Positions 1 to 64,000 of a DNA stretch of 64,000 bases are shown here, piece after piece; position 1 is the first letter of the stretch, and each line of letters starts with the position of its first letter. A program made the position numbers and the translations under genes. The notes under the pieces were generated by a model, which saw only the letters and a program-made list of their open reading frames with translations, was not told the DNA's origin and did not search any database. The stretch is taken from assembly GCA_963755715.1 (NCBI GenBank), contig CAVWLW010000064.1, positions 32,001 through 96,000 of the forward strand. Reading direction: 5' to 3'. This stretch comes from an uncultured delta proteobacterium (lineage in GTDB: Bacteria > Desulfobacterota > Binatia > UBA9968).

Positions 1-401
<401 letters not shown>

Positions 402-405
<4 letters not shown>

Positions 406-683
406 GATGAAGTTCCTCTTCGAACTTCGTCATCTATCTGCGCGTCAGCAAGCTCGCTGAGTTGACCCATCTCTTCGAGCAAGCGGTAAGTGCGCGCCGC
501 TTCCTCTTCATCCAACTTACTGATGGCGAAGCCGACATGGACGACGACGTAATCGCCGGCGACCGCCTCGGGGACATACTGCAAGCAGGCCTCGCGCACG
601 ATCCCGCCGAACTGAACCTTGGCCATGCGCAGGCCCTGCGATTCATAGGCGTCGAGAATTTTACCGGGAATACCAAGACACAC
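402..683 (-). CDS. hypC: Hydrogenase chaperone HypC/HupF (copy 1)
   Basis: GTG at 683 gives MCLGIPGK...[20 protein letters not shown], the HypC signature. Confidence 0.95.
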
Positions 684-684
684 T

Positions 685-2964
685 TTACCGACCTCCCGCC
701 ATGACGGCATTGGCGACCGCCGCCTGTCCCAGCGCGATACCGCCGTCGTTGTTGGGAACTTGCCGATTTAGATAAACTTCAAATGCGCTACTTCGCAATG
801 CAGGAACGAGGCGCTCCAGCAGATAGCCGTTCTGAAATGTTCCGCCACTGAGACAGACGAGATTCAAGCCGTCGGTCTCGCGCAGCCGTCGGCATATTAC
901 AACGATGACCGCGACGATAGTGTTATGAAACTTCGCAGCGATCGAGTTAACTGAAACTTTCATTTGAATGTCTAGCACGAGGCGTTCGATCGCGGGACGC
1001 AGATCAATTTCCCAAGGACTGCTGGCGCCGATCTCGAAAGGATAGCTCTCCGAGATTCCTTCGCGCACAGCCATTTCAAGTTCGATGGCTGCCTGTCCTT
1101 CGTAATTTACCTCATGGCGTAGACCCATTATCGAAGCGACCGCGTCGAACAGCCGTCCACAGGACGATGTCTGGACCGTGTTCAGCCCCCGTTGGATCAT
1201 CGACGTAACCATCTCGATTTTCTTTTCCGCAACTCGGTCCCAACCAGGAAGCCCTAAGAAAAGCGGATCTGCGCCCAGAGCGTCGCGCAGATAACTGAGC
1301 GCCATGCGCCAAGGCTCGCGAATCGCTCTATCGCCACCCGCCAGAGGGACACAGCGTAAGTGCGCCCGGCGCTCATAGCCGGCAAGCCTTGTTACGAGAA
1401 ATTCTCCGCCCCAAATCGTGCCGTCCCCGCCGTAGCCAAGACCGTCGAAGGCGACACCGATGACGGGACCGTTTAGGCCGTGCTCGGCCATGCAGCTTGC
1501 GATATGGGCATGATGGTGTTGCACGGCGATCTTGGTGAGTCCATGAATTCCGACGGCGTATTTGGTGGAGAGGTATTCGGGGTGGAGATCATGGGCGATC
1601 ACGGCGGGCTCGACGGCGAAGAGATTTTTGAAATGTGCAATGCCATCCACGAAAGACTTCAACGTCTCGTAGTTTTCCAGGTCGCCGATATGGTGGCTCA
1701 TGAAGGCATGGCGCTCTTTACCCAGGCAAAAGGTGTTCTTGAGATGAGCGCCGCAGGCGAGCACCGGTTGAACGAATGGCGCGCTCATGAAAATCGGCTG
1801 CGGCGCATAGCCGCGCGAGCGGCGGATGATCAATTCGCGCCGGTCGATCGTGCGTGCAACGGAATCGTCACAGCGCATGTGAATCTGCCGGTCGTGGACC
1901 AGGAAATAGTCGGCGATTTGTTCAAGCCGGCCAAGGGCATCGTCATCCCTGTATGCGATCGGCTCTTCACTCAAATTGCCGCTGGTCATCACCCATATCA
2001 TGTCCGAATCCGCAAGCAGCAGATGATGCAATGGGGTATAAGGCAACATAAAACCGAGTTGCCGTTGGCCGGGCGCGACTGCGTCGCCGATCGGAATGTC
2101 TTCATGTTTACGCAGGAGCACGATCGGTCGTTGCAGCGAAGACAACAGCCTCTCGTCTTCGAGCGCGACAATGCAGAACTTCCTCACCGCGTTCAAATCG
2201 CGCGCCATCAAAGCGAACGGCTTGTCCTCACGATGCTTCCGCGCTCTCAGCCGGCGCACGGCGTCATGATCGAGCGCGTTACATGCGAGGTGGTAACCGC
2301 CCAGACCTTTCACCGCGAGAATCGCGCCCTGGCTCAGTAATTGCGCGGCGGCAAAGACCGCATCAGGCTCGGCGCTCTCGCGACCTTGAAAATCGAGCAA
2401 CCGAACCCGCGGGCCACAGCGCGGACAAGCATTCGGCTGTGCATGAAAGCGACGATTGGCCGGATCGTGATATTCCCGCGCGCAATCGGCGCACATCTTA
2501 AAGCACTCCATGGTTGTGCGCTCGCGATCGTAGGGAACGTCCTTGATAATCGTGAAGCGCGGACCGCAGTTGGTACAATTTATAAATGGATAACGGTAGC
2601 GCCGGTCGCTTGGATCGAAGAGTTCCTTAAAGCAATCCTCGCAGGTCGGTGTGTCTGGAGACATCAAAACGTTCCGTTGCTCGTCGCCGTGGCTGGTGAC
2701 GATCTTAAACTCAGATTCGCCCGTGGGCGGGACAATCGAACAATCGATGTTTTCGATGCGGGCAAGAGGCGGCGGCGCTTCCGTCAACACCGCTAGAAAG
2801 CCATCCAGCGCCGCCTGCTCGCCTTCGAGCTCGATAGTTACGCCTGCTGTGTCATTGAGAACGAACCCCGCCAAACCGTTCTTGAGCGCCAACCCGTGAA
2901 CGAAGGGCCGAAAGCCTACTCCTTGCACGACGCCCGCGACGGTAATGTGCCGGCGCTCGGTCAT
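685..2964 (-). CDS. hypF: Carbamoyltransferase HypF
   Basis: Acylphosphatase domain (GVVQGVGFRPFV), zinc fingers (CxxC...CTNCGPR, CPRCGP), KGLGGYHLAC, QHHHAH and DGG motifs. Start moved to ATG 2964 after GAGGA (alternative 2976). Confidence 0.97.
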   Translation of the reverse strand: MTERRHITVAGVVQGVGFRPFVHGLALKNGLAGFVLNDTAGVTIELEGEQAALDGFLAVLTEAPPPLARIENIDCSIVPPTGESEFKIVTSHGDEQRNVLMSPDTPTCEDCFKELFDPSDRRYRYPFINCTNCGPRFTIIKDVPYDRERTTMECFKMCADCAREYHDPANRRFHAQPNACPRCGPRVRLLDFQGRESAEPDAVFAAAQLLSQGAILAVKGLGGYHLACNALDHDAVRRLRARKHREDKPFALMARDLNAVRKFCIVALEDERLLSSLQRPIVLLRKHEDIPIGDAVAPGQRQLGFMLPYTPLHHLLLADSDMIWVMTSGNLSEEPIAYRDDDALGRLEQIADYFLVHDRQIHMRCDDSVARTIDRRELIIRRSRGYAPQPIFMSAPFVQPVLACGAHLKNTFCLGKERHAFMSHHIGDLENYETLKSFVDGIAHFKNLFAVEPAVIAHDLHPEYLSTKYAVGIHGLTKIAVQHHHAHIASCMAEHGLNGPVIGVAFDGLGYGGDGTIWGGEFLVTRLAGYERRAHLRCVPLAGGDRAIREPWRMALSYLRDALGADPLFLGLPGWDRVAEKKIEMVTSMIQRGLNTVQTSSCGRLFDAVASIMGLRHEVNYEGQAAIELEMAVREGISESYPFEIGASSPWEIDLRPAIERLVLDIQMKVSVNSIAAKFHNTIVAVIVVICRRLRETDGLNLVCLSGGTFQNGYLLERLVPALRSSAFEVYLNRQVPNNDGGIALGQAAVANAVMAGGR

Positions 2965-2972
2965 GGCGATCC

Positions 2973-3245
2973 TCATCCTCCGGGATCCGCCATTTCCGCC
3001 AGCGGCAGCACTTGATACGTCGAGAAATTGAAAACCGGCGACATCGCGAGCAACCGATCCAACTCTTCGTTCGACTCGACATTGTAGATCCAGGCGCCGC
3101 CGTGACTGCCGACGACGTGATAGCGGCACTCGAGCTTGCCTTCGGCTTCAAGCTTCTTGCCGTACTTGGATTGATCCATGACCGCGGCCATCATTTGCGG
3201 ACTGATTCGGCTCACTTCCAGATGCCAGAGCACGAGAAACTTCAT
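2973..3245 (-). CDS. Muconolactone delta-isomerase-like (dimeric alpha/beta barrel) small protein
   Basis: 90 aa, MKFLV...GKL...YHVVG...IYNVESNEELDRLLAMSP...YQVLPLA, resembling the MIase/DUF3303 pattern. Tightly packed between hypC and hypF. Confidence 0.6.
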   Translation of the reverse strand: MKFLVLWHLEVSRISPQMMAAVMDQSKYGKKLEAEGKLECRYHVVGSHGGAWIYNVESNEELDRLLAMSPVFNFSTYQVLPLAEMADPGG

Positions 3246-3248
3246 GAA

Positions 3249-3545
3249 TCAGTCTTCGTCTTTGAATTCATTTTTGAGGTCATCTTCGTCCCATCCCGGC
3301 GGCAATTCATTGGTGAACGCTTCGCCCATTCCCGTTAAAAATTCCATGGACGCTTTCGCCTCATTCTCCTGCATTTTCGCAATGGCAAAGCCGACGTGGA
3401 TGAGCACCCAGTCGCCGCAAGCCAAACCTTCTTTCTCGACCATGCCGATGTTGATCACGCGTTCCGAGCCGAAGACGCTTACGCGCGCCAGGTCCCTGGG
3501 TTCCCGGAGAATTTCGATGATCTGCCCGGCGATTCCGAGACACAT
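3249..3545 (-). CDS. hypC: Hydrogenase chaperone HypC/HybG (copy 2) with acidic tail
   Basis: MCLGIAGQI...GDWVLIHVGFAI, ending WDEDDLKNEFKDED. Confidence 0.92.
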   Translation of the reverse strand: MCLGIAGQIIEILREPRDLARVSVFGSERVINIGMVEKEGLACGDWVLIHVGFAIAKMQENEAKASMEFLTGMGEAFTNELPPGWDEDDLKNEFKDED

Positions 3546-3556
3546 GCCGTTACTCC

Positions 3557-3910
3557 TTAAGCGCGGTCACTGCTCGCTGCGTCGTACTCGATGGACTCCA
3601 AAATAAGCTCGTCGCCTCCCGCTAGATCGAGGTCGACGCCGCTGCAGCTCGCGCACGCGATCGCGAGCTCCTCGCTGTCGAATGTCGCGCCGCACGACCG
3701 GCAAACAACTTTGACCGGAACAACGACAATATCGACAGCCGCGTTATCTGCCTCCGTGCCCTCGGCGGCATGGGCGAAGGCATGGTGAAAAGCCTCTTCG
3801 ACGATTCGGTGCATCACGCCGACGCGAACTTTCACCCGCGCGACGCGCCGGCCGGCGGCGCGCCTCTGTATGGCGTCAACGATTCCGTCGCACATGCCAT
3901 ATTCATGCAT
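3557..3910 (-). CDS. hypA: Nickel metallochaperone HypA
   Basis: MHE N-terminus, two CxxC motifs (CRSC, CASC) and GDELILESIE. Confidence 0.95.
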   Translation of the reverse strand: MHEYGMCDGIVDAIQRRAAGRRVARVKVRVGVMHRIVEEAFHHAFAHAAEGTEADNAAVDIVVVPVKVVCRSCGATFDSEELAIACASCSGVDLDLAGGDELILESIEYDAASSDRA

Positions 3911-3958
3911 GGTTCCTCCGTGCCGCGACCGAGCGCTCCGGGATGGCGCAAAATCTTT

Positions 3959-4486
3959 TCACCCGACGATATCCGAGCTGCGTTTGGCAACGACCTCTTG
4001 CGACATGCGGTCCGCGGCCAGATCGTCGACGACGGAATGAACCAGTCGGACCGCTTCCTCGACGGCGCGGCCAACGGGTTCGCTGAGACCGATCCCGTCG
4101 TCGATAACGAGCGGCTCGCAGCCGACGATCAGCACACGGCGCGGAGATCCTCCCAATGACTTGAGCGTGGCAAAGACCACTTGCGGATCCATGCTATGGG
4201 CGTCCATGGAAGCCGATTGCTGAGCGTCAATGTTGTCCAAGTCCGGTTCGATTAAATAGACCGTGCCCGGCGCTTCTCCGCGCGGCGCGGCATCGATCAA
4301 GATCGTCGTATCGTAGCCGCCATCGAGCATCTCGTAGGCGAGGTGAACACCGCGGATGCCGAAGTCCGCGACTTTCACCCCTTCGGGTAATTCGCTATCG
4401 GCCAGACGCTTCGCAACCTCGACGCCGAAACCGTCGTCCTGGAGAAAAATATTGCCGATGCCGGCGACGAGAATGCATTGGCTCAT
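3959..4486 (-). CDS. Hydrogenase maturation endopeptidase (HyaD/HupD family)
   Basis: ILVAGIGNIFLQDDGFGVEV, DAA and DAH motifs, IVGCEP. Confidence 0.93.
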   Translation of the reverse strand: MSQCILVAGIGNIFLQDDGFGVEVAKRLADSELPEGVKVADFGIRGVHLAYEMLDGGYDTTILIDAAPRGEAPGTVYLIEPDLDNIDAQQSASMDAHSMDPQVVFATLKSLGGSPRRVLIVGCEPLVIDDGIGLSEPVGRAVEEAVRLVHSVVDDLAADRMSQEVVAKRSSDIVG

Positions 4487-4516
4487 CTCGGTTCTCCCAT
4501 TGTCCTATGCCGGAAA

Positions 4517-4648
4517 TTACATGCGGCTGATTTTTATATAGCGGATGATGTCCGGCAGATTTTTAGCCAGCACATAACCAAGGGCTACGAGCGCGACCAT
4601 GCCCAGGAGAGATGGCTTATTACACTCGTTATTGCTTTTGCTCGACAT
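4517..4648 (-). CDS. 43-aa small protein of group 1h hydrogenase clusters (probably membrane-anchored)
   Basis: Manual translation: MSSKSNNECNKPSLLGMVALVALGYVLAKNLPDIIRYIKISRM*. Strong RBS (TAAGGAG), hydrophobic stretch and a PDIxRY..I..M tail. Below the ORF-track size cutoff. Confidence 0.75.
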   Translation of the reverse strand: MSSKSNNECNKPSLLGMVALVALGYVLAKNLPDIIRYIKISRM

Positions 4649-4688
4649 TGTTTCTCCTTACTGCCCTGATCGGCCCGAATAAAGACCA

Positions 4689-6041
4689 TCAGCGCTCCTT
4701 CAACGGTTCCACTTCGTCCGGATAAAAGTAAAGATATCTGCCGTGCCAGCGGTGCAGCTCCGTTGCCGGATCGTCAGCCAGCGCGACCGCGAGATATTGC
4801 TTATCGTCCACATCAGAAAAGACCGCCTCGACCGTCGCGACTCTGCCCTGAAGAAACAAGTCCTGAGCGTCGGCGCGGCGCAATCCCGGTCGCAATCGCA
4901 CGCGGCTGCCCTTCGCCACGGCAACTCCGTCGATCTGGACGTGATCGGTCTCCGGCGACACCGAGTCGTCGGCGGCAGGATTCCACCACGGCACGGTATC
5001 CGTTTGGTTTTCCGGCTTCGCCGCCGACTTCCGCAGGTAACGGACCGCGCCGTGCAAACGTTCGAGGACCTCACCTGGCAAGCTATCGACGCGGTCGATG
5101 ATCGCCGCGGCGCGCGTGTCGGTGGCGCGCGCGGCGCTTTTCTCGTCGTCGGTCAAAGTCATCGTGCGCAGCGCGAGGATCTCGTCAATCTCCGTGGCGT
5201 CGTACATATCGCCGGGGCTTTCCGCCGCGACACAGGGATAATCGTAAAGAATAATCGGCGACGACAGCATCACGTCGCGCTCCCCTTCAGTGCCGACTAA
5301 AACCGGCCAGGTGTGAAGATTTTCGCAGGATGCAGTCGCGGCGCGGGCAAATTCGGGCGGATCGAGAAGCGACAGCAACGCGCCGTCGCGAACCGCTAAA
5401 ATAACATGCGCGCCGGCCAGCGCGTGGCGCAGGGCGCGCGCACGGTTATTTTCCGCTCCCGCCCAGGGCGTCCAATTTTCCACCCGAATGCGTAACTTGA
5501 TGAGACTTCCCCGCCTCTCGCCGCTGACGCGAATGACACCGCTGATCGGGAAACGCTCGCGCACCACGCGCCCGTTTACGATTCCGGATGCCGCCGTGAC
5601 GGCCTCGATGTCCCGGCCCGCAGGAACATCAAAGGGAAACACTTTTTCTGCGCGGCAAATCTCGCCGAGGTCGATTGCCGTTTGATCGATCTCCCGCTCG
5701 ACGCCCTCATCCCACGCGAATAGTTCCTGGCCTTCCACTTCGAGCCTGTCGACAGGGACGAATCCATCTGACGTTCCTGGCGCCGTCTGTTCGACGCTTC
5801 TCGCCTGAATCTGAAGAAACCTCAGGCGCAAATCGAACTCCGGTCGATCGCCGGGTTCGACGAGACACTCGGTCTGGGTCACCCACGGCTCGCCGGCGCC
5901 GTTCTCGCTGTAGTCGCGCGGCATGACCACACCGAACTGCCAGCGCAGCTGATTTTTCGTCGCACTGGCGCGGTAGGGGTAGAGCAAATAACCTTCGTAA
6001 AGCACCGCATTGGCGACTTGCTGAGCCATCTCGAATTTCAT
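4689..6041 (-). CDS. Conserved hypothetical accessory protein of group 1h hydrogenase clusters
   Basis: N-terminal AVLYEGYLLYPYR...NQLRWQFG, LSSPIILYDYP...DATEIDEILALR and C-terminal GRYLYFYPDEVEP, as in actinobacterial hhy clusters. Confidence 0.8.
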   Translation of the reverse strand: MKFEMAQQVANAVLYEGYLLYPYRASATKNQLRWQFGVVMPRDYSENGAGEPWVTQTECLVEPGDRPEFDLRLRFLQIQARSVEQTAPGTSDGFVPVDRLEVEGQELFAWDEGVEREIDQTAIDLGEICRAEKVFPFDVPAGRDIEAVTAASGIVNGRVVRERFPISGVIRVSGERRGSLIKLRIRVENWTPWAGAENNRARALRHALAGAHVILAVRDGALLSLLDPPEFARAATASCENLHTWPVLVGTEGERDVMLSSPIILYDYPCVAAESPGDMYDATEIDEILALRTMTLTDDEKSAARATDTRAAAIIDRVDSLPGEVLERLHGAVRYLRKSAAKPENQTDTVPWWNPAADDSVSPETDHVQIDGVAVAKGSRVRLRPGLRRADAQDLFLQGRVATVEAVFSDVDDKQYLAVALADDPATELHRWHGRYLYFYPDEVEPLKER

Positions 6042-6682
6042 CTTCGGTCCTTATCGACGGCCTCATTAAGCAGAGTTTCGATGGCATCGTCCCAGGTGAG
6101 CAGCGCGTGGCGCCCTTTAAAGCGATATAAAGCATCGAAGCTGTCGCGTCTGAGCCGGATCCATGCGCTGCCGGGAAAATAACGGTCCATCAAATCGCGC
6201 CACAACCGGACCGGCATTCGGTATTTCGCCTCTTTCTCCCAGGGCACCTGCTCGACGCTGAAGCCGAGTTGGCCGCGCGCGAAGATCGACCCGCTGAAAA
6301 GAAACAACAGCGGGACTTCCCCGTCCTCGAGCGCTTCCAAATACTTGGCGGCCACGACTTCGAAATCGTAGGTGCATGTAATCGGCAGGTCGATCACAGT
6401 CGTGCCTTCGAAACCCGGCACCATCAGCGACGCTTGCGTCCACAAAAGTGATCTAAGCGTACCACTCCAGCGATCCGGCGCGCCGAAAAGCTCGATCAGC
6501 AGATCTTCTTCATGATGCGAATAGCGGCGCTGCCGTGGCTCCACTTGGATCTGGCTGCGCAGCGCAATCGCGTGGATCCGCTCCCCCGAGCTCTCCGTGA
6601 TTTGCAGCCGAAACAGCAACGTCGGTATGACCGCATACGGCTCGACCCGGGCATCGATGATCGTGAAAGCAAGCTCGCTCAT
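6038..6682 (-). CDS. Conserved group 1h accessory protein (DUF6084-like)
   Basis: CTYDFEVVAAKYL...DGEVPLLFLFSG...VPWEKE motif and operon position. Confidence 0.75.
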   Translation of the reverse strand: MSELAFTIIDARVEPYAVIPTLLFRLQITESSGERIHAIALRSQIQVEPRQRRYSHHEEDLLIELFGAPDRWSGTLRSLLWTQASLMVPGFEGTTVIDLPITCTYDFEVVAAKYLEALEDGEVPLLFLFSGSIFARGQLGFSVEQVPWEKEAKYRMPVRLWRDLMDRYFPGSAWIRLRRDSFDALYRFKGRHALLTWDDAIETLLNEAVDKDRR

Positions 6683-7332
6683 GCGCTGATCCCCGCCTCC
6701 GCGCTGGTTTCGCCGCTGCGCACGCGCAGGTCGGCAAAAAAGCCGTCGATCTCATTCCAGGCATCTTCGCCGCCATCAAATCCCTTCCAGCACCGGCGGA
6801 TACGACCGACCAACTCGTAGCAGGCATCGATCGGAACGATGTAGCAGTCGAAGTTCTCGCGCCGCTTGAGATTGCGCACGAGCAGAGCCTCGACGTCCGC
6901 GCCGAGGGTTTCGAGCGCTGGATTCAGCTTGACCAATTCATCCCAGGTCTCCAGCGCAAGCAACGACTCGGTGGCGCCCGCCGGGCCCGGATAGAAGACC
7001 ACCATGCGGCCCAGCGATGAATTGAAAAAGAAAAATGCGATGCCGACCGGAATTTGCAAACTGTCCCATTGCGCGTCGGTTAGCACCAGCTCGGGAAGAT
7101 TGAGATAACGCGCCGGCACCGCCTTGAATTTCCCTGCCGCCGCGCCGTCGCGGGTAAAGAGCAAGTAACAGGGTCGGCACACACACATAAGGCTCCGGGT
7201 CTCGACGTTGACTACATGCGAATGCGGTTCGGCGATCTCGGCTCGGCAAAATTCGCAGGCACCGGCGGAGCGCGGCCGCGCGCGCGGTTCGACGAAACGT
7301 CTGAGCTTGGTAAGAGGCTGGCTATTCTCCAT
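6679..7332 (-). CDS. Conserved group 1h accessory protein (DUF5947-like, Cys/His zinc-binding)
   Basis: CEFC...HSH...CVCRPC, IPVGIAFFF, YPGPAGATES, PIDACYELVG, WKGFDGG. ATG at 7332 (alternative GTG 7344). Confidence 0.75.
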   Translation of the reverse strand: MENSQPLTKLRRFVEPRARPRSAGACEFCRAEIAEPHSHVVNVETRSLMCVCRPCYLLFTRDGAAAGKFKAVPARYLNLPELVLTDAQWDSLQIPVGIAFFFFNSSLGRMVVFYPGPAGATESLLALETWDELVKLNPALETLGADVEALLVRNLKRRENFDCYIVPIDACYELVGRIRRCWKGFDGGEDAWNEIDGFFADLRVRSGETSAEAGISA

Positions 7333-7356
7333 GCGGGCGCTCACGGTATCGGTTGC

Positions 7357-8244
7357 TCAAGACGATATCGCCGGAATGGCGATGCGAATTTCACTCTGCT
7401 GCGCGAGCAGCGGCAACGGCGCCATATGCAGATCGCCCCCGTCCGTGCATTGGCCGGCGCGCCGCACGTCGTAACGGCGCCCGCAGGTAGAACAGGTCAA
7501 AAAATTTCCCCGTAAGGAATTTTCGCGCAGCGCGACACCACAGGCTGGGCACGAATCCTGATACGCATAGAAAGTCTCGCCTACCCTGCAAACAAGGACG
7601 TTCATCCCGCCCAGTGCAGTGGCAGCGAGATTGCTATGAGCGAACTCAGGCAACTGGCCGAGCGCATGCCATTCTCCCGACGGAACACGACCTTCTTCCG
7701 TCTGCGCTGGATCGTTTTTAGAAATTTTATTTCCTGAAGAGGCGGCCGGCGCGACGTCGGTCGCGCCCTCGACTTCGATGCGTGCCACCTCGGGCGCGGC
7801 TTCTTCGATCGCCTTCTCGACCGCCAGCTTCATGGTGATCGTCGAAGATGGACAACCGTGGCAGCTTCCCTCCAAACGCAAATAGGCGACGCCATCGGCG
7901 ACGCGCACGAGCTTGACATCCCCGCCGTGCGAGCCCAGATAGGGACGGACGCGATCGAGGGCGCGCAGGATTCTCGTCTTCACATCCAGTGGATGCAAGT
8001 TGTGGAGCACCAGCAGGCTGCCCACGAGGTCATCTGAGCCGAGCCGATCCATAATTTCATCGGATCGGCCCGCTGCATCGACGATGCGCAGGACGCGGTC
8101 GAGCGCTCCGCCATATAATTCCATGAGCAGCCTAACCAACTCTTCGGCCCTTTCGCGCATGCGCGGATCCGCGACCACAGCAAATTCCTCGAGCAACCCA
8201 TCGATACGCTCGCCCACCGCGCGCAGATCCTTGGCCTTCGTCAT
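7357..8244 (-). CDS. NifU/NfuA-like Fe-S scaffold fused to a Rieske-like domain
   Basis: VRPYLGSHGGDV...GSCHGCPSS NifU motif and C-terminal CPAC...CSTC. Start moved to ATG 8244 because the longer ORF overlaps hhyL. Confidence 0.85.
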   Translation of the reverse strand: MTKAKDLRAVGERIDGLLEEFAVVADPRMRERAEELVRLLMELYGGALDRVLRIVDAAGRSDEIMDRLGSDDLVGSLLVLHNLHPLDVKTRILRALDRVRPYLGSHGGDVKLVRVADGVAYLRLEGSCHGCPSSTITMKLAVEKAIEEAAPEVARIEVEGATDVAPAASSGNKISKNDPAQTEEGRVPSGEWHALGQLPEFAHSNLAATALGGMNVLVCRVGETFYAYQDSCPACGVALRENSLRGNFLTCSTCGRRYDVRRAGQCTDGGDLHMAPLPLLAQQSEIRIAIPAISS

Positions 8245-8296
8245 TGGCGTGCCCTCGTAATGATTGCTGGTATCGGCCATCGACAGATGCCTTTGC

Positions 8297-10069
8297 TCAT
8301 CCCACTTGGTTGAGCAGCGTCGGCGAATGGCGTTTTTCCAGGACTTTGCCGTTGCCGAGATACATGTGAACGCCGCACGGCAGGCACGGATCGAAACTGC
8401 GCACGGTGCGCATGATATCGATGCCTTTGAATTTGTCTCCGGGTCCATTCTCTTCGAAAATCGGCGAGCCCTGCACCGCGTCTTCGTAAGGCCCGGGCGT
8501 GCCGTAGATGTCGCGCGGATTGCCGTTCCACGGCGTCGGCGGATAGGGGTGATAGTTGGCGATCTTACCGTCACGAATCACCATGTGATGGGAAAGCACG
8601 CCGCGCACCGCTTCGGTGAAGCCGCAGCCGATGGCATCTTTGGGAACCTTGAACGGCTCCCAGGTCTTGGTGTGTCCGGCGCGCACCTCTTTCAGTGCCT
8701 GTTCGACAAAATGCAGCGCCGCAGCGGCTGCGTAAGCTTGGAAATAGGTGCGCGCCCGGTCGCGCTCGATGGTATTGCTCCACTTGGGAATCTTCCATTC
8801 GAAACTGACCTCAGGCTTGGTCGCGGTCTTGGGCAGATTGAAGATCACGCTGGTCCCGGTCGCCTTCACGTAGCCGATATCAACCAGTCCGGCCAGCGCG
8901 GTGACCCACAAACGGGCGAGCGGTCCGCCGCCGGTATCGAGCGCGAGATGATCCTTGCCGTCGTACCAACGCGGCGACATCACCCAACTATACTTGTCGT
9001 CAAAGTCTCGTTTCTGCGGTTTTGGAATCGTGTGTTGATTCCAAGGGTGGTGCTCGTCCACCGGATTTCCTAGGGGATCGTTTTTGACGAATATTTCTTT
9101 GCCTTCCCAATTGTCGTAGTACGAATGGCCGAGCAGTATGCGGATACCGAGATTGATCTTGACCAGATCGGTGGTGAGCAGTTTGCCGTCGACCACCACC
9201 CCCGGGGTGACAAACATCTTGCGTCCCCAATCGGTCATATCGCGATAGTTGAAATTGCAATACTCCGGATCTTGCAAACTTCCCCAACAACCGAGCAGAA
9301 CCCGGCGCTCGCCGACTTTTTCGTATCCGGGCATGGCTTCGTAGAAGAAATCGAAAAGATCGTCATGCATCGGCACGACGCGCTTCATGAATTCTACGTA
9401 CCGCATCAAGCGCGTCAGATAGTCCGTGAACAACTGGATCGTCGCAACCGTGCCCACGCCGCCGGGATAGAGCGTCGACGGATGGACATGGCGCCCTTCC
9501 ATCAAACAAAACATTTCGCGGGTCATGCGGCTCATCTGCAGCGCTTCGCGGTAGAATTCGCCTTCCAACGGATTGAGCGACTTCATGATATCGCCGATGG
9601 TGCGATAACCATGGGCGCTCGCATGCGCGGCCTCGGTCTTGGCGGCCTTCTCCCAAACACCAGGATTGGTCTCGCGCACCATCCGTTCGCAGAAATCCAC
9701 GCCGACGAGGTTTTCCTGGAAGATGTTATGATCGAACATATATTCCGCCGCCTCGCCCAAGTTGACGATCCACTCGCCGAGATGCGGCGGCCTGACGCCA
9801 TAGGCCATATTCTGGGTATAGCAAGAGCAGGTGGCGTGATTATCGCCGCAGATGCCGCAGATCCGGCTGGTGATGAAATGCGCGTCGCGCGGATCCTTGC
9901 CTTTCATGAAAATGCTGTAGCCGCGAAAGATCGATGAAGTGCTGTGGCACTCGGCGACCGTGCGTTTGCCGAAGTCGATCTTGGTGTAAATACCCAGGCT
10001 GCCGACGATCCGAGTGATCGGATCCCACGCCATCTCAACGAGGTTGGAATTGGTTTGCGCCGTGGCCAT
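8297..10069 (-). CDS. hhyL: Group 1h [NiFe]-hydrogenase large subunit
   Basis: L1 TSRICGICGDNH and L2 SFDPCLPCGVH match the group 1h signatures. A cleavable C-terminal extension is present. Confidence 0.96.
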   Translation of the reverse strand: MATAQTNSNLVEMAWDPITRIVGSLGIYTKIDFGKRTVAECHSTSSIFRGYSIFMKGKDPRDAHFITSRICGICGDNHATCSCYTQNMAYGVRPPHLGEWIVNLGEAAEYMFDHNIFQENLVGVDFCERMVRETNPGVWEKAAKTEAAHASAHGYRTIGDIMKSLNPLEGEFYREALQMSRMTREMFCLMEGRHVHPSTLYPGGVGTVATIQLFTDYLTRLMRYVEFMKRVVPMHDDLFDFFYEAMPGYEKVGERRVLLGCWGSLQDPEYCNFNYRDMTDWGRKMFVTPGVVVDGKLLTTDLVKINLGIRILLGHSYYDNWEGKEIFVKNDPLGNPVDEHHPWNQHTIPKPQKRDFDDKYSWVMSPRWYDGKDHLALDTGGGPLARLWVTALAGLVDIGYVKATGTSVIFNLPKTATKPEVSFEWKIPKWSNTIERDRARTYFQAYAAAAALHFVEQALKEVRAGHTKTWEPFKVPKDAIGCGFTEAVRGVLSHHMVIRDGKIANYHPYPPTPWNGNPRDIYGTPGPYEDAVQGSPIFEENGPGDKFKGIDIMRTVRSFDPCLPCGVHMYLGNGKVLEKRHSPTLLNQVG

Positions 10070-10147
10070 GTTTTAGCCCTCCTTCACCGTGTTCCTGCGC
10101 CCGTTTGGTTTGGCCGAAGCACCTCTATGGCCTGCGGCTCCTTCTCG

Positions 10148-11212
10148 CTACCATGGTTTTCGGTAACCCGTCGTCAGATCTTCTCCGCGGTGGCGCCACT
10201 TGGGTTCCTTGTCGAGGGTCCTCTCCGTGATGCCGCGCAAATTTCGGACAAGCTTTCCGTAGACTCCGCTGATTCCTGCGGACACTTTGCTGCCCGGCGG
10301 TTCATCCATGAAAGGCATGAACTTGTCCGGAAAGCCGGGCATCGTGCAGCCGATGCAAATACCGCCGACGTTCGGGCAACCGCCGATTCCGGCCATCCAG
10401 CCGCGCTTGGGCACATTGCATTTGACCACCGGTCCCCAGCAGCCGATTTTTACCAGGCATTTTGGCGAGCCATATTCAGTGGTGAAATCGCCTTGTTCAT
10501 AATATCCCGCGCGATCGCAGCCCTCGTGCACGGTCTGGCCGAAAAGCCATTTGGGTCGCAGATTTTCGTCGAGCGGGATCATCGGCGCCTGGCCGGTCGC
10601 CTGGTACAGCAGATAAAGAATCGTCTCCGACAAATTGTCGGGTTGGATCGGGCAGCCGGGCACGCAAACGATGGGAATGCCGGCGCGCGACTTCCAGTTC
10701 CAGCCCAAATAATCCGGCACGCCCATGGCGCCCGTCGGGTTGCCGGCCATGGCGTGGATGCCGCCATAGGTTGCGCAGGTTCCCACGGCGAGGACCGCCA
10801 GCGCCTTTGGCGTCAAGCGGTCGAGCCACTCACTGGTCGTCATCGGCTGGCCGGTTTCAAAATTGTTTCCGAAGCCGCACCAATAGCCTTCTTTCTTGAT
10901 GGCTTCGTTCGGAATCGATCCTTCCACGACGAGAACGAAGGGATCGAGCTCACCCTTTTCAGCTTTGTAGAACCACTTGATAAAGGTGTCGGCGCCGGGC
11001 TCGCCCATGCCTCCCGGGCCGCATTCAAAATCGATCAGCGGCCAATGCACGGCAACCTTCGGTAGACCCGGCAGAGCGCCGAGGACGATCTCCTCGATGC
11101 TCGGTTGCATGGCGGCGGTGAGCGCCACCGAGTCGCCATCGCAGCTCAAGCCGGCGTTGATCCACAACACATGAACTAAAGCATCTTCAGGTTTTGTCGC
11201 GGCCATGGGCAT
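10148..11212 (-). CDS. hhyS: Group 1h [NiFe]-hydrogenase small subunit
   Basis: GLSCDGDS (Cys/Asp proximal cluster), GTCATYGG, PGCP, HEGC, GGICIGCTMPGFPD. No Tat signal. RBS AAGGAGG. Confidence 0.95.
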   Translation of the reverse strand: MPMAATKPEDALVHVLWINAGLSCDGDSVALTAAMQPSIEEIVLGALPGLPKVAVHWPLIDFECGPGGMGEPGADTFIKWFYKAEKGELDPFVLVVEGSIPNEAIKKEGYWCGFGNNFETGQPMTTSEWLDRLTPKALAVLAVGTCATYGGIHAMAGNPTGAMGVPDYLGWNWKSRAGIPIVCVPGCPIQPDNLSETILYLLYQATGQAPMIPLDENLRPKWLFGQTVHEGCDRAGYYEQGDFTTEYGSPKCLVKIGCWGPVVKCNVPKRGWMAGIGGCPNVGGICIGCTMPGFPDKFMPFMDEPPGSKVSAGISGVYGKLVRNLRGITERTLDKEPKWRHRGEDLTTGYRKPW

Positions 11213-11350
11213 CGACCTCCTTATTTTCGTGAATGATCCGTCTGCCCCTCGACTCTCCAAACCGGGCAGAGATCAGCGAAATTCGTTTCTGCCAAGGTGA
11301 ATAGTCGAGACCAGGCGCACCGGCAATACGGAGTACGTCCGTTTCTTCTA

Positions 11351-11388
11351 TGAGAGATTAGCCGACTGTGGCCTAGGGGATTCCCCTA
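11351..11388 (-). promoter_or_regulatory. Candidate response-regulator operator upstream of hhySL
   Basis: Palindrome TAGGGGA-T-TCCCCTA at 11374-11388 and a degenerate copy at 11351-11365. A weak TTGCCG-17nt-TATTCA promoter lies at 11326-11298 on the minus strand. Confidence 0.45.
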
Positions 11389-11479
11389 TGAACTTATCGT
11401 GAAGTGTGACTGCCGGTTCGGCGAGAGAGCGAAAGCCGGAGGATATGAGATCTCGTTCGGCGCGAACGGCGCGATGGGA

Positions 11480-12163
11480 TTACGTGGATTTTTCCCGCTG
11501 CAGCCATTGAATTGCGTGCTGCACAAGCTCACTGGCGTCGCTCAGCGTCATCTTTTCTTTGATGTGTTCGCGGTACGACTCGACAGTCTTTACGCTCAAG
11601 CGCAGCTCCTCAGCGATGCGCCGAGTCCCATGACCCTGACCGATCAGTCGAAAGACTTCCAGTTCGCGGTCACTGAGCCGATCGATGGAAAATTTCTGCG
11701 CTGTACCCGGCGCGCCGACGAATTGCTGCAGCATCTTGTTGGCCATCCGCTTACTAAGATAGATCTCCCCGCTCAAGACTCGGCGCAGCGCGAGCAGCAC
11801 ATTCTCGGTGGCTTCTTGTTTCATGATGAAGCCGCGGGCGCCGGCCCGTAGCGCCCGCGGCGCATAGATCGATTCATCGTGGATGGAAAGAACTAAAACC
11901 GGCAAGGCCGGCATGCGGATCTTGAGGTTCTTGATCAATTCGATACCATCGGCGCCCTTCAACGAAATATCGGCAAGGGCGATGTCAGGTTTCAGCGTTT
12001 GCATGGCTTTGAGCGCTTCGTAGATATCTTCCGCGGTGCCGCAAACGGTCAGATCCGGCTCGCGGTTGATCAGCTGCGTGAGACCTTCTCGCACAATCGG
12101 ATGGTCGTCGATGACGAAGACCGTGCGCTTGCTCTTCACGGAAAGTTTTCGCTCAGCAGCCAA
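11480..12163 (-). CDS. NarL/FixJ-family response regulator (REC + LuxR HTH)
   Basis: IDDHPIVREGL, ADISL phosphoacceptor Asp, LSDRELEVFRLIGQG...SVKTVESYREHIKEK. Confidence 0.95.
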   Translation of the reverse strand: MAAERKLSVKSKRTVFVIDDHPIVREGLTQLINREPDLTVCGTAEDIYEALKAMQTLKPDIALADISLKGADGIELIKNLKIRMPALPVLVLSIHDESIYAPRALRAGARGFIMKQEATENVLLALRRVLSGEIYLSKRMANKMLQQFVGAPGTAQKFSIDRLSDRELEVFRLIGQGHGTRRIAEELRLSVKTVESYREHIKEKMTLSDASELVQHAIQWLQREKST

Positions 12164-12174
12164 ATCACCCTCTT

Positions 12175-13566
12175 TTACTCGTTACCGTTTAGAGGAAGCA
12201 CGCAAGTAACCATCGTTCCGCCGTTCGGATTCTTCTGAATCTTTAGCGATGCGCCTATCATGTTGGCGCGGTAATTCATAATGCGTAGCCCCATACCTTC
12301 TTTGTGGTCAGGCACATCCGGAAAACCCACTCCGTCGTCATAGATGCTTAGGGCAACAGTACCGCCCCGGTGACTCAGATCAATAACGACCTGTCGGGAG
12401 TGACCGTGCTTGACGGCATTCGTCACCGCCTCTTGAGCGATTCGATACAGGTGCGTGGCTAAATCGATGTCGCGAATCGGGATGGCATCTTCATCGCGAA
12501 AAAGACACGAAACGTTGAACAATTCTTCGACGTCGGATGCCAGGTGTCGAAGCGCGGAGACAAACCCTTGGGATCCCGATGGCACCGGGAGAAGTCCGCG
12601 CGCGAGTTCGCGGGTCTGGTTGATCGCTTCATTGACGAGCCGAGCAATCTTAGCCGCGTCGTTGGCCTCTGCGGACAACTTCTCTGTAAGCTTGTCTGCC
12701 AAAACCTTGCTCAGGAAAGCAACGCCGGTGAGGTGCTGTCCCAATCCGTCGTGCAAATCCTGCGCAATGCGTCTTTTTTCCCGCTCGCTGATCTCGAGAA
12801 TGGATTTCTCCAAACGCTTGCGCTCAATCATTTCACTTTTCAGGATATCGTTGGCGATGCCCAGTTCGACGGTTCGCGCTTGCACGCGTATTTCCAACTC
12901 GTGTCGCGCCCCCAGTAGATCTTCCTGCACGCGCTTGCGCTCGCCAATCTCCAACTGCAGCATCTTATTGGTCAAAGCGAGTTCCTTGGTCCGCTCCTCA
13001 ACTCGCTTTTCCAAGTCGGCGCGACTGTTTTGCAGCTCCTCTTCGGCCTTTTTGAGCTCGGTGATATCGAAAGCTATGCCGTGAACGAACCAGGGATGGC
13101 CGTCTTCGGCGCGCACCATCTTCACTTCGCAATGAAACCAGACCGTGTGCCCGTCGCGGGCTAGGATCCGATAGATAGAGCGCAGCGGCTCGCCCGACAA
13201 AACCATCTGCGCGGTTTCGATATTCCACCGCTCTTTGTCACCGGGATGGATTTGGCGATACCAGCGGATGGGATCATCGAGCCACTCGGCCTGGGAGAAC
13301 CCCAAGGCGGCTTCGATGTGCGGGCTAACGTAAGCTTCGCTGATGCCTCGATCGAGAAAAATCATGAACACGACCGCCGGCACCTGCTCGACGAGCGTCC
13401 TATACCGCGCCTCGACGTCCGGCAGTCGCCGATCGTCGCCATTGTCCGGCTCACTGCCGACGGTGGATGACTTGCCATTGGCCTCGAAAAAAACGCTAGC
13501 CAGTTCCTGGATAACCCTTTCCGCGTCACTCAGACTGATTGACTTTTCGTCGCCGGCTTCGATCAC
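12175..13566 (-). CDS. Soluble PAS-domain sensor histidine kinase (HisKA_3 type)
   Basis: PAS (YVSP...IHPGD...YRI..RDG..W), H-box RIAQDLHDGLGQ, N-box QEAVTNAVKHG, DDGVG and GMGL boxes. No transmembrane segment. Confidence 0.93.
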   Translation of the reverse strand: MIEAGDEKSISLSDAERVIQELASVFFEANGKSSTVGSEPDNGDDRRLPDVEARYRTLVEQVPAVVFMIFLDRGISEAYVSPHIEAALGFSQAEWLDDPIRWYRQIHPGDKERWNIETAQMVLSGEPLRSIYRILARDGHTVWFHCEVKMVRAEDGHPWFVHGIAFDITELKKAEEELQNSRADLEKRVEERTKELALTNKMLQLEIGERKRVQEDLLGARHELEIRVQARTVELGIANDILKSEMIERKRLEKSILEISEREKRRIAQDLHDGLGQHLTGVAFLSKVLADKLTEKLSAEANDAAKIARLVNEAINQTRELARGLLPVPSGSQGFVSALRHLASDVEELFNVSCLFRDEDAIPIRDIDLATHLYRIAQEAVTNAVKHGHSRQVVIDLSHRGGTVALSIYDDGVGFPDVPDHKEGMGLRIMNYRANMIGASLKIQKNPNGGTMVTCVLPLNGNE

Positions 13567-13615
13567 GTAACTTTGCCTTCGTTACCGTTTATTATTTCGC
13601 CGGCGGCTCGCCCGT

Positions 13616-14650
13616 TCAAGGTGTTGCTTTGCCGCGCCGGTCGGGCTCTTTGTTGAGTGAAGCTTGCGTGAAGCTGCGCAGCGCGCGAATGGTTTTCCCG
13701 TAGGTCATTACGGCGGTGGTCGAGAGAATCGAGCCCGGAGGTTGATCCATGAACGGCATGAACTTGTCCGGAAATCCCGGCATCGTGCAGCCGATACAAA
13801 TGCCGCCCACGCTCGGGCAGCCGCCCACGCCATTTACCCAACCGCGTTTTCCGACGTTGCACTGCACGACCGGTCCCCAACAGCCGAGCTTTACGATGCA
13901 CTGGTTCGAACCGTGTTCACCGGCGAACTCCCCCTGTTCATAATAACCGCCGCGATTGCATCCTTCGTGAACCGTTTGGCCAAATAGCCATGTGGGTCGT
14001 AACGCGTCGTCGAGAGGAATCATCGGCGCGCTGCCGGCTGCTTGATATAAGAGGTAGAGCAAAGTTTCCATAAAATTGTCCGGAAGAACCGGACAGCCAG
14101 GCACACAAACGATCGGAATGTCAGCCGCGGATTTCCATTGCCAACCCAAGTAATCAGCCAGCCCCATGGCACCCGTCGGATTCCCTTCCATCGCATGGAT
14201 ACCGCCATAGGTAGCGCATGTCCCCGCCGCAATCACCGCCCAGGCATTGGGCGCGAGCCGATTAATCCACTCACAAGTCGTGAGAGGTTGCCCAGTAACT
14301 TTGTCGGTTCCTAGTGCCGCCCAATAACCCTCGTCCTTGTTCTTTTCGTTGGGGATTGATCCCTCAACGACGAGAATGAAAGGCGCGAGATTGCCTTCGG
14401 CGGCGCGGTGAAACGGTTGCAAGAAATCATCTCCGTTTTCATAGGAGAGAAAGGGATTATGAAAATTGACTTTGGGAATACCGGGAAGAGCTCCGAGCAA
14501 AATATCTTCAAGACTCGGTTGCGTTGCCGCCGTGATGGCGATGGTATCTCCGTCGCACCCGAGACCGGCCGTGATCCAGAGAATATCGATCTCCCGGATA
14601 GATAGAGACGCTATAGATGGGATAGTATTTTTTGCGGCAAGATTCTCCAT
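13616..14650 (-). CDS. Second, divergent group 1h-type [NiFe]-hydrogenase small subunit (no adjacent large subunit)
   Basis: GLGCDGDT, GTCATYGG, PGCP, HEGC, CIVKLGCWGP, GGICIGCTMPGFPD. Aligns with HhyS over its length but has a shorter C-terminal tail. Confidence 0.93.
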   Translation of the reverse strand: MENLAAKNTIPSIASLSIREIDILWITAGLGCDGDTIAITAATQPSLEDILLGALPGIPKVNFHNPFLSYENGDDFLQPFHRAAEGNLAPFILVVEGSIPNEKNKDEGYWAALGTDKVTGQPLTTCEWINRLAPNAWAVIAAGTCATYGGIHAMEGNPTGAMGLADYLGWQWKSAADIPIVCVPGCPVLPDNFMETLLYLLYQAAGSAPMIPLDDALRPTWLFGQTVHEGCNRGGYYEQGEFAGEHGSNQCIVKLGCWGPVVQCNVGKRGWVNGVGGCPSVGGICIGCTMPGFPDKFMPFMDQPPGSILSTTAVMTYGKTIRALRSFTQASLNKEPDRRGKATP

Positions 14651-14795
14651 TCTCTGACTCTCGCCGATACCCAGATGCGCCGGGATGGACTAGGTCACCC
14701 TGCGACTTCGGAGAGCGATTCTTTCACTTGACGCCGCGCCGCCAAATAGCGATATCAAGAGGAACAAAACATTAAGATGCTCAGTTCATCACTCC

Positions 14796-15624
14796 CTAGT
14801 CGTTCGCGTGGCGGGCGAACTCCGCCGAGTTTTCGTTGGTGATCTGCAGGCGAAAGCCGCTCGGCTCTCTGAAGTACGTGCCCAATTGCTCCGGGCGGCG
14901 ACCTTCGCGCTCGCCGTGGTCGTCGCGCTCCTCGATGCCGGCCGCATGGAGCTTGTCCACGATCGCGTGGAAATTGTCATCGGTGACGTTGAAAGCAAAA
15001 TGGCGCCCGCGGTAAGTAGTTTTGGTCACCTCGCTAAGCTCACTCACCTGATTCAGCACCACGCATTGCCCCGAGGGCACGGTCACGGCGACGAATCCAT
15101 CCTGCTTCTCTTTCACCGTGCAATTTATAAATTTTTTGTAGAAATCTACGCTCGCATCCAAGTCCGTCGTGTCGAAGTGCAGATGATCCAGCCGGGTTTT
15201 GCTGAGGCCACTCGCTTTGGTGATCTCGATGAAGTTGCCCTCCGAGTCCTGAAAGACCAGCCCTTGCTTCCAAAAACAACCCAAGCCTGGTTCGCGCTCG
15301 ATATCGCGCGCGAATGAGCATTCGCGTCGAATCTTATCGGCCATCGCGTCATATTGGCCCTCCGGCACTTGAAAAGAATGACGCGGGTAAGAGTTGACGT
15401 TGTCGCGCTTGGGCAGCGTCGTTTTTCCTTGAGAAAAAAGTCCGACGTGATTTTCGCCCAGCTTCATGAAGATGCGCGTCATGTTGGGCGCGTTTTGAGT
15501 TTTCAAAGTGTACGCTCCCAAGACCTCGCTGTAGAATTTTTCCGCCCGAGTCCGGATCCATCACCGCGATCACAAAATGGTCGAGATGATGAACATCACC
15601 GTTGGCTTTCAAGTTTGCACCCAT
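14796..15624 (-). CDS. Two-domain VOC/glyoxalase-family protein (frameshift near 15550)
   Basis: HHLDHFVIAV in one frame continues as RAEKFYSEVLGAY after removing one base. Later motifs LDHLHF, HFAF and DSEGNFIEI. Confidence 0.8.
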
Positions 15625-15672
15625 AAGAAATTCTCCTTTCTTATCTTTAATCGATCCGTGGATTCATCGAAT

Positions 15673-16752
15673 TTACTGCGCTGCGGGCTCGGTAAAAACC
15701 ACGAGCCTTCCTTTGGGCAAATGCACCGAAACAGTTTTGCTCGGCTCCCGATCGTCGGGCGGCACCTTGGCGATCAAAGTCTTTTCCCCGATCTTCACTT
15801 CGGCGACCACCTGATCACCCAGGAATGTCGAGCTCATCACTTTTCCCTCTATCCGATTTTCATCTTCATTGGAAGATCGCTCCAAGCGCACGTCCTCCGG
15901 CCGGATACCGACGATCACCGCGCCATCGCAGCGGCGCGAGTCGGCCACGCAGAGGACTCCGCATTCCGTTTCGACATGGTTGGCATCCAGCATTTTCCCA
16001 CGTAGCCAATTGATCGAACCGAAGAACTCCGCCACCAGCGCGTTGGCCGGGCTGCGATAGAGCTCGAAAGGGTTGCCGATTTGCAGAATCTCGCCATGCG
16101 CCATCACCGCGATCCGATCGGCGAGCACCATCGCCTCGACCTGATCGTGGGTGACATAGAGAACGGTAATGCCGAGCTGCGTAGCCAGTTTCTTGATGTT
16201 CGCGCGCACTTCTTCGCGCAGCCGCGCGTCCAGATTGCTCAACGGCTCGTCCATCAACAATAGCGCGGGATTGACCGCCAACGCGCGCGCCAGCGCGACC
16301 CTTTGCTGTTGGCCGCCGCTCAACAGGCGCGCCGGTCGGTCCTCGAAGTTTTCCAATTGAACCAGCTCGAGGCTGCGGCGAATCCGCTCCACGGCGCTTT
16401 TCTTCGACATTCGCGAACGGCCGTGAGTGAGCACCAGCCCGATGTTTTCCGCCACGGTTAAATGCGGCCAAATCGCATAGGATTGAAAAACCATGCCGAT
16501 CTCGCGCTCCTCAGGCGCGGCGCAAACGCGCCGGCTACGAGAAAAGACCGTCTTGCCGTTGAGCGAGATTTCTCCTTCGTCAGGCTTTTCGAGGCCGGCG
16601 ACGCTGCGCAGCAGCGTCGTCTTTCCCGACCCGCTCGGCCCGAGCAGAACGAAAAATTCGCCGCGGCCGACTTCCAGATCGATCGCTTGCAGCGCCGCCA
16701 CCGCATGATCGCCGGTGCGAAATTTTTTGCTCAAGCCGGAGATCGAAATCAC
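15673..16752 (-). CDS. ABC transporter ATP-binding subunit (Fe3+/polyamine-type)
   Basis: GPSGSGKT, LSGGQQQRVALARAL, DEPLSNLD and a TOBE-like C-terminus. Confidence 0.95.
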   Translation of the reverse strand: MISISGLSKKFRTGDHAVAALQAIDLEVGRGEFFVLLGPSGSGKTTLLRSVAGLEKPDEGEISLNGKTVFSRSRRVCAAPEEREIGMVFQSYAIWPHLTVAENIGLVLTHGRSRMSKKSAVERIRRSLELVQLENFEDRPARLLSGGQQQRVALARALAVNPALLLMDEPLSNLDARLREEVRANIKKLATQLGITVLYVTHDQVEAMVLADRIAVMAHGEILQIGNPFELYRSPANALVAEFFGSINWLRGKMLDANHVETECGVLCVADSRRCDGAVIVGIRPEDVRLERSSNEDENRIEGKVMSSTFLGDQVVAEVKIGEKTLIAKVPPDDREPSKTVSVHLPKGRLVVFTEPAAQ

Positions 16753-18450
16753 GCGACCTCCGTGACCCGACTGCGCCGGCCGAAGATGAAATAAAGCAAG
16801 ACCGCCGGCAGCATGAACGCGAGCACGACGAGGTTGGCGGCTGCGGCTTGGTTAAGACTGCCGCCGAGCCACAAACCCCACACGATCATTGGCAAGGTGA
16901 CGTTGTTCTGGCTCGTGACCAAGACCGACGCCATGGTCAATTCGCGATAGCAAAGCAGCGCCATCCAGATCCAAGCATAAACCAGGGCCGGCTTCAGCAG
17001 CGGCACGAGAATCTTGCGCATCACCTGCAGAGAGCTTGAGACCGCCGACAAACGCCGCTTCTTCGAGCTCCGGATGAATTTGCGCGAGCGAATTGTTGAG
17101 AATGCGCGTGGCAAAGCTGATCCGGCTTACCGTGTAAACAAAAATGAGAATGGTCAGGCTGCCATAGAGCGAAAAAACATTGTGCAAAAGGAACAAAGTC
17201 GCGAACATAGCGGCGATCGCCAGAATAAGATGAGGCACGGCATGAGGCAAAAATGCCACCGCGTCGAAAAGCAGCCGCCCGCGCAGACCGGAGCGCAGCA
17301 CGGTCCAGGAGATCGCCAGGCAAATCAACAACGTGAGCGTCGGCACGGTAAGCATGAGGATGAGAGTATTACCCGCCCCCTGCAACATCAGCTTCCACGG
17401 CAGGCCGTAAAAATTATTGAGCGACACTTGACTGAGCGCCGCCCATGACGGCGGCTGGAAGTAGCGCAACAGCGCGGCCCAGATCAGCAGAAGGAAAGGT
17501 AATAATTTGGCGACGACGAAATAGAAACCGAGAAACAACCAAGCGAAGATCCAGCCACGCGGCCCCAGCTCGATCAAGCGCGGCCGATAAGCCTTGCCGG
17601 TGACAACCGCGTAACGATGAGAAAAACGCAGGACACCGAAGTAACTCCAGCTCAGCAAGAGCGCTAACAGAATCAACACGGTGCTCACGGCGCCCGCGAC
17701 ACCGTAGCTGGGCAGCTCCTCCAACGGCTGAATTTTATAAAAAATAAACGTCGCGAAAGTAAAAATTTTGTTCGACATGCCGATGATCGCCGGCACTTCG
17801 AAAGCCGACAAGGCGATGGTGAACACATAAATCGACGCCGCGATGACGCCCGGAAACGTGAGCGGCAATGTTACGTATCTGAGCGTTCGAAAAATTCCCA
17901 ACCCGTGTACCCGCGCGGCTTCTTCCAGCGACGGATCCATCGTGCGGTAAGTGGCGACGACCATGATGAAAGCGATGGAGGATAAACCCAGACCTTCGAC
18001 CCAACCCATGCCGATAATCGATGCGATATTGAACGGCGCTTGCTGCAGTCCGAAAAGATCGACGAAGAAACGATTGACAATACCGATACGCGGATGCAAC
18101 AGAAACACCCAACCCATCGCGGTGAAAAACGTCGGCAGCAGAGCGCCGAGGGTCACGAGCATCAAGATAAAATTCTTTCCCGGCAGATCCGTGCGTTCGA
18201 CCAGCCAGGCCGTGGGCACAGCGAAAAGAAGCGAGACGAGCATGGCCGTCCCGGCAAAACCGACCGTGTTCAGAAAAGTTTTGTACGTAAACGGATCGGT
18301 GAAAATCTTGCGGTAGTGATTTAACGTGTAAACGATCGGCTCGCCTGGCCCGTTTTGCCAAAAGCCCATCCACAAAACGAGCAGCAGGAGCGCAAGGACC
18401 GGGACTAAGGCCGCCGCGGAAATCCCAACGACTAGCCAGCGACCCTTCAC
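16749..18450 (-). CDS. ABC transporter permease with two fused TM domains (FbpB-like; frameshift near 17036)
   Basis: Two EAA loops (SLEEAARVHG, ELEEAAFVGG). The C-terminus continues in ORF 16749-17114. Confidence 0.9.
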
Positions 18451-18452
18451 GA

Positions 18453-19508
18453 TTATTTGCCTGCCAAAATGTCTTGGAATTTTTGCCGAACGCGGCTTTG
18501 ATTCTCGTGATTTTTTACGACGTCGGAGACGGGATTCGCATAGAACTTGACGCCTTGGCGCTCCTGATCTTTGACGAACTTAAACATGTTGGTTCCCTCA
18601 ACCAAGTGCGAGCTGGTCTTCTCCGTCTTCCAAAGAATATCCTGTCCTTCTTTGGTCAACATAAACGCCGCCAGAAGAGACGCCGCATTGGGATGAGCGG
18701 AGTTGCTCGGCACCGCGAGGTACCAATACGACAGGATCCCCGCGTCTTTGAAAATCCTACCATTGACCGGCGCGCCTTTCTCGCGCATGTCGTTGGCGTC
18801 CGCCAAGTCGCAATTGAATGCCATCATGGCAAATTCGCCGTTGAGAACCCGCTCTTCCTCGCCGCAGCGAATCAGGCCGGCTACCTGCTTGGCAAATTTT
18901 TGCAAAAACGCCGTGCTCTTCTCCTCACCCCAGATCAGCGCCAAGCGATCGAATGAAGCGGCGTACGGCGTCGAGGCGATTTTTCCTTTCCATTTCGGAT
19001 TGAGCAAATCTTCGACTTTCTGCGGCACTTCATCGGCGCGAACCATCGTGGTGTTGTAAGTCAAACCGGGCGTGCGCGAAACGACGATCATCACCCGGCC
19101 ATCCCAGTCCACCATCGGTCGCGTGATATGCGGAAAAATCTTCGTCCACTCGAGTTTTTTCAAATTCATCCGCGCCACGTGATTTTCCGAACCGATAAAC
19201 AAATCGCTGCTGGCTGACTGACCGGCTTTTCCTTCTTGAATAATGCGGCTCGCTAACTGCGGCATCGAGGGTCCGGGGCTGAACTTGAATGGCAGGTTTA
19301 GCCCGTAGGCTTTGTTAAAAGCCTTTTCAATCGTCTGCACGCCCTCGATCCCGCCCATCGTGCCGGTGCCCCAACTGAGAATAATCTGGCCTTCTTTTTT
19401 TGCGCCGTCGACAAGCTGAGCCAAGGTCTGAGCACCCACACCCGCAGGTACAATCATCAATCCGACGACCAGACAAAATACCGGCACGAGTCTTTTCTGC
19501 ATAATCAT
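18453..19508 (-). CDS. ABC transporter substrate-binding protein (FbpA/PotD-like)
   Basis: Signal peptide, AKKEGQ, DLLNPKWKGKI and AHPNAA motifs. Directly upstream of the permease. Confidence 0.9.
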   Translation of the reverse strand: MIMQKRLVPVFCLVVGLMIVPAGVGAQTLAQLVDGAKKEGQIILSWGTGTMGGIEGVQTIEKAFNKAYGLNLPFKFSPGPSMPQLASRIIQEGKAGQSASSDLFIGSENHVARMNLKKLEWTKIFPHITRPMVDWDGRVMIVVSRTPGLTYNTTMVRADEVPQKVEDLLNPKWKGKIASTPYAASFDRLALIWGEEKSTAFLQKFAKQVAGLIRCGEEERVLNGEFAMMAFNCDLADANDMREKGAPVNGRIFKDAGILSYWYLAVPSNSAHPNAASLLAAFMLTKEGQDILWKTEKTSSHLVEGTNMFKFVKDQERQGVKFYANPVSDVVKNHENQSRVRQKFQDILAGK

Positions 19509-19523
19509 CGCTCGACTCCCACT

Positions 19524-19592
19524 TTGAACCTTGAACCCTTGAACCGTTTGAACATCCGAAAACGATTTAAACTGCTTGAACGATTTGAACCG
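19524..19592. repeat. Degenerate TTGAAC-based short tandem repeat
   Basis: ttgaacc ttgaaccc ttgaaccgt ttgaac...ttgaacgat ttgaacc in the intergenic region. A similar array lies at 20578-20619. Confidence 0.7.
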
Positions 19593-19601
19593 GCTTTCTG
19601 A

Positions 19602-20564
19602 CTAAAGGTCCATTTTCTTTCCGAGGCCGCGCTTTACCGCTTCTTCATACAGCCACGCCGCAAAAGCCATGTCGCCGTAGCCGCCCTGGGATTCACGGAA
19701 AATGTTGATCTCATCGCGGCTCGTCCGGCCCGGCGCCTGTCCCGTAACCAATTCACCCAGCTCCGAAATGCGGCTCCAAGAAAGTTTTCCTTCCGCCGTC
19801 AATTCGACCAGCGGCAAAGCAGCCGAACGATCGCCATAATTGCGTTCTTGCTCTTGGCTGCCGACCACAATGCGATTCGCTTTCAAGTGAAGGCCGCGAC
19901 CGATCTCAGTCGGCTTGCCCATGCTGCTCACGTGCGTTCCCGCTTCGACCCAGTCTTCCGGAAAAATCGGCGTGAGCGAATTCGTCGCCGTGAGCACTAC
20001 ATCCATGCCGCGCACGGCTTGTTCGGGATTATCCACGCCGTGAACGCTGATACCGAGCAACTTTTCACCTTCCTCGCAGAATTTTGCTCGCCGCTGCGGA
20101 TCACGGCTCGAAACGTAAATTTCCCTAATTGGACGGACCGAAAGCAGCCCTTTGAGAATCCCGAAGGCGTTTCTGCCCACGCCGAACAATCCCAGTCGCT
20201 GCGAATCTTGCCGAGCCAAGTGTTTTGCCGCGATCGCCACCACTGCCGCAGTTCTCAGAGTGCCGAATGGAAACCCCATAAAAGAAAGCAACTCACCCGT
20301 GTCGGCGTCGAACAGCAAAGCATACATCTTATCACCGCCGCCCAAACCGAGGTTGGGTCCGAGTCGAACCCCGACCCGCCGTGCTCCCAACAGCGCACCC
20401 GATACAATGCGGAGTCCACTATGGCCGCCGAGTGGAATATGATAGGGCGCATGCGGCACGACTTGGCCGTTCGCCTGCTGTCTGTGTGCGTCTTCAATGA
20501 GCTCGATCGCTTTGTCGAGATCGAGCAGCGGCTTCAGTTCATCACGGCTAAGAATTAAGGGCAT
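19602..20564 (-). CDS. Ornithine cyclodeaminase/mu-crystallin family protein (copy 1)
   Basis: LFDADTGELL, LRTAAVVAIAAKHLAR, GxGxxA, TATNS, ELGELVTG..PGR. Confidence 0.9.
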   Translation of the reverse strand: MPLILSRDELKPLLDLDKAIELIEDAHRQQANGQVVPHAPYHIPLGGHSGLRIVSGALLGARRVGVRLGPNLGLGGGDKMYALLFDADTGELLSFMGFPFGTLRTAAVVAIAAKHLARQDSQRLGLFGVGRNAFGILKGLLSVRPIREIYVSSRDPQRRAKFCEEGEKLLGISVHGVDNPEQAVRGMDVVLTATNSLTPIFPEDWVEAGTHVSSMGKPTEIGRGLHLKANRIVVGSQEQERNYGDRSAALPLVELTAEGKLSWSRISELGELVTGQAPGRTSRDEINIFRESQGGYGDMAFAAWLYEEAVKRGLGKKMDL

Positions 20565-20577
20565 CTCTCTCTCCGAA

Positions 20578-20619
20578 AACGGTTTGAACGTCTTGAACGA
20601 TTGAAACCTTTTGAACGGC
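20578..20619. repeat. Degenerate TTGAAC-based short tandem repeat
   Basis: aacggtttgaacgtcttgaacgattgaaaccttttgaacggc, with roughly 9-nt periodicity. Confidence 0.65.
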
Positions 20620-20620
20620 T

Positions 20621-21839
20621 TTATTTTCCGGCCACCGCCAACTCATGCGGCCGCTTGCCAAGTCGTCGACCGCCACGCTGCGTCACTACGACGGTATCGC
20701 CCCATTGGCAAATATATTCGCCGTCGGCGGAAACGGCCGATGGTTTGCAGATGAAAACCATATTCTCGCGCATTTGCACCGCCAACTGGCGCGGGTTCTT
20801 GGCGTGCGGCGTGATGATCGGCCCGTCGTCACCCTGACCTCGGCCGTGCATGTTCAGTTCACCGCGCGCGCCTGCCGCCGGCCCGCTCTTTGGAGCAGCG
20901 CTCGTCGCCGTTCGCCGGGTCAGCTCGGCTAATTCTCCTACTGTGATGCCGGGCTTCAGGCTTTCAATCACTCGATTGAATATTTCTCTTTGTACTTTGA
21001 TCAGCTCGGCTTGAGTCGGATCGATCACTTCGACGAATACCGGCTGCACGCCCTGCGCACGATATCCGATCCATGAGGCCTCGACCTCATTTATAATCGC
21101 ATCACCACGCTCGAGCAGCCGCATGCTCGGCCGAGTCAACGTGCGCTTGGGGTTTTTCCCGGAAACCCAGAAGCAATGGATCGGCAACTCGGAGCCATTG
21201 CGAGTCATCGCATAGTGCACCGCCGCCCAAACTTCCCAGTCTTTGACGCCGACTTTCGCGGCCTCGATCTCCGCTTGGATGGCTATTTCATTAATCTCCA
21301 TCGATTTGGCAAGCGCATCGATCTCTTCCTGGCTTTTCACATAACGCACTTCGTCGAGAATCGCCGTCGCATCGACCAGCTCCGCATGCGGAAAAGCTTC
21401 GCGGATCTGTTTCCAGGTGCCGTAGAAGATCGTGCCCTCCGGCGTGCGCGTGCCTTCGACCTCGCCGAGTCCGGTAATGCCGATGCGCCCGCGCTCGAGC
21501 GTTTAATTCTTTCAAGCGCTCGACGATCGCGCGTCCGTAGTTGCGCCGCGCCTCGCGCACGTCGGTGACCCAATCCTGCACCGTCGGCCAGCGCGGCGCC
21601 GCCGAAGTCGCAATCGCAGTCACGTTACCTTCGAGCGGAAAAACCGCGGCGAGATCCGGCTCTCCGCCGCCGCAATGGGTCAGATAACGTGTGTTGGCTT
21701 GATAATCGGCCGAATGGCCACTGTTTTGCGGCGTGACAATCACGTCGAGATTTTGCTCGCGCATCAACTCGCGCACAGCCTGCCAGCGCCGGTCGCGCTC
21801 GGCGATCGAGAAACGCGGATAAGGATAAAGATCGGCCAT
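20621..21839 (-). CDS. M24/creatinase-fold protein (copy 1; frameshift near 21501)
   Basis: Creatinase_N-like FSIAERDRRW...RYLT joined to VKSQEEI...HGRGQGDDGP...GDTVVVT after removing one base. Confidence 0.85.
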
Positions 21840-21937
21840 ATTGGCGTCCCCAAACGTGCAACTAACTATCACCAAAAGAATCGATACGCTAGGCGAGAAT
21901 TCGGTAGTCGTTCAGTTTGCTATCAACCACACAAAAA

Positions 21938-21997
21938 TGTAGGGGCACGCCCCTGTGCGTGCCCTCGGTCAGGCGACCACAGGGGGTCGCCCCTACA
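21938..21997. repeat. GTAG-family REP-like palindrome pair
   Basis: TGTAGGGGCACGCCCCTGTGCGTGCCC...GGCGACCACAGGGGGTCGCCCCTACA. Confidence 0.75.
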
Positions 21998-22061
21998 AAA
22001 AATCACGACGAAACTGAGCCACCGCCGGGGATTCGATCCAACCACGACGGTCGCGAAGCGC

Positions 22062-22088
22062 TAGGGGCGGGTTTTAAACCCGCCCCTA
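22062..22088. repeat. REP-like palindrome
   Basis: TAGGGGCGGGTTTTAAACCCGCCCCTA, followed by short CCTTCGTG repeats at about 22097-22122. Confidence 0.75.
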
Positions 22089-22147
22089 AATCATACCCTT
22101 CGTGTCCTTCGTGCCTTCGTGGTGAACGCTTTTCGCTGGTTTTGCGA

Positions 22148-23344
22148 TCAAACGTTCTTCACGATCAACTTTAGCTCGCGTTTACCGAGACGCCGCGCGC
22201 CGTTTTCGGTGACCGCCACGGTGTCGCCGATGCTGGCGCGGCCTTTGCCTTCTTTCGGTCGCACTTGCGGTTTGAGAATAAACGTCATGCCGGTTTGCAG
22301 CTCGATTTTGGAGAATCGTTCCAGGTCTTTGTCTCCTAGCAGCGCCGGACCGTCGTCGCCGAGCCCGCGCGCGTGCATCACCGGATGGTTCCATAAATAT
22401 TTGCCGTTGCCGACACGTTCGACAGTGTCGCGGTAGATGTCGAACAGCCAGCCGAAAGTCACGCCGGGTTTCATGTTGTGCAGAATGCTGTCGAAACAGG
22501 CGCGCGAGATATCGATCATTTTTTGATACTCGTCATCCGGCGCGCCGAGCACGACCGGACACACCGCCTGCGCGGCGTAGCCGGCGTATTTCGCTTCGAT
22601 CTCGTCGATCAGCCGGTCGCCTTTTTGCAGCCGATAATCCGTTGGGACAAAAGAGCTGTTACTGATCCCCGGGCCGCCGCTCAAGAAAAATAGCGTCGGC
22701 AGCTCGCCGCCGTTGGCCAGCATGGCGTGTACCATAGCGCCATAGAGCTCTTTTTCACTCACGCCGGGATTGGCATTCTCCACCATCGCTTCGATGGTCT
22801 TCTCCACGATAGCTGCGGAGCGTTCTAGCAACGACACTTCCTCGGCGCTTTTTACGGCGCGGATCTCTTGCATCATCTCGGTGGCGTTGACGATCTTCGC
22901 TTGAGGAAGGGTATCTTGAATCGCTTTCACCGAGGAATACGGAATGATTCCTTCCGGCGCGCGAAACAAACCCGCGAGTCCGGAAATGCCGATCGTGCCC
23001 TTTTGCAAGCCAAGCTCGTTGATGCGCTCGATGGCGTTCTGCCCCCAGCGATTCCGCCCGTCGCGCACATCCTCGACCCACTTCTGCGCTTGTTTCCACC
23101 ATCCGGCGCGGTTGAAGATATACGCCGTCACGTCTCCTTCACGAGGGAAAACAGTGAAGACTTCCGTGGCGAAGCCGCCGATCGAAGTCAGATAGCGCGA
23201 GTCGCCTTGTAACTGCTCCCACCGCCCGGTATTCGCCGGTAGCAGAAGACAGTCGATGCCGCGCTTGGCCATTTCAGCGCGCACAATTTGATAACGTCGG
23301 TCGCGCTCTTGGATGGATAATTGAGGAATATTCATTTTTAACAC
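22148..23344 (-). CDS. M24/creatinase-fold protein (copy 2)
   Basis: LSIQERDRRY, RAVKSAEEV, HARGLGDDGP, GDTVAVTENGARRLG. Confidence 0.88.
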   Translation of the reverse strand: MLKMNIPQLSIQERDRRYQIVRAEMAKRGIDCLLLPANTGRWEQLQGDSRYLTSIGGFATEVFTVFPREGDVTAYIFNRAGWWKQAQKWVEDVRDGRNRWGQNAIERINELGLQKGTIGISGLAGLFRAPEGIIPYSSVKAIQDTLPQAKIVNATEMMQEIRAVKSAEEVSLLERSAAIVEKTIEAMVENANPGVSEKELYGAMVHAMLANGGELPTLFFLSGGPGISNSSFVPTDYRLQKGDRLIDEIEAKYAGYAAQAVCPVVLGAPDDEYQKMIDISRACFDSILHNMKPGVTFGWLFDIYRDTVERVGNGKYLWNHPVMHARGLGDDGPALLGDKDLERFSKIELQTGMTFILKPQVRPKEGKGRASIGDTVAVTENGARRLGKRELKLIVKNV

Positions 23345-23403
23345 CTCTCTTGAACGATGTTACCGCCGAGAAATGCAATCGGAGGCTCAGGATCTCCCAG
23401 TAT

Positions 23404-23476
23404 GTGTCACCCTGAGCGGTGAGCGAAGGGTCTCGGCTTCGGTCGAGATTCTTCGGCTTCGCCTCAGAATGACACT
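23404..23476. repeat. TGTCA(T/C)CCTGAGC...CTCAGAATGACA inverted-repeat element (REP/MITE-like)
   Basis: Terminal inverted arms GTGTCACCCTGAG / CTCAGAATGACAC. A related element lies at 44428-44501. Confidence 0.75.
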
Positions 23477-23511
23477 CATGATCGGAACATTTTCAAATTA
23501 ATGCGGCCTAT

Positions 23512-24383
23512 TCAGTGCGATGCCTGATGTCCGAAGCGGTGCCCGATCTGAATCCGATTGCCGAACGGATCGTAACCGTACACCGTATGTCCGCCTTGCT
23601 CGTGCCATGGGATCTTTGTCGGATCCGGTCCCCAGTAATATTCTTTGCGGTTAAACTTTTCCAGGATCGGCGGATAGAGCTCCGGCGCGATGCGAAAGTC
23701 GATATGCGGGCCTTTGACCGCGCGCGTGCTGCGCTCGGCGACTTGATCGACCCGATGCAGAATTAACAACTGGCCGGTGTTCGGCACGGTGAGCGTCACC
23801 TGTTCATCTCCCGGAACTTGTTGTCTCCTCCGTGAGTCCGAAAGTGTCGCGATACCAAGATTTTCCCTGCTGCCATGTCAGTCACTTCCACGCGCACGTG
23901 GCTGATTCGGCGCATCGGCACGAGCTTGCCCTGCGGTTTGTCGCCTATCGGATCGCGGCGCACGGAAAGCTCCAACGTGTTGCCGTCGGGATCGAGGACA
24001 AAAAGCGATTCTTTGATCGGCGAAGGTTCAGCGTAACTCATCGGCCCGTGAATTTTGAGCTTGCGCTCTTCGGCGGCGCGAACCACATCGGCCAGATTGT
24101 CCGCCGCCACTTCGAAACCGTAGACGACTCCGTCCAACGGTCGCGCCGGAGTGGACGCGATCGGAAAATCCTGCAGCGCAAGTCCCCAACCCTTGTGATT
24201 CGCCAGCGTGTAAAACAAAATCTGCGGCACCTCACGATTGAGGCCGCGGATCGTCAAGTTGGTGAGATGATCCAACTCGCCGCCCATAAACGTCGAGTAG
24301 AAACGATGCGCCCGGCCGAGATCGTTGCTCGGCAACACACCGTGGTCGATCCGATCGATCGTCGGTTTTCCATTTAAACTCAT
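23512..24383 (-). CDS. Two-domain VOC/glyoxalase-family protein (frameshifts at about 23820-23865)
   Basis: IDHGVLPSNDL, DPDGNTLEL, ISHVRVEV and C-terminal DPFGNRIQI. Confidence 0.8.
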
Positions 24384-24480
24384 GTCAAGCCTCCGTAATG
24401 ATTTTTGCATCCCGAATTTTAGATTGCCGGAAGAATCCGAATCGCGCGTTAGGTGTGTGCTTGCAGCCGTCTTCCTCCCC

Positions 24481-24511
24481 AATCCAAAATCCAAAATCGG
24501 AAATCTAAAAT
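24481..24511. repeat. Heptamer tandem repeat (AATCCAA-like)
   Basis: aatccaa aatccaa aatcgga aatctaa aat. Confidence 0.7.
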
Positions 24512-24516
24512 GAACT

Positions 24517-25674
24517 TCACTTGCCTGACTTCTGCCGCGCATTGGTAATCAAATCGCCAACGGGCTTCCACTCCATCCAATCGTGCCGGCTGATTTCTAT
24601 ATAGTCGACGTCCTTTCGTCGCCGCGCCGCTTCCGGCACCACGCTTAGCGGCAGGTCCTCGCGCATCGACGTCGTCGTGTCATCTTCCTGCGTGTTGTTG
24701 GCTTGACGAAATGCGATTTGTCCTTCACGCGACAAGTACCAGTTGATGAAAACTTTGGCGGCGTTGGGATGTGGCTGATTATTCATCAAAACGATCGCGC
24801 CGTTGTTCGAGCCGATGCCGGGAGCTTCTTTAAATTGATAGGGACTCACTTCCGCCACCGGCAGCCCCTGCTCCAAAGCGCGGCGCAGCCGGCACAGTAT
24901 ACAAAGTTGGTACTTCCCCCCCGCCAGCCAATCGGTTCCTTGACGAAAATCGCTGAAGTAAGTGAGATCCATTTCGCCGCCGTAGAGCCGTTCAAGAAAT
25001 TTCGGCCCCACCTGAGGGTGGTGGTACATGAACAGCAGGGCCGTCGAGACATAGTTGGCACGCGGCCACAGCGCGATCATCTTGCCTTTCCACTTGGGAT
25101 CGAGAAGATCCCACACGGAACGAATTGAATCGAGATTCACCAACTTCGTATTTGAATACACCGGCGGTCCGTAGAGCGTGCTCTGATAAACAAAAACGTA
25201 TTGCCCCTCCGAATCGACGTAACGATGCTTGCCCTTCCACCACTTGGACAGATCGGTCACTTCCGGCAACACCAATGCCGGCGGCATGGGGTCGAGCGCT
25301 TTACCCCGATAAAAACTGTTATAAGTCGCACCCGGCGCGCCGAGCATGGCGTCGACTAAGTACTGGTTAGCGCGCCGCTCGGCCATGACCTTGGTGACGA
25401 TTTCGCTGGTGGTGCTGATACCGACGGAATTAAGTTTAATCTTGGGAAATTTCTTTTTAAACGCGTCCCAGATCACCTGTAGATCGCCGACCGAATTAGT
25501 CGCGTAGACCGTGACCTCGCCTTCCTTTTCCGCCGCTTTGACGAGATCTTCCCAGCGCGCCTGCGCGGCCGACGCTTTGGCTGCGATAGCACAAGTTGTG
25601 ACGCTCAAGAGCGTCGCCAACATCCGAAGGAAATAGGTCTTATACGACTTATGGGTCTTACCCTCGAGCCTCAT
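24517..25674 (-). CDS. Extracellular solute-binding protein (FbpA/PotD-like)
   Basis: AAEKEGEVTVY, DLLDPKWKGK, PHPNAAKVFINWYLSREGQ, signal peptide. Confidence 0.88.
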   Translation of the reverse strand: MRLEGKTHKSYKTYFLRMLATLLSVTTCAIAAKASAAQARWEDLVKAAEKEGEVTVYATNSVGDLQVIWDAFKKKFPKIKLNSVGISTTSEIVTKVMAERRANQYLVDAMLGAPGATYNSFYRGKALDPMPPALVLPEVTDLSKWWKGKHRYVDSEGQYVFVYQSTLYGPPVYSNTKLVNLDSIRSVWDLLDPKWKGKMIALWPRANYVSTALLFMYHHPQVGPKFLERLYGGEMDLTYFSDFRQGTDWLAGGKYQLCILCRLRRALEQGLPVAEVSPYQFKEAPGIGSNNGAIVLMNNQPHPNAAKVFINWYLSREGQIAFRQANNTQEDDTTTSMREDLPLSVVPEAARRRKDVDYIEISRHDWMEWKPVGDLITNARQKSGK

Positions 25675-25693
25675 CGCCCCATCCCTTCGCTCA

Positions 25694-26635
25694 CTATTCA
25701 GTGCTGATCTGCTGTCCCAACCCGCGTCGCTTCGCTTCTTCATAAGCCCAAGCCGCCAGCGCCAGATCGCCATAGCCGCCCTGCGAATCGCGGAACACGA
25801 TAATACTATTTGCTAGAGCCGGGGCGGCGATCTTACCGGCGACAATATCGCCGAGCTCGACGACCGTGTTCCAAGGAATCGTTCCCTGGTTCGACAGGCG
25901 AATCAGCGGCTGGTCCAGCTTCCTATCATAATATTCCAGCTCATGCGCTTTGCTGGTCACGGTGATCAAGCCGGCGCGCAAATAAACGTCGTCGTTGAAT
26001 TCGTTGGGGCGGCCAACGCCAAAAATGGCTTGGCCCGGCCGCAACCACTCGCCATGGACCGCAGCCGCAGGAGAATTGGTGCTCACCAGCACGAAGTCGG
26101 CTTGCTCGATCGCTTGTTGTGCGGAAGTGGCCGGAACAATGTCTACTTTTAAGTTCGTGCTCGCTCTACGCGCAAAGGCTTCGCGGTTTTCCGCGCTCCG
26201 GCTGTAAACCAGCACCCGCTCGATCGGCCGCACCGCAACCGCGGGCTCGAGCGCCGGCAAAGCCAATCGACCGCTGCCGATCATCGCCACCGTTCGCGCC
26301 TTGGGCTCGGTGAAGCGTTCAATAGCGATCCCGACGGTCGCGCTGATGCGCAAGTTACTGAACGGATAACCCATCAAGCAAACGAGATCGCCCGAGCTGA
26401 TCTCGAACAGCAGCGCCCTGCTCTCGCCGCCGGTGACGCTGACGCGAAAGCCATTTTTATTCTGCGCTTCGAGGCCGCCCACGACCATGCGCATGCCGCG
26501 ATTCATGAAGCGCAGCGGCGCCACCTGTTTCACTTGACCGGCGGATTGCTCGCGCAATGTTTGCTCAAGCACAGCCATCGCCCGTCGCAGATCGAGCAAA
26601 TCGGAAATTTCGGAGCGCTTAAGCAGGAGCGTCAA
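25694..26635 (-). CDS. Ornithine cyclodeaminase/mu-crystallin family protein (copy 2)
   Basis: Paralog of 19602-20564. Shared MGxPFxxLR, GSGRLA, STNS and RDSQGGYGDLA motifs. Confidence 0.88.
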   Translation of the reverse strand: MTLLLKRSEISDLLDLRRAMAVLEQTLREQSAGQVKQVAPLRFMNRGMRMVVGGLEAQNKNGFRVSVTGGESRALLFEISSGDLVCLMGYPFSNLRISATVGIAIERFTEPKARTVAMIGSGRLALPALEPAVAVRPIERVLVYSRSAENREAFARRASTNLKVDIVPATSAQQAIEQADFVLVSTNSPAAAVHGEWLRPGQAIFGVGRPNEFNDDVYLRAGLITVTSKAHELEYYDRKLDQPLIRLSNQGTIPWNTVVELGDIVAGKIAAPALANSIIVFRDSQGGYGDLALAAWAYEEAKRRGLGQQISTE

Positions 26636-26866
26636 GATATTGTCTCAATCAGGTTGGAATTCTTCGCTGTCCGCACGAGCGCAATCTAATAACGAACGCA
26701 CTGTGAGGTCAAGGCGCCGTTCGGCCCGAAATAATTTAATCTCAGAGTTGAAATAAAAACTCTCGGCCGAGAAAGTCGCCGCTCCAGCGGAGGGCAATTC
26801 GCCAATTGAAGCGGTGTCGCCGCAGGTGAAATGAGACGACATAAAAAATATTGGGCAGGTCGACGA

Positions 26867-27400
26867 CTATTTATCTGTGTCCGCCGCTTTGATCTCCGTG
26901 ATCTTGACAGCGAACAACAAAGTTTTGCCAGCGAGCGGATGATTGAAATCCATGATGACGGTATTTTCTTTGACCTCATGCACTCGCACCGGGACACTTT
27001 GGCCCTGCGGCCCCGTGGCGGTCAACACAGTGCCGACCTTAAGCGCTTCGGGCGGGAGTTTGTCCTTGGGAATTTCCTGGAACGCTTGGGGATTGACTGG
27101 TCCATAGCCGTCTTCGGGTTTGACCGTTACCTTCTTTTCGCCGCCCACGGGCAGACCCTCAAGTTCTTTTTCCAATCCCGGAATAATTTGCCCTTTGCCG
27201 TGCACATAATGCATCGGCTCTTTCCCCTTGCTCGAGTCGATCACGGTGCCGCTTTCATCGGTCAACGTGTAATCGAACGCGACCATGGAACCGGTCTGGA
27301 TCACGACCGCCGGCTTCGCCATCGTCTGAGCGGAAAGATCGCAATTAAAAAACAATAGGGCGACAACGCAGACACAAAGAAAAGATCGAATTGGCCTCAT
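26867..27400 (-). CDS. FKBP-type peptidyl-prolyl isomerase, SlyD/SlpA-like, with a putative signal peptide
   Basis: DYTL..G.VIDSS, IIPGLEKEL, PEDGYG, IF domain and DFNHPLAGKTL. Hydrophobic N-terminus ending LSA-Q. No His-rich tail. Confidence 0.88.
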   Translation of the reverse strand: MRPIRSFLCVCVVALLFFNCDLSAQTMAKPAVVIQTGSMVAFDYTLTDESGTVIDSSKGKEPMHYVHGKGQIIPGLEKELEGLPVGGEKKVTVKPEDGYGPVNPQAFQEIPKDKLPPEALKVGTVLTATGPQGQSVPVRVHEVKENTVIMDFNHPLAGKTLLFAVKITEIKAADTDK

Positions 27401-27537
27401 GGATTCCTCCGAACGGGATTAATTTTGGCAGGTAGCAATAAGCGTACGTACTAACACAAACGAATTCAACCGCCGACCGGCGCGAAACCACAAAGGCGCA
27501 GGGCGCAGCATCAGCTGTCGCCAACTACGGCACCTGT

Positions 27538-28566
27538 TTATTGCGCCAAAATCTTTTTGATACGCTCGACGACTTCCGGCGGCTGGTCGATAACTTCTTT
27601 GGCGATCTTGGCCAATTCTTCACCGCTGACCGCGGTAATCTCCAGATTACTCTTGGCCGCATCGGCCAACAGCGCCGGATCGGCCATGCTCTTCATGAAC
27701 GCTTCGCGCAAAATTTTCGTGCGATCCGGCGGCGTCGCCGGATGGGTGACGATCGGTCGCCCAAGCTCGCCCGAACCGAGCATGACCGTGACCACGCGGC
27801 GTCCGAGATCGGCGGTCTTGAATTCGTCCATGAGATCGCTGAGCAACGGTGTATCCGGCAAGCGCGGGTCGCGCTTGTGCCCCGTTTGCATCAGCACCCG
27901 GACGAAGTTCTTCTTGCGCCAACTATGGTACGGCTCGCGGGCGAAGTACGCTGCCGTCGTAAACGTGCGGCACACGATTTCATTTCGCTCCGTGGCCAGA
28001 TCGATTTCATTGCCGCCGGCGTAGCCGGTTACAATCGTGAACTTGGTGCCAAGGGCTTCTTCAAGCATGCGCGGCATATAATGCCCGCTGGTTCCCGTCC
28101 CAGTGGCGCCGCACTTGGGCGCCTCGGTCGCCTTGCGGACGTCTTGCATCGACTTGAACGGCGCGTCGGTACGCATGTAAAGCATATGTTCGGATTTGTC
28201 GGAGCTGGCCAGCCAGCTAAATTTGGGCCAGTCGAATTTGATTTCCTTATTGCCCTGGAGCTGATTGAAATAGTGCGCCGGGTTGATCGAGGCAAGGGTC
28301 AAGCCATCGGGCTTCGCCACTCCATAAACAAAATTTGCCGCGACGATGCCGCCCGCGGCCGGCATATTCTGCATGACCACGGTTGGATTACCCGCAATGT
28401 GCTTACCGATATGATTGGCAAGCAGCCTCGAATACATATCGTACGCCGTTCCCGCACCCGACCCGACGATAAACGTAATCGTCTTACCCTGATAGTAAGG
28501 CGTTTGCGCCAGCGCCACGGCGCTCGAGAGCAGCAGGAGAATGAGCGGCAATACAAACCTGATCAT
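27538..28566 (-). CDS. TctC/Bug family tripartite tricarboxylate transporter binding protein
   Basis: YYQGKTITFIVG..AG..YD, NMPAAGG, AKPDGLT, VTGYAGG. Confidence 0.9.
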   Translation of the reverse strand: MIRFVLPLILLLLSSAVALAQTPYYQGKTITFIVGSGAGTAYDMYSRLLANHIGKHIAGNPTVVMQNMPAAGGIVAANFVYGVAKPDGLTLASINPAHYFNQLQGNKEIKFDWPKFSWLASSDKSEHMLYMRTDAPFKSMQDVRKATEAPKCGATGTGTSGHYMPRMLEEALGTKFTIVTGYAGGNEIDLATERNEIVCRTFTTAAYFAREPYHSWRKKNFVRVLMQTGHKRDPRLPDTPLLSDLMDEFKTADLGRRVVTVMLGSGELGRPIVTHPATPPDRTKILREAFMKSMADPALLADAAKSNLEITAVSGEELAKIAKEVIDQPPEVVERIKKILAQ

Positions 28567-28856
28567 GAAACCTCCTCATCGAGTGTTTCTGTTAAAACGC
28601 GGCGTTATATTAGTCCGCGACTGAACCCCGTTCAAGGGAAAGAGCGCCCAAAAACGCGCAACTGGGATTTGCGAAAACTGTTCACCTGAGCGGCTGCCAC
28701 GAGTAAGACGCATAGAGACGCTGATGACATTCGTGCACACTCTCGCCGGATATTCGGAACGGAAAAGATTCCCTGACTCCTTAAAGTTCACTCACGTCGC
28801 ATCGAATGCGACGATTACAAATTGCCCTTGTATTTGGCGAAATCCTAGCGATTTCA

Positions 28857-28872
28857 AGGAACAAAACTTGCT
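28857..28872 (+). promoter_or_regulatory. Possible sigma54 (-24/-12) promoter
   Basis: AGGAACAAAACTTGCT has GG-N10-GC spacing and lies about 50 bp upstream of the ORF at 28922. Confidence 0.35.
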
Positions 28873-28921
28873 TTAGAAATGCGCGTTCGATTTCTTTGGA
28901 TTTCTTCATGAGGAACATCAA

Positions 28922-29869
28922 TTGTTAAATACAAAAAATGCGAGTCGTGACTGGCCACTGGGTGCGAAGAGTCTGGTCGGCATGTTCAGTTGTGTAATCG
29001 GACTTGGAGTTGTCTATTTCGGCTTTGGCATCGGCACCGAATCGCCCAAGAAGGAAGCATCGGCGGGGGCGACCCCGGTCGCGCCGCGGGATCTCACAAG
29101 GCCCGTGCGCGCCATGAATCTCGCGTTGGGCAATATGGTCTTTTTCGCCCAAGATCTCAGCTTCAGCGCCAAGAGCGCCAAGAATAGCGCTGTCGATGCG
29201 AGCAAGGTCGCCGCGCGCATTGAAAACCAATTGCAGGGTATACGCGAAATCTATCGGATCGAAAGCGCTAAAAATCCGGCTCTCGTCGGCAGCCTGTTGC
29301 TGCAATTTAACATCGCTCCTTCGGGCGAAGTCAGCCAAATAAGAGAAGTAGCCGGACGTCTCAATGACGGCGAATTCAAAAAAGCCGTCATCGCAGAAAC
29401 GGCGAAGTGGTCGTTTGCCGAGATTGTTTCGGAAAACTTGATCGTCACTTGTCCGCTGCTCTTCGTCCACGAAGGAATGGATATCACGACTTTAGTTCAG
29501 TGGGAGAAAACGATTGGCAATCTTGCCGATAAGCCCGCCGCCAATGCCGCGCCGAATCAATCGGCAAAACTCGCCGAGGCGCCTCAATCGTCCAACGGCG
29601 CGATCAAATCACCGACCCCTGCTGCGCTAAAAACCGAACCGGCCGTGAAACTGGACGGGAAAGTTTTTCAGATTAAATACGCGACTTCGCTGCGCACGGA
29701 GCCGAATTTTTCCGCCGCCTCTTTGACTACTTTTACCATCGGCACAAAAGTGACCGTGTTGCGAAAACAGGGAGAATGGCTGGAAGTGCGTTCGACGGAC
29801 AACGGTCCCAGCGGATTCATTCGCAAAGAGTTCATCACGCCCGACGAAGTCGTGCACAAGGAAAAGTAG
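28922..29869 (+). CDS. Membrane-anchored protein with AgmX/PglI (TonB-C-like) domain and C-terminal SH3b domain
   Basis: N-terminal TM segment, IREIY....KNPALVG...F.IAPSGEV, Pro/Ala linker, LRTEP...GTKVTVL...GEWLEV...SGFI. Confidence 0.7.
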   Translation: MLNTKNASRDWPLGAKSLVGMFSCVIGLGVVYFGFGIGTESPKKEASAGATPVAPRDLTRPVRAMNLALGNMVFFAQDLSFSAKSAKNSAVDASKVAARIENQLQGIREIYRIESAKNPALVGSLLLQFNIAPSGEVSQIREVAGRLNDGEFKKAVIAETAKWSFAEIVSENLIVTCPLLFVHEGMDITTLVQWEKTIGNLADKPAANAAPNQSAKLAEAPQSSNGAIKSPTPAALKTEPAVKLDGKVFQIKYATSLRTEPNFSAASLTTFTIGTKVTVLRKQGEWLEVRSTDNGPSGFIRKEFITPDEVVHKEK

Positions 29870-30027
29870 CTCCGTCGGCCTTTCCAAGGCGCATCTCGTC
29901 GCGGCCGATGGCGTGCCTGGATCAGCCATCGAGGTTGCGCCATCCTCACTCGGTTGGCGGTTGAGGACGTTTCACGAGGTCGGTAGAATGATCCGACTCA
30001 ACGTGAAGCGGCTCGAGACCGACGACT

Positions 30028-30996
30028 GTGGCAAATATCATTTTCCAACGCCCCTGGCGCATCCCAGAGCGGCGCGCGACACCGGAAGCTATCTTCCATC
30101 GCCGTCGCCAGATTCTCAAAGCGGCCGGTATTTTAGGATTTGGCTTGGCGGCCGGCGCGAACTGGGCCTGCGGACCGGCTAAAGATGCGGCGATCGTAGG
30201 CGCGCAGGAACAGCCGCCGGCGCTTGACCTGTATCCGGCGCGCCGCGCCGCGCGTTTCGTTCTCGATCGACCGATCACGGAAGAGATCTACGCGGCCTCG
30301 TATAATAACTTCTACGAGTTTAGCGTCTTCAAAGGCGGCGTTTACAAGAAGGCGGCGCGTTTGAAAACCGCGCCGTGGCAAATCGACGTGACCGGTCTCG
30401 TCGAAAAACCGCGCGTCTTCGATATCGACGAGCTTGTTCGCGCGCTGCCTCTCGAGGAACGGCTTTACCGCTTTCGCTGCGTCGAAGCGTGGGCGATGGC
30501 GGTGCCGTGGACCGGCATCCCGATGAAAGACTTCATCGATAAAGTGCAGCCGCTCTCATCGGCCCAGTACGTTCGCTTCGTAACCTTCATGAAACCGGAA
30601 ATCGCATCAAATCAAAATCCATCCAAGGGGCCTTGGCCCTACAGCGAAGGACTTTCGATGGCGGAAGCGATGAATGAATTGACGCTTCTCGCGACGGGGA
30701 TTTACGGGCACCCGTTGCCGAAACAACACGGCGCGCCCTTGCGCCTCGTCGTGCCCTGGAAATATGGATTTAAGAGCATCAAATCCATCGTGAAAATCGA
30801 ATTCACCGCGGACAAGCCGCAAACCTTTTGGCATAGCAACCGGCCCGAGGAATATGATTTCGTCGCCAATGTACGCCCCGACATCCCGCACCGGCGCTGG
30901 TCCCAGGCGACCGAAAAATTGATCGACACGGGCGCGCGCCGCGCGACTTTACCGTTCAATGGCTATGGCGAGTGGGTGGCGCACCTGTATCGGTGA
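30028..30996 (+). CDS. msrP: Periplasmic methionine sulfoxide reductase catalytic subunit MsrP (YedY)
   Basis: Tat motif RRQILK, YNNFYEF, RFRCVEAW, QHGAPLRLVVPWKYGFKSIKSI, HRRWSQATE. Confidence 0.93.
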   Translation: MANIIFQRPWRIPERRATPEAIFHRRRQILKAAGILGFGLAAGANWACGPAKDAAIVGAQEQPPALDLYPARRAARFVLDRPITEEIYAASYNNFYEFSVFKGGVYKKAARLKTAPWQIDVTGLVEKPRVFDIDELVRALPLEERLYRFRCVEAWAMAVPWTGIPMKDFIDKVQPLSSAQYVRFVTFMKPEIASNQNPSKGPWPYSEGLSMAEAMNELTLLATGIYGHPLPKQHGAPLRLVVPWKYGFKSIKSIVKIEFTADKPQTFWHSNRPEEYDFVANVRPDIPHRRWSQATEKLIDTGARRATLPFNGYGEWVAHLYR

Positions 30997-31012
30997 TCGC
31001 GCCTGATCAATT

Positions 31013-31040
31013 GTAGGGGCGACCGGCCGGTCGCCCCTAC
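31013..31040. repeat. GTAG-family REP palindrome between convergent genes (may act as a terminator)
   Basis: Perfect palindrome GTAGGGGCGACCGGCCGGTCGCCCCTAC. Confidence 0.8.
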
Positions 31041-31072
31041 GGTGACTATCGAATAAATACGGAATCGGGTTG

Positions 31073-32185
31073 CTAGATCAACTGCTTCAATGCCTTGGCG
31101 AGAATGTCGATATTTTCCGTCCGCGACCCATACCCCATCAAACCGACGCGCCAGATTTTTCCTTTTAGCGGACCGAGACCGGCGCCGATTTCGATGTCGA
31201 ACTCATCATACAAACGCTGGCGGATCTTGGGGTCGTCGGCGCCGTCGGGAATTTTAACTGTGTTGATCATCGGCGCGCGGATCGTCGGCTCGTCGATGGC
31301 GGGGTCGATCTCGAGCTTGTGCATCTCGCGAATAAAAGTTTCATGCACTTGCTTGTGGCGCTGCCAGGCTTTCTCCAAGCCTTCTTCGAGCACGATGCGC
31401 AACGCCTCGTGCAACGCGTAGTTCATCGAGATCGGCGCGGTGTGATGATAGACGCGCTCGCTGCCCCAATATTTCTCGATCATCGAGAGGTCGAGATACC
31501 AGCTTTGGACTTTGGTTTTGCGCTTGCGCACGACTTCGACGGCCCGCTCGCTCAAAGTTACGGGCGATAAGCCCGGCGGACAACCGAGACATTTCTGCGT
31601 GCCGCTGTAGCAAGCATCGATCCCCAACTCATCGACCCGTACCGGCGCGCCGCCCAGCGAAGTCACGGCGTCGACCAACAGCAGAGCGCCGCTGGCACGA
31701 ACCAGTTTGGCGATATCATCGAGCGGCTGCAGCACTCCAGTCGAAGTCTCCGCGTGTACCACCGCAGCGAGTTTATATTTTTTTTTGCCGAGTGCGTCTT
31801 TGAATTTTTGCGCATCGAGTGCCCTGCCCCATTCCGCTTCCACCGTGTCGACCTGCGCGCCGCAGCGCTGCGCCACGTCGACCATGCGCGTGCCGAAGAC
31901 GCCGTTGACACCGATCAGCACGGCGTCGCCGGGCTCGACCAGGTTGACAAAACAAGTTTCCATGCCCGCGCTGCCGGTGCCGGACATCGGCAAGGCCAAC
32001 CGATTTTTAGTTTGAAAGACCTCGCGCAGCATCGCCATGCTCTGATCCATGATCTCTAAAAACTTAGGATCGAGATGGCCGACGACGGGAAGCGCGAGGG
32101 CTGCGAGCACGCGCGGATGGACCGGGCTCGGACCCGGGCCGAGCAAGGTGCGAATGGGCGGATTGGCTTTGGGCGCTGCTGACAT
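31073..32185 (-). CDS. Class V aminotransferase (alanine-glyoxylate/serine-pyruvate family)
   Basis: LLGPGPS, GTGSAGME, HAETSTG, DAVTSLGG, SGTQKCL (PLP lysine), YHHT. Confidence 0.93.
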   Translation of the reverse strand: MSAAPKANPPIRTLLGPGPSPVHPRVLAALALPVVGHLDPKFLEIMDQSMAMLREVFQTKNRLALPMSGTGSAGMETCFVNLVEPGDAVLIGVNGVFGTRMVDVAQRCGAQVDTVEAEWGRALDAQKFKDALGKKKYKLAAVVHAETSTGVLQPLDDIAKLVRASGALLLVDAVTSLGGAPVRVDELGIDACYSGTQKCLGCPPGLSPVTLSERAVEVVRKRKTKVQSWYLDLSMIEKYWGSERVYHHTAPISMNYALHEALRIVLEEGLEKAWQRHKQVHETFIREMHKLEIDPAIDEPTIRAPMINTVKIPDGADDPKIRQRLYDEFDIEIGAGLGPLKGKIWRVGLMGYGSRTENIDILAKALKQLI

Positions 32186-32212
32186 AAAAACTCCTCGACT
32201 TAGCTTGACCGA

Positions 32213-33100
32213 TTACTCGTCGTCTTTGACGAAGAGCTCCATGCTGCCGATCTTTTCGATGGTGCCGTGCAGATGGTCGCCGTCGCGGAGCTTACTCACT
32301 CCGGCCGGCGTGCCGGTGGTGATCAGATCACCCGGACGAAGCGTGAGGCAGCTCGAGAGAAATCGAATATGCTCGCGCAGCCCGCAGATCATGTCGCTCG
32401 TGTGCGCGGTCATCGCCTCTTTGCCGTTCTGCAAAACTTTGATCGAAAGATTCTGCGGCTCGTCGATTTCGTCTCGCGTCACGATCCATGGACCCAACGC
32501 GCTGAAAGTATCGAAGCCTTTGCGAATATTACGTGTGTTGTGCATGCCCTTGCCCCAGGGATCGCGCTGGCTGATATCCCAGCACATCATATAACCGAAA
32601 ACATGCTCGAGCGCCTGCGCTTCGCTCACTTTGCGCGCGCGTTTGCCGATGACGGCGCAAAGCTCGCACTCGAAATCGACCAGTTTGGAAATCTTCGGCA
32701 AGATAATCGTATCGCCGGGGCCGATGATCGAAGAGGTCGTCTTCAGAAAAAACTCCGCCATCAAGTCATCTTTGTTGATGATCTGCTTGTTCGCGCTGCC
32801 CATGCGTTCGACCATTTCCGCTCGGTGCGCGCCATAGTTTGCCGCCGCAGCCCAGAGCGACCCGGGATTTTGGATCGGCGCGAGCAGCTTCACCGAAATC
32901 AGGTCCTCGCCGCCGCCGCTGTTCGCCGCATCGCGCGCGATTTGCATCGCTGCCGGGTTGTTCGCCAAGGCGTCGATGATTTCGAGCATCGTATAACTCT
33001 GTCGCGCTAAACCCGCCTTGATCAAAGCGTCGCCGAAATTAATCACCTTGTTGCCGACGACAACGCCCGCCTGATTTTTATTGTAGTGACAGATTTTCAT
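32213..33100 (-). CDS. Fumarylacetoacetate hydrolase family protein
   Basis: ANY..H, FFLK, VDFECEL, D.SQRD, KGFDTF..LGP, LRPGDLITTGTPAGV. Start moved to ATG 33100. Confidence 0.92.
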   Translation of the reverse strand: MKICHYNKNQAGVVVGNKVINFGDALIKAGLARQSYTMLEIIDALANNPAAMQIARDAANSGGGEDLISVKLLAPIQNPGSLWAAAANYGAHRAEMVERMGSANKQIINKDDLMAEFFLKTTSSIIGPGDTIILPKISKLVDFECELCAVIGKRARKVSEAQALEHVFGYMMCWDISQRDPWGKGMHNTRNIRKGFDTFSALGPWIVTRDEIDEPQNLSIKVLQNGKEAMTAHTSDMICGLREHIRFLSSCLTLRPGDLITTGTPAGVSKLRDGDHLHGTIEKIGSMELFVKDDE

Positions 33101-33262
33101 GGCCGTACCTCCAAACTCATAAACTGCCCTCTCATTACCTGAAGGACTGAGCAAAGTCCAATCAGCGGCTCGTTTGATGCCGCGAAAAAAACGAGGGTTT
33201 GACGTTATCCGGCGCCTCATCGTATGTAAGAGAGAAAATCGCGTGGAGTGCATGATCGAATT

Positions 33263-34291
33263 ATGCTGAAAATCAAAGTCGGCCTAACCAAGAATCCGCG
33301 TTTCGAACCGCTCATCGACGGAACGGTCAAATCGGCGAAGTTGCATCTCGATACTGTCGTCACGACGCCGCCGGAATTGTTTTTCCGTAATCTCAAGAAC
33401 GATGAGTTTGATGTCTTTGAAATGTCGCTTTCCGAGTATCTCATCACGCGCGAACAAGCCAAAGGCGATCGCTGGGATTGGGCAGCGCTGCCGATCTTTC
33501 CAGCCAAGGCGTTTGTCTGGCTGGGGTTTTACGTCAACACCGCCGCCGGCATCGCCGGCTTGGCGGATTTCAGAGGAAAACGCATCGGCGTGCCCGACTA
33601 TGTCATGACCGCCGCCCTTTGGTTTAGAATTTTCTTGCGCGAGCTTCACGGCATTCAAGCCCAGGAAATTTCCTGGTTCATCGGCCGCACCCCAGAGTTG
33701 AGCCATGGCGGCGTGCTGGGCGCGGATGTCAAGCCGCGCGGCGTGTCGCCGACTTGGCTAACGGCGGCACAAACCTTCGATGTCATGCTCGACAGGGGCG
33801 AAATCGATGCCGCCTATGGCTTCGCGCCGCGCCATGATCCCAAGCTGTTTAAACTGAATATCGACCGCTACGGCGGCACGCCACTCGAGGGCAATCCGCG
33901 CCTTGAAAAATTGTTTGCCGACGGCGGGCGGTCGGTCATCGAGGCTTTCTTCAAAAAGACCGGCATGGTTCCAGCCAATCACGTCATCGTCGCGCAACGA
34001 CGATTGCTGCAAGAGAACTCCTGGCTCGCCGGCGAGCTATACAAAATCTTCGACGCGAGCAAGCAGGCCGCATACGAAAGAACAAACTTCGGGAGCCCCG
34101 CCTATCTCTATTTCGAGAGCAATGATCGGCAGACTCAAGCGAAAACTTTCGGCGACGACCCTTTTCCGTTCGGTCTGAGCAAGAACCGTCCGATGCTCGA
34201 AATGCTTTTTGCCAACTCGCACGCCGAAGGCTTAACGCGCAAGCGCGCCCAGATCGAAGAAGTTTTTTTTCCATCCCTGCTGGACACGTAG
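33263..34291 (+). CDS. 4,5-dihydroxyphthalate decarboxylase-like protein (periplasmic-binding-protein fold, no signal peptide)
   Basis: PLIDGTVK, ELFFR...FDVFEMSLS.Y, ALPIFP, GKRIGVPDY.MTAALW.R, GDDPFPFGL..NR..LE. Confidence 0.75.
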   Translation: MLKIKVGLTKNPRFEPLIDGTVKSAKLHLDTVVTTPPELFFRNLKNDEFDVFEMSLSEYLITREQAKGDRWDWAALPIFPAKAFVWLGFYVNTAAGIAGLADFRGKRIGVPDYVMTAALWFRIFLRELHGIQAQEISWFIGRTPELSHGGVLGADVKPRGVSPTWLTAAQTFDVMLDRGEIDAAYGFAPRHDPKLFKLNIDRYGGTPLEGNPRLEKLFADGGRSVIEAFFKKTGMVPANHVIVAQRRLLQENSWLAGELYKIFDASKQAAYERTNFGSPAYLYFESNDRQTQAKTFGDDPFPFGLSKNRPMLEMLFANSHAEGLTRKRAQIEEVFFPSLLDT

Positions 34292-34313
34292 GACCGAACG
34301 CGGAGGAGTGTTC

Positions 34314-35411
34314 ATGGCGAATTCGATTTCTGCCGTCGACGCGGACGGCCACCTCGAAGAAAGCCACATCGATTGGCGCGACCGCTTACCCGACGACTAC
34401 AAGAGCCGGGCGCCCGAAAGAAGACCGAGCGGCAGCGGTCAACTACGAACCATCATCGAAGGCAAAGCGTGGCCCCGGCCCGCCGGCTTGGGCATCGGCG
34501 TCGGCGGCCCCTACAGCCGGCCCCATCCACGTCGTCCAGGAATGACCGATCCAAAGCTGCGGCTGGTTGACATGGACAGCGAGAATATCGCAGTCGCCGT
34601 GCTCTTCGGCGCTGGACTTGCCGGCACGATCCCGGCGCTGGAAGACGCCAGCCTCGCCGCCGCCCTGGCGAGCGCGCGTAATACTTGGCTCGCCGAATAC
34701 TGCGCGGAGAATCCAAAGCGTATTAAAGGCACTGCGGCGCTGGCGCAGCAGGATATCAGCGCAAGCGTAGAAGAGCTTTGCCGGAGCGTAAAAGAACTGG
34801 GCTTTGTCGGCGCTTCGCTCTTTCCCAACGTTAAAGGCCGCCACCTCGGCGATCCCTATTATTTTCCTCTTTACGCCGAAGCCGAGAAATTAAACGTCCC
34901 GATCTGCGTCCACATGTTCCTCGGCCGCTACGGTTCGGACGCCACCGGCACCGAGCGCGTCGATAAATTTTTTTACTCGCATCTTTTCGGCCATCCATTC
35001 GAGCAAATGATTGCGCTCTCAGTGATCATCGGTGAAGGCGTGCTCGACCGTTTTCCCAAGCTGCGTTTTGTTTTCTTGGAATCCGGCTGCGGCTGGCTGC
35101 CCTATTGGTTCGAAAGAATGGACGAGCATTACGAAGTGCTCGGTGTTCAATTGCCGGCGCTCAAGATCGAGCCGAGCAAGTTGTTGGAGCGCGGCCAGCT
35201 TTATTTCTCCTGCGAGCCGGAAGAGAAGGAGCTCGCGCACGTGGTCGATATCATCGGCGACGATTGGATCGTCTTCGCTTCCGACTACAGCCACTTCGAT
35301 AGTCGCTTTCCTGGCGCTTCCGAACCGATTGTGAACCATCCGGCGTTGCGCGACGGGACAAAGCGAAAAATTTTAAACGACAACGCGCGCCGGCTCTATC
35401 GGTTGGACTAG
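34314..35411 (+). CDS. Amidohydrolase_2 family metallo-hydrolase/decarboxylase
   Basis: DADGH, RL.DMD, VH, RFPKLRFVFLESG.GW.P, FASDYSH.D, KIL.DNA.RLY. Confidence 0.9.
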   Translation: MANSISAVDADGHLEESHIDWRDRLPDDYKSRAPERRPSGSGQLRTIIEGKAWPRPAGLGIGVGGPYSRPHPRRPGMTDPKLRLVDMDSENIAVAVLFGAGLAGTIPALEDASLAAALASARNTWLAEYCAENPKRIKGTAALAQQDISASVEELCRSVKELGFVGASLFPNVKGRHLGDPYYFPLYAEAEKLNVPICVHMFLGRYGSDATGTERVDKFFYSHLFGHPFEQMIALSVIIGEGVLDRFPKLRFVFLESGCGWLPYWFERMDEHYEVLGVQLPALKIEPSKLLERGQLYFSCEPEEKELAHVVDIIGDDWIVFASDYSHFDSRFPGASEPIVNHPALRDGTKRKILNDNARRLYRLD

Positions 35412-35491
35412 GCCCGGGCCATGGTGGGGCGAAGATCTAAGCTGAGTTCTTCGAGGTTGAGCCAGCCGGTGCAAGCGCGCCGCTAAGCTCG

Positions 35492-36028
35492 TCAGACCTT
35501 TAATATGCTTTGTGGATACTGCTCGTCCGGCTCGCCTCCCGCTTGCATCTTGTAGGTTTTACTCTTGTCCACCAGCAACTGGCCGTCTTCGGCGATTTTG
35601 ATCTCGAATCGATCGAGCGGACGGGGCGCCGGTCCTTCAAAATTTAAACCGCTCTTATAGTAACCGCTGCCATGACAGGGGCATTTGAACTTGTCTTCGG
35701 CTTGAAGCCAATTGGGGGTGCAACCGAGATGGGTACACTTGGCGAATAGCGCGTAAAACCCTTCATCCTCGCGCACAATCCACACCCGAAAATCCTGTTT
35801 GAATTTATCGCTGACCTCGCCGATCGTATAATCCGACGGATAACCCGCCTTGAACGAGGACGCGGGTTGAAAAAGCACGCGCGGAAACGCCGAGCGCAAG
35901 AATCCCACGAGCGAAAGAAAGCCGAACACGCCGAAACCTCCCCAACCGATGCGGCTGAAGAAGTCTCTGCGACTCCAGAGGCCTCGTTTTTCTCGGTCCA
36001 CTTCGTTGCTCCTCGCTTGCAGAATCAA
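35492..36028 (-). CDS. Rieske iron-sulfur protein (PetC/QcrA-like) with Tat anchor
   Basis: SRRDFF plus TM helix, CTHLGC, CPCHGS, GPAPRPL. Confidence 0.9.
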   Translation of the reverse strand: MILQARSNEVDREKRGLWSRRDFFSRIGWGGFGVFGFLSLVGFLRSAFPRVLFQPASSFKAGYPSDYTIGEVSDKFKQDFRVWIVREDEGFYALFAKCTHLGCTPNWLQAEDKFKCPCHGSGYYKSGLNFEGPAPRPLDRFEIKIAEDGQLLVDKSKTYKMQAGGEPDEQYPQSILKV

Positions 36029-36066
36029 TCCGCGGCGTCGTTATCGGAATTCAACCGATCTTCTCT

Positions 36067-36477
36067 TTACATTGCCTTTCGCGCCCGGCGGCCGGCGCGC
36101 ACGACATAGAACAAACGAATCTTCCTCTGACGTGTCAATGCGTTTCTGCGCCAGCGCAGCAAACCCGCCCTGATGTAATCCGGATTCAGGTTGAGAGCCT
36201 CGCAAATAGGCTCGAAAGAGAAGAACCAATCGCTCTTTTCGTGCATCAGCCAGTTTTCCGCGTCGTTAAACGCGGCCCGCCCGCGCGCATCTGAAGCCGA
36301 AGAAAATCTTTGAAAACAAGTGATCGCGTCTTCAAGGACCGCGTACATGAGCATTTTTTCCGGCTCATGACTGCGCTGATAACGCCATTTCTCCAGGTAC
36401 TGCGCGGCCGCAAGCACGTCCGGCTGGAACATCGAAGTCCAACCGTCTCGTTCTTGCGCCACGGGCTTATCATGCAT
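36067..36477 (-). CDS. Conserved hypothetical protein (PEK.LM.AVLEDA...FSFE.ICE.L.L.P.YIR.GL family)
   Basis: Helical motif pattern. ATG at 36477, downstream of a sigma54 motif. Confidence 0.65.
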   Translation of the reverse strand: MHDKPVAQERDGWTSMFQPDVLAAAQYLEKWRYQRSHEPEKMLMYAVLEDAITCFQRFSSASDARGRAAFNDAENWLMHEKSDWFFSFEPICEALNLNPDYIRAGLLRWRRNALTRQRKIRLFYVVRAGRRARKAM

Positions 36478-36543
36478 AAATAACTCGCCCTTCGTCGATT
36501 CAAATTTCCGTGCTGAAAGTTTCGAAATCCCAACTGGAGAAGT

Positions 36544-36560
36544 GGCAAGTGTCGTGCCGA
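36544..36560 (-). promoter_or_regulatory. Sigma54 (-24/-12) promoter
   Basis: Minus strand TCGGCACGACACTTGCC closely matches TGGCACG-N4-TTGC. Confidence 0.65.
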
Positions 36561-36782
36561 AACACGTCGGCAACTCGCAGTTCTAAGCCGAACATAACAA
36601 AGCTAAAATTCGATACACAGAAACATCAGACTAAAGTATGTGGCAAAAATGCGACCCAGGTGAGGCAACTTTGTAAGGATCGTCAGAACACAGGCGGATA
36701 ATAGGCGAGGGAGCAATTCGTAGAATGGCACCCCACTTGCGCTGTAAAATTGGTTGTGAGCCGTTAGCGCCTTCGCGCTGAT

Positions 36783-37181
36783 GTGACACGGTTCGAGGCG
36801 GTGATTCATTTGAAACGCAGAATGTTGCTGAATCTAATTTTGGGCCTGTGGCTGATGATCTCTCCTTTTGTCCTGGTTACGCTTAATCGCAGTATTCTCA
36901 AAACGCTGTGGGAAGATTTGTTGCTTGGCTTTGGCATAGCAGCGTTTTCTCTCTGCCGGCTTCTTTCTCGCAAGGAAGACGAGATCGTGCTCTCCGACTG
37001 GTTTGTTACCGCACTCGGCTTTATCACGTTGATCAATCCTTTTTTGTACAGCTATTTCAAATTGAAAGCCGCGGCGTGGAATAATCTAGGTGTCGGTGCG
37101 CTCGTGCTGCTTTTGGCTCTATATCAAGACTGGTACGATACCGACGCACCCGACAATGCGCAGCACGAAAGCAGAACTTAG
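36783..37181 (+). CDS. SPW-repeat membrane protein
   Basis: NLILGLWLMISPFVL and LG...INPF.Y repeats, four hydrophobic segments. Start uncertain. Confidence 0.7.
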   Translation: MTRFEAVIHLKRRMLLNLILGLWLMISPFVLVTLNRSILKTLWEDLLLGFGIAAFSLCRLLSRKEDEIVLSDWFVTALGFITLINPFLYSYFKLKAAAWNNLGVGALVLLLALYQDWYDTDAPDNAQHESRT

Positions 37182-37310
37182 AATGGCGCAATACAGCGCG
37201 AAACCTTGACGATTTTTTCCTGCCCATCTGAAGCGCGCCGGCGATCAGGCCTATCCTTAATCTTTCATCCTTTATCCTTCTGCGATTGACAATCTCCGCG
37301 GCGGATCGCT

Positions 37311-38738
37311 ATGCTGCGCTCGTTTGATTTCGCAGCTGTAAATTTTTTTACGTGCAGAATTCCACGCCGAGAACCAACGAAGACTGCTCCGAGCGTCCTA
37401 CGCCGCGAGCTCAATCTCCCTGCGCTGATCGCCCTCACCTTTTTCTGCGTCGCCGGCGGCGCCTACGGCTTGGAAGACGCGGTCGGTGCCGGCGGTCCGG
37501 CCTTGGTTCTTTTAGGAATCCTAATTCTTCCTTGGCTCTGGAGCTTTCCCACCGCGCTCATGACCGCGGAGTTATCCACCGCCATGCCCGAAGACGGCGG
37601 CTACGTGGTCTGGGTGCAGCGCGCCTTCGGCCGCTTCTGGGGATTTCAAGAAGGCTGGTTGAGCTGGCTCTGCAGTTTTGCCGACAACGCGCTTTATCCG
37701 GTGATGTTTCTCGATTATCTCGCCTACTTGCGCGGCGACATGGCGCCGCTGGAGCGATGGCTGATCGGCGCGGCATTGATCGCGGCGATAACTTGGTTAA
37801 ACGTGCGCGGCATTCGCTTGGTCGGCTTGTGCTCGATTATTTTTACTTTCATCGTCCTCGCGCCTTTCGCCGCGCTGATTGCTTTCGGCGCGCCGCAAGT
37901 CGAAGTAGGCCGCTGGTTCGAACGGACCGGCGAGATCAACTGGGCGCTGCTTTTGAGCACCTTGCTTTGGAACACTTCGGGTTGGGACAACGCCGGTTGT
38001 TGCGCCGCCGAGGTGGTCAACCCGGCAAAAAATTATCCTAAAGCCATGATCGTAACGGTGGTTTTGGTGACCGCCGTTTATTTTTTACCTGTGGCCGTGA
38101 GCGTCGGCGTCGCTGCCGATTGGTCCGCGTGGAAAGAAGGTTATTTTTCCGAAGTAGCCGCGCGCATCGGCGGTTCCTGGTTGGGGGCCGGGCTCACGCT
38201 CGCGGGATTGGTGAGCGCGGCGGGAATGTTTAACGCGCTTTTATGCACCTCCGCGCGCGTGCCCTACGCAATGGCCGAGCGCGGCATGTTGCCGCAGCCG
38301 TTACGCCGGCTGCATGCGCGTCATGGCACACCTTGGCCGGCCATCGCGGTCAATAGCGCCGGCGTCGCGTTATTAATCCCGTTTTCTTTTCAAGACCTCA
38401 TCGAGCTCGACATGTTTCTCTACGCCGCCGCCTTGATCCTCGAATTTGCCGCGCTGGTATGGCTGCGGATAAGGCAGCCCGATCTAGCTCGTCCTTTCCG
38501 AGTGCCCTTCGGTCTCGCCGGTGTCATCGCCCTGAGTCTTCCGCCCGTTGTGCTTTGTCTCGTCAGCATCGCGCTTTCGAATCAGGCCACCCGCTATGTC
38601 GGTCTCATTGGACTCGTGATCGGTCTTCTCGTCTACCGCTGGCAGGTAAAAATCGGCCCGGCGGCTAATGTCGAAGCCGCGCCCACGGGACTGGCCGCAG
38701 CCCCTCCGGCGATCTCGCCTAACCGTGAAGCCGATTGA
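37311..38738 (+). CDS. APC-family permease (polyamine/amino-acid transporter)
   Basis: FFCVAGGAYGLED, AELSTAMPEDGGY..WV, WNTSGWD, RPFRVP, about 12 TM segments. Confidence 0.9.
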   Translation: MLRSFDFAAVNFFTCRIPRREPTKTAPSVLRRELNLPALIALTFFCVAGGAYGLEDAVGAGGPALVLLGILILPWLWSFPTALMTAELSTAMPEDGGYVVWVQRAFGRFWGFQEGWLSWLCSFADNALYPVMFLDYLAYLRGDMAPLERWLIGAALIAAITWLNVRGIRLVGLCSIIFTFIVLAPFAALIAFGAPQVEVGRWFERTGEINWALLLSTLLWNTSGWDNAGCCAAEVVNPAKNYPKAMIVTVVLVTAVYFLPVAVSVGVAADWSAWKEGYFSEVAARIGGSWLGAGLTLAGLVSAAGMFNALLCTSARVPYAMAERGMLPQPLRRLHARHGTPWPAIAVNSAGVALLIPFSFQDLIELDMFLYAAALILEFAALVWLRIRQPDLARPFRVPFGLAGVIALSLPPVVLCLVSIALSNQATRYVGLIGLVIGLLVYRWQVKIGPAANVEAAPTGLAAAPPAISPNREAD

Positions 38739-38831
38739 CCGCGACCATCGCGCGATTCAAAGCCGCGCTTCGGTGATGGTATGTGCAATGGGGCTGACGA
38801 CAGTTAATGAATGGAATCGGCGCCCTAACTT

Positions 38832-39221
38832 TCAGGCAAACTTCGTGGCCGCGCCGCAATTAGGACAGGCGCGCCATTCGGCATTAATGGCATAGCCGCA
38901 CTTGGAGCAATGATGCGGCGGAATGATCCGCGGCGGCGGCTCCTCGAGCCTCGGCCCATCGGCCCAATACACGCCGGTGAATAGGCTGGTTTTGCAAGTC
39001 GTCGATTGCATCGTTCCCGAACGGTCCGTGTAAGTCACGTCGTAGTGGCGCTCATTTTTCTCAAAAAACCAGCCGCGCGCAAAAGGATTCCATCTGATCG
39101 AAACGATCCGACCGCCTTTCGCCTCGACTTCATCCTTGATCCGGTTCTTGTCGACGAAGTGCATGACGACCCGAAAGGCCAATCCCGCCGCGATCGCGAA
39201 CAGCAAAAAAGAAAAATTCAT
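38832..39221 (-). CDS. Hypothetical membrane-anchored protein with C-terminal zinc ribbon
   Basis: N-terminal hydrophobic helix and CSKCG...CPNCG. Confidence 0.7.
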   Translation of the reverse strand: MNFSFLLFAIAAGLAFRVVMHFVDKNRIKDEVEAKGGRIVSIRWNPFARGWFFEKNERHYDVTYTDRSGTMQSTTCKTSLFTGVYWADGPRLEEPPPRIIPPHHCSKCGYAINAEWRACPNCGAATKFA

Positions 39222-39263
39222 GGCGCTATTGTGCGATGACCCGCGCCGGCTGGCAAGAGAGGA

Positions 39264-40262
39264 TTACGGCTTGTAGATGCGGCTGATAAAACCTTCTTTT
39301 TCCAGTTCCAAAACCAAGCTGTCGTCGACGATGTCGTCGACCTTCAACGTGCTGCCCGGTTTGCGCGCCACGGCCTCTTTTACCTGCGCGTCCATGCCGT
39401 CGCGATTGACCAACGGCACTTGCTCGAATAGCTTGCTGCTCGACTGGTAGGCGCTTTCCAAGTAGGCCTCGTTGTTCTGGCGCGAGTATTTCGCAAAAAT
39501 CTTCTTGCTCTCTTCCTTGTGGGTTTTGTAGAAGTGCGTCGCTTCGATCAGCGCCATCAGCAGCCGCTTCATCGCGTCGCGACTGCTTTTCAGATAACTC
39601 TTCGAAGTCGTCGGACAAACATAAGGGAACGGAAATCCTTTTGGAAAATCCGCGGTGCTGACCAAAACCCGGTGCGGCATTCCTTGCGCGAGGTGGATCG
39701 TGCCCGGCGGCGAAGGAAACGCCGCGATGCGCCCGGTGCGAAACGCCACCGCTCTTTCCGTCGAGCCGCCGACTTGAAGGATGGCCACGTCTTTATCCGG
39801 TTCGAGCTTCAGTTCCTTCAATAATACGCGCGCCGCCACATCCGAGGAACTGCCCACTCGGCTGATGCCGATGCTCTTGCCCTTGAGTTGCTGCGCCGAA
39901 CGGATCGACTCGTGCACGATCAGTTCGTAGGGCAGCGTGTTGATAAAACAGCCCACAACAACGACGTTGGCCCCGCCCACCGCCGCGTTGGCCGTCGCCC
40001 CGCCGGAAATATTTCCGACCGCGACGGAACCGGCCACCACCGCCGCAACAGTCGTCGTCGACGAAGGAATATAAATCAGCTCGACGTCGAGACCGTACTT
40101 TTTGTAAAGCTGCTTTTCCTTGGCGATATACCAATTGGCATTGGGTGAATCGACGGAGCTAAAAGCAATAGTTTGTTGTTGCGCATGCGCCGAGCGCGAA
40201 GAGAGAACCGCAATGAGGCAAGAGGAAAGGATCAATGCCCGTCGCCATGTGACACGAACCAT
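39264..40262 (-). CDS. NitT/TauT (SsuA/THI5-like) substrate-binding protein
   Basis: Signal peptide, YGLDVELIYI, LKGKSIGISR.GS, and C-terminal D.SLV.ELEKEGFI. Confidence 0.88.
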   Translation of the reverse strand: MVRVTWRRALILSSCLIAVLSSRSAHAQQQTIAFSSVDSPNANWYIAKEKQLYKKYGLDVELIYIPSSTTTVAAVVAGSVAVGNISGGATANAAVGGANVVVVGCFINTLPYELIVHESIRSAQQLKGKSIGISRVGSSSDVAARVLLKELKLEPDKDVAILQVGGSTERAVAFRTGRIAAFPSPPGTIHLAQGMPHRVLVSTADFPKGFPFPYVCPTTSKSYLKSSRDAMKRLLMALIEATHFYKTHKEESKKIFAKYSRQNNEAYLESAYQSSSKLFEQVPLVNRDGMDAQVKEAVARKPGSTLKVDDIVDDSLVLELEKEGFISRIYKP

Positions 40263-40382
40263 AATTGTCCTCAATGGGTCTGATCGCAGCGAGATTGTAT
40301 TTTAAGTGGAGTCTAGAAAAAATGTTAGGCAGGCCAATTAGTTTGTTCTTCGATGCTCGGGCCGCGTGCCCGGTCAATGTCC

Positions 40383-41042
40383 CTACTTCTTCAACATCTG
40401 CTCGTAGCCGAGCTTTTCCAACATCTCGAGTCCCGAAGAGCCTTTGCGGATACCGTCGGCCATTTCCTGTTCTTTCTGATAGATCGCTTCCGCAGCCGCG
40501 ACGACTTCCTGTTCTTTTTCCTTGGCGATAATCACCACGCCGCTGCCGTCGGCGATGACGAGGTCCCCCGGATGGCATTGCACTCCGGCGAATTGAATTT
40601 CCTGGTTGTAGGAGTCTTGTATAATGCGCCCGCGCGCCGTCATCGGCACCGCGCCGCGCGCATAGACGGGAAATTCGAGATCGCGCGCCTCGTCGATATC
40701 GCGCGAAGCGCCGTCGATCACCACACCGCTCAATCCTTTTAATTTGGCTGAAAGCGCCAGCAAGCCGCCCCAACAGGAAAACTCCAGCTTGCCGCCGTTG
40801 TCGATGACGATGATGTCGCCGGGTTTGGCCGCTTCGATCGGCGCCGTGCCGAGATGCTGTGTCGGCTGCTGCAAGCCGGCGGGTTTGATTTTCATCGTCA
40901 CCGCCCGTCCGACGATGCGCGGGCATTGCCACTGCGGCCGCACGCCCCAGGTCGCGCCCTTCAGCCCCAAGCTGTCGAGCGCATCCGAAACGGCACAGGT
41001 ATCGAGTTTGGCTAACCGTTCAATGATCGGTTCACGCGCCAT
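40383..41042 (-). CDS. RraA-family / HMG-CHA aldolase-like protein
   Basis: AVSDALD, GRAVT, PGDIIVID, WGGL, VIDG..RD, PGD.VIAD..GVV. Confidence 0.85.
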   Translation of the reverse strand: MAREPIIERLAKLDTCAVSDALDSLGLKGATWGVRPQWQCPRIVGRAVTMKIKPAGLQQPTQHLGTAPIEAAKPGDIIVIDNGGKLEFSCWGGLLALSAKLKGLSGVVIDGASRDIDEARDLEFPVYARGAVPMTARGRIIQDSYNQEIQFAGVQCHPGDLVIADGSGVVIIAKEKEQEVVAAAEAIYQKEQEMADGIRKGSSGLEMLEKLGYEQMLKK

Positions 41043-41097
41043 CCAGTTTCCTCGTATTCCGTGTGCTTGTCCAAAGGCGAAATCAGAAACTCGAAAC

Positions 41098-42054
41098 TCA
41101 AATCCAATAGGCGAAGCCCATCCCGCAGCCGGTCGCCGCTGGCGAACGGTAGGTCGTCACGTATTCAAAATATTTCAGTTCTCGGTCTTCCATGGCTCCT
41201 GCCAACGCGACCCAATTGAGAATCTCCGAGGTGCCGCCGCGCAGTTTTTGGCGCGGCAACTGGAACAACACTTCCGGCTTCTTGTTCTTCAGGCCATCGA
41301 TGACCATCGCGTCGATCTCCTCGTCGATGACGACGTGGCTGAGACCGCCCGATGCTATGAGCGCCACGCGCTTGTCGCTGTTCCATGACTCGACGGCCTT
41401 GCGCACCGCCTGGCCGAAAGCGTAGCACCGCTTCGGCGTCGGCTGATTCGGCGGATAGTAGGTGTTCACCATCACCGGCACCATCGGCAATTTGCCGCCC
41501 GGCAAGATGCGCCGATAAAGAAAACTGAACGCATGGCCGACGCCGATCTCTTCGCGCAGTTTGTTGCAGCGCGTGATATCGAACTCGGCATCGACAAGCG
41601 CACGAATGAGATGATTTGCCAATTCCTGCGCCGTCTCATACTCGGGCGCCGTTTCCGCCCAGCCTTGGCGCTCGGCGTCTTTCCATCCCGACGGCCGATG
41701 CTTGTTGTCCTTGACGACGGGCAGCGACTTGCCGTGATAGATCGCGAACATCGGCATGTTCTCGTCGTGAAATTGTTCCTGTTGATCGTCGCCGAAAACA
41801 ACCGCTATGTCGGCGTTGGCCTTTTGCAGCGCATCGCCCAAGTTTTTCACCGCTTTCAGGCAAGCTTCATCGCGCTCGCGAAACCTCTCCGGCGTGAGCT
41901 CACTAGCCAATCCCGGCTTTGCCTTTTGCAGCAAGGCCGGATAGTCCAACCGCGGATCGGTCTCGTCCTTTTTTAGCAGGTGATCCCAATCCTTCGCGCG
42001 TATGCTCAACTGCGGACTGTGCGACGTGCCGATACCGATGACGACTTGTGCCAT
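41098..42054 (-). CDS. LigB-family extradiol ring-cleavage dioxygenase
   Basis: GIGTSHSP, GDDQ.E.F, GHAF, NTYYPPNQP, ASGGLSH, GTSEI.NW. Confidence 0.88.
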   Translation of the reverse strand: MAQVVIGIGTSHSPQLSIRAKDWDHLLKKDETDPRLDYPALLQKAKPGLASELTPERFRERDEACLKAVKNLGDALQKANADIAVVFGDDQQEQFHDENMPMFAIYHGKSLPVVKDNKHRPSGWKDAERQGWAETAPEYETAQELANHLIRALVDAEFDITRCNKLREEIGVGHAFSFLYRRILPGGKLPMVPVMVNTYYPPNQPTPKRCYAFGQAVRKAVESWNSDKRVALIASGGLSHVVIDEEIDAMVIDGLKNKKPEVLFQLPRQKLRGGTSEILNWVALAGAMEDRELKYFEYVTTYRSPAATGCGMGFAYWI

Positions 42055-42201
42055 ATTAGACCCCCCTCATCTCGCTTTTGCGTGGACCATCGCGAGCAAA
42101 CGGTATGTGTGAGTGTCTATCGAGAAAAGACCAGCGGTGTCAAGTTAGGATAAGGACGAGATTTGCGACCCGATGCTGCTGTTGACACGGGCAACCTGCG
42201 C

Positions 42202-43230
42202 CTACTTCTTTTTCGGCAGCAGGATCTCTTTCAGTTGCGCCACCGTCGCCGGCTTGAGGTCGTAAAGACTCACGAGCGTCTTGGTGATCGTCGGTCCATC
42301 GACCGGGTCGATATCGAGCTGGGATTTTTTCGCCTCGGCGACGAGATCAGGATCCTTTAACGTGCGAATGAATGCTCTCTGCAAAAGCTCAAGGCGGTCT
42401 TTAGCCATTCCCGGCGGCACCGAAAAAGGAAATTGCACTACGTGAACGTTGTCCGCAACTCGTAGCAGCTCGCGCGCTTCTTCGGTCTTGGCATAGTTGA
42501 TTGCGAGGGGAATTTGTTTGTATTTGGGATCAGACTTGAGCGACGCCTGGAGAACGGGAACGATTTTTTTGCTTTCGTAGGCGCTGCGCCAGACCGTTTC
42601 CACCGTTCCCCAGGAGCCACAGTAGCCGTCGACTTCGCCCGACTCGACCGCCAGCCGCGCATCCGCTCCGCCTTTGTAACCGTCGATCACGTCCATCGGT
42701 AGATTGAGCGCGGCTTTGAGCAGCTTGGGAATATCCGACGTGCTCGTGCCCGGGCCGATGGTGGAAATTTTCTGCGGCCGCTTGGCGTTGATCCAGTCGT
42801 CCATCTTGGTAATGCCGCTCTGCTGATTGAACGTGCAAACCGTATCGTAGGGGCTGGGAATGCCGAGATAGCCGAATTTGCGACCGTCGAACTGCGCCGC
42901 TTCATTGCCCATAATATGTTGCAGCACCAACGGCGACGCCCAAGCGCCGATAGTCAAGCCGTCGGGTTTCACGCGATTGTAGAGATGATTGGCGGCGATC
43001 AGACCGCCGGCGCCCGTCATGTTTTCGACGATGCGGGTCGGATTTCCCGGCAGGTAGCGGCCGATGTAGCGCGCGATCACTCGGGCGTAAAGATCGAAGG
43101 AGCCGCCGGGCGAATAACCGACGATGATGGTGAGCGTTTTGTCCTTGTAGAAATCCTGCGCCTGCGCGAGCGGCTGGGAGCCGATGACCAGAACGACTGC
43201 CGTAAGCGCAAGCAAAAATAATTTTCTCAC
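42202..43230 (-). CDS. TctC/Bug family binding protein
   Basis: FYKDKTLTIIVGYSPGGSFD, NMTGAGG, KPDGLT, GYKGG...LAVESGEVDG. Start moved to GTG 43230. Confidence 0.9.
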   Translation of the reverse strand: MRKLFLLALTAVVLVIGSQPLAQAQDFYKDKTLTIIVGYSPGGSFDLYARVIARYIGRYLPGNPTRIVENMTGAGGLIAANHLYNRVKPDGLTIGAWASPLVLQHIMGNEAAQFDGRKFGYLGIPSPYDTVCTFNQQSGITKMDDWINAKRPQKISTIGPGTSTSDIPKLLKAALNLPMDVIDGYKGGADARLAVESGEVDGYCGSWGTVETVWRSAYESKKIVPVLQASLKSDPKYKQIPLAINYAKTEEARELLRVADNVHVVQFPFSVPPGMAKDRLELLQRAFIRTLKDPDLVAEAKKSQLDIDPVDGPTITKTLVSLYDLKPATVAQLKEILLPKKK

Positions 43231-43252
43231 TGTTGTCCTTCCTCCCGATATC

Positions 43253-43855
43253 TCAACCACGACCGACGAACGGAATTGTTTTTTCTTCGGTTCGCTCCAA
43301 ATAGCGCACGAACGTATATTTGTTCTCGGCGAGATCGGTGTTGGGCCGGGAAATTTCCCGGTGCAGCAAACTTTCTTCGACTTTGCAGACGAAGAATGCC
43401 AGCTCATTTCGGGTCAGCGCACCGATCCCCTGCTTGTTAAATTCTTCGATGTCGCGAATCGTGTGCGCATTGGCGATACCCGCGCCGCGCGCCATTGCGG
43501 TCAAATCCGTATTGCCCGACGTCGCGGTTGCATAGCTGATCCGGCTGCCGCTGTAGACGCCGTTGTCAAACACGTAGATGACCAAATTCTTCGGCCGAAG
43601 GTTTCCCAGAGTCGCGAGGTTGAAGAGCGAGAGCAGCACGCTGCCATCGGAATCTAGCGCAATCACTTTGCGGTGCGGCAACGCCAAAGCCAATCCGGTC
43701 GCCACGCCGATAGCGCAGCCCATCATACCGACCAGCAGATTGCCTTCATGTTTCGACAGGTGCGACCACTCGATGCGCTGGCCGCTTTGCGAAGTGACCA
43801 CCAGCTGATCGCTCATCTTGGCGGCGAGCGATTCGAGGCATTCGTGACGTATCAT
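43253..43855 (-). CDS. ThDP-dependent decarboxylase beta subunit (ComE-like), copy 1
   Basis: MG.A...A.GLALALP.RKVI.LDSDGS...DNG.Y (variant ThDP-binding motif). Confidence 0.85.
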   Translation of the reverse strand: MIRHECLESLAAKMSDQLVVTSQSGQRIEWSHLSKHEGNLLVGMMGCAIGVATGLALALPHRKVIALDSDGSVLLSLFNLATLGNLRPKNLVIYVFDNGVYSGSRISYATATSGNTDLTAMARGAGIANAHTIRDIEEFNKQGIGALTRNELAFFVCKVEESLLHREISRPNTDLAENKYTFVRYLERTEEKTIPFVGRG

Positions 43856-44358
43856 ACAGAGAACTCCCCGGCAAAAAGCAGCGCATAGGGTGCACGCAGC
43901 GCGTTGGCCGCCCGTACTGCGTCACTAATTTTGATCTCGAGCTTTTCACCGTCCTCGAGCACTTTATACTCGATACCCAATCCTTGCAGCACAGGAATCG
44001 TGTGGTTGCCGATGGTCGCATAGAGAAAACTGTTGCGCTGATCGGGCACACCGCCCAGGAAACCTACAACAAGAAGAACCGGCACGCCGAGCTGCTTGCC
44101 GGTCACGAGCAAGCTGTAGCTCGACACGTAGATGCCGGTATTTTCCATGTAAACGGCGGCCTGCTTGCCGCCAAGGGTCGCGCCGACGGCGATCGTCACG
44201 GCTTCCTGCTCGCTCGACACCGCGACTAATTCTATTTCCGGATCGTCGCGGATCAACGGCACGATCTGACTCAACCGAGTCTCGGGCAGATACGTGACGA
44301 AGTTAATGCCGGCACTTTTGAGACCTTGGACAAGTCGTTTAGCGAGTTCGTCTTTCAT
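43852..44358 (-). CDS. ThDP-dependent decarboxylase alpha subunit (ComD-like), copy 1
   Basis: LK.AGINFVTYLPE, SEQEAV (catalytic Glu), GA.LGG, MENTG. Overlaps the beta start. Confidence 0.85.
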   Translation of the reverse strand: MKDELAKRLVQGLKSAGINFVTYLPETRLSQIVPLIRDDPEIELVAVSSEQEAVTIAVGATLGGKQAAVYMENTGIYVSSYSLLVTGKQLGVPVLLVVGFLGGVPDQRNSFLYATIGNHTIPVLQGLGIEYKVLEDGEKLEIKISDAVRAANALRAPYALLFAGEFSV

Positions 44359-44427
44359 AGAATGCAATGGAATTAGCAGTTACAAAATTCACACGCAACT
44401 GCAACCTATTATTGTCTGATTCCAAGA

Positions 44428-44501
44428 CGAGATGCTTCGGCTTCGCCTCAGCATGACACTCGTTAAATGTGTCATCCTGAACGACGAAGTGAAGGATCTC
44501 G
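44428..44501. repeat. Inverted-repeat element of the same family as 23404-23476
   Basis: CGAGATGCTTCGGCTTCGCCTCAGCATGACAC...GTGTCATCCTGAACGACGAAGTGAAGGATCTCG. Confidence 0.75.
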
Positions 44502-44523
44502 CCCGGCTATAAGAATGCAATGC

Positions 44524-46767
44524 TCACCGTTTCGCTCTTAAACCCTTCAGCACTTTTTCCGCCGTGATCGGCAAATCATAAATCCGCACGCCGACTGCGT
44601 CGTGCACGGCGTTGGCGATCGCCGCCGCTGTGGGAACCACCGGCGGCTCGCCGATGCTCATGCCACCGTAGGGACCGTTGCCGACGGGAAATTCTTGGAT
44701 GACGGTTTTCAACTTTGGAATATCGCGAATCGAGGGGATCTTGCCGTCGCCGAAATTGCTGGTAACGACTTTGCCGCCGTCGATCATCACTTCTTCCATG
44801 AGCGCATAACCCATGCCCATCACCACGCCGCCGTCGATCTGGGCTTGATGCATCAGGGGGTTGAGAACCGTGCCGGTGCTGTGCGCGCTGGTGAATTGTT
44901 TGAGCTCAACCTGACCGGTTTCCGGGTCGACCTCGACCTCTGCAACCTGAACGCACAGTGCGGCTTCGGGCCCGGATTCAAAATTCTTGTAAAAGCCGTG
45001 ACCTTGGATCGGCGCTTCCGCCATGCGCGCAATGTCACCGTAGCTCACGCGCGCGCCCGACGCGGCGCATACGGCGCCGTCGCCACTGAGTCGCAGCGCG
45101 TCCCTGGCAAAGCCCAGTTCCTTGCTCGCAGCGTCGATCAATTGATCTTTGGCGTGCGCCGCCGCCAAGCGGGTCGCGTTGCCGAAAATACGCGTCCCGC
45201 GGCTCGCGCCGATACCGGTGTCGGGACCGACTTCGCTGGTGTCGAGGGTGGCAACGCGGACTTTCTTGAGAGGAACTTGCAGCTCTTCGGCCGCCACCAG
45301 CCGCATCGCCGTATGCGTGCCCGCACCCTGGTCGAGCATCGCCGTGGAAACCGTGACATCGCCTTCATCATCGACAGCAACCAGCGCATGGCATTCACCG
45401 CCTAACGGCAACCATTGCGCGATGCCCACGCCGCGGCCGGAATGTTTCCGTTTGGCATTTCGATAACCGGAAACGCGTACCGCTTCGTCGACGATCTCGT
45501 CGCTCTTGATGTGCGGCAGCCTGTGGCCGATGGGCGAGATATCGCCATCGCGCATCAAGTTAATTTTTCTGAACGCCACCGGATCCATTTTCAACTGGCG
45601 GGCGATGAGATCCATCTGCGATTCGTTGGCAAAGAATCCCTGCGGATCGCCCGGCGCGCGCATATGACCGCACGGAATCTTGTTGGTGTAGACGATTTTT
45701 TCTTCGATAAAGACGTTGGGAATATTATAGGGTCCTGCGGCTTCCTTAGGACCGACCAAATAACCTTGGGGTTTGAATGCACCGTAGGCGCCGCTATCGA
45801 AAACATATTTCATTTCATGCGCGACCAACCGACCGTTTTTCATGACGCCGGACTTCACCCGAACGATCGCCGCGTGGCGCGGGTTGCCGGCGAGAAACTC
45901 TTCCGCGTAATCCATCACCATTTTCACCGGATGGCCGCTTTTGAACGACAACAAATAGCAAACCGGCACGTCCATGAAATCGCCCTTGCCGCCAAAGCAG
46001 CCGCCGATATAGCAGGGATGGACGATAAAATTTTCCAATCCTTTGCTGAACGCCGTTGCCACTTGCTCGCGCAGCGCGAAGGGAACCTTGGAGCACGCCC
46101 AAATATCCGCGCCGCCAACGCCTTGCGCTTGAACGACGCAGGCATGGGGCTCGATGTAGGCCTGGTGCACAGGCTTGGTCGTAAAGATATTCTCGACGAC
46201 AATGTCCGCTTCGCGGAGTCCAGCCTCAACGTCGCCCTTTTTCCAATTCATGTGAACAAAGACGTTGCTCGGCTGGTCGATCGGATGAAGCAAGCCGCGA
46301 TAGCCCGGCACGTTTGGATGAAGCAGGACAGCCGTTGGTTCAATCGCTTCGAGCGGGTCGAGCAGCGGTTCGAGCTCCTCATACTCGACATCGATCAGTT
46401 CCAACGCCTCCTCGGCGATCACTTCGCTCTCGGCCGCCACCGCCGCCACTTTCTCGCCGATAAAGCGCACAACGCCGTCGGCAAGAATCGGCATGTCGTA
46501 AATTTTCCGCCCGATCAAAAGACCATGCACGTCTTCGCCGGTAGCAACGGCATGCACGCCAGGCAACTCTAGGGCGCGGCCGGTATCGATCCTCTTAATC
46601 CGGCCGTAAGCGATGGGACTGCGCAGGACCTTACACCAAAGCATGTCGGGCAAAACCACATCCGTTGCGTAAATCGCCCGTCCTGAAACTTTGTCCGGAC
46701 CTTCCAAGCGCGGCGTGGATATGCCGATGACTTTGCGCGGCGCGCTATGCTTACTGTTTTTCGCCAC
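44524..46767 (-). CDS. Xanthine dehydrogenase family molybdopterin-binding (large) subunit
   Basis: KVSG.A.Y..D, LRSP, HQAYIEPH, GGCFGGK, MRAPG, DPETG.V, GEP. No CoxL AYxCSFR or AYxGAGR motif. Confidence 0.92.
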   Translation of the reverse strand: MAKNSKHSAPRKVIGISTPRLEGPDKVSGRAIYATDVVLPDMLWCKVLRSPIAYGRIKRIDTGRALELPGVHAVATGEDVHGLLIGRKIYDMPILADGVVRFIGEKVAAVAAESEVIAEEALELIDVEYEELEPLLDPLEAIEPTAVLLHPNVPGYRGLLHPIDQPSNVFVHMNWKKGDVEAGLREADIVVENIFTTKPVHQAYIEPHACVVQAQGVGGADIWACSKVPFALREQVATAFSKGLENFIVHPCYIGGCFGGKGDFMDVPVCYLLSFKSGHPVKMVMDYAEEFLAGNPRHAAIVRVKSGVMKNGRLVAHEMKYVFDSGAYGAFKPQGYLVGPKEAAGPYNIPNVFIEEKIVYTNKIPCGHMRAPGDPQGFFANESQMDLIARQLKMDPVAFRKINLMRDGDISPIGHRLPHIKSDEIVDEAVRVSGYRNAKRKHSGRGVGIAQWLPLGGECHALVAVDDEGDVTVSTAMLDQGAGTHTAMRLVAAEELQVPLKKVRVATLDTSEVGPDTGIGASRGTRIFGNATRLAAAHAKDQLIDAASKELGFARDALRLSGDGAVCAASGARVSYGDIARMAEAPIQGHGFYKNFESGPEAALCVQVAEVEVDPETGQVELKQFTSAHSTGTVLNPLMHQAQIDGGVVMGMGYALMEEVMIDGGKVVTSNFGDGKIPSIRDIPKLKTVIQEFPVGNGPYGGMSIGEPPVVPTAAAIANAVHDAVGVRIYDLPITAEKVLKGLRAKR

Positions 46768-46785
46768 TTCGCCGGTTCCTGTTTA

Positions 46786-47535
46786 TCACCTGCCGGCAGC
46801 ATCAAACGCGGCGCGTAAACAAACTCCATGCAAATCGACGGCGGCCAAACCGCAATATTCCAGGGTGTAGCCGGGCCGCACTTGCGCCATGCCGTCTTCT
46901 AAAAGCGTTTTAAGAACCAGGCGCCGGAAACTCCCATGGCCCATCACGCCGTCATGTTCTTTGAGATCCGCCTCTTCGTGGGTAGAAAAATAAACGGCCT
47001 GTTCCCGGCTGAGCCCATAGTGCGTCGTCAGCGCTTTAAAAAAGTCCGCCGACCAATACCCCGTCTGTTCTTCCGTCGCTCCGGCGGCGTAAAACTCCGC
47101 TATGGTTCCTTCCCATAAAAGCGATCGCTTGAAATCGAGTTTAGCGCGAAACTCGGCCAACATGGGCGCGAGAAAGATTTCATCCTCGGTAATGCCCAAA
47201 GCTTTGGCAGTCTCCACCACCACGTGCACGTGTCCTGGTGGCTTGGGGTGAATCAACTCATCGGCGAGCTTTTCCGCCATCCGCGCCATCAGATCGCGAT
47301 GCTTGCGGAAAAAAGAAATATGCTTATGGTACGAAGCCGCCTCCACCGTATTGATTTCAATCGTGTAAGAGCCCCAGTTTTTGAAAAACGTCGTGAGCGC
47401 CTCGCGCGGCAGTGTTCCGGCTCTTAGCTGCTGCATGAATGGCGAATCGGTGACTCGCGCGCGCCAACGGGCGGCCACCTTTCGGTAGTGTTCATTGACA
47501 AATTCGCCGGCATCTTTTGTATTCATTACAGACAT
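46786..47535 (-). CDS. Heme-oxygenase-like diiron protein (CADD/PqqC/TenA fold)
   Basis: DE....GH, EE and HEEAD...H ligand pattern, all-helical. Start moved to ATG 47535. Confidence 0.75.
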   Translation of the reverse strand: MSVMNTKDAGEFVNEHYRKVAARWRARVTDSPFMQQLRAGTLPREALTTFFKNWGSYTIEINTVEAASYHKHISFFRKHRDLMARMAEKLADELIHPKPPGHVHVVVETAKALGITEDEIFLAPMLAEFRAKLDFKRSLLWEGTIAEFYAAGATEEQTGYWSADFFKALTTHYGLSREQAVYFSTHEEADLKEHDGVMGHGSFRRLVLKTLLEDGMAQVRPGYTLEYCGLAAVDLHGVCLRAAFDAAGR

Positions 47536-47566
47536 CGCTTCCTTTCCTTTGCGATATATTTTCGGC

Positions 47567-48166
47567 TCACCCGCGGCCGCGAAAGATTGGCCGGCCTTCG
47601 GTGCGTTCCAGATATCGGACGAACTGATATTTGTTTTCGAGAGGATCCAAATCGGTCCGCGTGATTTCGCGGTGGGCGACGCTCTCATCAATCTTGCAAA
47701 CAATAAACTTGAGCTGCGTACCGTTTAGCGCCGTTTCCATTTCCTGCTCAAAGGTCGCGAGATCGCGCACGGTCGTTGCCTGTTCGATGCCCGCGCCGCG
47801 CGCCATCATCGTGAGATCGGTTTTGCCCGCGGTGGCGGTCGGCTCGCTGATGCGCGTGCCGCTGTAAACTTGGTTGTCGAAGACAAAGACGATCAGATTC
47901 TTCGGATCGAGATTGGCGAGTGTGGCCAGATTGAATAAAGATAACAGCACGCTGCCGTCCGATTCCAAGACGATAACTTTACGCTGAGGCAAGCCGATGG
48001 CGAGGCCGATGCCGACGCCGAGCGCTGTGCCCATGGTGCCGACCAATAGATTGCCCGGGTGCTGCGACAGACTCGCCCACTCAATCTTCTGCCCGCTGAG
48101 CGAAGTCACGACCAGCTGGTCGGTAATGCGCGGCTCGAGCAGCTTCAAGCAATCGAAGCGAATCAT
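47567..48166 (-). CDS. ComE-like ThDP decarboxylase beta subunit, copy 2
   Basis: Paralog of 43253-43855 with ESDGS...DNQ.YSG and C-terminal ..GRG. Confidence 0.85.
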   Translation of the reverse strand: MIRFDCLKLLEPRITDQLVVTSLSGQKIEWASLSQHPGNLLVGTMGTALGVGIGLAIGLPQRKVIVLESDGSVLLSLFNLATLANLDPKNLIVFVFDNQVYSGTRISEPTATAGKTDLTMMARGAGIEQATTVRDLATFEQEMETALNGTQLKFIVCKIDESVAHREITRTDLDPLENKYQFVRYLERTEGRPIFRGRG

Positions 48167-48702
48167 CGGGTGAAATCTCCGCTAAAAAGCAGCGCGACGG
48201 GCAGCTTGAGGGCATGCATCTGGCGCACCGCGTCCTGGATATCGGCTTCGAGGCGTTCGCCGTCTTCGAGAACCTGAAACTGAATTTGCAGCGCTTGTAG
48301 CAGCGGCTCCACATAAGTGCCGGAGACCGCGTAGACCGAATTGTTCCGCTGATCGGCCATGCTGCCGAGGTAACCGACGATCAGCAGCAACGGCACTCCG
48401 TAGCGCCGCGCGATCGACACCAAGGTGTAACAGGAAACGTAGAGGCCGGTGCATTCGATGTAAATCGCCACTTGCTTGCCGGTTAACGCTGCACCCGCAC
48501 CGATCGTAACCGCTTCTGATTCGCTGGCGACGGGTACAAGAGTAAATGCCGGGTCGTCGCGCAACAGCGGCAAGATTTGACTGAGCCGAGTCTCCGGTAA
48601 GTAAGTAACCAGGTCGATCCCCGCTCGCTTCAGGCCGGCGACCAATTTTTGCGCCAATTCTGCTTTCAACAATATCACCCAGTCGATGAAACTATCCGAC
48701 AC
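48163..48702 (-). CDS. ComD-like ThDP decarboxylase alpha subunit, copy 2
   Basis: GIDLVTYLPETRL, ASESEAV, DQRN. Start uncertain. Confidence 0.85.
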   Translation of the reverse strand: MSDSFIDWVILLKAELAQKLVAGLKRAGIDLVTYLPETRLSQILPLLRDDPAFTLVPVASESEAVTIGAGAALTGKQVAIYIECTGLYVSCYTLVSIARRYGVPLLLIVGYLGSMADQRNNSVYAVSGTYVEPLLQALQIQFQVLEDGERLEADIQDAVRQMHALKLPVALLFSGDFTR

Positions 48703-48720
48703 GTCGATGCAACGTGAGCG

Positions 48721-49725
48721 TCATTTTATACCCAACTCCCGATTCACTTCGCGCTGCAAGGAGAAATCAAAAATCTTTGCTGCAGCAACCGGTTCTTTCA
48801 ATTTAAGCAACTCGGCATCGGCTTTAAGAAACTCTTCGATCTCCTTAGGCGAAGGAATTCCATCCGCAGTGAAAGCGGGTTTGGCCAACCGATAAGACTC
48901 GCGAGCGACGGCAATGTCGACGTTCTGAAATTTCGCCAGGACTTCGCTCGTGCCCCGTTCGTTTTCCCAGAAATAACGGTTTGCCTTCGCCCGCGCGCGC
49001 AGAATCCGCTTCAACAGCTCTTTGTTCTCGCGCAGAAATTTCTCCGTCACGGCGGTGCCGTTCTGAAGGTTCGAGAGATCTTCCATGGCCGACCCGAGAA
49101 TGTTCATATGAAATTTATCCCGCGCCAAGATCACCGTCGGCGGAGAAAGGGCGGCCACGTCGATAACTCCGCCAATCAGGCTCTGTAGCTGCGCCGGAAC
49201 ATCTCCGCCCACCACCACCGTCAGATCCTTATCCGGGTCGACGCCGCCTTTGCGGATCAGACGGGTTGCGGCCGTATGCTGCGAACCGCCGAACGTCGTC
49301 GTGCCCAGGATCTTGCCCTTCAGCTGGGAGATCGAGGTTATTTCCTTTCGGGCGACGAGCCAAAACAGGTTTCTTTTGAGACTTACAGTGAGAATCTTGA
49401 GGGGAATTTCACTTCGCTCCAACGCGCGAATGACGGTTCCGACGCCATTCGTGGCCTGCACCTGGCCGCTCAGCGCCGCCGCCACCGCGACATTGCCGCG
49501 GATTTGCACGATATCCACGTCGAGGCCTTCATCGCGAAAGAAGCCTCGCTCCTTGGCGACGTAAAGATCGATGGCGGCGATGCTCCGGCTGGGAATCGAA
49601 AAGATGATCTTTTCATGGCGCGCCTGCGCCCACAGCGCCGGCGTCGAAGCGCAGACAAGAACGATCGCCAGAAGGAAGCGCTGCGTAAGAGTTTGCCCTG
49701 GACTGCTAAATCGCGTGACCATCAA
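48721..49725 (-). CDS. NitT/TauT substrate-binding protein
   Basis: GFFRDEGLDV, LKGK.LG, IFDFSL.REV. Signal peptide. Confidence 0.88.
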   Translation of the reverse strand: MMVTRFSSPGQTLTQRFLLAIVLVCASTPALWAQARHEKIIFSIPSRSIAAIDLYVAKERGFFRDEGLDVDIVQIRGNVAVAAALSGQVQATNGVGTVIRALERSEIPLKILTVSLKRNLFWLVARKEITSISQLKGKILGTTTFGGSQHTAATRLIRKGGVDPDKDLTVVVGGDVPAQLQSLIGGVIDVAALSPPTVILARDKFHMNILGSAMEDLSNLQNGTAVTEKFLRENKELLKRILRARAKANRYFWENERGTSEVLAKFQNVDIAVARESYRLAKPAFTADGIPSPKEIEEFLKADAELLKLKEPVAAAKIFDFSLQREVNRELGIK

Positions 49726-50697
49726 CTCGGCGACTCCCCCATTTCCTTGAGCAGTTCACGGACCAAACTGAAATCGAAGATATCGTCCACTGCGACATTT
49801 TTCTTCGACTCGACGTTCAAGCGCGTGCTCTCGATGACGTTTTCCAGGGTCGCCTTCGACACCAAAAGATTGCGGCTGTAATTTTTCGCGTTGTCGTTGT
49901 AGGCGTCTTCCGCCACTTCGGGTTTGGTTCTGCCCCAATCCGAGAGGATTTTTACCGCGCCTTTCGGATTGTTGATGATATATCGATTGGCTCGGAGCAG
50001 CGCCCGCACGATTTTTTTGACTTCGTCTCGATTGTTCTTGAGTTTCTGCTCGGTGACGCCGATGCCGTTCACCGGGAACGGGAACAAGTCTCGGATTCTT
50101 AGCAGAGTCTTGAAACCCGACGCTTCGGCTCGGAGATTGCCCGGCGGAGTGACGAAAGCCGCCTGCACCACCCCGGCTTGCAGCTGCGCGATCCGCGCCG
50201 AGCTGCTTCCGGCGGCGACGTACTGAACTTCGCTGCGCGGATCAAGATTGAAATGTGCCGCCGTCAGTCGGGCGAGGATATCCACCAAGGAACCAAACGA
50301 GCTGATGGCGATTTTCTTATTTTTCAGGTCGCTGAATTTCTGAATGCTCGAATGCGCCACGACGACGTGGTTGGGCCGCTCGATCAATATCCCGGCGATC
50401 TTGAGAGGAAGACCGCGCAGATTCGCTGTGACCACCGATTGCAGGATCAAATTATAATCCACGTTGCCTGCGGCTAATGCCGCTACCGAAACGTTGGCGT
50501 TCATCTGCAAGACCTCGACGTCCAACCCCTCGTCTTTAAAATAGCCTTGAAACTTGGCGACGCCGCCGCTTAGAAAAGACATATCGGGATTGGAAACCGC
50601 GATATAGAGGGTCTTCGCTTCTGCTCCTTGAAACGCGAAACTCAGAAGAGCGGCGGCGATCAGCAGACCGCTTAAGATACACCTGCGGAGCTTTCAT
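49722..50697 (-). CDS. NitT/TauT substrate-binding protein (frameshift just after the start codon)
   Basis: Removing one A from ATGAAAGCTC restores MKLRRCILSGLLIAAALLSFAFQGAEA, in frame with GYFKDEGLDVE. Confidence 0.85.
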
Positions 50698-50729
50698 GTT
50701 GCCGACCTCATTTTCTATTGGTGTGGAAA

Positions 50730-51236
50730 CTATTCAGTGAACTCTCCCGTGAACAACAATGCCACGGGCAGTTTCAAGGCGTGCATCATTCTCACGGCGT
50801 CTTTAATCTGCGCTTCGAGTTGGCCCGCAGAATCGACGATCAAATATTGAATGCCGAGAGTCTCGAGAATCCCTTTCGTCTTGTTGCCGTAATGAGAAAA
50901 CAAGTAGGAGTTGCGTTGATCCTCGAAGCTCCCCACATAGGCGATCAGCAAAAGCATCGGCACGCCGTAACGCTCGCCGATCGTCAGTAGGTTGTACGTC
51001 GATACAAACAGGCCGGTGCCCTCCATATAAACAGCGGCGCCTTTGCCGCCCAGCGAGGCGCCGGCGGCGATACCGACAGCCTCCGCCTCACTCGCTACCG
51101 GCACCAGTGTAAAAGACTCGTCCGCTTTCATCAGCGGAAGGATCTCGCTCAACCTCGTCTCGGGAATATAACTGACAAAGTTGATGCCTGCCGCTTTAAG
51201 TCCAGCGACGGTTCTGTTGGCGAGGTCAGGTTTCAT
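50730..51236 (-). CDS. ComD-like ThDP decarboxylase alpha subunit, copy 3
   Basis: AGINFVSYIPETRL, ASEAEAV, MEGTG, DQRN. Confidence 0.87.
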   Translation of the reverse strand: MKPDLANRTVAGLKAAGINFVSYIPETRLSEILPLMKADESFTLVPVASEAEAVGIAAGASLGGKGAAVYMEGTGLFVSTYNLLTIGERYGVPMLLLIAYVGSFEDQRNSYLFSHYGNKTKGILETLGIQYLIVDSAGQLEAQIKDAVRMMHALKLPVALLFTGEFTE

Positions 51237-51280
51237 AAAGACTAGCGCTATTCAGATTTCGAGCAGTGCACCAGCGATCC

Positions 51281-51881
51281 TCATCCCCGTCCTTGGAAGA
51301 TCGGCTTGCCTTCCGTTTGCTCAAGATAGCGCACGAAGCGGTATTTGGTTTCCAGCAAGTCGACGTTGCTCCGCGTGATCGTGCGATGGCCAAGACTCTC
51401 TTCGATTTTGCAGACGACAAAACGCAATCCGGATTGTGTTTAGTGCAGCCGTCGCTTCTTTCTTGAACTCGGCTAATTCTGAAACCGTCACCGCATGCTC
51501 GATACCCGCGCCGCTCGCCATGGCGGCCAAATCGGTCTTACCCGCCGTCGCGCTAGGATAACTGATTCTCGTGCCGCTGTAAGCCTGGTTGTCGAAAACG
51601 AAGACCGCCATATTCGACGGATTCAGATTGGCCAAGGTGGGTAGATTAAACAACGAGAGCAGAACGCTGCCGTCGGACTCGAACACGAAAACTTTTCGAT
51701 GCGGCAGAGCCAGAGCAAGTCCGATCCCCACGGCAAGTGCATTGCCCATGGAGCCCAGGTTCAAATCCGCCTCCCGCTTGGAGAGATGTCCCCATTCGAC
51801 TCGTTGGCCGCTCAAGGAAGTGACGACGAGTTGATCGGTCATCAAAGGCGCGAGCCATTCGAAACAGTCGTAGCGAATCAT
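51281..51881 (-). CDS. ComE-like beta subunit, copy 3 (frameshift near 51436)
   Basis: ESDGSVLLSL. After removing one A it continues SGLRFVVCKIEES...FVRYLEQTEGKPIFQGRG*. Confidence 0.85.
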
Positions 51882-52080
51882 AGAGTGAAACCCTCTGTGA
51901 ATAATAAAACCAGCGGACGTTTCAGTGCGTTCATCATTTGCACCGCGTCTTTGATACTATGCTCAAGCTCGCCGCCTGAAAAGCGCTATCGTCTTGCAAG
52001 AGCGGGAAAATTTCGCTCAAACCCGTCTCGGGTGATGAAGTCGATTTTCGCCGCGCCAAGCTCCAACTTAATCTGCGGCA
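51878..52080 (-). pseudogene. Internally deleted comD-like remnant
   Basis: N-terminal piece KIDFIT/PETGLSEIFPLLQDDSAF sits directly beside the C-terminal piece GELEHSIKDAVQMMNALKRPLVLLFTEGFTL*, whose stop overlaps the comE start as in the intact pairs. Confidence 0.75.
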
Positions 52081-52215
52081 AGTTTTAGACCCACATTTTT
52101 GGTAATAGCGACGATATGGAGTTCGTCTAATACCTGGGCTCAGGCGAAGAAAATCAAAGTCGGCTGCCAATACAGTTGCTCACTTGAAATCGCAGAAAAT
52201 TCGAATCCCTCTGCG

Positions 52216-53882
52216 TTATTTTTGCTCGTCTTTTTCGCTCACGTGTTTTTTCAGCTTCTCGATCTCGTCAGCCATATATTTTTTCTTCAGATCCATAAAC
52301 TTCGCGCCGCGCGGCGCTTTGATGCCTTTTTTTGCGCTGTACTCGGCGTTTTGACTGTGATTCCCCGCGACGGCGTTTTCCGCCTGAATTGCTGCTTCTT
52401 GCGGCCACATGCCCAACGAATAGCCCGACCACGGCGGGCGAGGATTCAACTTCGGGTAATTCGAGTTCCTCCCAGATCTCCCGCGCCCGTTCCATGTAGG
52501 GGCGCTTCGGCAGCGCCACCGGAGGAAAATCCGCCTTCAACGTCGCGTCCACCAAAAGCGTCGAATCGGTAACGTCGTAATGTTCGCCATCGGCGACGTA
52601 TCTTATCGGATTCCAAGGCAGTGGCCGGTTAGGAACGATGCGCATATCGCGATGCGGCTGGCAGCGGTTCGCCATCGCCCAGAGCAGCGACTGGGCGTCG
52701 TGCGGATCGATGTCTTCATCGACGCAGGCGATGATTTTGTGAATCACTCGCGACGGCAGAAGCGCTTCCAAAGCACGCCAAGTGTCGTCCGGCTTTTCCT
52801 TCTTGAGCTGAATGACCGCCACCTGCCGATTGAGCAGATCTTCATAAAGCGCCACTCGCAGCGCCTTGACGCCGACTTCTTTATTCAAATGATTGAGCGC
52901 GAGGGTTTCGTAGGCGGATTGCTTGATCTTGCTCGATTCGCTCGGCGTGAGCTGGCTGATCATCGAGACATAAATGGGATTTCGCTTGTGCGTGATGCAG
53001 GTAACTTCGAAAACGCCGTTTAAATCTCCGGGATCGAGATAGCCATGCGCTTCACCGAAAGGTCCGTCTGGCTCCAGATAATCCGAGGGAATTCTGCCCT
53101 CGATGACGATATCGGCATGCGCGGGCACTTCGAGATCGACGGTTTTGCACTTGACCATTTCCAGCGGACTGCGCGCGAGACCGCCCGCCAGCGCCACTTC
53201 GTCGACACCATACGGCACCGGTTGAACTGCCGCGTAGGTAATGCAGGGAGGACCTCCGATGACGATCGCCGCATCGAGCGGAACTCCTCTTTCGTTACAT
53301 TTCTCCCAGTGGATCGCCGTATGCTTGAGGCTGCCCCACATGATGCTGGTTTTGAGCGGGCCTTTGATTTGCCCACGGTAGACTCCCATGTTCCTGACAC
53401 CGTTGTCAGGATCTTTGGTAATCCAGCAGCCGGCCGTCAGATAGGGCGCATTGTCGAACCCGGGCGTAGAAATTGGAATAGGCAGCATGTAGAGACCGCC
53501 GCGCCGGGTCAGCTCCTCACCTTGATAAACGACATCTTGGGCTTCTCCGTCTTTTACGAGAATCGGCTCGATCGGTTTTTCCAAAGCCTTCGACCAGATA
53601 TCTTCCACCTCTTCTTCTTTGCACATGAGCCCGAGTGCGTAGATCCGCTGTGAGGCCGCGAGCCCGCCGATCAGCACCGGGATGTCGTACTTCTTGCCTT
53701 TGGCATCGTGGATATTCTCGAAGTAGAAAGCTCGCCTTTGCGCCTCGTCCAGGCCGCGAAACTGCCAGCGCACCAGCGGATGCATCTCGGTGTCTTTGTT
53801 GATCGGCTTCTTGACTCTGAAGAGCAGCCCCTCGCGTTCGAGAACCTGAACGTATTCAAAGAAGACTTTTGTAATAAGCCAT
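52216..53882 (-). CDS. UbiD-family prFMN-dependent (de)carboxylase, copy 1 (frameshifts near 53860 and 52455)
   Basis: MAYYKSL/EYVQVLE start, RNMGVYR, VPAHADIVIEG, DGPFGE, VDEDIDP. The C-terminus continues in ORF 52216-52449. Confidence 0.88.
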
Positions 53883-53964
53883 AGGCAAATCCCCTTAACT
53901 TAGCGGCTAGAGACAACCTTCCTTAACAGTTCTAATGCTCGGTAACACTTGATTCGCTTCTAGG

Positions 53965-54062
53965 CCGTCTTTGAGGACGTAGATCATCTCCTCGAACATC
54001 TGTTTCTGGGGGTTCAGCTTTTCTCCGGGCGGAATCTCGCAGACGTAAGCCGCCGAGTTGGG
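53965..54062 (-). pseudogene. Cupin-protein fragment
   Basis: NSAAYVCEIPPGEKLNPQKQMFEEMIYVLKDG resembles cupin motif 1. No start or continuation. Confidence 0.55.
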
Positions 54063-54064
54063 TG

Positions 54065-54232
54065 TTGACGACAAAATTCCTGTTGGACTACCCCTTGCCC
54101 ACGGTCGCGGGAATGAAAACCGTGCTCGATGATCTCGGCGCAAAAAATCCGAAGATTCGCGAGCTAAAACCCGAGGATCTTCTCGACACGCGTTTTTTGC
54201 GCAACCTCAAGGACAGCGGCGCGATCAAATAG
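54065..54232 (+). pseudogene. C-terminal fragment of a NitT/TauT binding protein
   Basis: LTTKFLLDYPLPTVAGMKTVLDDLGAKNPKIRELKPEDLLDTRFLRNLKDSGAIK* resembles the C-termini of the intact binding proteins in this window. Confidence 0.6.
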
Positions 54233-54246
54233 CATCGACGAATGGC

Positions 54247-55674
54247 TTAGGACAAGATCTGCTTGCCCCACTTTTGTCTGACTTGCTGCGCCAGGTCCGG
54301 CGGCACGATCACGGAGGCGGGAAAATCTTTGATCCATTCGTAAGGCCGGCAAGCGTCGATGACGGCGCGCGAATTGAATCCCTTTTTGCCGCGTTGAACG
54401 ATCGGATCCAGCGGGCCACTCCAACAGCGCCGGAGAATCTCGATGTCCTCCGCGGGGTCGCAGCGCGTCGTCATCGCCCACCACACGTCTTTCATGTCGG
54501 TGGGATCGATATCGTCATCGACCACGACGGTGAAACGCCCCAAATAGGCGGCGGCGTGACACTGTGAAGCGATCAAGCCGGCCTGACGCGCGTGGCCCGG
54601 ATAGCGCTGCCGAATGGCGACGACGGTGAGGAGACGTGTGTTGCCTTCCGGCGGACAGTAAACGCCGACCACATCCGGCACACCGGCGCGCTCCAATTCT
54701 TCCCACACCATCGCCGAGCGCCAAAAACTCTTGTAAAAAGTCGCTTCCGTCGGCGGCCGGCTCGGCGGCGCTCCCGCCATGATCGGATCGTTGCGAAAAT
54801 ACATCCGGCGGATTCGAATGATCGGTTCTTCGCGCACGTGGCTCGCGTAATAGCCGGTCCACTCGCCGAACGGCCCTTCGGTTTTTTGATCCCCCGGCAA
54901 ACACTCTCCTTCAATCACGACTTCCGCGGTCGCCGGCACCTGGAGTCCGGTCCGCGCCAACTTCACGACGTCGATGGGCGCGCCTTTCAGACCGCCGGCA
55001 AAATCGTATTCCGATAGGCCATACGGCACTTCGAACGCCGAGGCCATAAACAGCAGCGGATCGTGACCCAATGACAGCGCCACCGGCATGGGCCGATTCT
55101 GGGCAAAATATTTTTCCATCTGAATGCGCGCGTGCCGGCCCGGCGAAATATACAGCCCCACGGATTTACTGTCGTGAACCATCACCCGGTAAGTGCCGAT
55201 ATTGAGCCAACCCTCTTCCGGATCCCGGGTGATCGTCAGATGGCCGGTGCCGATGTAGCGGCCACCGTCGTGGATGTTATAGCGCGGCGTCGGAAAACGC
55301 AGGACGTCGACATCTTTTTCTTCCCAGACGTTCTCCATGAAAGGTCCGTCTTTGACCTCTCGCGGCGGAATCGGTTTCATCTCTTTGATTTTCTTGCGCA
55401 TGGCGGCGACCAGATCCATGGTCGCCATGTCCGTCGGCATACCGCAGGTGAGCGCGACTCGCTTGATGGAATTGAGCTGGCCCGCCACCAATCTCAAACC
55501 CTTGGCGAAGCCCTTGATCGAGTCGAACAGGAGGCACGGCGCGATTTGCGACTCTTTGCGGGCCATCTCGATGATGGCGCCGATCTCCAAGTCCCAATCC
55601 GCGCCCTCGACGGTCTTGAGCTCACCCAATTCATTCACTTGAGTGATCCACTCACGCAAATCTCTGTACGCCAT
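54247..55674 (-). CDS. UbiD-family (de)carboxylase, copy 2
   Basis: YRDLREWI, DGGRYIGT, NIGTYR, EGPFGEWTGYY, VVVDDDID, WAMTTR.DP. Confidence 0.93.
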   Translation of the reverse strand: MAYRDLREWITQVNELGELKTVEGADWDLEIGAIIEMARKESQIAPCLLFDSIKGFAKGLRLVAGQLNSIKRVALTCGMPTDMATMDLVAAMRKKIKEMKPIPPREVKDGPFMENVWEEKDVDVLRFPTPRYNIHDGGRYIGTGHLTITRDPEEGWLNIGTYRVMVHDSKSVGLYISPGRHARIQMEKYFAQNRPMPVALSLGHDPLLFMASAFEVPYGLSEYDFAGGLKGAPIDVVKLARTGLQVPATAEVVIEGECLPGDQKTEGPFGEWTGYYASHVREEPIIRIRRMYFRNDPIMAGAPPSRPPTEATFYKSFWRSAMVWEELERAGVPDVVGVYCPPEGNTRLLTVVAIRQRYPGHARQAGLIASQCHAAAYLGRFTVVVDDDIDPTDMKDVWWAMTTRCDPAEDIEILRRCWSGPLDPIVQRGKKGFNSRAVIDACRPYEWIKDFPASVIVPPDLAQQVRQKWGKQILS

Positions 55675-55683
55675 TATTTCCTC

Positions 55684-56664
55684 CTAGCGATATAACGTCT
55701 GAAATAATCCTTGCTGTTCGAGCTCGTTCACGAGCGTGTTATCGACAAAGTCACTCGCTTTTACGCCGGCCGCCGACTTTACTTCGGAGCGCAACACTTC
55801 ATCGACCGCATCGAGCCGAACTTTGGGAATCGGCTCGAGGTACTTCACACCATAGATTCGGTAGAGCTCGGCGAGTATTTCCGGATCCTGAACTTTCGTG
55901 TATCTGGCGAGCACCTTGATCGTGCCCTCTTTGTCCGTTCTAACTCGGTGAATGCCTTCGCAGTAGGCGCGCAACAGGCGCAAAGCCGTGCTGCGATTTT
56001 TTTCCAAGAACGATTGCGTCGTCGCCAACGGGGAATTGGGATAGACAATGCCGATCTCACCGAAATCCACCAGTTCCTTCAGGCCCAGCTTTGCCGCGGA
56101 CAGATTCGTCGGCGGCGACACCACGCCGGCATCGACGATCCCGCCGGTGATGGCGCCGAGCAGTTGCGGCATGCCGCCGGTCTGGATGACCGCAACGTCG
56201 GCGCCGCGCCGCAGCCCCCATTTTTTGAGCGCCAAATCCAAGGCAAAGTCCGTCGACCCGCCGAGACGGGTCAAGCCGATTTTTTTTCCTTTGAGATCCT
56301 TCGCCGTTTGAATCTCAGGCCGCGCCATCAGCGAGAACACCAGCGTATTGATGGTATTGCCGATCATCTTGAGGCTCGCTCCTCTGAGCGAAGCTTGGAC
56401 CACGGAATTGGCGCCGAGGCGAACGAATTGCACATCGCCGCCGAGCAGCGCCTGAGTCACCACCGACCCGCCGCCGATGTAGAGAAGCTGCACATCCAAT
56501 CCCTGACGGCGGAAATAGCCGTAATCCTGCGCCACCCATAGGGACGCCATCGCGCCGCTGATCGAACTGTAGGCTAAGCGAATCGGCTCGGCTTGCGCAG
56601 CGGAGAAAAATAAAGAGGCCTGCGCTAGTAACGCAAAAATAATGAGACAAAGAAATTTGCGCAC
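55684..56664 (-). CDS. NitT/TauT substrate-binding protein
   Basis: IRLAYSSISG, GYFRRQGLDVQLLYIGGG, LKGKKIG.TR.GGSTD. Start uncertain. Confidence 0.88.
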   Translation of the reverse strand: MRKFLCLIIFALLAQASLFFSAAQAEPIRLAYSSISGAMASLWVAQDYGYFRRQGLDVQLLYIGGGSVVTQALLGGDVQFVRLGANSVVQASLRGASLKMIGNTINTLVFSLMARPEIQTAKDLKGKKIGLTRLGGSTDFALDLALKKWGLRRGADVAVIQTGGMPQLLGAITGGIVDAGVVSPPTNLSAAKLGLKELVDFGEIGIVYPNSPLATTQSFLEKNRSTALRLLRAYCEGIHRVRTDKEGTIKVLARYTKVQDPEILAELYRIYGVKYLEPIPKVRLDAVDEVLRSEVKSAAGVKASDFVDNTLVNELEQQGLFQTLYR

Positions 56665-56799
56665 CCGCGTCAGCACCCTGCAGATTCCTTGATGGCTCAG
56701 GGTGCAACGGCGGACGCGCGAACCGCGCTGGGATCTATCGGGCGTAACTTTCACAATTTCAAACCAGGTGTGGATCGATGAGAGTTTCAAAACCGGCGT

Positions 56800-57690
56800 T
56801 CACCGCCCGAGAATGCCGGCGTCGCGCAATTCCCGCTCCAGCTTCGCGACTTCTTCTTTTGGCATCTGCTCCGTTTCCCATTTAGGAAAACGTTTCACCG
56901 CGAAGCCGCGCATGCGATGCACTTCCTGCAGCGGCACCCGGCCATACTTGCGCAAGCGCGCCGCGACGATACGCGCGACGGTGTCGACCCGTTTCTGCGC
57001 TTCGACGGCGGCCGGGTAGTCTTTACGATCCAGCGCGTTGAACAACTCGACGCAAAGCTCGGGCACGAAGCTCGTCGGCGGATTGATCATGCCGGCGACG
57101 CCGAACGGCACCAGGCCGAACAAATCCGCGTTGCCGGTGAAGACCGAAACATCGGGCAAGAGCCGAACGTATTCCAGCAGCGCGCCCTGGCCGTAAGCGA
57201 CTTTAATGCCTTTGAGCGCCGGCACTTGTTCCTTCATGCGCAGGGCGAGGCCCGGCGGAATCGAGATGCCGGAGTATTTTGGATTCTCGTAGATGAAGAT
57301 CGGCAGCGGCACGGCTCGATGCACGGCTTTGTAGTGCGCGATGATTTCGTACTCGCTGTGATCCGAATAATAGTAGGGCGGCACGATCGCCACCGCGTCG
57401 GCTTTGTGCGCCGCTGCATGCTCCGCCAGCTCCACCGCGCTGCCCGCGTCCGCAGTGCCGACGTGGATGATCACGGGCACGCGCGACTTGGCCTGATCGA
57501 GCGCGATCGCCGCCGCTTGCTTGCGCTCGTCGATGGTCATCGCCGGCCCTTGTCCGGTTGAGCCGAGCACGAATAGACCGTGCACGCCGGCTTTGATGTG
57601 AAAGTCGACCAACTGGCGCATGATATTTTCGTCGATCCGCACTTTCTCATCGAACGGCGTGATTATCGGCAATAAAACTCCACGAATCAT
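56800..57690 (-). CDS. DapA/NanA-family class I aldolase/lyase
   Basis: ITPF, GSTGQ, VPPYY, YENP, Schiff-base lysine in KGIKVA. Confidence 0.9.
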   Translation of the reverse strand: MIRGVLLPIITPFDEKVRIDENIMRQLVDFHIKAGVHGLFVLGSTGQGPAMTIDERKQAAAIALDQAKSRVPVIIHVGTADAGSAVELAEHAAAHKADAVAIVPPYYYSDHSEYEIIAHYKAVHRAVPLPIFIYENPKYSGISIPPGLALRMKEQVPALKGIKVAYGQGALLEYVRLLPDVSVFTGNADLFGLVPFGVAGMINPPTSFVPELCVELFNALDRKDYPAAVEAQKRVDTVARIVAARLRKYGRVPLQEVHRMRGFAVKRFPKWETEQMPKEEVAKLERELRDAGILGR

Positions 57691-57748
57691 GTTTTCCCCC
57701 ACGTTCAAGTGTCTCTATTCGGCGACTTTATTTTTTAATTTTCAATTC

Positions 57749-58988
57749 TCAATTTTTAATTATTGCCCGCACGCCCACCCGTGTGTCCAATCGATAGATC
57801 TCGTTCGCCTGCTTTTTGTCGTACCATGCCTTTGGGCCGGCCGCCGCGCAGGCCTGTCTCGATCGCATCCACAACGATCTTGCGAAACTTTATGACACCA
57901 CGATCGGAAACACTGAGCTGCTCGCTGCGTTCGCCAAGCAGGCCCTGCGTGCCCTGCGTCATCAAATCTTCTTTGCGGACGTTGCCTTTGTAGGGCATGA
58001 ACTTGCGCTTATCGTAGGGCATCACTTCCTGCACCGGCGTTTCTTGTTCGCGCAGCGCTTTGAGTTTCTCGAAGAAATTCGCTTCCGGTCCTTTGTAATT
58101 GTCCGCGGTAAAAAGCATGAAGTGCTCATCGTCATTGGGCGTCACAAACATCCAATGCTCGCATTGCGAGCCTTCCTTGATCAGCGCCGCCGCGTCCATC
58201 TTGGCATGAACAAACTCCGTGTCGCCCACTTGAACGATACTCGGCAAAGCCAGACTCATTTCGTCGACAAATTCCGTCCCCGGCTTCGGGCCCGGCTTGG
58301 TCATGACGACTTTCATGCCATAATCCATCTCGACGAACTCGAAGTGCGGCATTTCCGTGTAACTGAAAAATTGATTGCCCCAGGATTGTTGGCCGTAGCC
58401 GGCGTGCCGATGCAATATACAGACGTGCGCCGGGTCCGCGGAGTTTTCAAAAAAATTAAACCAGTTGTAGTCGGCGTGGCGCACCGGCTCGATCTGCCAT
58501 TGGCTGCCGCGATCGACCAATGGCCCATACTTCGGCAGCGGCGGTGGATCGTCCCGATCGGGTCCCATGTACGCGAAGATCAATCCGCCCTGTTCTTGCA
58601 CCGGATACGATAGATGCTTCACCTTCTGCGGAAACTTGCTGTCCTTGGGCTCTGCCGGCATTTCCAGACACTGACCCGAGACGTCGAAAAGCCAACCATG
58701 ATAAGGACAGCGGATGCCGCCGCATTCGATATCGGCATATTCCAACGACGTGCCGCGATGCGGGCAATGCAGTCCGAGTAAGCCGAGCTTGCCGAATTCG
58801 TCGCGAAACAACACCAGCTCTTCGCCGAGCACTTTGACCGCTTGGGGAATATCGTAAAGATCGCGCGCAATTCCAACTACTACCCAGTAGCGGCGAAACC
58901 ATTCGCCGCACGGCGTCCCCGGCCCCACGCGCGGAATATCCGCGACCGTCACGCTCTTGTTCTTTCTTTTCGCGCTCACTTTCGCCAC
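57749..58988 (-). CDS. Rieske non-heme iron oxygenase alpha subunit (phthalate 4,5-dioxygenase-like), copy 1
   Basis: CPHRG...CPYHGW, ENSADPAH...LH, ED...Q, SDRGV..FR. Probable one-base insertion near 57818 alters the last ~20 aa. Confidence 0.9.
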
Positions 58989-59052
58989 TGACTTTTCCTT
59001 CTTGCTTCGATTTCAGTCCTATCTTAAATGCCTTGAACGTTGAATATACGAT

Positions 59053-60429
59053 CTATTTGAAACCATATTCTTTCCAACGCTGCAAAACCATCTGACGCAT
59101 CGCATCCGTCGGCTCCGCTACCTCGCCACGAAAGTTTTCTTTTATCGTCAGGTCGAGCATCGCCTTTGAAGTCAAACCATCAACAGTCGCCGACGGTTCG
59201 AGAGAACTGGTGATGCCGCGCGGGATGATATACATGTCCGTCGCCGGCTGAAACCGCGTGGTCAGGGCCCAAAGCACCTCATTGGGATCTTCGAGATTGA
59301 TATCCTCGTCGACCACGATGACGTGCTTCCATTTGCCGCTTCGAGTGTAGAGCGATGCAGCGAGAATATTGTTCACGATACCCGGCCGCATCAGACGTTT
59401 TTCCAACTGGAGGATCAGCACGATCGAAACTCCCCAAGGCGGCGCATAAGCTTTTTTCAGGGCCGGATAGGCAGGCTTTAACTCTTGGTAAGCCGCCACC
59501 GCGTAGGTCAACGCGTCCACGTACAAGTGTTCGTGCGGCGGCTTGCCGAGCCAAATATTATGATAGATGGGATTCTTGCGGTGGGTCACCGCTTTGATCG
59601 TCATGACCCGCTCGTTCGGCACTTGCGCCGTCGTATAGCCGCAAAACTCGCCGAACGGCCCTTCGTCGCCGGTCTTCGCCGGGATCTTCAGTTCTCCTTC
59701 GAGCACGATCTCCGCAAGAGCCGGCACCTCCAACTCGATGGTCCGACACTTGACGACATCGACTGGCTCACCGGCGAGGCCGCCGGCGATTTCCAGCTCG
59801 AACACTCCGGCGCGCGGCTCGAACTGCGACGCGACGTAAACCGCCGGCGGCACGCCGATGCATACGGCGACTTCGAAATTTTTTTGGCCGCGCTTCTCGG
59901 CGTTTTTTATAAAATCGTAGCCGTCATGTCCCGGCGTGAAGCGAATGGTGACTTCGTTTTTCGATACCAGCATCATTCGGTAGATCGCGAGGTTGTTGCC
60001 GTACTCCGGGTCTTTGATAATGACATGGCCCGCCGTAATATACGGCCCGCCGTCGCGCGGGTTGTTGGTGCAAAGCGGCAATTTCGTGACGTCGACTTCG
60101 CTCCCTTCCATGACGACTTCCTGGCACGGACCGCTGGCAACGAGACGAGTAGGAATCGGCGTGGTCGCGCGCCGGACGGTCTCTTCAAAAACATTTTTTT
60201 GCGACAGACCCAAAGCCAGAGCCACACGGCGGTCACTCGCCAAAAGCTGGCCGACTACGGGAATCGTCGAACCTTTCACATTTTCGAAAAGCAGCGCCGG
60301 GCTGTTGGGCCGCTCGTTGAAGATCTTGCAGATAGCGCCGAGCTCATGCTTCGGATCCACCTGAGCAGCAACGGTATGTAGCTCGCCGGCTTTCTCCAGA
60401 TTGTCGAGAAACTCGCGTAAATCCATCAT
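59053..60429 (-). CDS. UbiD-family (de)carboxylase, copy 3
   Basis: DLREFL..LE..GEL, DGGPYITAG, N.AIYR, EGPFGEFCGY, VVDEDI, WALTTR. Confidence 0.93.
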   Translation of the reverse strand: MMDLREFLDNLEKAGELHTVAAQVDPKHELGAICKIFNERPNSPALLFENVKGSTIPVVGQLLASDRRVALALGLSQKNVFEETVRRATTPIPTRLVASGPCQEVVMEGSEVDVTKLPLCTNNPRDGGPYITAGHVIIKDPEYGNNLAIYRMMLVSKNEVTIRFTPGHDGYDFIKNAEKRGQKNFEVAVCIGVPPAVYVASQFEPRAGVFELEIAGGLAGEPVDVVKCRTIELEVPALAEIVLEGELKIPAKTGDEGPFGEFCGYTTAQVPNERVMTIKAVTHRKNPIYHNIWLGKPPHEHLYVDALTYAVAAYQELKPAYPALKKAYAPPWGVSIVLILQLEKRLMRPGIVNNILAASLYTRSGKWKHVIVVDEDINLEDPNEVLWALTTRFQPATDMYIIPRGITSSLEPSATVDGLTSKAMLDLTIKENFRGEVAEPTDAMRQMVLQRWKEYGFK

Positions 60430-60549
60430 AACCTGGTGACACGCCTCCACTGAGTCAGTTTACTTATCCACTTACTTACTGGATAAGATTGCTAAAATAA
60501 ACCGTGTCTCGATTGAGGTTGTTAAGGCAGCGCAAAAAGTGTCGCCGCC

Positions 60550-61432
60550 TTAGTTGTGCAGTAACAACTTGGCGCGGAAGCCCAGTATCTTTTCCGCCTT
60601 CGCGATATCGTAGCCGCTCCATCGCCCTTCGGCTTTGCGCACGGACTGCACCTGCGGCAGATACTTTGCGGCGAGCTCTGCAGTCGGCATATCGATGATT
60701 GTGTCCGGCGCGCAGAGATTAAAAGTTTGATGTCCTGCAAAATTCGCTTCGAGCGCGAGGCGGCAAGCGCGCGCCGCGTCGCGCACATCGATATAGCTCC
60801 ACAACGCGCCCGTTCCCCGAATGATCGGGTTCTTGCTTCGCTCCATCAGTAGTCCTCGGTGCTCTTCGGTATAAATCCCCGAGAATCGCAAGCTCGCGAT
60901 CTGCATATCACCGTTGAGGCTCGCCGCCTCGCACAACTTTTCACCGACGAGCTTGGAAAGTCCGTAGGGATCTTGCGGCCGTAGCGGATGATCTTCGTCG
61001 ACCGGCAGATACTCGGGTTGCAACGCCGTAACTGGATAGTAGAGGCCGTAAACCGCCAGGCTCGAGCCGCAAACAATTTTTCTCACGCCGGCAACCCGCG
61101 CCGCAGCCAAGACGTTGTTGGTCATGGCCACATTAAGATTGAACCGTTCGGCATCGCCGACAGTGTCGGGAAACTCCCAGCGCTGCGCGACCGTGTTGAA
61201 TCCGGTTTCGGTGTACGGAAAGCGTTGGCGGGCAAGATGAACGACAGCGTCCACGTTTTTGAAAAAATTCTTGGAACGTATGTGCTTTGCTCAGGTCAGC
61301 CGTATAGGTCGGACAAGGGCATTCCCGCGGTTTGGTCGTGTCGAGGGCGGCGACTTGATGCCCGTGAGTAAAAAGCTCGCGCACGACGAACTGCCCCAGC
61401 CGACCCGACCCTCCAGTGACGACAACGCGCAT
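60550..61432 (-). CDS. NAD-dependent epimerase/dehydratase family protein (frameshift in a T run near 61262)
   Basis: VVTGGSGRLG, VVHLA, SS..VYG, YGLSK (YxxxK). Confidence 0.88.
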
Positions 61433-61436
61433 GGTC

Positions 61437-62426
61437 TCAGCGTCCCACCGTGCGAAACCAGCCGCTCTGTTCGAGCTCTTTCAACAGACTGTTGTCGATA
61501 AACTCGCCGGCTTTGGCTTCGCGCGCTTCCTTGCCGGGAGTGCGCTTGAGAATTTCGTCGACGCCCTCGGCACGGACGTAGGGAATCCGATCGCCGCTAT
61601 AGCGCACGCCGTAGGTTTGATGCAGCTGCGCCAGCGTCTCGGTGTCCGTCACCTTGGTATATTTCGACAGCACCTTCATGCTGAACTCTTTGTCCGTGCG
61701 CAACCGGTTCAAGCCCTGGGTAAAGCCGCGGAGAAACCGCAGCGTCGTGTCGCGGTTCGATTTGATGAAAGTTTTGGTCGTCGACAACGGCGTGTTCGGA
61801 AAAATAATGCCCAACTGGCCGACATCGACCAACTCGTGCATACCCGCTTTCACCGCGCGAAAGTTGCTCGGCGGCGACAACACGACGGCATCGAGCGCGC
61901 CGGCTATCAACGCCGCTAGACCTTCCGGCATACCGCCGGTCTGAATCACGATCAGATCGCGCCCGCGCTCCAAGTTCCATTGCTTCAGCGCCGCGTCCAA
62001 CGCCCAGTCCGTCGAGCCGCCGAGCCGCGTGACACCGACTTTTTTGCCCTTGAGCTGCGCCGGTTGTTTGATCTCCGGCCGCGACATAATGGAAAACACT
62101 AAAGCGTTGCCGGTGTTGCCGATCAAAACTAGATCCGAGCCGCGTAGCGAAGCGTTGATCACCGGCACCGACGGCCCATAGGCAAACGGCACCTCGCCGC
62201 TGAGCATCGATTGAATCAAAAGCGAGCCGCCGCCGATGTAAAGCAGCTCGGTATCAAGCCCTTCGCGCTTGAAGTAACCGCCTTCCTGGGCGACCCACAG
62301 CGACGACATGGCGCCGCTGATCGCGCTGTAGGCAATGCGCAACGGCGCCGCGCTCGCGCTGCCGAAACCTAGTTGAATGACGAATAGCGCTGCCGAAAAC
62401 AGCTTGAGAATCTTGCCAAATCGCAT
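61437..62426 (-). CDS. NitT/TauT substrate-binding protein
   Basis: Close paralog of 55684-56664 (LRIAYSAISG, LLYIGGG, TRLGGSTD, QTGGMP). Confidence 0.9.
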   Translation of the reverse strand: MRFGKILKLFSAALFVIQLGFGSASAAPLRIAYSAISGAMSSLWVAQEGGYFKREGLDTELLYIGGGSLLIQSMLSGEVPFAYGPSVPVINASLRGSDLVLIGNTGNALVFSIMSRPEIKQPAQLKGKKVGVTRLGGSTDWALDAALKQWNLERGRDLIVIQTGGMPEGLAALIAGALDAVVLSPPSNFRAVKAGMHELVDVGQLGIIFPNTPLSTTKTFIKSNRDTTLRFLRGFTQGLNRLRTDKEFSMKVLSKYTKVTDTETLAQLHQTYGVRYSGDRIPYVRAEGVDEILKRTPGKEAREAKAGEFIDNSLLKELEQSGWFRTVGR

Positions 62427-62427
62427 G

Positions 62428-63639
62428 TTAGTTTATTTCCTTCGCGCGCACACCGGTGAACGAATCGATCTCGACCATCTCATGCGCCTGCTCGCGTCTC
62501 AGCGCACCCTTGGGAGCGCGCTTTTCCTGCACCGCTCGAATCGCATTGAGAATGATCCTGCGGATCAGAATCACGCCTTTATCCGATGTCCCAAGCTGCT
62601 CCTTGCGCCGATCGAGCAGCGGCTGCGTTGATTGGCAAGTGATATCTTCCGTGCGCACGTTGCCCCGAAAAGGAGAATACTTGCGCCGGTCGTAGGGTTT
62701 TTTTTCTGCCTTGGCTTCCACTTTGCGGCTCGGCGCCAATTTTTGAAAAAACTCCGGGTCGGAGCCGGTGTAATGGTTCACGGTAAAAAGCGTGAAACTA
62801 TGATCGTCGTTCGGCGTGACGAACATAAAATGCGCGTTGTGCGATCCTGCGCTCAGAGCCTCGCGCGGCTGGCTGAAGTGAGTGAACTCGGTATCGCCGA
62901 TTTGCAAGATGCTCGGCAACGCAAAGCTCTTTTCATCGACATACTCGGTATCCGCGCTCGGTCCCGGTTTGCGCGACACGACCTTCATGCCGTAGGCGGT
63001 CTCGATCGCGTCGAAATACGGAATGTCTTTGAAATTAAAAAACCAACTGCGCCATGTGCCGTCGTCGGGATCGGCTCGGTGGAGAATCGAAAAGTGCGCC
63101 GGGTCGGCGCCGTTCTCGATGAAATTGAACCAGTTGTAATCATAGACGCGCGTCGCTTCCAACGATCGTTGTCCGGCGCAATCCGCAAGCGCTGCGTACT
63201 TCGGCAGCGGTGGCGGATCGTCCGGGTTCGGTCCCAGGTAGGCGAACAGCAAGCCGCCCTGTTCCCGCACCGGATAAGATAAATGCTTTACCTTCTGGGC
63301 AAACTTGCTGCCCTGCGGTTCCGCCGGCATTTCTAGGCACTGACCGCGCACGTCGAACAGCCAACCATGATAAGGACAGCGAATGCCGCCGCATTCGATG
63401 TCACCATATTCTAACGACGCGCCGCGGTGCGGGCAGTGCGCGCCGATCAAGCCGATAATTCCTGTTTGATCGCGAAACAACACCAGATCTTCGCCCAGTA
63501 TTTTGATCGCCTTGGGGATGTCATGAAGATCGCGCACTGCGCTGACCACAATCCAATAGCGGCGAAACCATTCGCCCGCCGGCGTGCCTCGGCCGACGTG
63601 CGGAATATCGGCAACGGTGATCTTTTTCGATCGCTTCAT
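62428..63639 (-). CDS. Rieske non-heme iron oxygenase alpha subunit (phthalate 4,5-dioxygenase-like), copy 2
   Basis: CPHRG...CPYHGW, ENGADPAH...LH, ED..CQ, SDKGV. Paralog of copy 1. Confidence 0.92.
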   Translation of the reverse strand: MKRSKKITVADIPHVGRGTPAGEWFRRYWIVVSAVRDLHDIPKAIKILGEDLVLFRDQTGIIGLIGAHCPHRGASLEYGDIECGGIRCPYHGWLFDVRGQCLEMPAEPQGSKFAQKVKHLSYPVREQGGLLFAYLGPNPDDPPPLPKYAALADCAGQRSLEATRVYDYNWFNFIENGADPAHFSILHRADPDDGTWRSWFFNFKDIPYFDAIETAYGMKVVSRKPGPSADTEYVDEKSFALPSILQIGDTEFTHFSQPREALSAGSHNAHFMFVTPNDDHSFTLFTVNHYTGSDPEFFQKLAPSRKVEAKAEKKPYDRRKYSPFRGNVRTEDITCQSTQPLLDRRKEQLGTSDKGVILIRRIILNAIRAVQEKRAPKGALRREQAHEMVEIDSFTGVRAKEIN

Positions 63640-64000
63640 CCAAATCAGATTAGCGGAAAGTCAACGAGAAAACCAAAAGCGATGAAAGCGTTCTAACTTG
63701 CCGCGAATTGCGGCGACGGAAAGACAAGGAACTTCTGAGCACATTTGGATATTGCACGGTTTTTGCCTATTCAATTGGTTCATGGGCCAATCGATCACCT
63801 GCGCCGAGGCGCTCATCGAGATATTAAACTTGTGTGAACAGACACTTACGGCCCTTGGTCGGCACGAAGAGGGTCTGATATCTGCCCCGCCGGCGGACAA
63901 ATATCGCCATCCCGGTCGTCACAAGAGCGCAAATGTTGTCCGTCGATTTGTCTTGATCCAGGGCGGGCTCACCAATGAATCGCGCTAGCCACCAGCAAGT

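Follow-up and report, generated by a model that had tools for sequence, protein, structure and literature searches.

Soil bacteria with group 1h hydrogenases (Hhy) share in the main atmospheric H2 sink. How Hhy is induced is still described as open in a 2026 paper (PMC13098282). Among characterized systems, HoxBC-HoxJ-HoxA of C. necator (group 2b) resembles the locus analyzed here in placing a soluble hydrogenase Fe-S subunit, a PAS-headed kinase and a regulator beside hydrogenase genes (PMC10073562 and PMC5037454). DosST/DosR of M. smegmatis, a NarX/NarL-class system, likewise combines a HisKA_3 kinase and a REC-LuxR regulator in the control of a group 1h hydrogenase (PMC13098282). The closest solved relative of the additional small subunit considered below, HhyS2, is HofKG of C. 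necator (PDB 5AA5; about 71% identity). HofK shares with HhyS2 the Cys3-Asp proximal motif and the ligand set, but it lies directly before its large subunit and has a VLTTGY tail, and neither a kinase nor another small subunit is encoded within 5 kb of it.

An additional copy of hhyS, or hhyS homolog, is already in print for Acidobacteriaceae bacterium KBS 83, Edaphobacter aggregans and Pyrinomonas methylaliphatogenes (PMC8027828; Giguere 2021, citing Greening 2015 PNAS), so the gene itself is not new. As given in the main text of that paper, it precedes the structural genes by about 3,600 bp, its transcript was detected in KBS 83 and not in E. aggregans, and hhySL in the strains that carry it is induced by carbon limitation, not by H2 (PMC8027828). 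The same main text has no occurrence of “kinase” or “regulat” and presents no function or operator for the extra hhyS. The spacing of ~3,600 bp matches the GTDB loci studied here and, judged from spacing and taxa, the published gene very probably belongs to the same module, which cultured strains would then probably carry. Within a literature search that covered mainly papers outside subscription journals, PMC8027828 was the only one found to mention an extra hhyS, and neither an account of an operator, of forms with their own large subunit or of a graft, nor any experiment on the module, was found.

The locus and its relation to known systems

In the window (the whole 64,000-nucleotide stretch of DNA that was analyzed), hhyS2, kinase, regulator, hhyS and hhyL follow one another in this order on the minus strand (Table 1), with gaps of 49 bp between hhyS2 and the kinase gene and 11 bp between the kinase and regulator genes. 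An earlier sequence-only reading had described a second small subunit heading a tight three-gene unit directly upstream of hhySL and lacking a large subunit of its own, and this layout is borne out. At 7.4 Mb in 76 contigs and 93.6% completeness, the assembly contains two small subunits and one large subunit; a cognate second large subunit elsewhere in the genome, the case which that reading had named against itself, was not found in the assembly searched. The kinase consists of an N-terminal helix, linker, PAS1, coiled coil, HisKA_3 (H-box DLHDGLGQHL at 270) and HATPase_c. Its H, N and G boxes are intact and the regulator has the acidic pocket, Asp and Lys, as in the NarX/NarL class, while the two-component system matches none of the curated families at the family cut-off. 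The host lies outside the lineage of its hhyS2, and hhySL here is actinobacterial-type, suggesting a graft; in both respects the window differs from the published extra hhyS.

Table 1. Features of the module, its candidate operator and the adjoining hydrogenase genes.
Feature	Position	Strand	Remarks
hhyS2	13616-14650	-	344 aa; Pfam Oxidored_q6 + NiFe_hyd_SSU_C; 5AA5 HofK match E 1.3e-169
Soluble histidine kinase	12175-13566	-	463 aa; PAS_3 78-165, HisKA_3 263-327, HATPase_c 370-460
Conserved amphipathic helix of kinase	13486-13533	-	consensus AExxLxxLAxVF, residues about 12-27; part of HhyS2-linked input module
PAS1	13039-13419	-	kinase residues 50-176; PAS_3 domain tracking HhyS2 across kinase types
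NarL/LuxR-type response regulator	11480-12163	-	227 aa; REC 15-125, GerE 162-217
Candidate operator palindrome TAGGGGATTCCCCTA	11374-11388	strand-neutral	family consensus TMRGGGAWTCCCYKA
Possible -35-like hexamer TTGCCG	11321-11326	-	weak; offset probably close to that of TTG element in related loci
hhyS, catalytic small subunit, actinobacterial-type	10148-11209	-	probable target gene
hhyL	8297-10069	-	sole NiFe large subunit in assembly; probable target, proposed shared partner of HhyS2

By analogy the module would work like HoxBC-HoxJ-HoxA yet is not a member of that system. The convergence proposed in the sequence-only reading agrees with the distances observed: HhyS2 is 34% identical to HoxB, as against its identity to HofK, which places it outside the HoxB/HupU class; the kinase gives no match to HoxJ at E<=10 and is not of the HoxJ/HupT type; and the regulator is NarL-type whereas HoxA is of the NtrC/sigma-54 type, with only the REC domain in common. 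HoxJ and the kinase both start with an amphipathic-looking helix before PAS, a likeness that is taken as analogy only. Group 2b has a dedicated large subunit, whereas none is present for HhyS2 in the window, and HoxC ends at DPCMVCTVH without the C-terminal extension that is kept in HhyL and in two forms with their own large subunit (L215, L220). The input of DosS is GAF/heme, while that of the module is PAS1 with a hydrogenase subunit; in place of global control by DosST/DosR, this assembly appears to have a dedicated single-site regulon.

HhyS2 and its association with PAS1

HhyS2 has every ligand-position residue (C32, D35, C145, C186; H228, C231, C251, C257; C264, C278, C285, C288), which we take, by alignment, to be grouped into clusters as in standard hydrogenases. 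The three Fe-S ligand sets with a Cys3-Asp proximal site are those of group 1h. HhyS2, kinase, regulator and HhyS all lack a twin-arginine motif, and none of them exceeds 1.41 in any 19-residue hydropathy window; the description of HhyS2 as a complete second small subunit with all Fe-S ligands and no Tat signal is upheld. It is 65% identical to the adjoining HhyS. Descent from group 1h small subunits is indicated by the 5AA5 match and by trees, and the HhyS tree suggested earlier puts HhyS2 in a lineage of its own, distinct from HhyS (quick IQ-TREE trees; the others are FastTree). The two IQ-TREE trees differ in placing a long-branch Streptantibioticus HhyS, which only one of them nests within the HhyS2 branch. 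HhyS2 departs from group 1h in that its gene does not directly precede a cognate large subunit and in lacking the HxRxELTTGY tail. The tail reads KEPDRRGKATP, compared with KEPKWRHRGEDLTTGYRKPW in HhyS; its shortening, pointed out previously, holds for this copy and is typical, not universal, since three kinase-linked relatives (L104, L177, L183) keep an ELT[TS]GY-like tail. The idea that tail loss means lost HhyL binding was rejected, as three forms with their own large subunit lack the tail and three orphans have it.

Relative to L099 and L101, 12-16% of residues differ in HhyS2 and 50-65% of fourfold-degenerate sites. Judged by its sequence, HhyS2 is an intact Fe-S subunit of a distinct lineage under purifying selection. 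Across 45 paired loci, residues 301-337 form the sole segment better conserved in HhyS2 than in HhyS (0.90 vs 0.73), and relaxation in orphan HhyS2 is strongest (-0.18) at residues 42-78, which presumably include large-subunit contacts as in standard hydrogenases. The copy in the window retains 103/105 sites that are invariant among 69 large-subunit-paired subunits, a count that takes in fold and ligand residues and does not isolate the interface. G57W is present in 55/63 HhyS2 and absent from this copy, which carries changes of its own at positions that are otherwise almost invariant (Y246H, N280S and loss of the Trp of KEPxWR).

The order hhyS2-kinase-regulator-hhySL recurs in GTDB loci, 45/72 of which hold both full-length small subunits. 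PAS1 is found in 61/62 kinases behind hhyS2 in these loci (the exception, L031, is frameshifted), and in 75/80 metagenome loci with PAS1 a small-subunit gene comes immediately before it (three leave no room and two have none). In the genome survey, which comprised 301 Acidobacteriota, the 9/301 genomes with PAS1 (>=219 bits; next best 141) are exactly those with HhyS2; the module is present in 8/13 unselected Acidobacteriota genomes with a group 1h small subunit. The synteny survey that had been suggested thus links hhyS2 orthologues elsewhere to the same kinase input module. Behind PAS1 the kinase cores vary (two HisKA_3 types, HisKA with or without REC, HisKA_2), and other outputs include an HD-domain regulator and hybrid kinases. 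The constant partner of HhyS2 is the helix+PAS1 module and not the kinase core; of the earlier tie between HhyS2 and a PAS-HisKA_3 kinase, the input module is conserved while the HisKA_3 core and the NarL regulator are swapped. A natural fusion, HhyS2-helix-PAS1-HisKA_2, is represented by P0126 and P0175, which are 90% identical, come from different sources and have indels only in the linker. Four other HhyS2-PAS fusions (P0160, P0165, P0180, P0203) were frameshift-garbled and were dropped as artefacts, as were many fusions of small and large subunits. PAS1 kinases without an adjacent hhyS2 also exist (L108, L157, G202:C15, G673).

PAS domains that bind cofactors include the families of NreB (Fe-S), FixL (heme) and LOV/NifL (flavin). 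PAS1 shows no conserved multi-Cys or cofactor-ligand motif of these kinds. It has a His-Cys pair with C146 in 58/60 sequences; C146 is replaced by Gly in fusions and own-large-subunit forms and is therefore no universal ligand. A fold search returned only generic PAS matches, the best being uncharacterised PAS domains at <=31% identity. Complex prediction of HhyS2 with helix+PAS1 (1:1) scored 0.00 in both runs, with controls not folded, and was given no weight either way.

A candidate operator upstream of hhyS

The palindrome between the regulator gene and hhyS is the only match in the window with <=2 mismatches (0/100 shuffles) and the top site in the assembly, at 23.6 bits vs 18.6 for the next. 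It precedes hhyS in 86/88 loci with this regulator type (shuffles, 13/1760), the loci being related and the consensus derived from the same loci on which it was counted. Where the module is detached (G061), the palindrome still stands before the distant hhyS, and it is absent in 4/4 genomes whose known module has another output; in G062 and G068, which have the regulator, the sites ahead of a second or distant hhyS all carry 3 mismatches. This co-occurrence with the regulator type makes the palindrome a candidate operator of the regulator, and the module very likely controls hhySL. Autoregulation of hhyS2 is not supported, operator-like sites occurring in only 2/120 of its upstream regions, one of them the divergent locus L055. 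Scanning for consensus promoters returned no element in front of hhyS, and the TTGCCG hexamer was not listed either. Four soil or rhizosphere metatranscriptome contig sets contain short, nearly identical fragments that fall on hhyS2, kinase and regulator with a depth of 2-6; these are mixed with hydrogenase reads of other organisms and may derive from DNA, and no expression is claimed.

Proposed signaling by a small subunit without its own partner

What might an orphan small subunit do at the head of a kinase operon? We lean, by a little over an even chance, toward a regulatory hydrogenase built of group 1h parts, in which HhyS2 borrows HhyL and signals via PAS1 to a NarL-type activator of hhySL. 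HhyS2 would very plausibly be the input subunit of the kinase, acting on helix+PAS1; the probable route is its C-terminal helix (residues 301-337), in which conservation is unusually high. Having no large subunit of its own, it would assemble with a small pool of ordinary HhyL, whose NiFe site would oxidize H2 and reduce the HhyS2 clusters; because these would lack the normal electron outlet, their redox state would report H2 supply balanced against reoxidation. That state would set kinase activity and phosphorylation of the regulator, which in turn, as the operator pattern strongly suggests, would bind the palindrome and activate hhySL and the downstream maturation genes. The HhyS2-helix+PAS1 input and the regulator-palindrome control of hhySL are, taken jointly, likely; the physical contacts, and a role of H2 as the signal, are presumed. 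As to the sign, we guess, with a slight preference over the opposite, that the kinase is switched on by reduced HhyS2.

Pairing with a large subunit is indicated by three genomes (G672, G947, G405) in which a gene of the HhyS2 lineage lies directly before its own hhyL, with a PAS1 kinase, so that subunits of the HhyS2 type are able to accept one. The protein of G947, 81% identical to HhyS2 of the window, has 12/14 signature residues; no group 1h small subunit other than that of the HhyS2 lineage was found in G947 or G405, where its gene is part of a full maturation operon, and G672 retains a complete separate hydrogenase pair inside the signaling operon. All 9/9 HhyS2 genomes of the phylum sample have hhyL, against 14/301 with any group 1h subunit, and hhyL was found in 7/8 genomes whose fetched hhyS2 locus contained none. 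In growing cells of two acidobacteria, hhyL transcripts were detected and hhyS transcripts were not, which would supply spare HhyL (PMC8027828, main text). Of the options left by the sequence-only reading, pairing with HhyL or acting alone before signaling through the PAS kinase, pairing is favored.

Several observations fit a borrowed HhyL less well: the relaxation of residues 42-78 and G57W in orphan HhyS2; the need to fit an actinobacterial-type HhyL whose partner HhyS differs at residues 64-71; the PAS1 kinases without adjacent hhyS2; the private changes of the window's copy; and G067 (completeness not given), in which hhyS2-PAS1 is present and a search for hhyL and hypD found neither. The published induction of hhySL by carbon limitation speaks against H2 as the signal (PMC8027828, main text).

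More broadly, and at a little less than even probability, the material may be read jointly as a second class of [NiFe] H2 sensor with an evolutionary origin of its own. Here a portable HhyS2-PAS1 module, once a complete group 1h-derived pair beside a PAS kinase, would have shed its own large subunit and borrowed the catalytic HhyL by subunit exchange, joined at least four kinase cores and crossed from phylum to phylum together with its regulator and operator; since the enzyme it is derived from has high affinity, it may sense near-atmospheric H2. The module offers a candidate sensor, kinase, regulator and 15-bp operator for Hhy induction. If HhyS2 does borrow HhyL, swapping of subunits would have produced a sensory hydrogenase that is unrelated to HoxBC and might serve as a component of low-H2 biosensors.

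It is rather unlikely that orphan HhyS2, its large subunit lost, binds the kinase only and reads O2 or cytoplasmic redox (starvation) through its clusters, with the same regulator and operator and a signal other than H2. Orphan relaxation with fixed changes at residues 36-39 and 50-71, G067 and the fusion of HhyS2 to a kinase would suit such a stand-alone sensor, as would induction by carbon limitation (PMC8027828, main text) and the placing of M. smegmatis Hhy under the oxygen/redox system DosST/DosR (PMC13098282). However, the HhyS2-lineage subunits sharing most signature residues pair with their own hhyL, and the 103/105 sites are retained; the constant company of hhyL (9/9 and 7/8) points the same way, although regulation of hhySL alone would give the same pattern. 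Decidedly unlikely is a feedback on activity or assembly, in which HhyS2 binds HhyL and reports the amount of mature, nickel-loaded HhyL or the electron flow through mixed HhyS/HhyS2 dimers, tuning output of subunit and maturation genes and not responding to H2 level. It shares the pairing evidence with the HhyL-borrowing reading, and group 1h enzymes are dimers of heterodimers (10.1101/2025.11.03.686391); atmospheric H2 is presumably nearly constant, so that a pure H2 switch would be of limited value. HhyS2 nevertheless keeps all electron-transfer ligands, and the separate pair of G672 and the other outputs point to an external signal feeding general pathways.

It is very improbable that HhyS2 serves as an alternative catalytic small subunit and shares no more than a transcript with a kinase that uses PAS1 to sense a small ligand of its own. 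The HhyS2-lineage subunits of G947 and G405, each the sole group 1h small subunit there and encoded in a full maturation operon, the His-Cys pair with C146 and the PAS1 kinases lacking an hhyS2 neighbor favor such an isoenzyme; against it stand the translational fusion HhyS2-PAS1, the persistence of PAS1 with HhyS2 while kinase cores and regulators are swapped, and Gly at C146 in fusions and own-large-subunit forms. Scarcely credible is a decaying passenger duplicate without a current role. The private substitutions at conserved sites would agree with it, as would the finding of a group 1h small subunit in 0/30 same-genus genomes and of no hypB in the assembly, but the excess of fourfold-degenerate over residue differences (L099, L101) speaks against decay, every frame is intact and a perfect operator is retained.

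The three-gene unit and its setting

The coordinates agree with the sequence-only reading, which had described hhyS2, a kinase gene and a regulator gene as one closely spaced unit. Roughly 270 bp beyond the regulator follow hhyS, hhyL, a NifU-Rieske gene and genes for DUF5947 and DUF6084, then a conserved hypothetical gene, a maturation protease gene and hypA, C, F, C, D and E. The third gene of this series combines NifU and Rieske domains; many acidobacterial loci have a shorter NifU-only form. A muconolactone isomerase-family gene encoding 90 aa sits between hypC and hypF. Neither hypB nor a HoxN-type nickel transporter was found by tblastn in this genome's assembly, where a gap is possible; the hydrogenase cluster does hold hypA, two copies of hypC, hypD, hypE and hypF.

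Features of the hydrogenase region, in window coordinates
Feature	Position	Strand	Remark
hhyS2	13616-14650	-	
kinase	12175-13566	-	
regulator	11480-12163	-	
palindrome, candidate operator	11374-11388		sole match in 64 kb, top site of the assembly
second, weaker element	about 11340-11370		poorly matched
NifU-Rieske gene	7357-8296	-	follows hhyL
muconolactone isomerase-family gene	2973-3245	-	

HhyS2 was said to keep every Fe-S ligand motif and to lack a Tat signal; indeed all twelve ligand-position residues are present, and neither a Tat signal nor a membrane segment was found. No second large subunit was found in the assembly (93.6% complete), which encodes a single large subunit beside two small ones. 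HhyS2, the kinase and the regulator are all under purifying selection in comparison with their nearest relatives. The module is real, conserved and coherent.

An additional hhyS is already mentioned in print: Giguere et al. (PMC8027828) place it ~3,600 bp upstream in both KBS 83 and E. aggregans, an arrangement shared with P. methylaliphatogenes; of the two, only KBS 83 gave a detectable transcript of it. In HydDB the sensory NiFe classes are groups 2b and 2c. The HhyS2 module would work like HoxBC-HoxJ-HoxA, the group 2b regulatory hydrogenase system, but every sequence test of membership came out negative. Its proposed sensor, operator and fusion protein lend themselves to direct testing.

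The HhyS2 lineage and its PAS1 partner

HhyS2 is 65% identical to the neighbouring HhyS, versus 76-88% to its 120 best database matches. Among the best 72 GTDB loci of at least 631 confirmed candidates, full-length small subunits are followed by a kinase in 62 cases, by hhyL in 53 and by other genes in three; the hosts are mostly Acidobacteriota, with Planctomycetota and Verrucomicrobiota present as single records. The sequence-only reading had asked whether hhyS2 forms its own clade. A quick tree (82 rows) unites 39 PAS1-linked copies, one divergently arranged copy and one Pirellulaceae subunit in one branch (SH-aLRT 95), and a second tree, of 49 rows and with a simpler model, recovers it (97), also taking in one long-branch Streptantibioticus subunit. 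HhyS2 is thus a separate lineage and no local duplicate. Both subunits of the Streptantibioticus pSCAT hydrogenase (L198) group with a pair (L220) from genome G405, either as a long-branch artefact or as a relative of the sensor lineage. Six HhyS2 (L009, L037, L042, L044, L047 and L059), five from Blastocatellia, have Glu in place of the proximal Asp ligand (CDGE), a variant absent from the 54 HhyS compared.

The kinases behind hhyS2 start with a helix (AExxLxxLAxVF), which a variable linker joins to a PAS_3 domain, PAS1; this domain was detected in 61 of 62 and, where complete, is 51-76% identical to that of the window. Zero to two additional PAS or GAF domains follow, and then a core of varying kind: HisKA_3 (two types), HisKA with or without REC, or HisKA_2. 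A search from the PAS1 side agrees: in 75 of 80 PAS1 metagenome loci, two near-copies of the window included, a small subunit lies no more than 900 bases upstream, while three loci end too early and two have none. Of 301 Acidobacteriota genomes (300 evenly drawn plus the centre, each with 11 candidates scored), 14 encode a group 1h small subunit and nine HhyS2; PAS1 reaches at least 219 bits in exactly those nine (next score 141), and hhyS2 precedes 10 of the 11 PAS1 copies. Natural HhyS2-helix-PAS1-HisKA_2 fusions came from two different sources; the two proteins share 90% identity, their indels fall in the linker, and neither shows signs of frameshift garbling. Four other HhyS2-PAS fusions were discarded as garbled.

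Judged by these comparisons, PAS1, rather than the kinase core, is the constant partner of HhyS2, and HhyS2 is quite probably the kinase's input. Across 45 loci with both HhyS2 and HhyS, conservation is lower in HhyS2 for all segments but residues 301-337 (0.90 vs 0.73 in HhyS), which marks this helix as the likely new contact. Some genomes have two PAS1 kinases with different outputs (L181 and L182 in G062; L036 and L206 in G063; L183 and L184 in G202), one output being a REC-HD regulator.

Pairing with a large subunit

An orphan HhyS2 has no adjoining large subunit of its own. It may borrow HhyL, the H2-sensing chain then running through the borrowed subunit. Three genomes link the lineage to a large subunit directly. 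In G672, genes for a small subunit, hhyL and a PAS1-HisKA kinase are consecutive, and a further hhySL lies on a different contig. In G947 and G405, an HhyS2-lineage gene directly precedes hhyL inside a full maturation operon whose last gene encodes a PAS1-type HisKA_2 kinase; no other group 1h pair was found in either genome, and the G947 hhyL is split over two frames in the assembly. Of 14 HhyS2 signature residues these subunits have 5 (G672), 12 (G947) and 9 (G405), against 13 in the window and 0-3 in ordinary HhyS. A further genome, G671, has a small subunit with six of the 14, hhyL and the full tail; PAS1 was not found there. Orphan HhyS2 moreover keep a median of 103 of the 105 sites invariant across 69 paired subunits.

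Counting against pairing, orphans show relaxation at residues 42-78, most of them have a fixed G57W change, and one Verrucomicrobiota genome with hhyS2-PAS1 yielded neither hhyL nor hypD when both were looked for. HhyS2 as a stand-alone Fe-S sensor is unlikely, and the full chain through a borrowed HhyL is modestly favoured. According to Eichorst (2018), each strain has a single large subunit. In PMC8027828, carbon limitation raised hhyL about 125-fold in KBS 83 and 3.5-fold in E. aggregans, and growing cells had measurable hhyL but undetected hhyS; these transcript data fit a basal HhyL pool and also a starvation signal.

Output of the regulator and related signalling proteins

The 400 bases upstream of hhyS contain a palindrome (consensus TMRGGGAWTCCCYKA, up to two mismatches) in 86 of 88 loci with this NarL regulator type, a partly circular count since the consensus derives from the same related loci. 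It was matched in 13 of 1760 shuffles and 2 of 120 hhyS2 upstream regions. Nine loci were scored as having another regulator type; the only match among them, L031, in fact belongs to the present type but is frameshifted. The two matches in 17 loci without a module in view come from genomes that both encode the PAS1 kinase and the regulator at another place. A perfect palindrome precedes the distant hhyS of G061, a genome with a detached module; second hhySL copies in G069 and G063 have it with 1-2 mismatches, and G068 and G062 only at three. In four genomes with a known module of different output, the site has 4-5 mismatches.

In two trees each, the hhyS (support 99 and 98) and the hhyL (96 and 98) of the window fall with enzymes of Mycobacterium and Streptomyces plasmids; sensor and enzyme therefore have different histories and were brought together here. 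The cluster is patchy in the phylum, with a group 1h small subunit in none of 30 same-genus genomes and one of 300 others. In the window, the palindrome accompanies the module although the hydrogenase behind it belongs to a different lineage. The output is probably hhySL, and the regulator very probably controls these genes. Since the palindrome stands upstream of a weakly conserved TTG element, its position suggests activation of hhySL by the regulator. Some two helical turns downstream of the palindrome, related loci show a further element of lesser strength (taGt..ttcCc), possibly a low-affinity site.

Fusions to other domains also occur among further group 1h-like small subunits (P0219, P0261, P0133, P0141 and P0139), which fall outside the HhyS2 lineage wherever they were placed: GGDEF (one member), UTRA (five), CHAT (two separate proteins) and PAS-PAS-HisKA (one, Thermoleophilaceae). 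These are possible independent recruitments into signalling, or artefacts. A recurring HhyS-like family of 500-540 aa (P0250, P0220, P0223, P0259, P0266 and relatives, some named Actinomycetota) carries an additional domain of about 170 aa at the C-terminus, with no Pfam match. At two further loci, L187:4622-6914 (G110) and L188:7647-9879 (G126), a different PAS-PAS-HisKA_3 kinase, with neither hhyS2 nor PAS1, and a NarL regulator lie directly upstream of hhySL; this pair is a candidate second regulator of group 1h genes.
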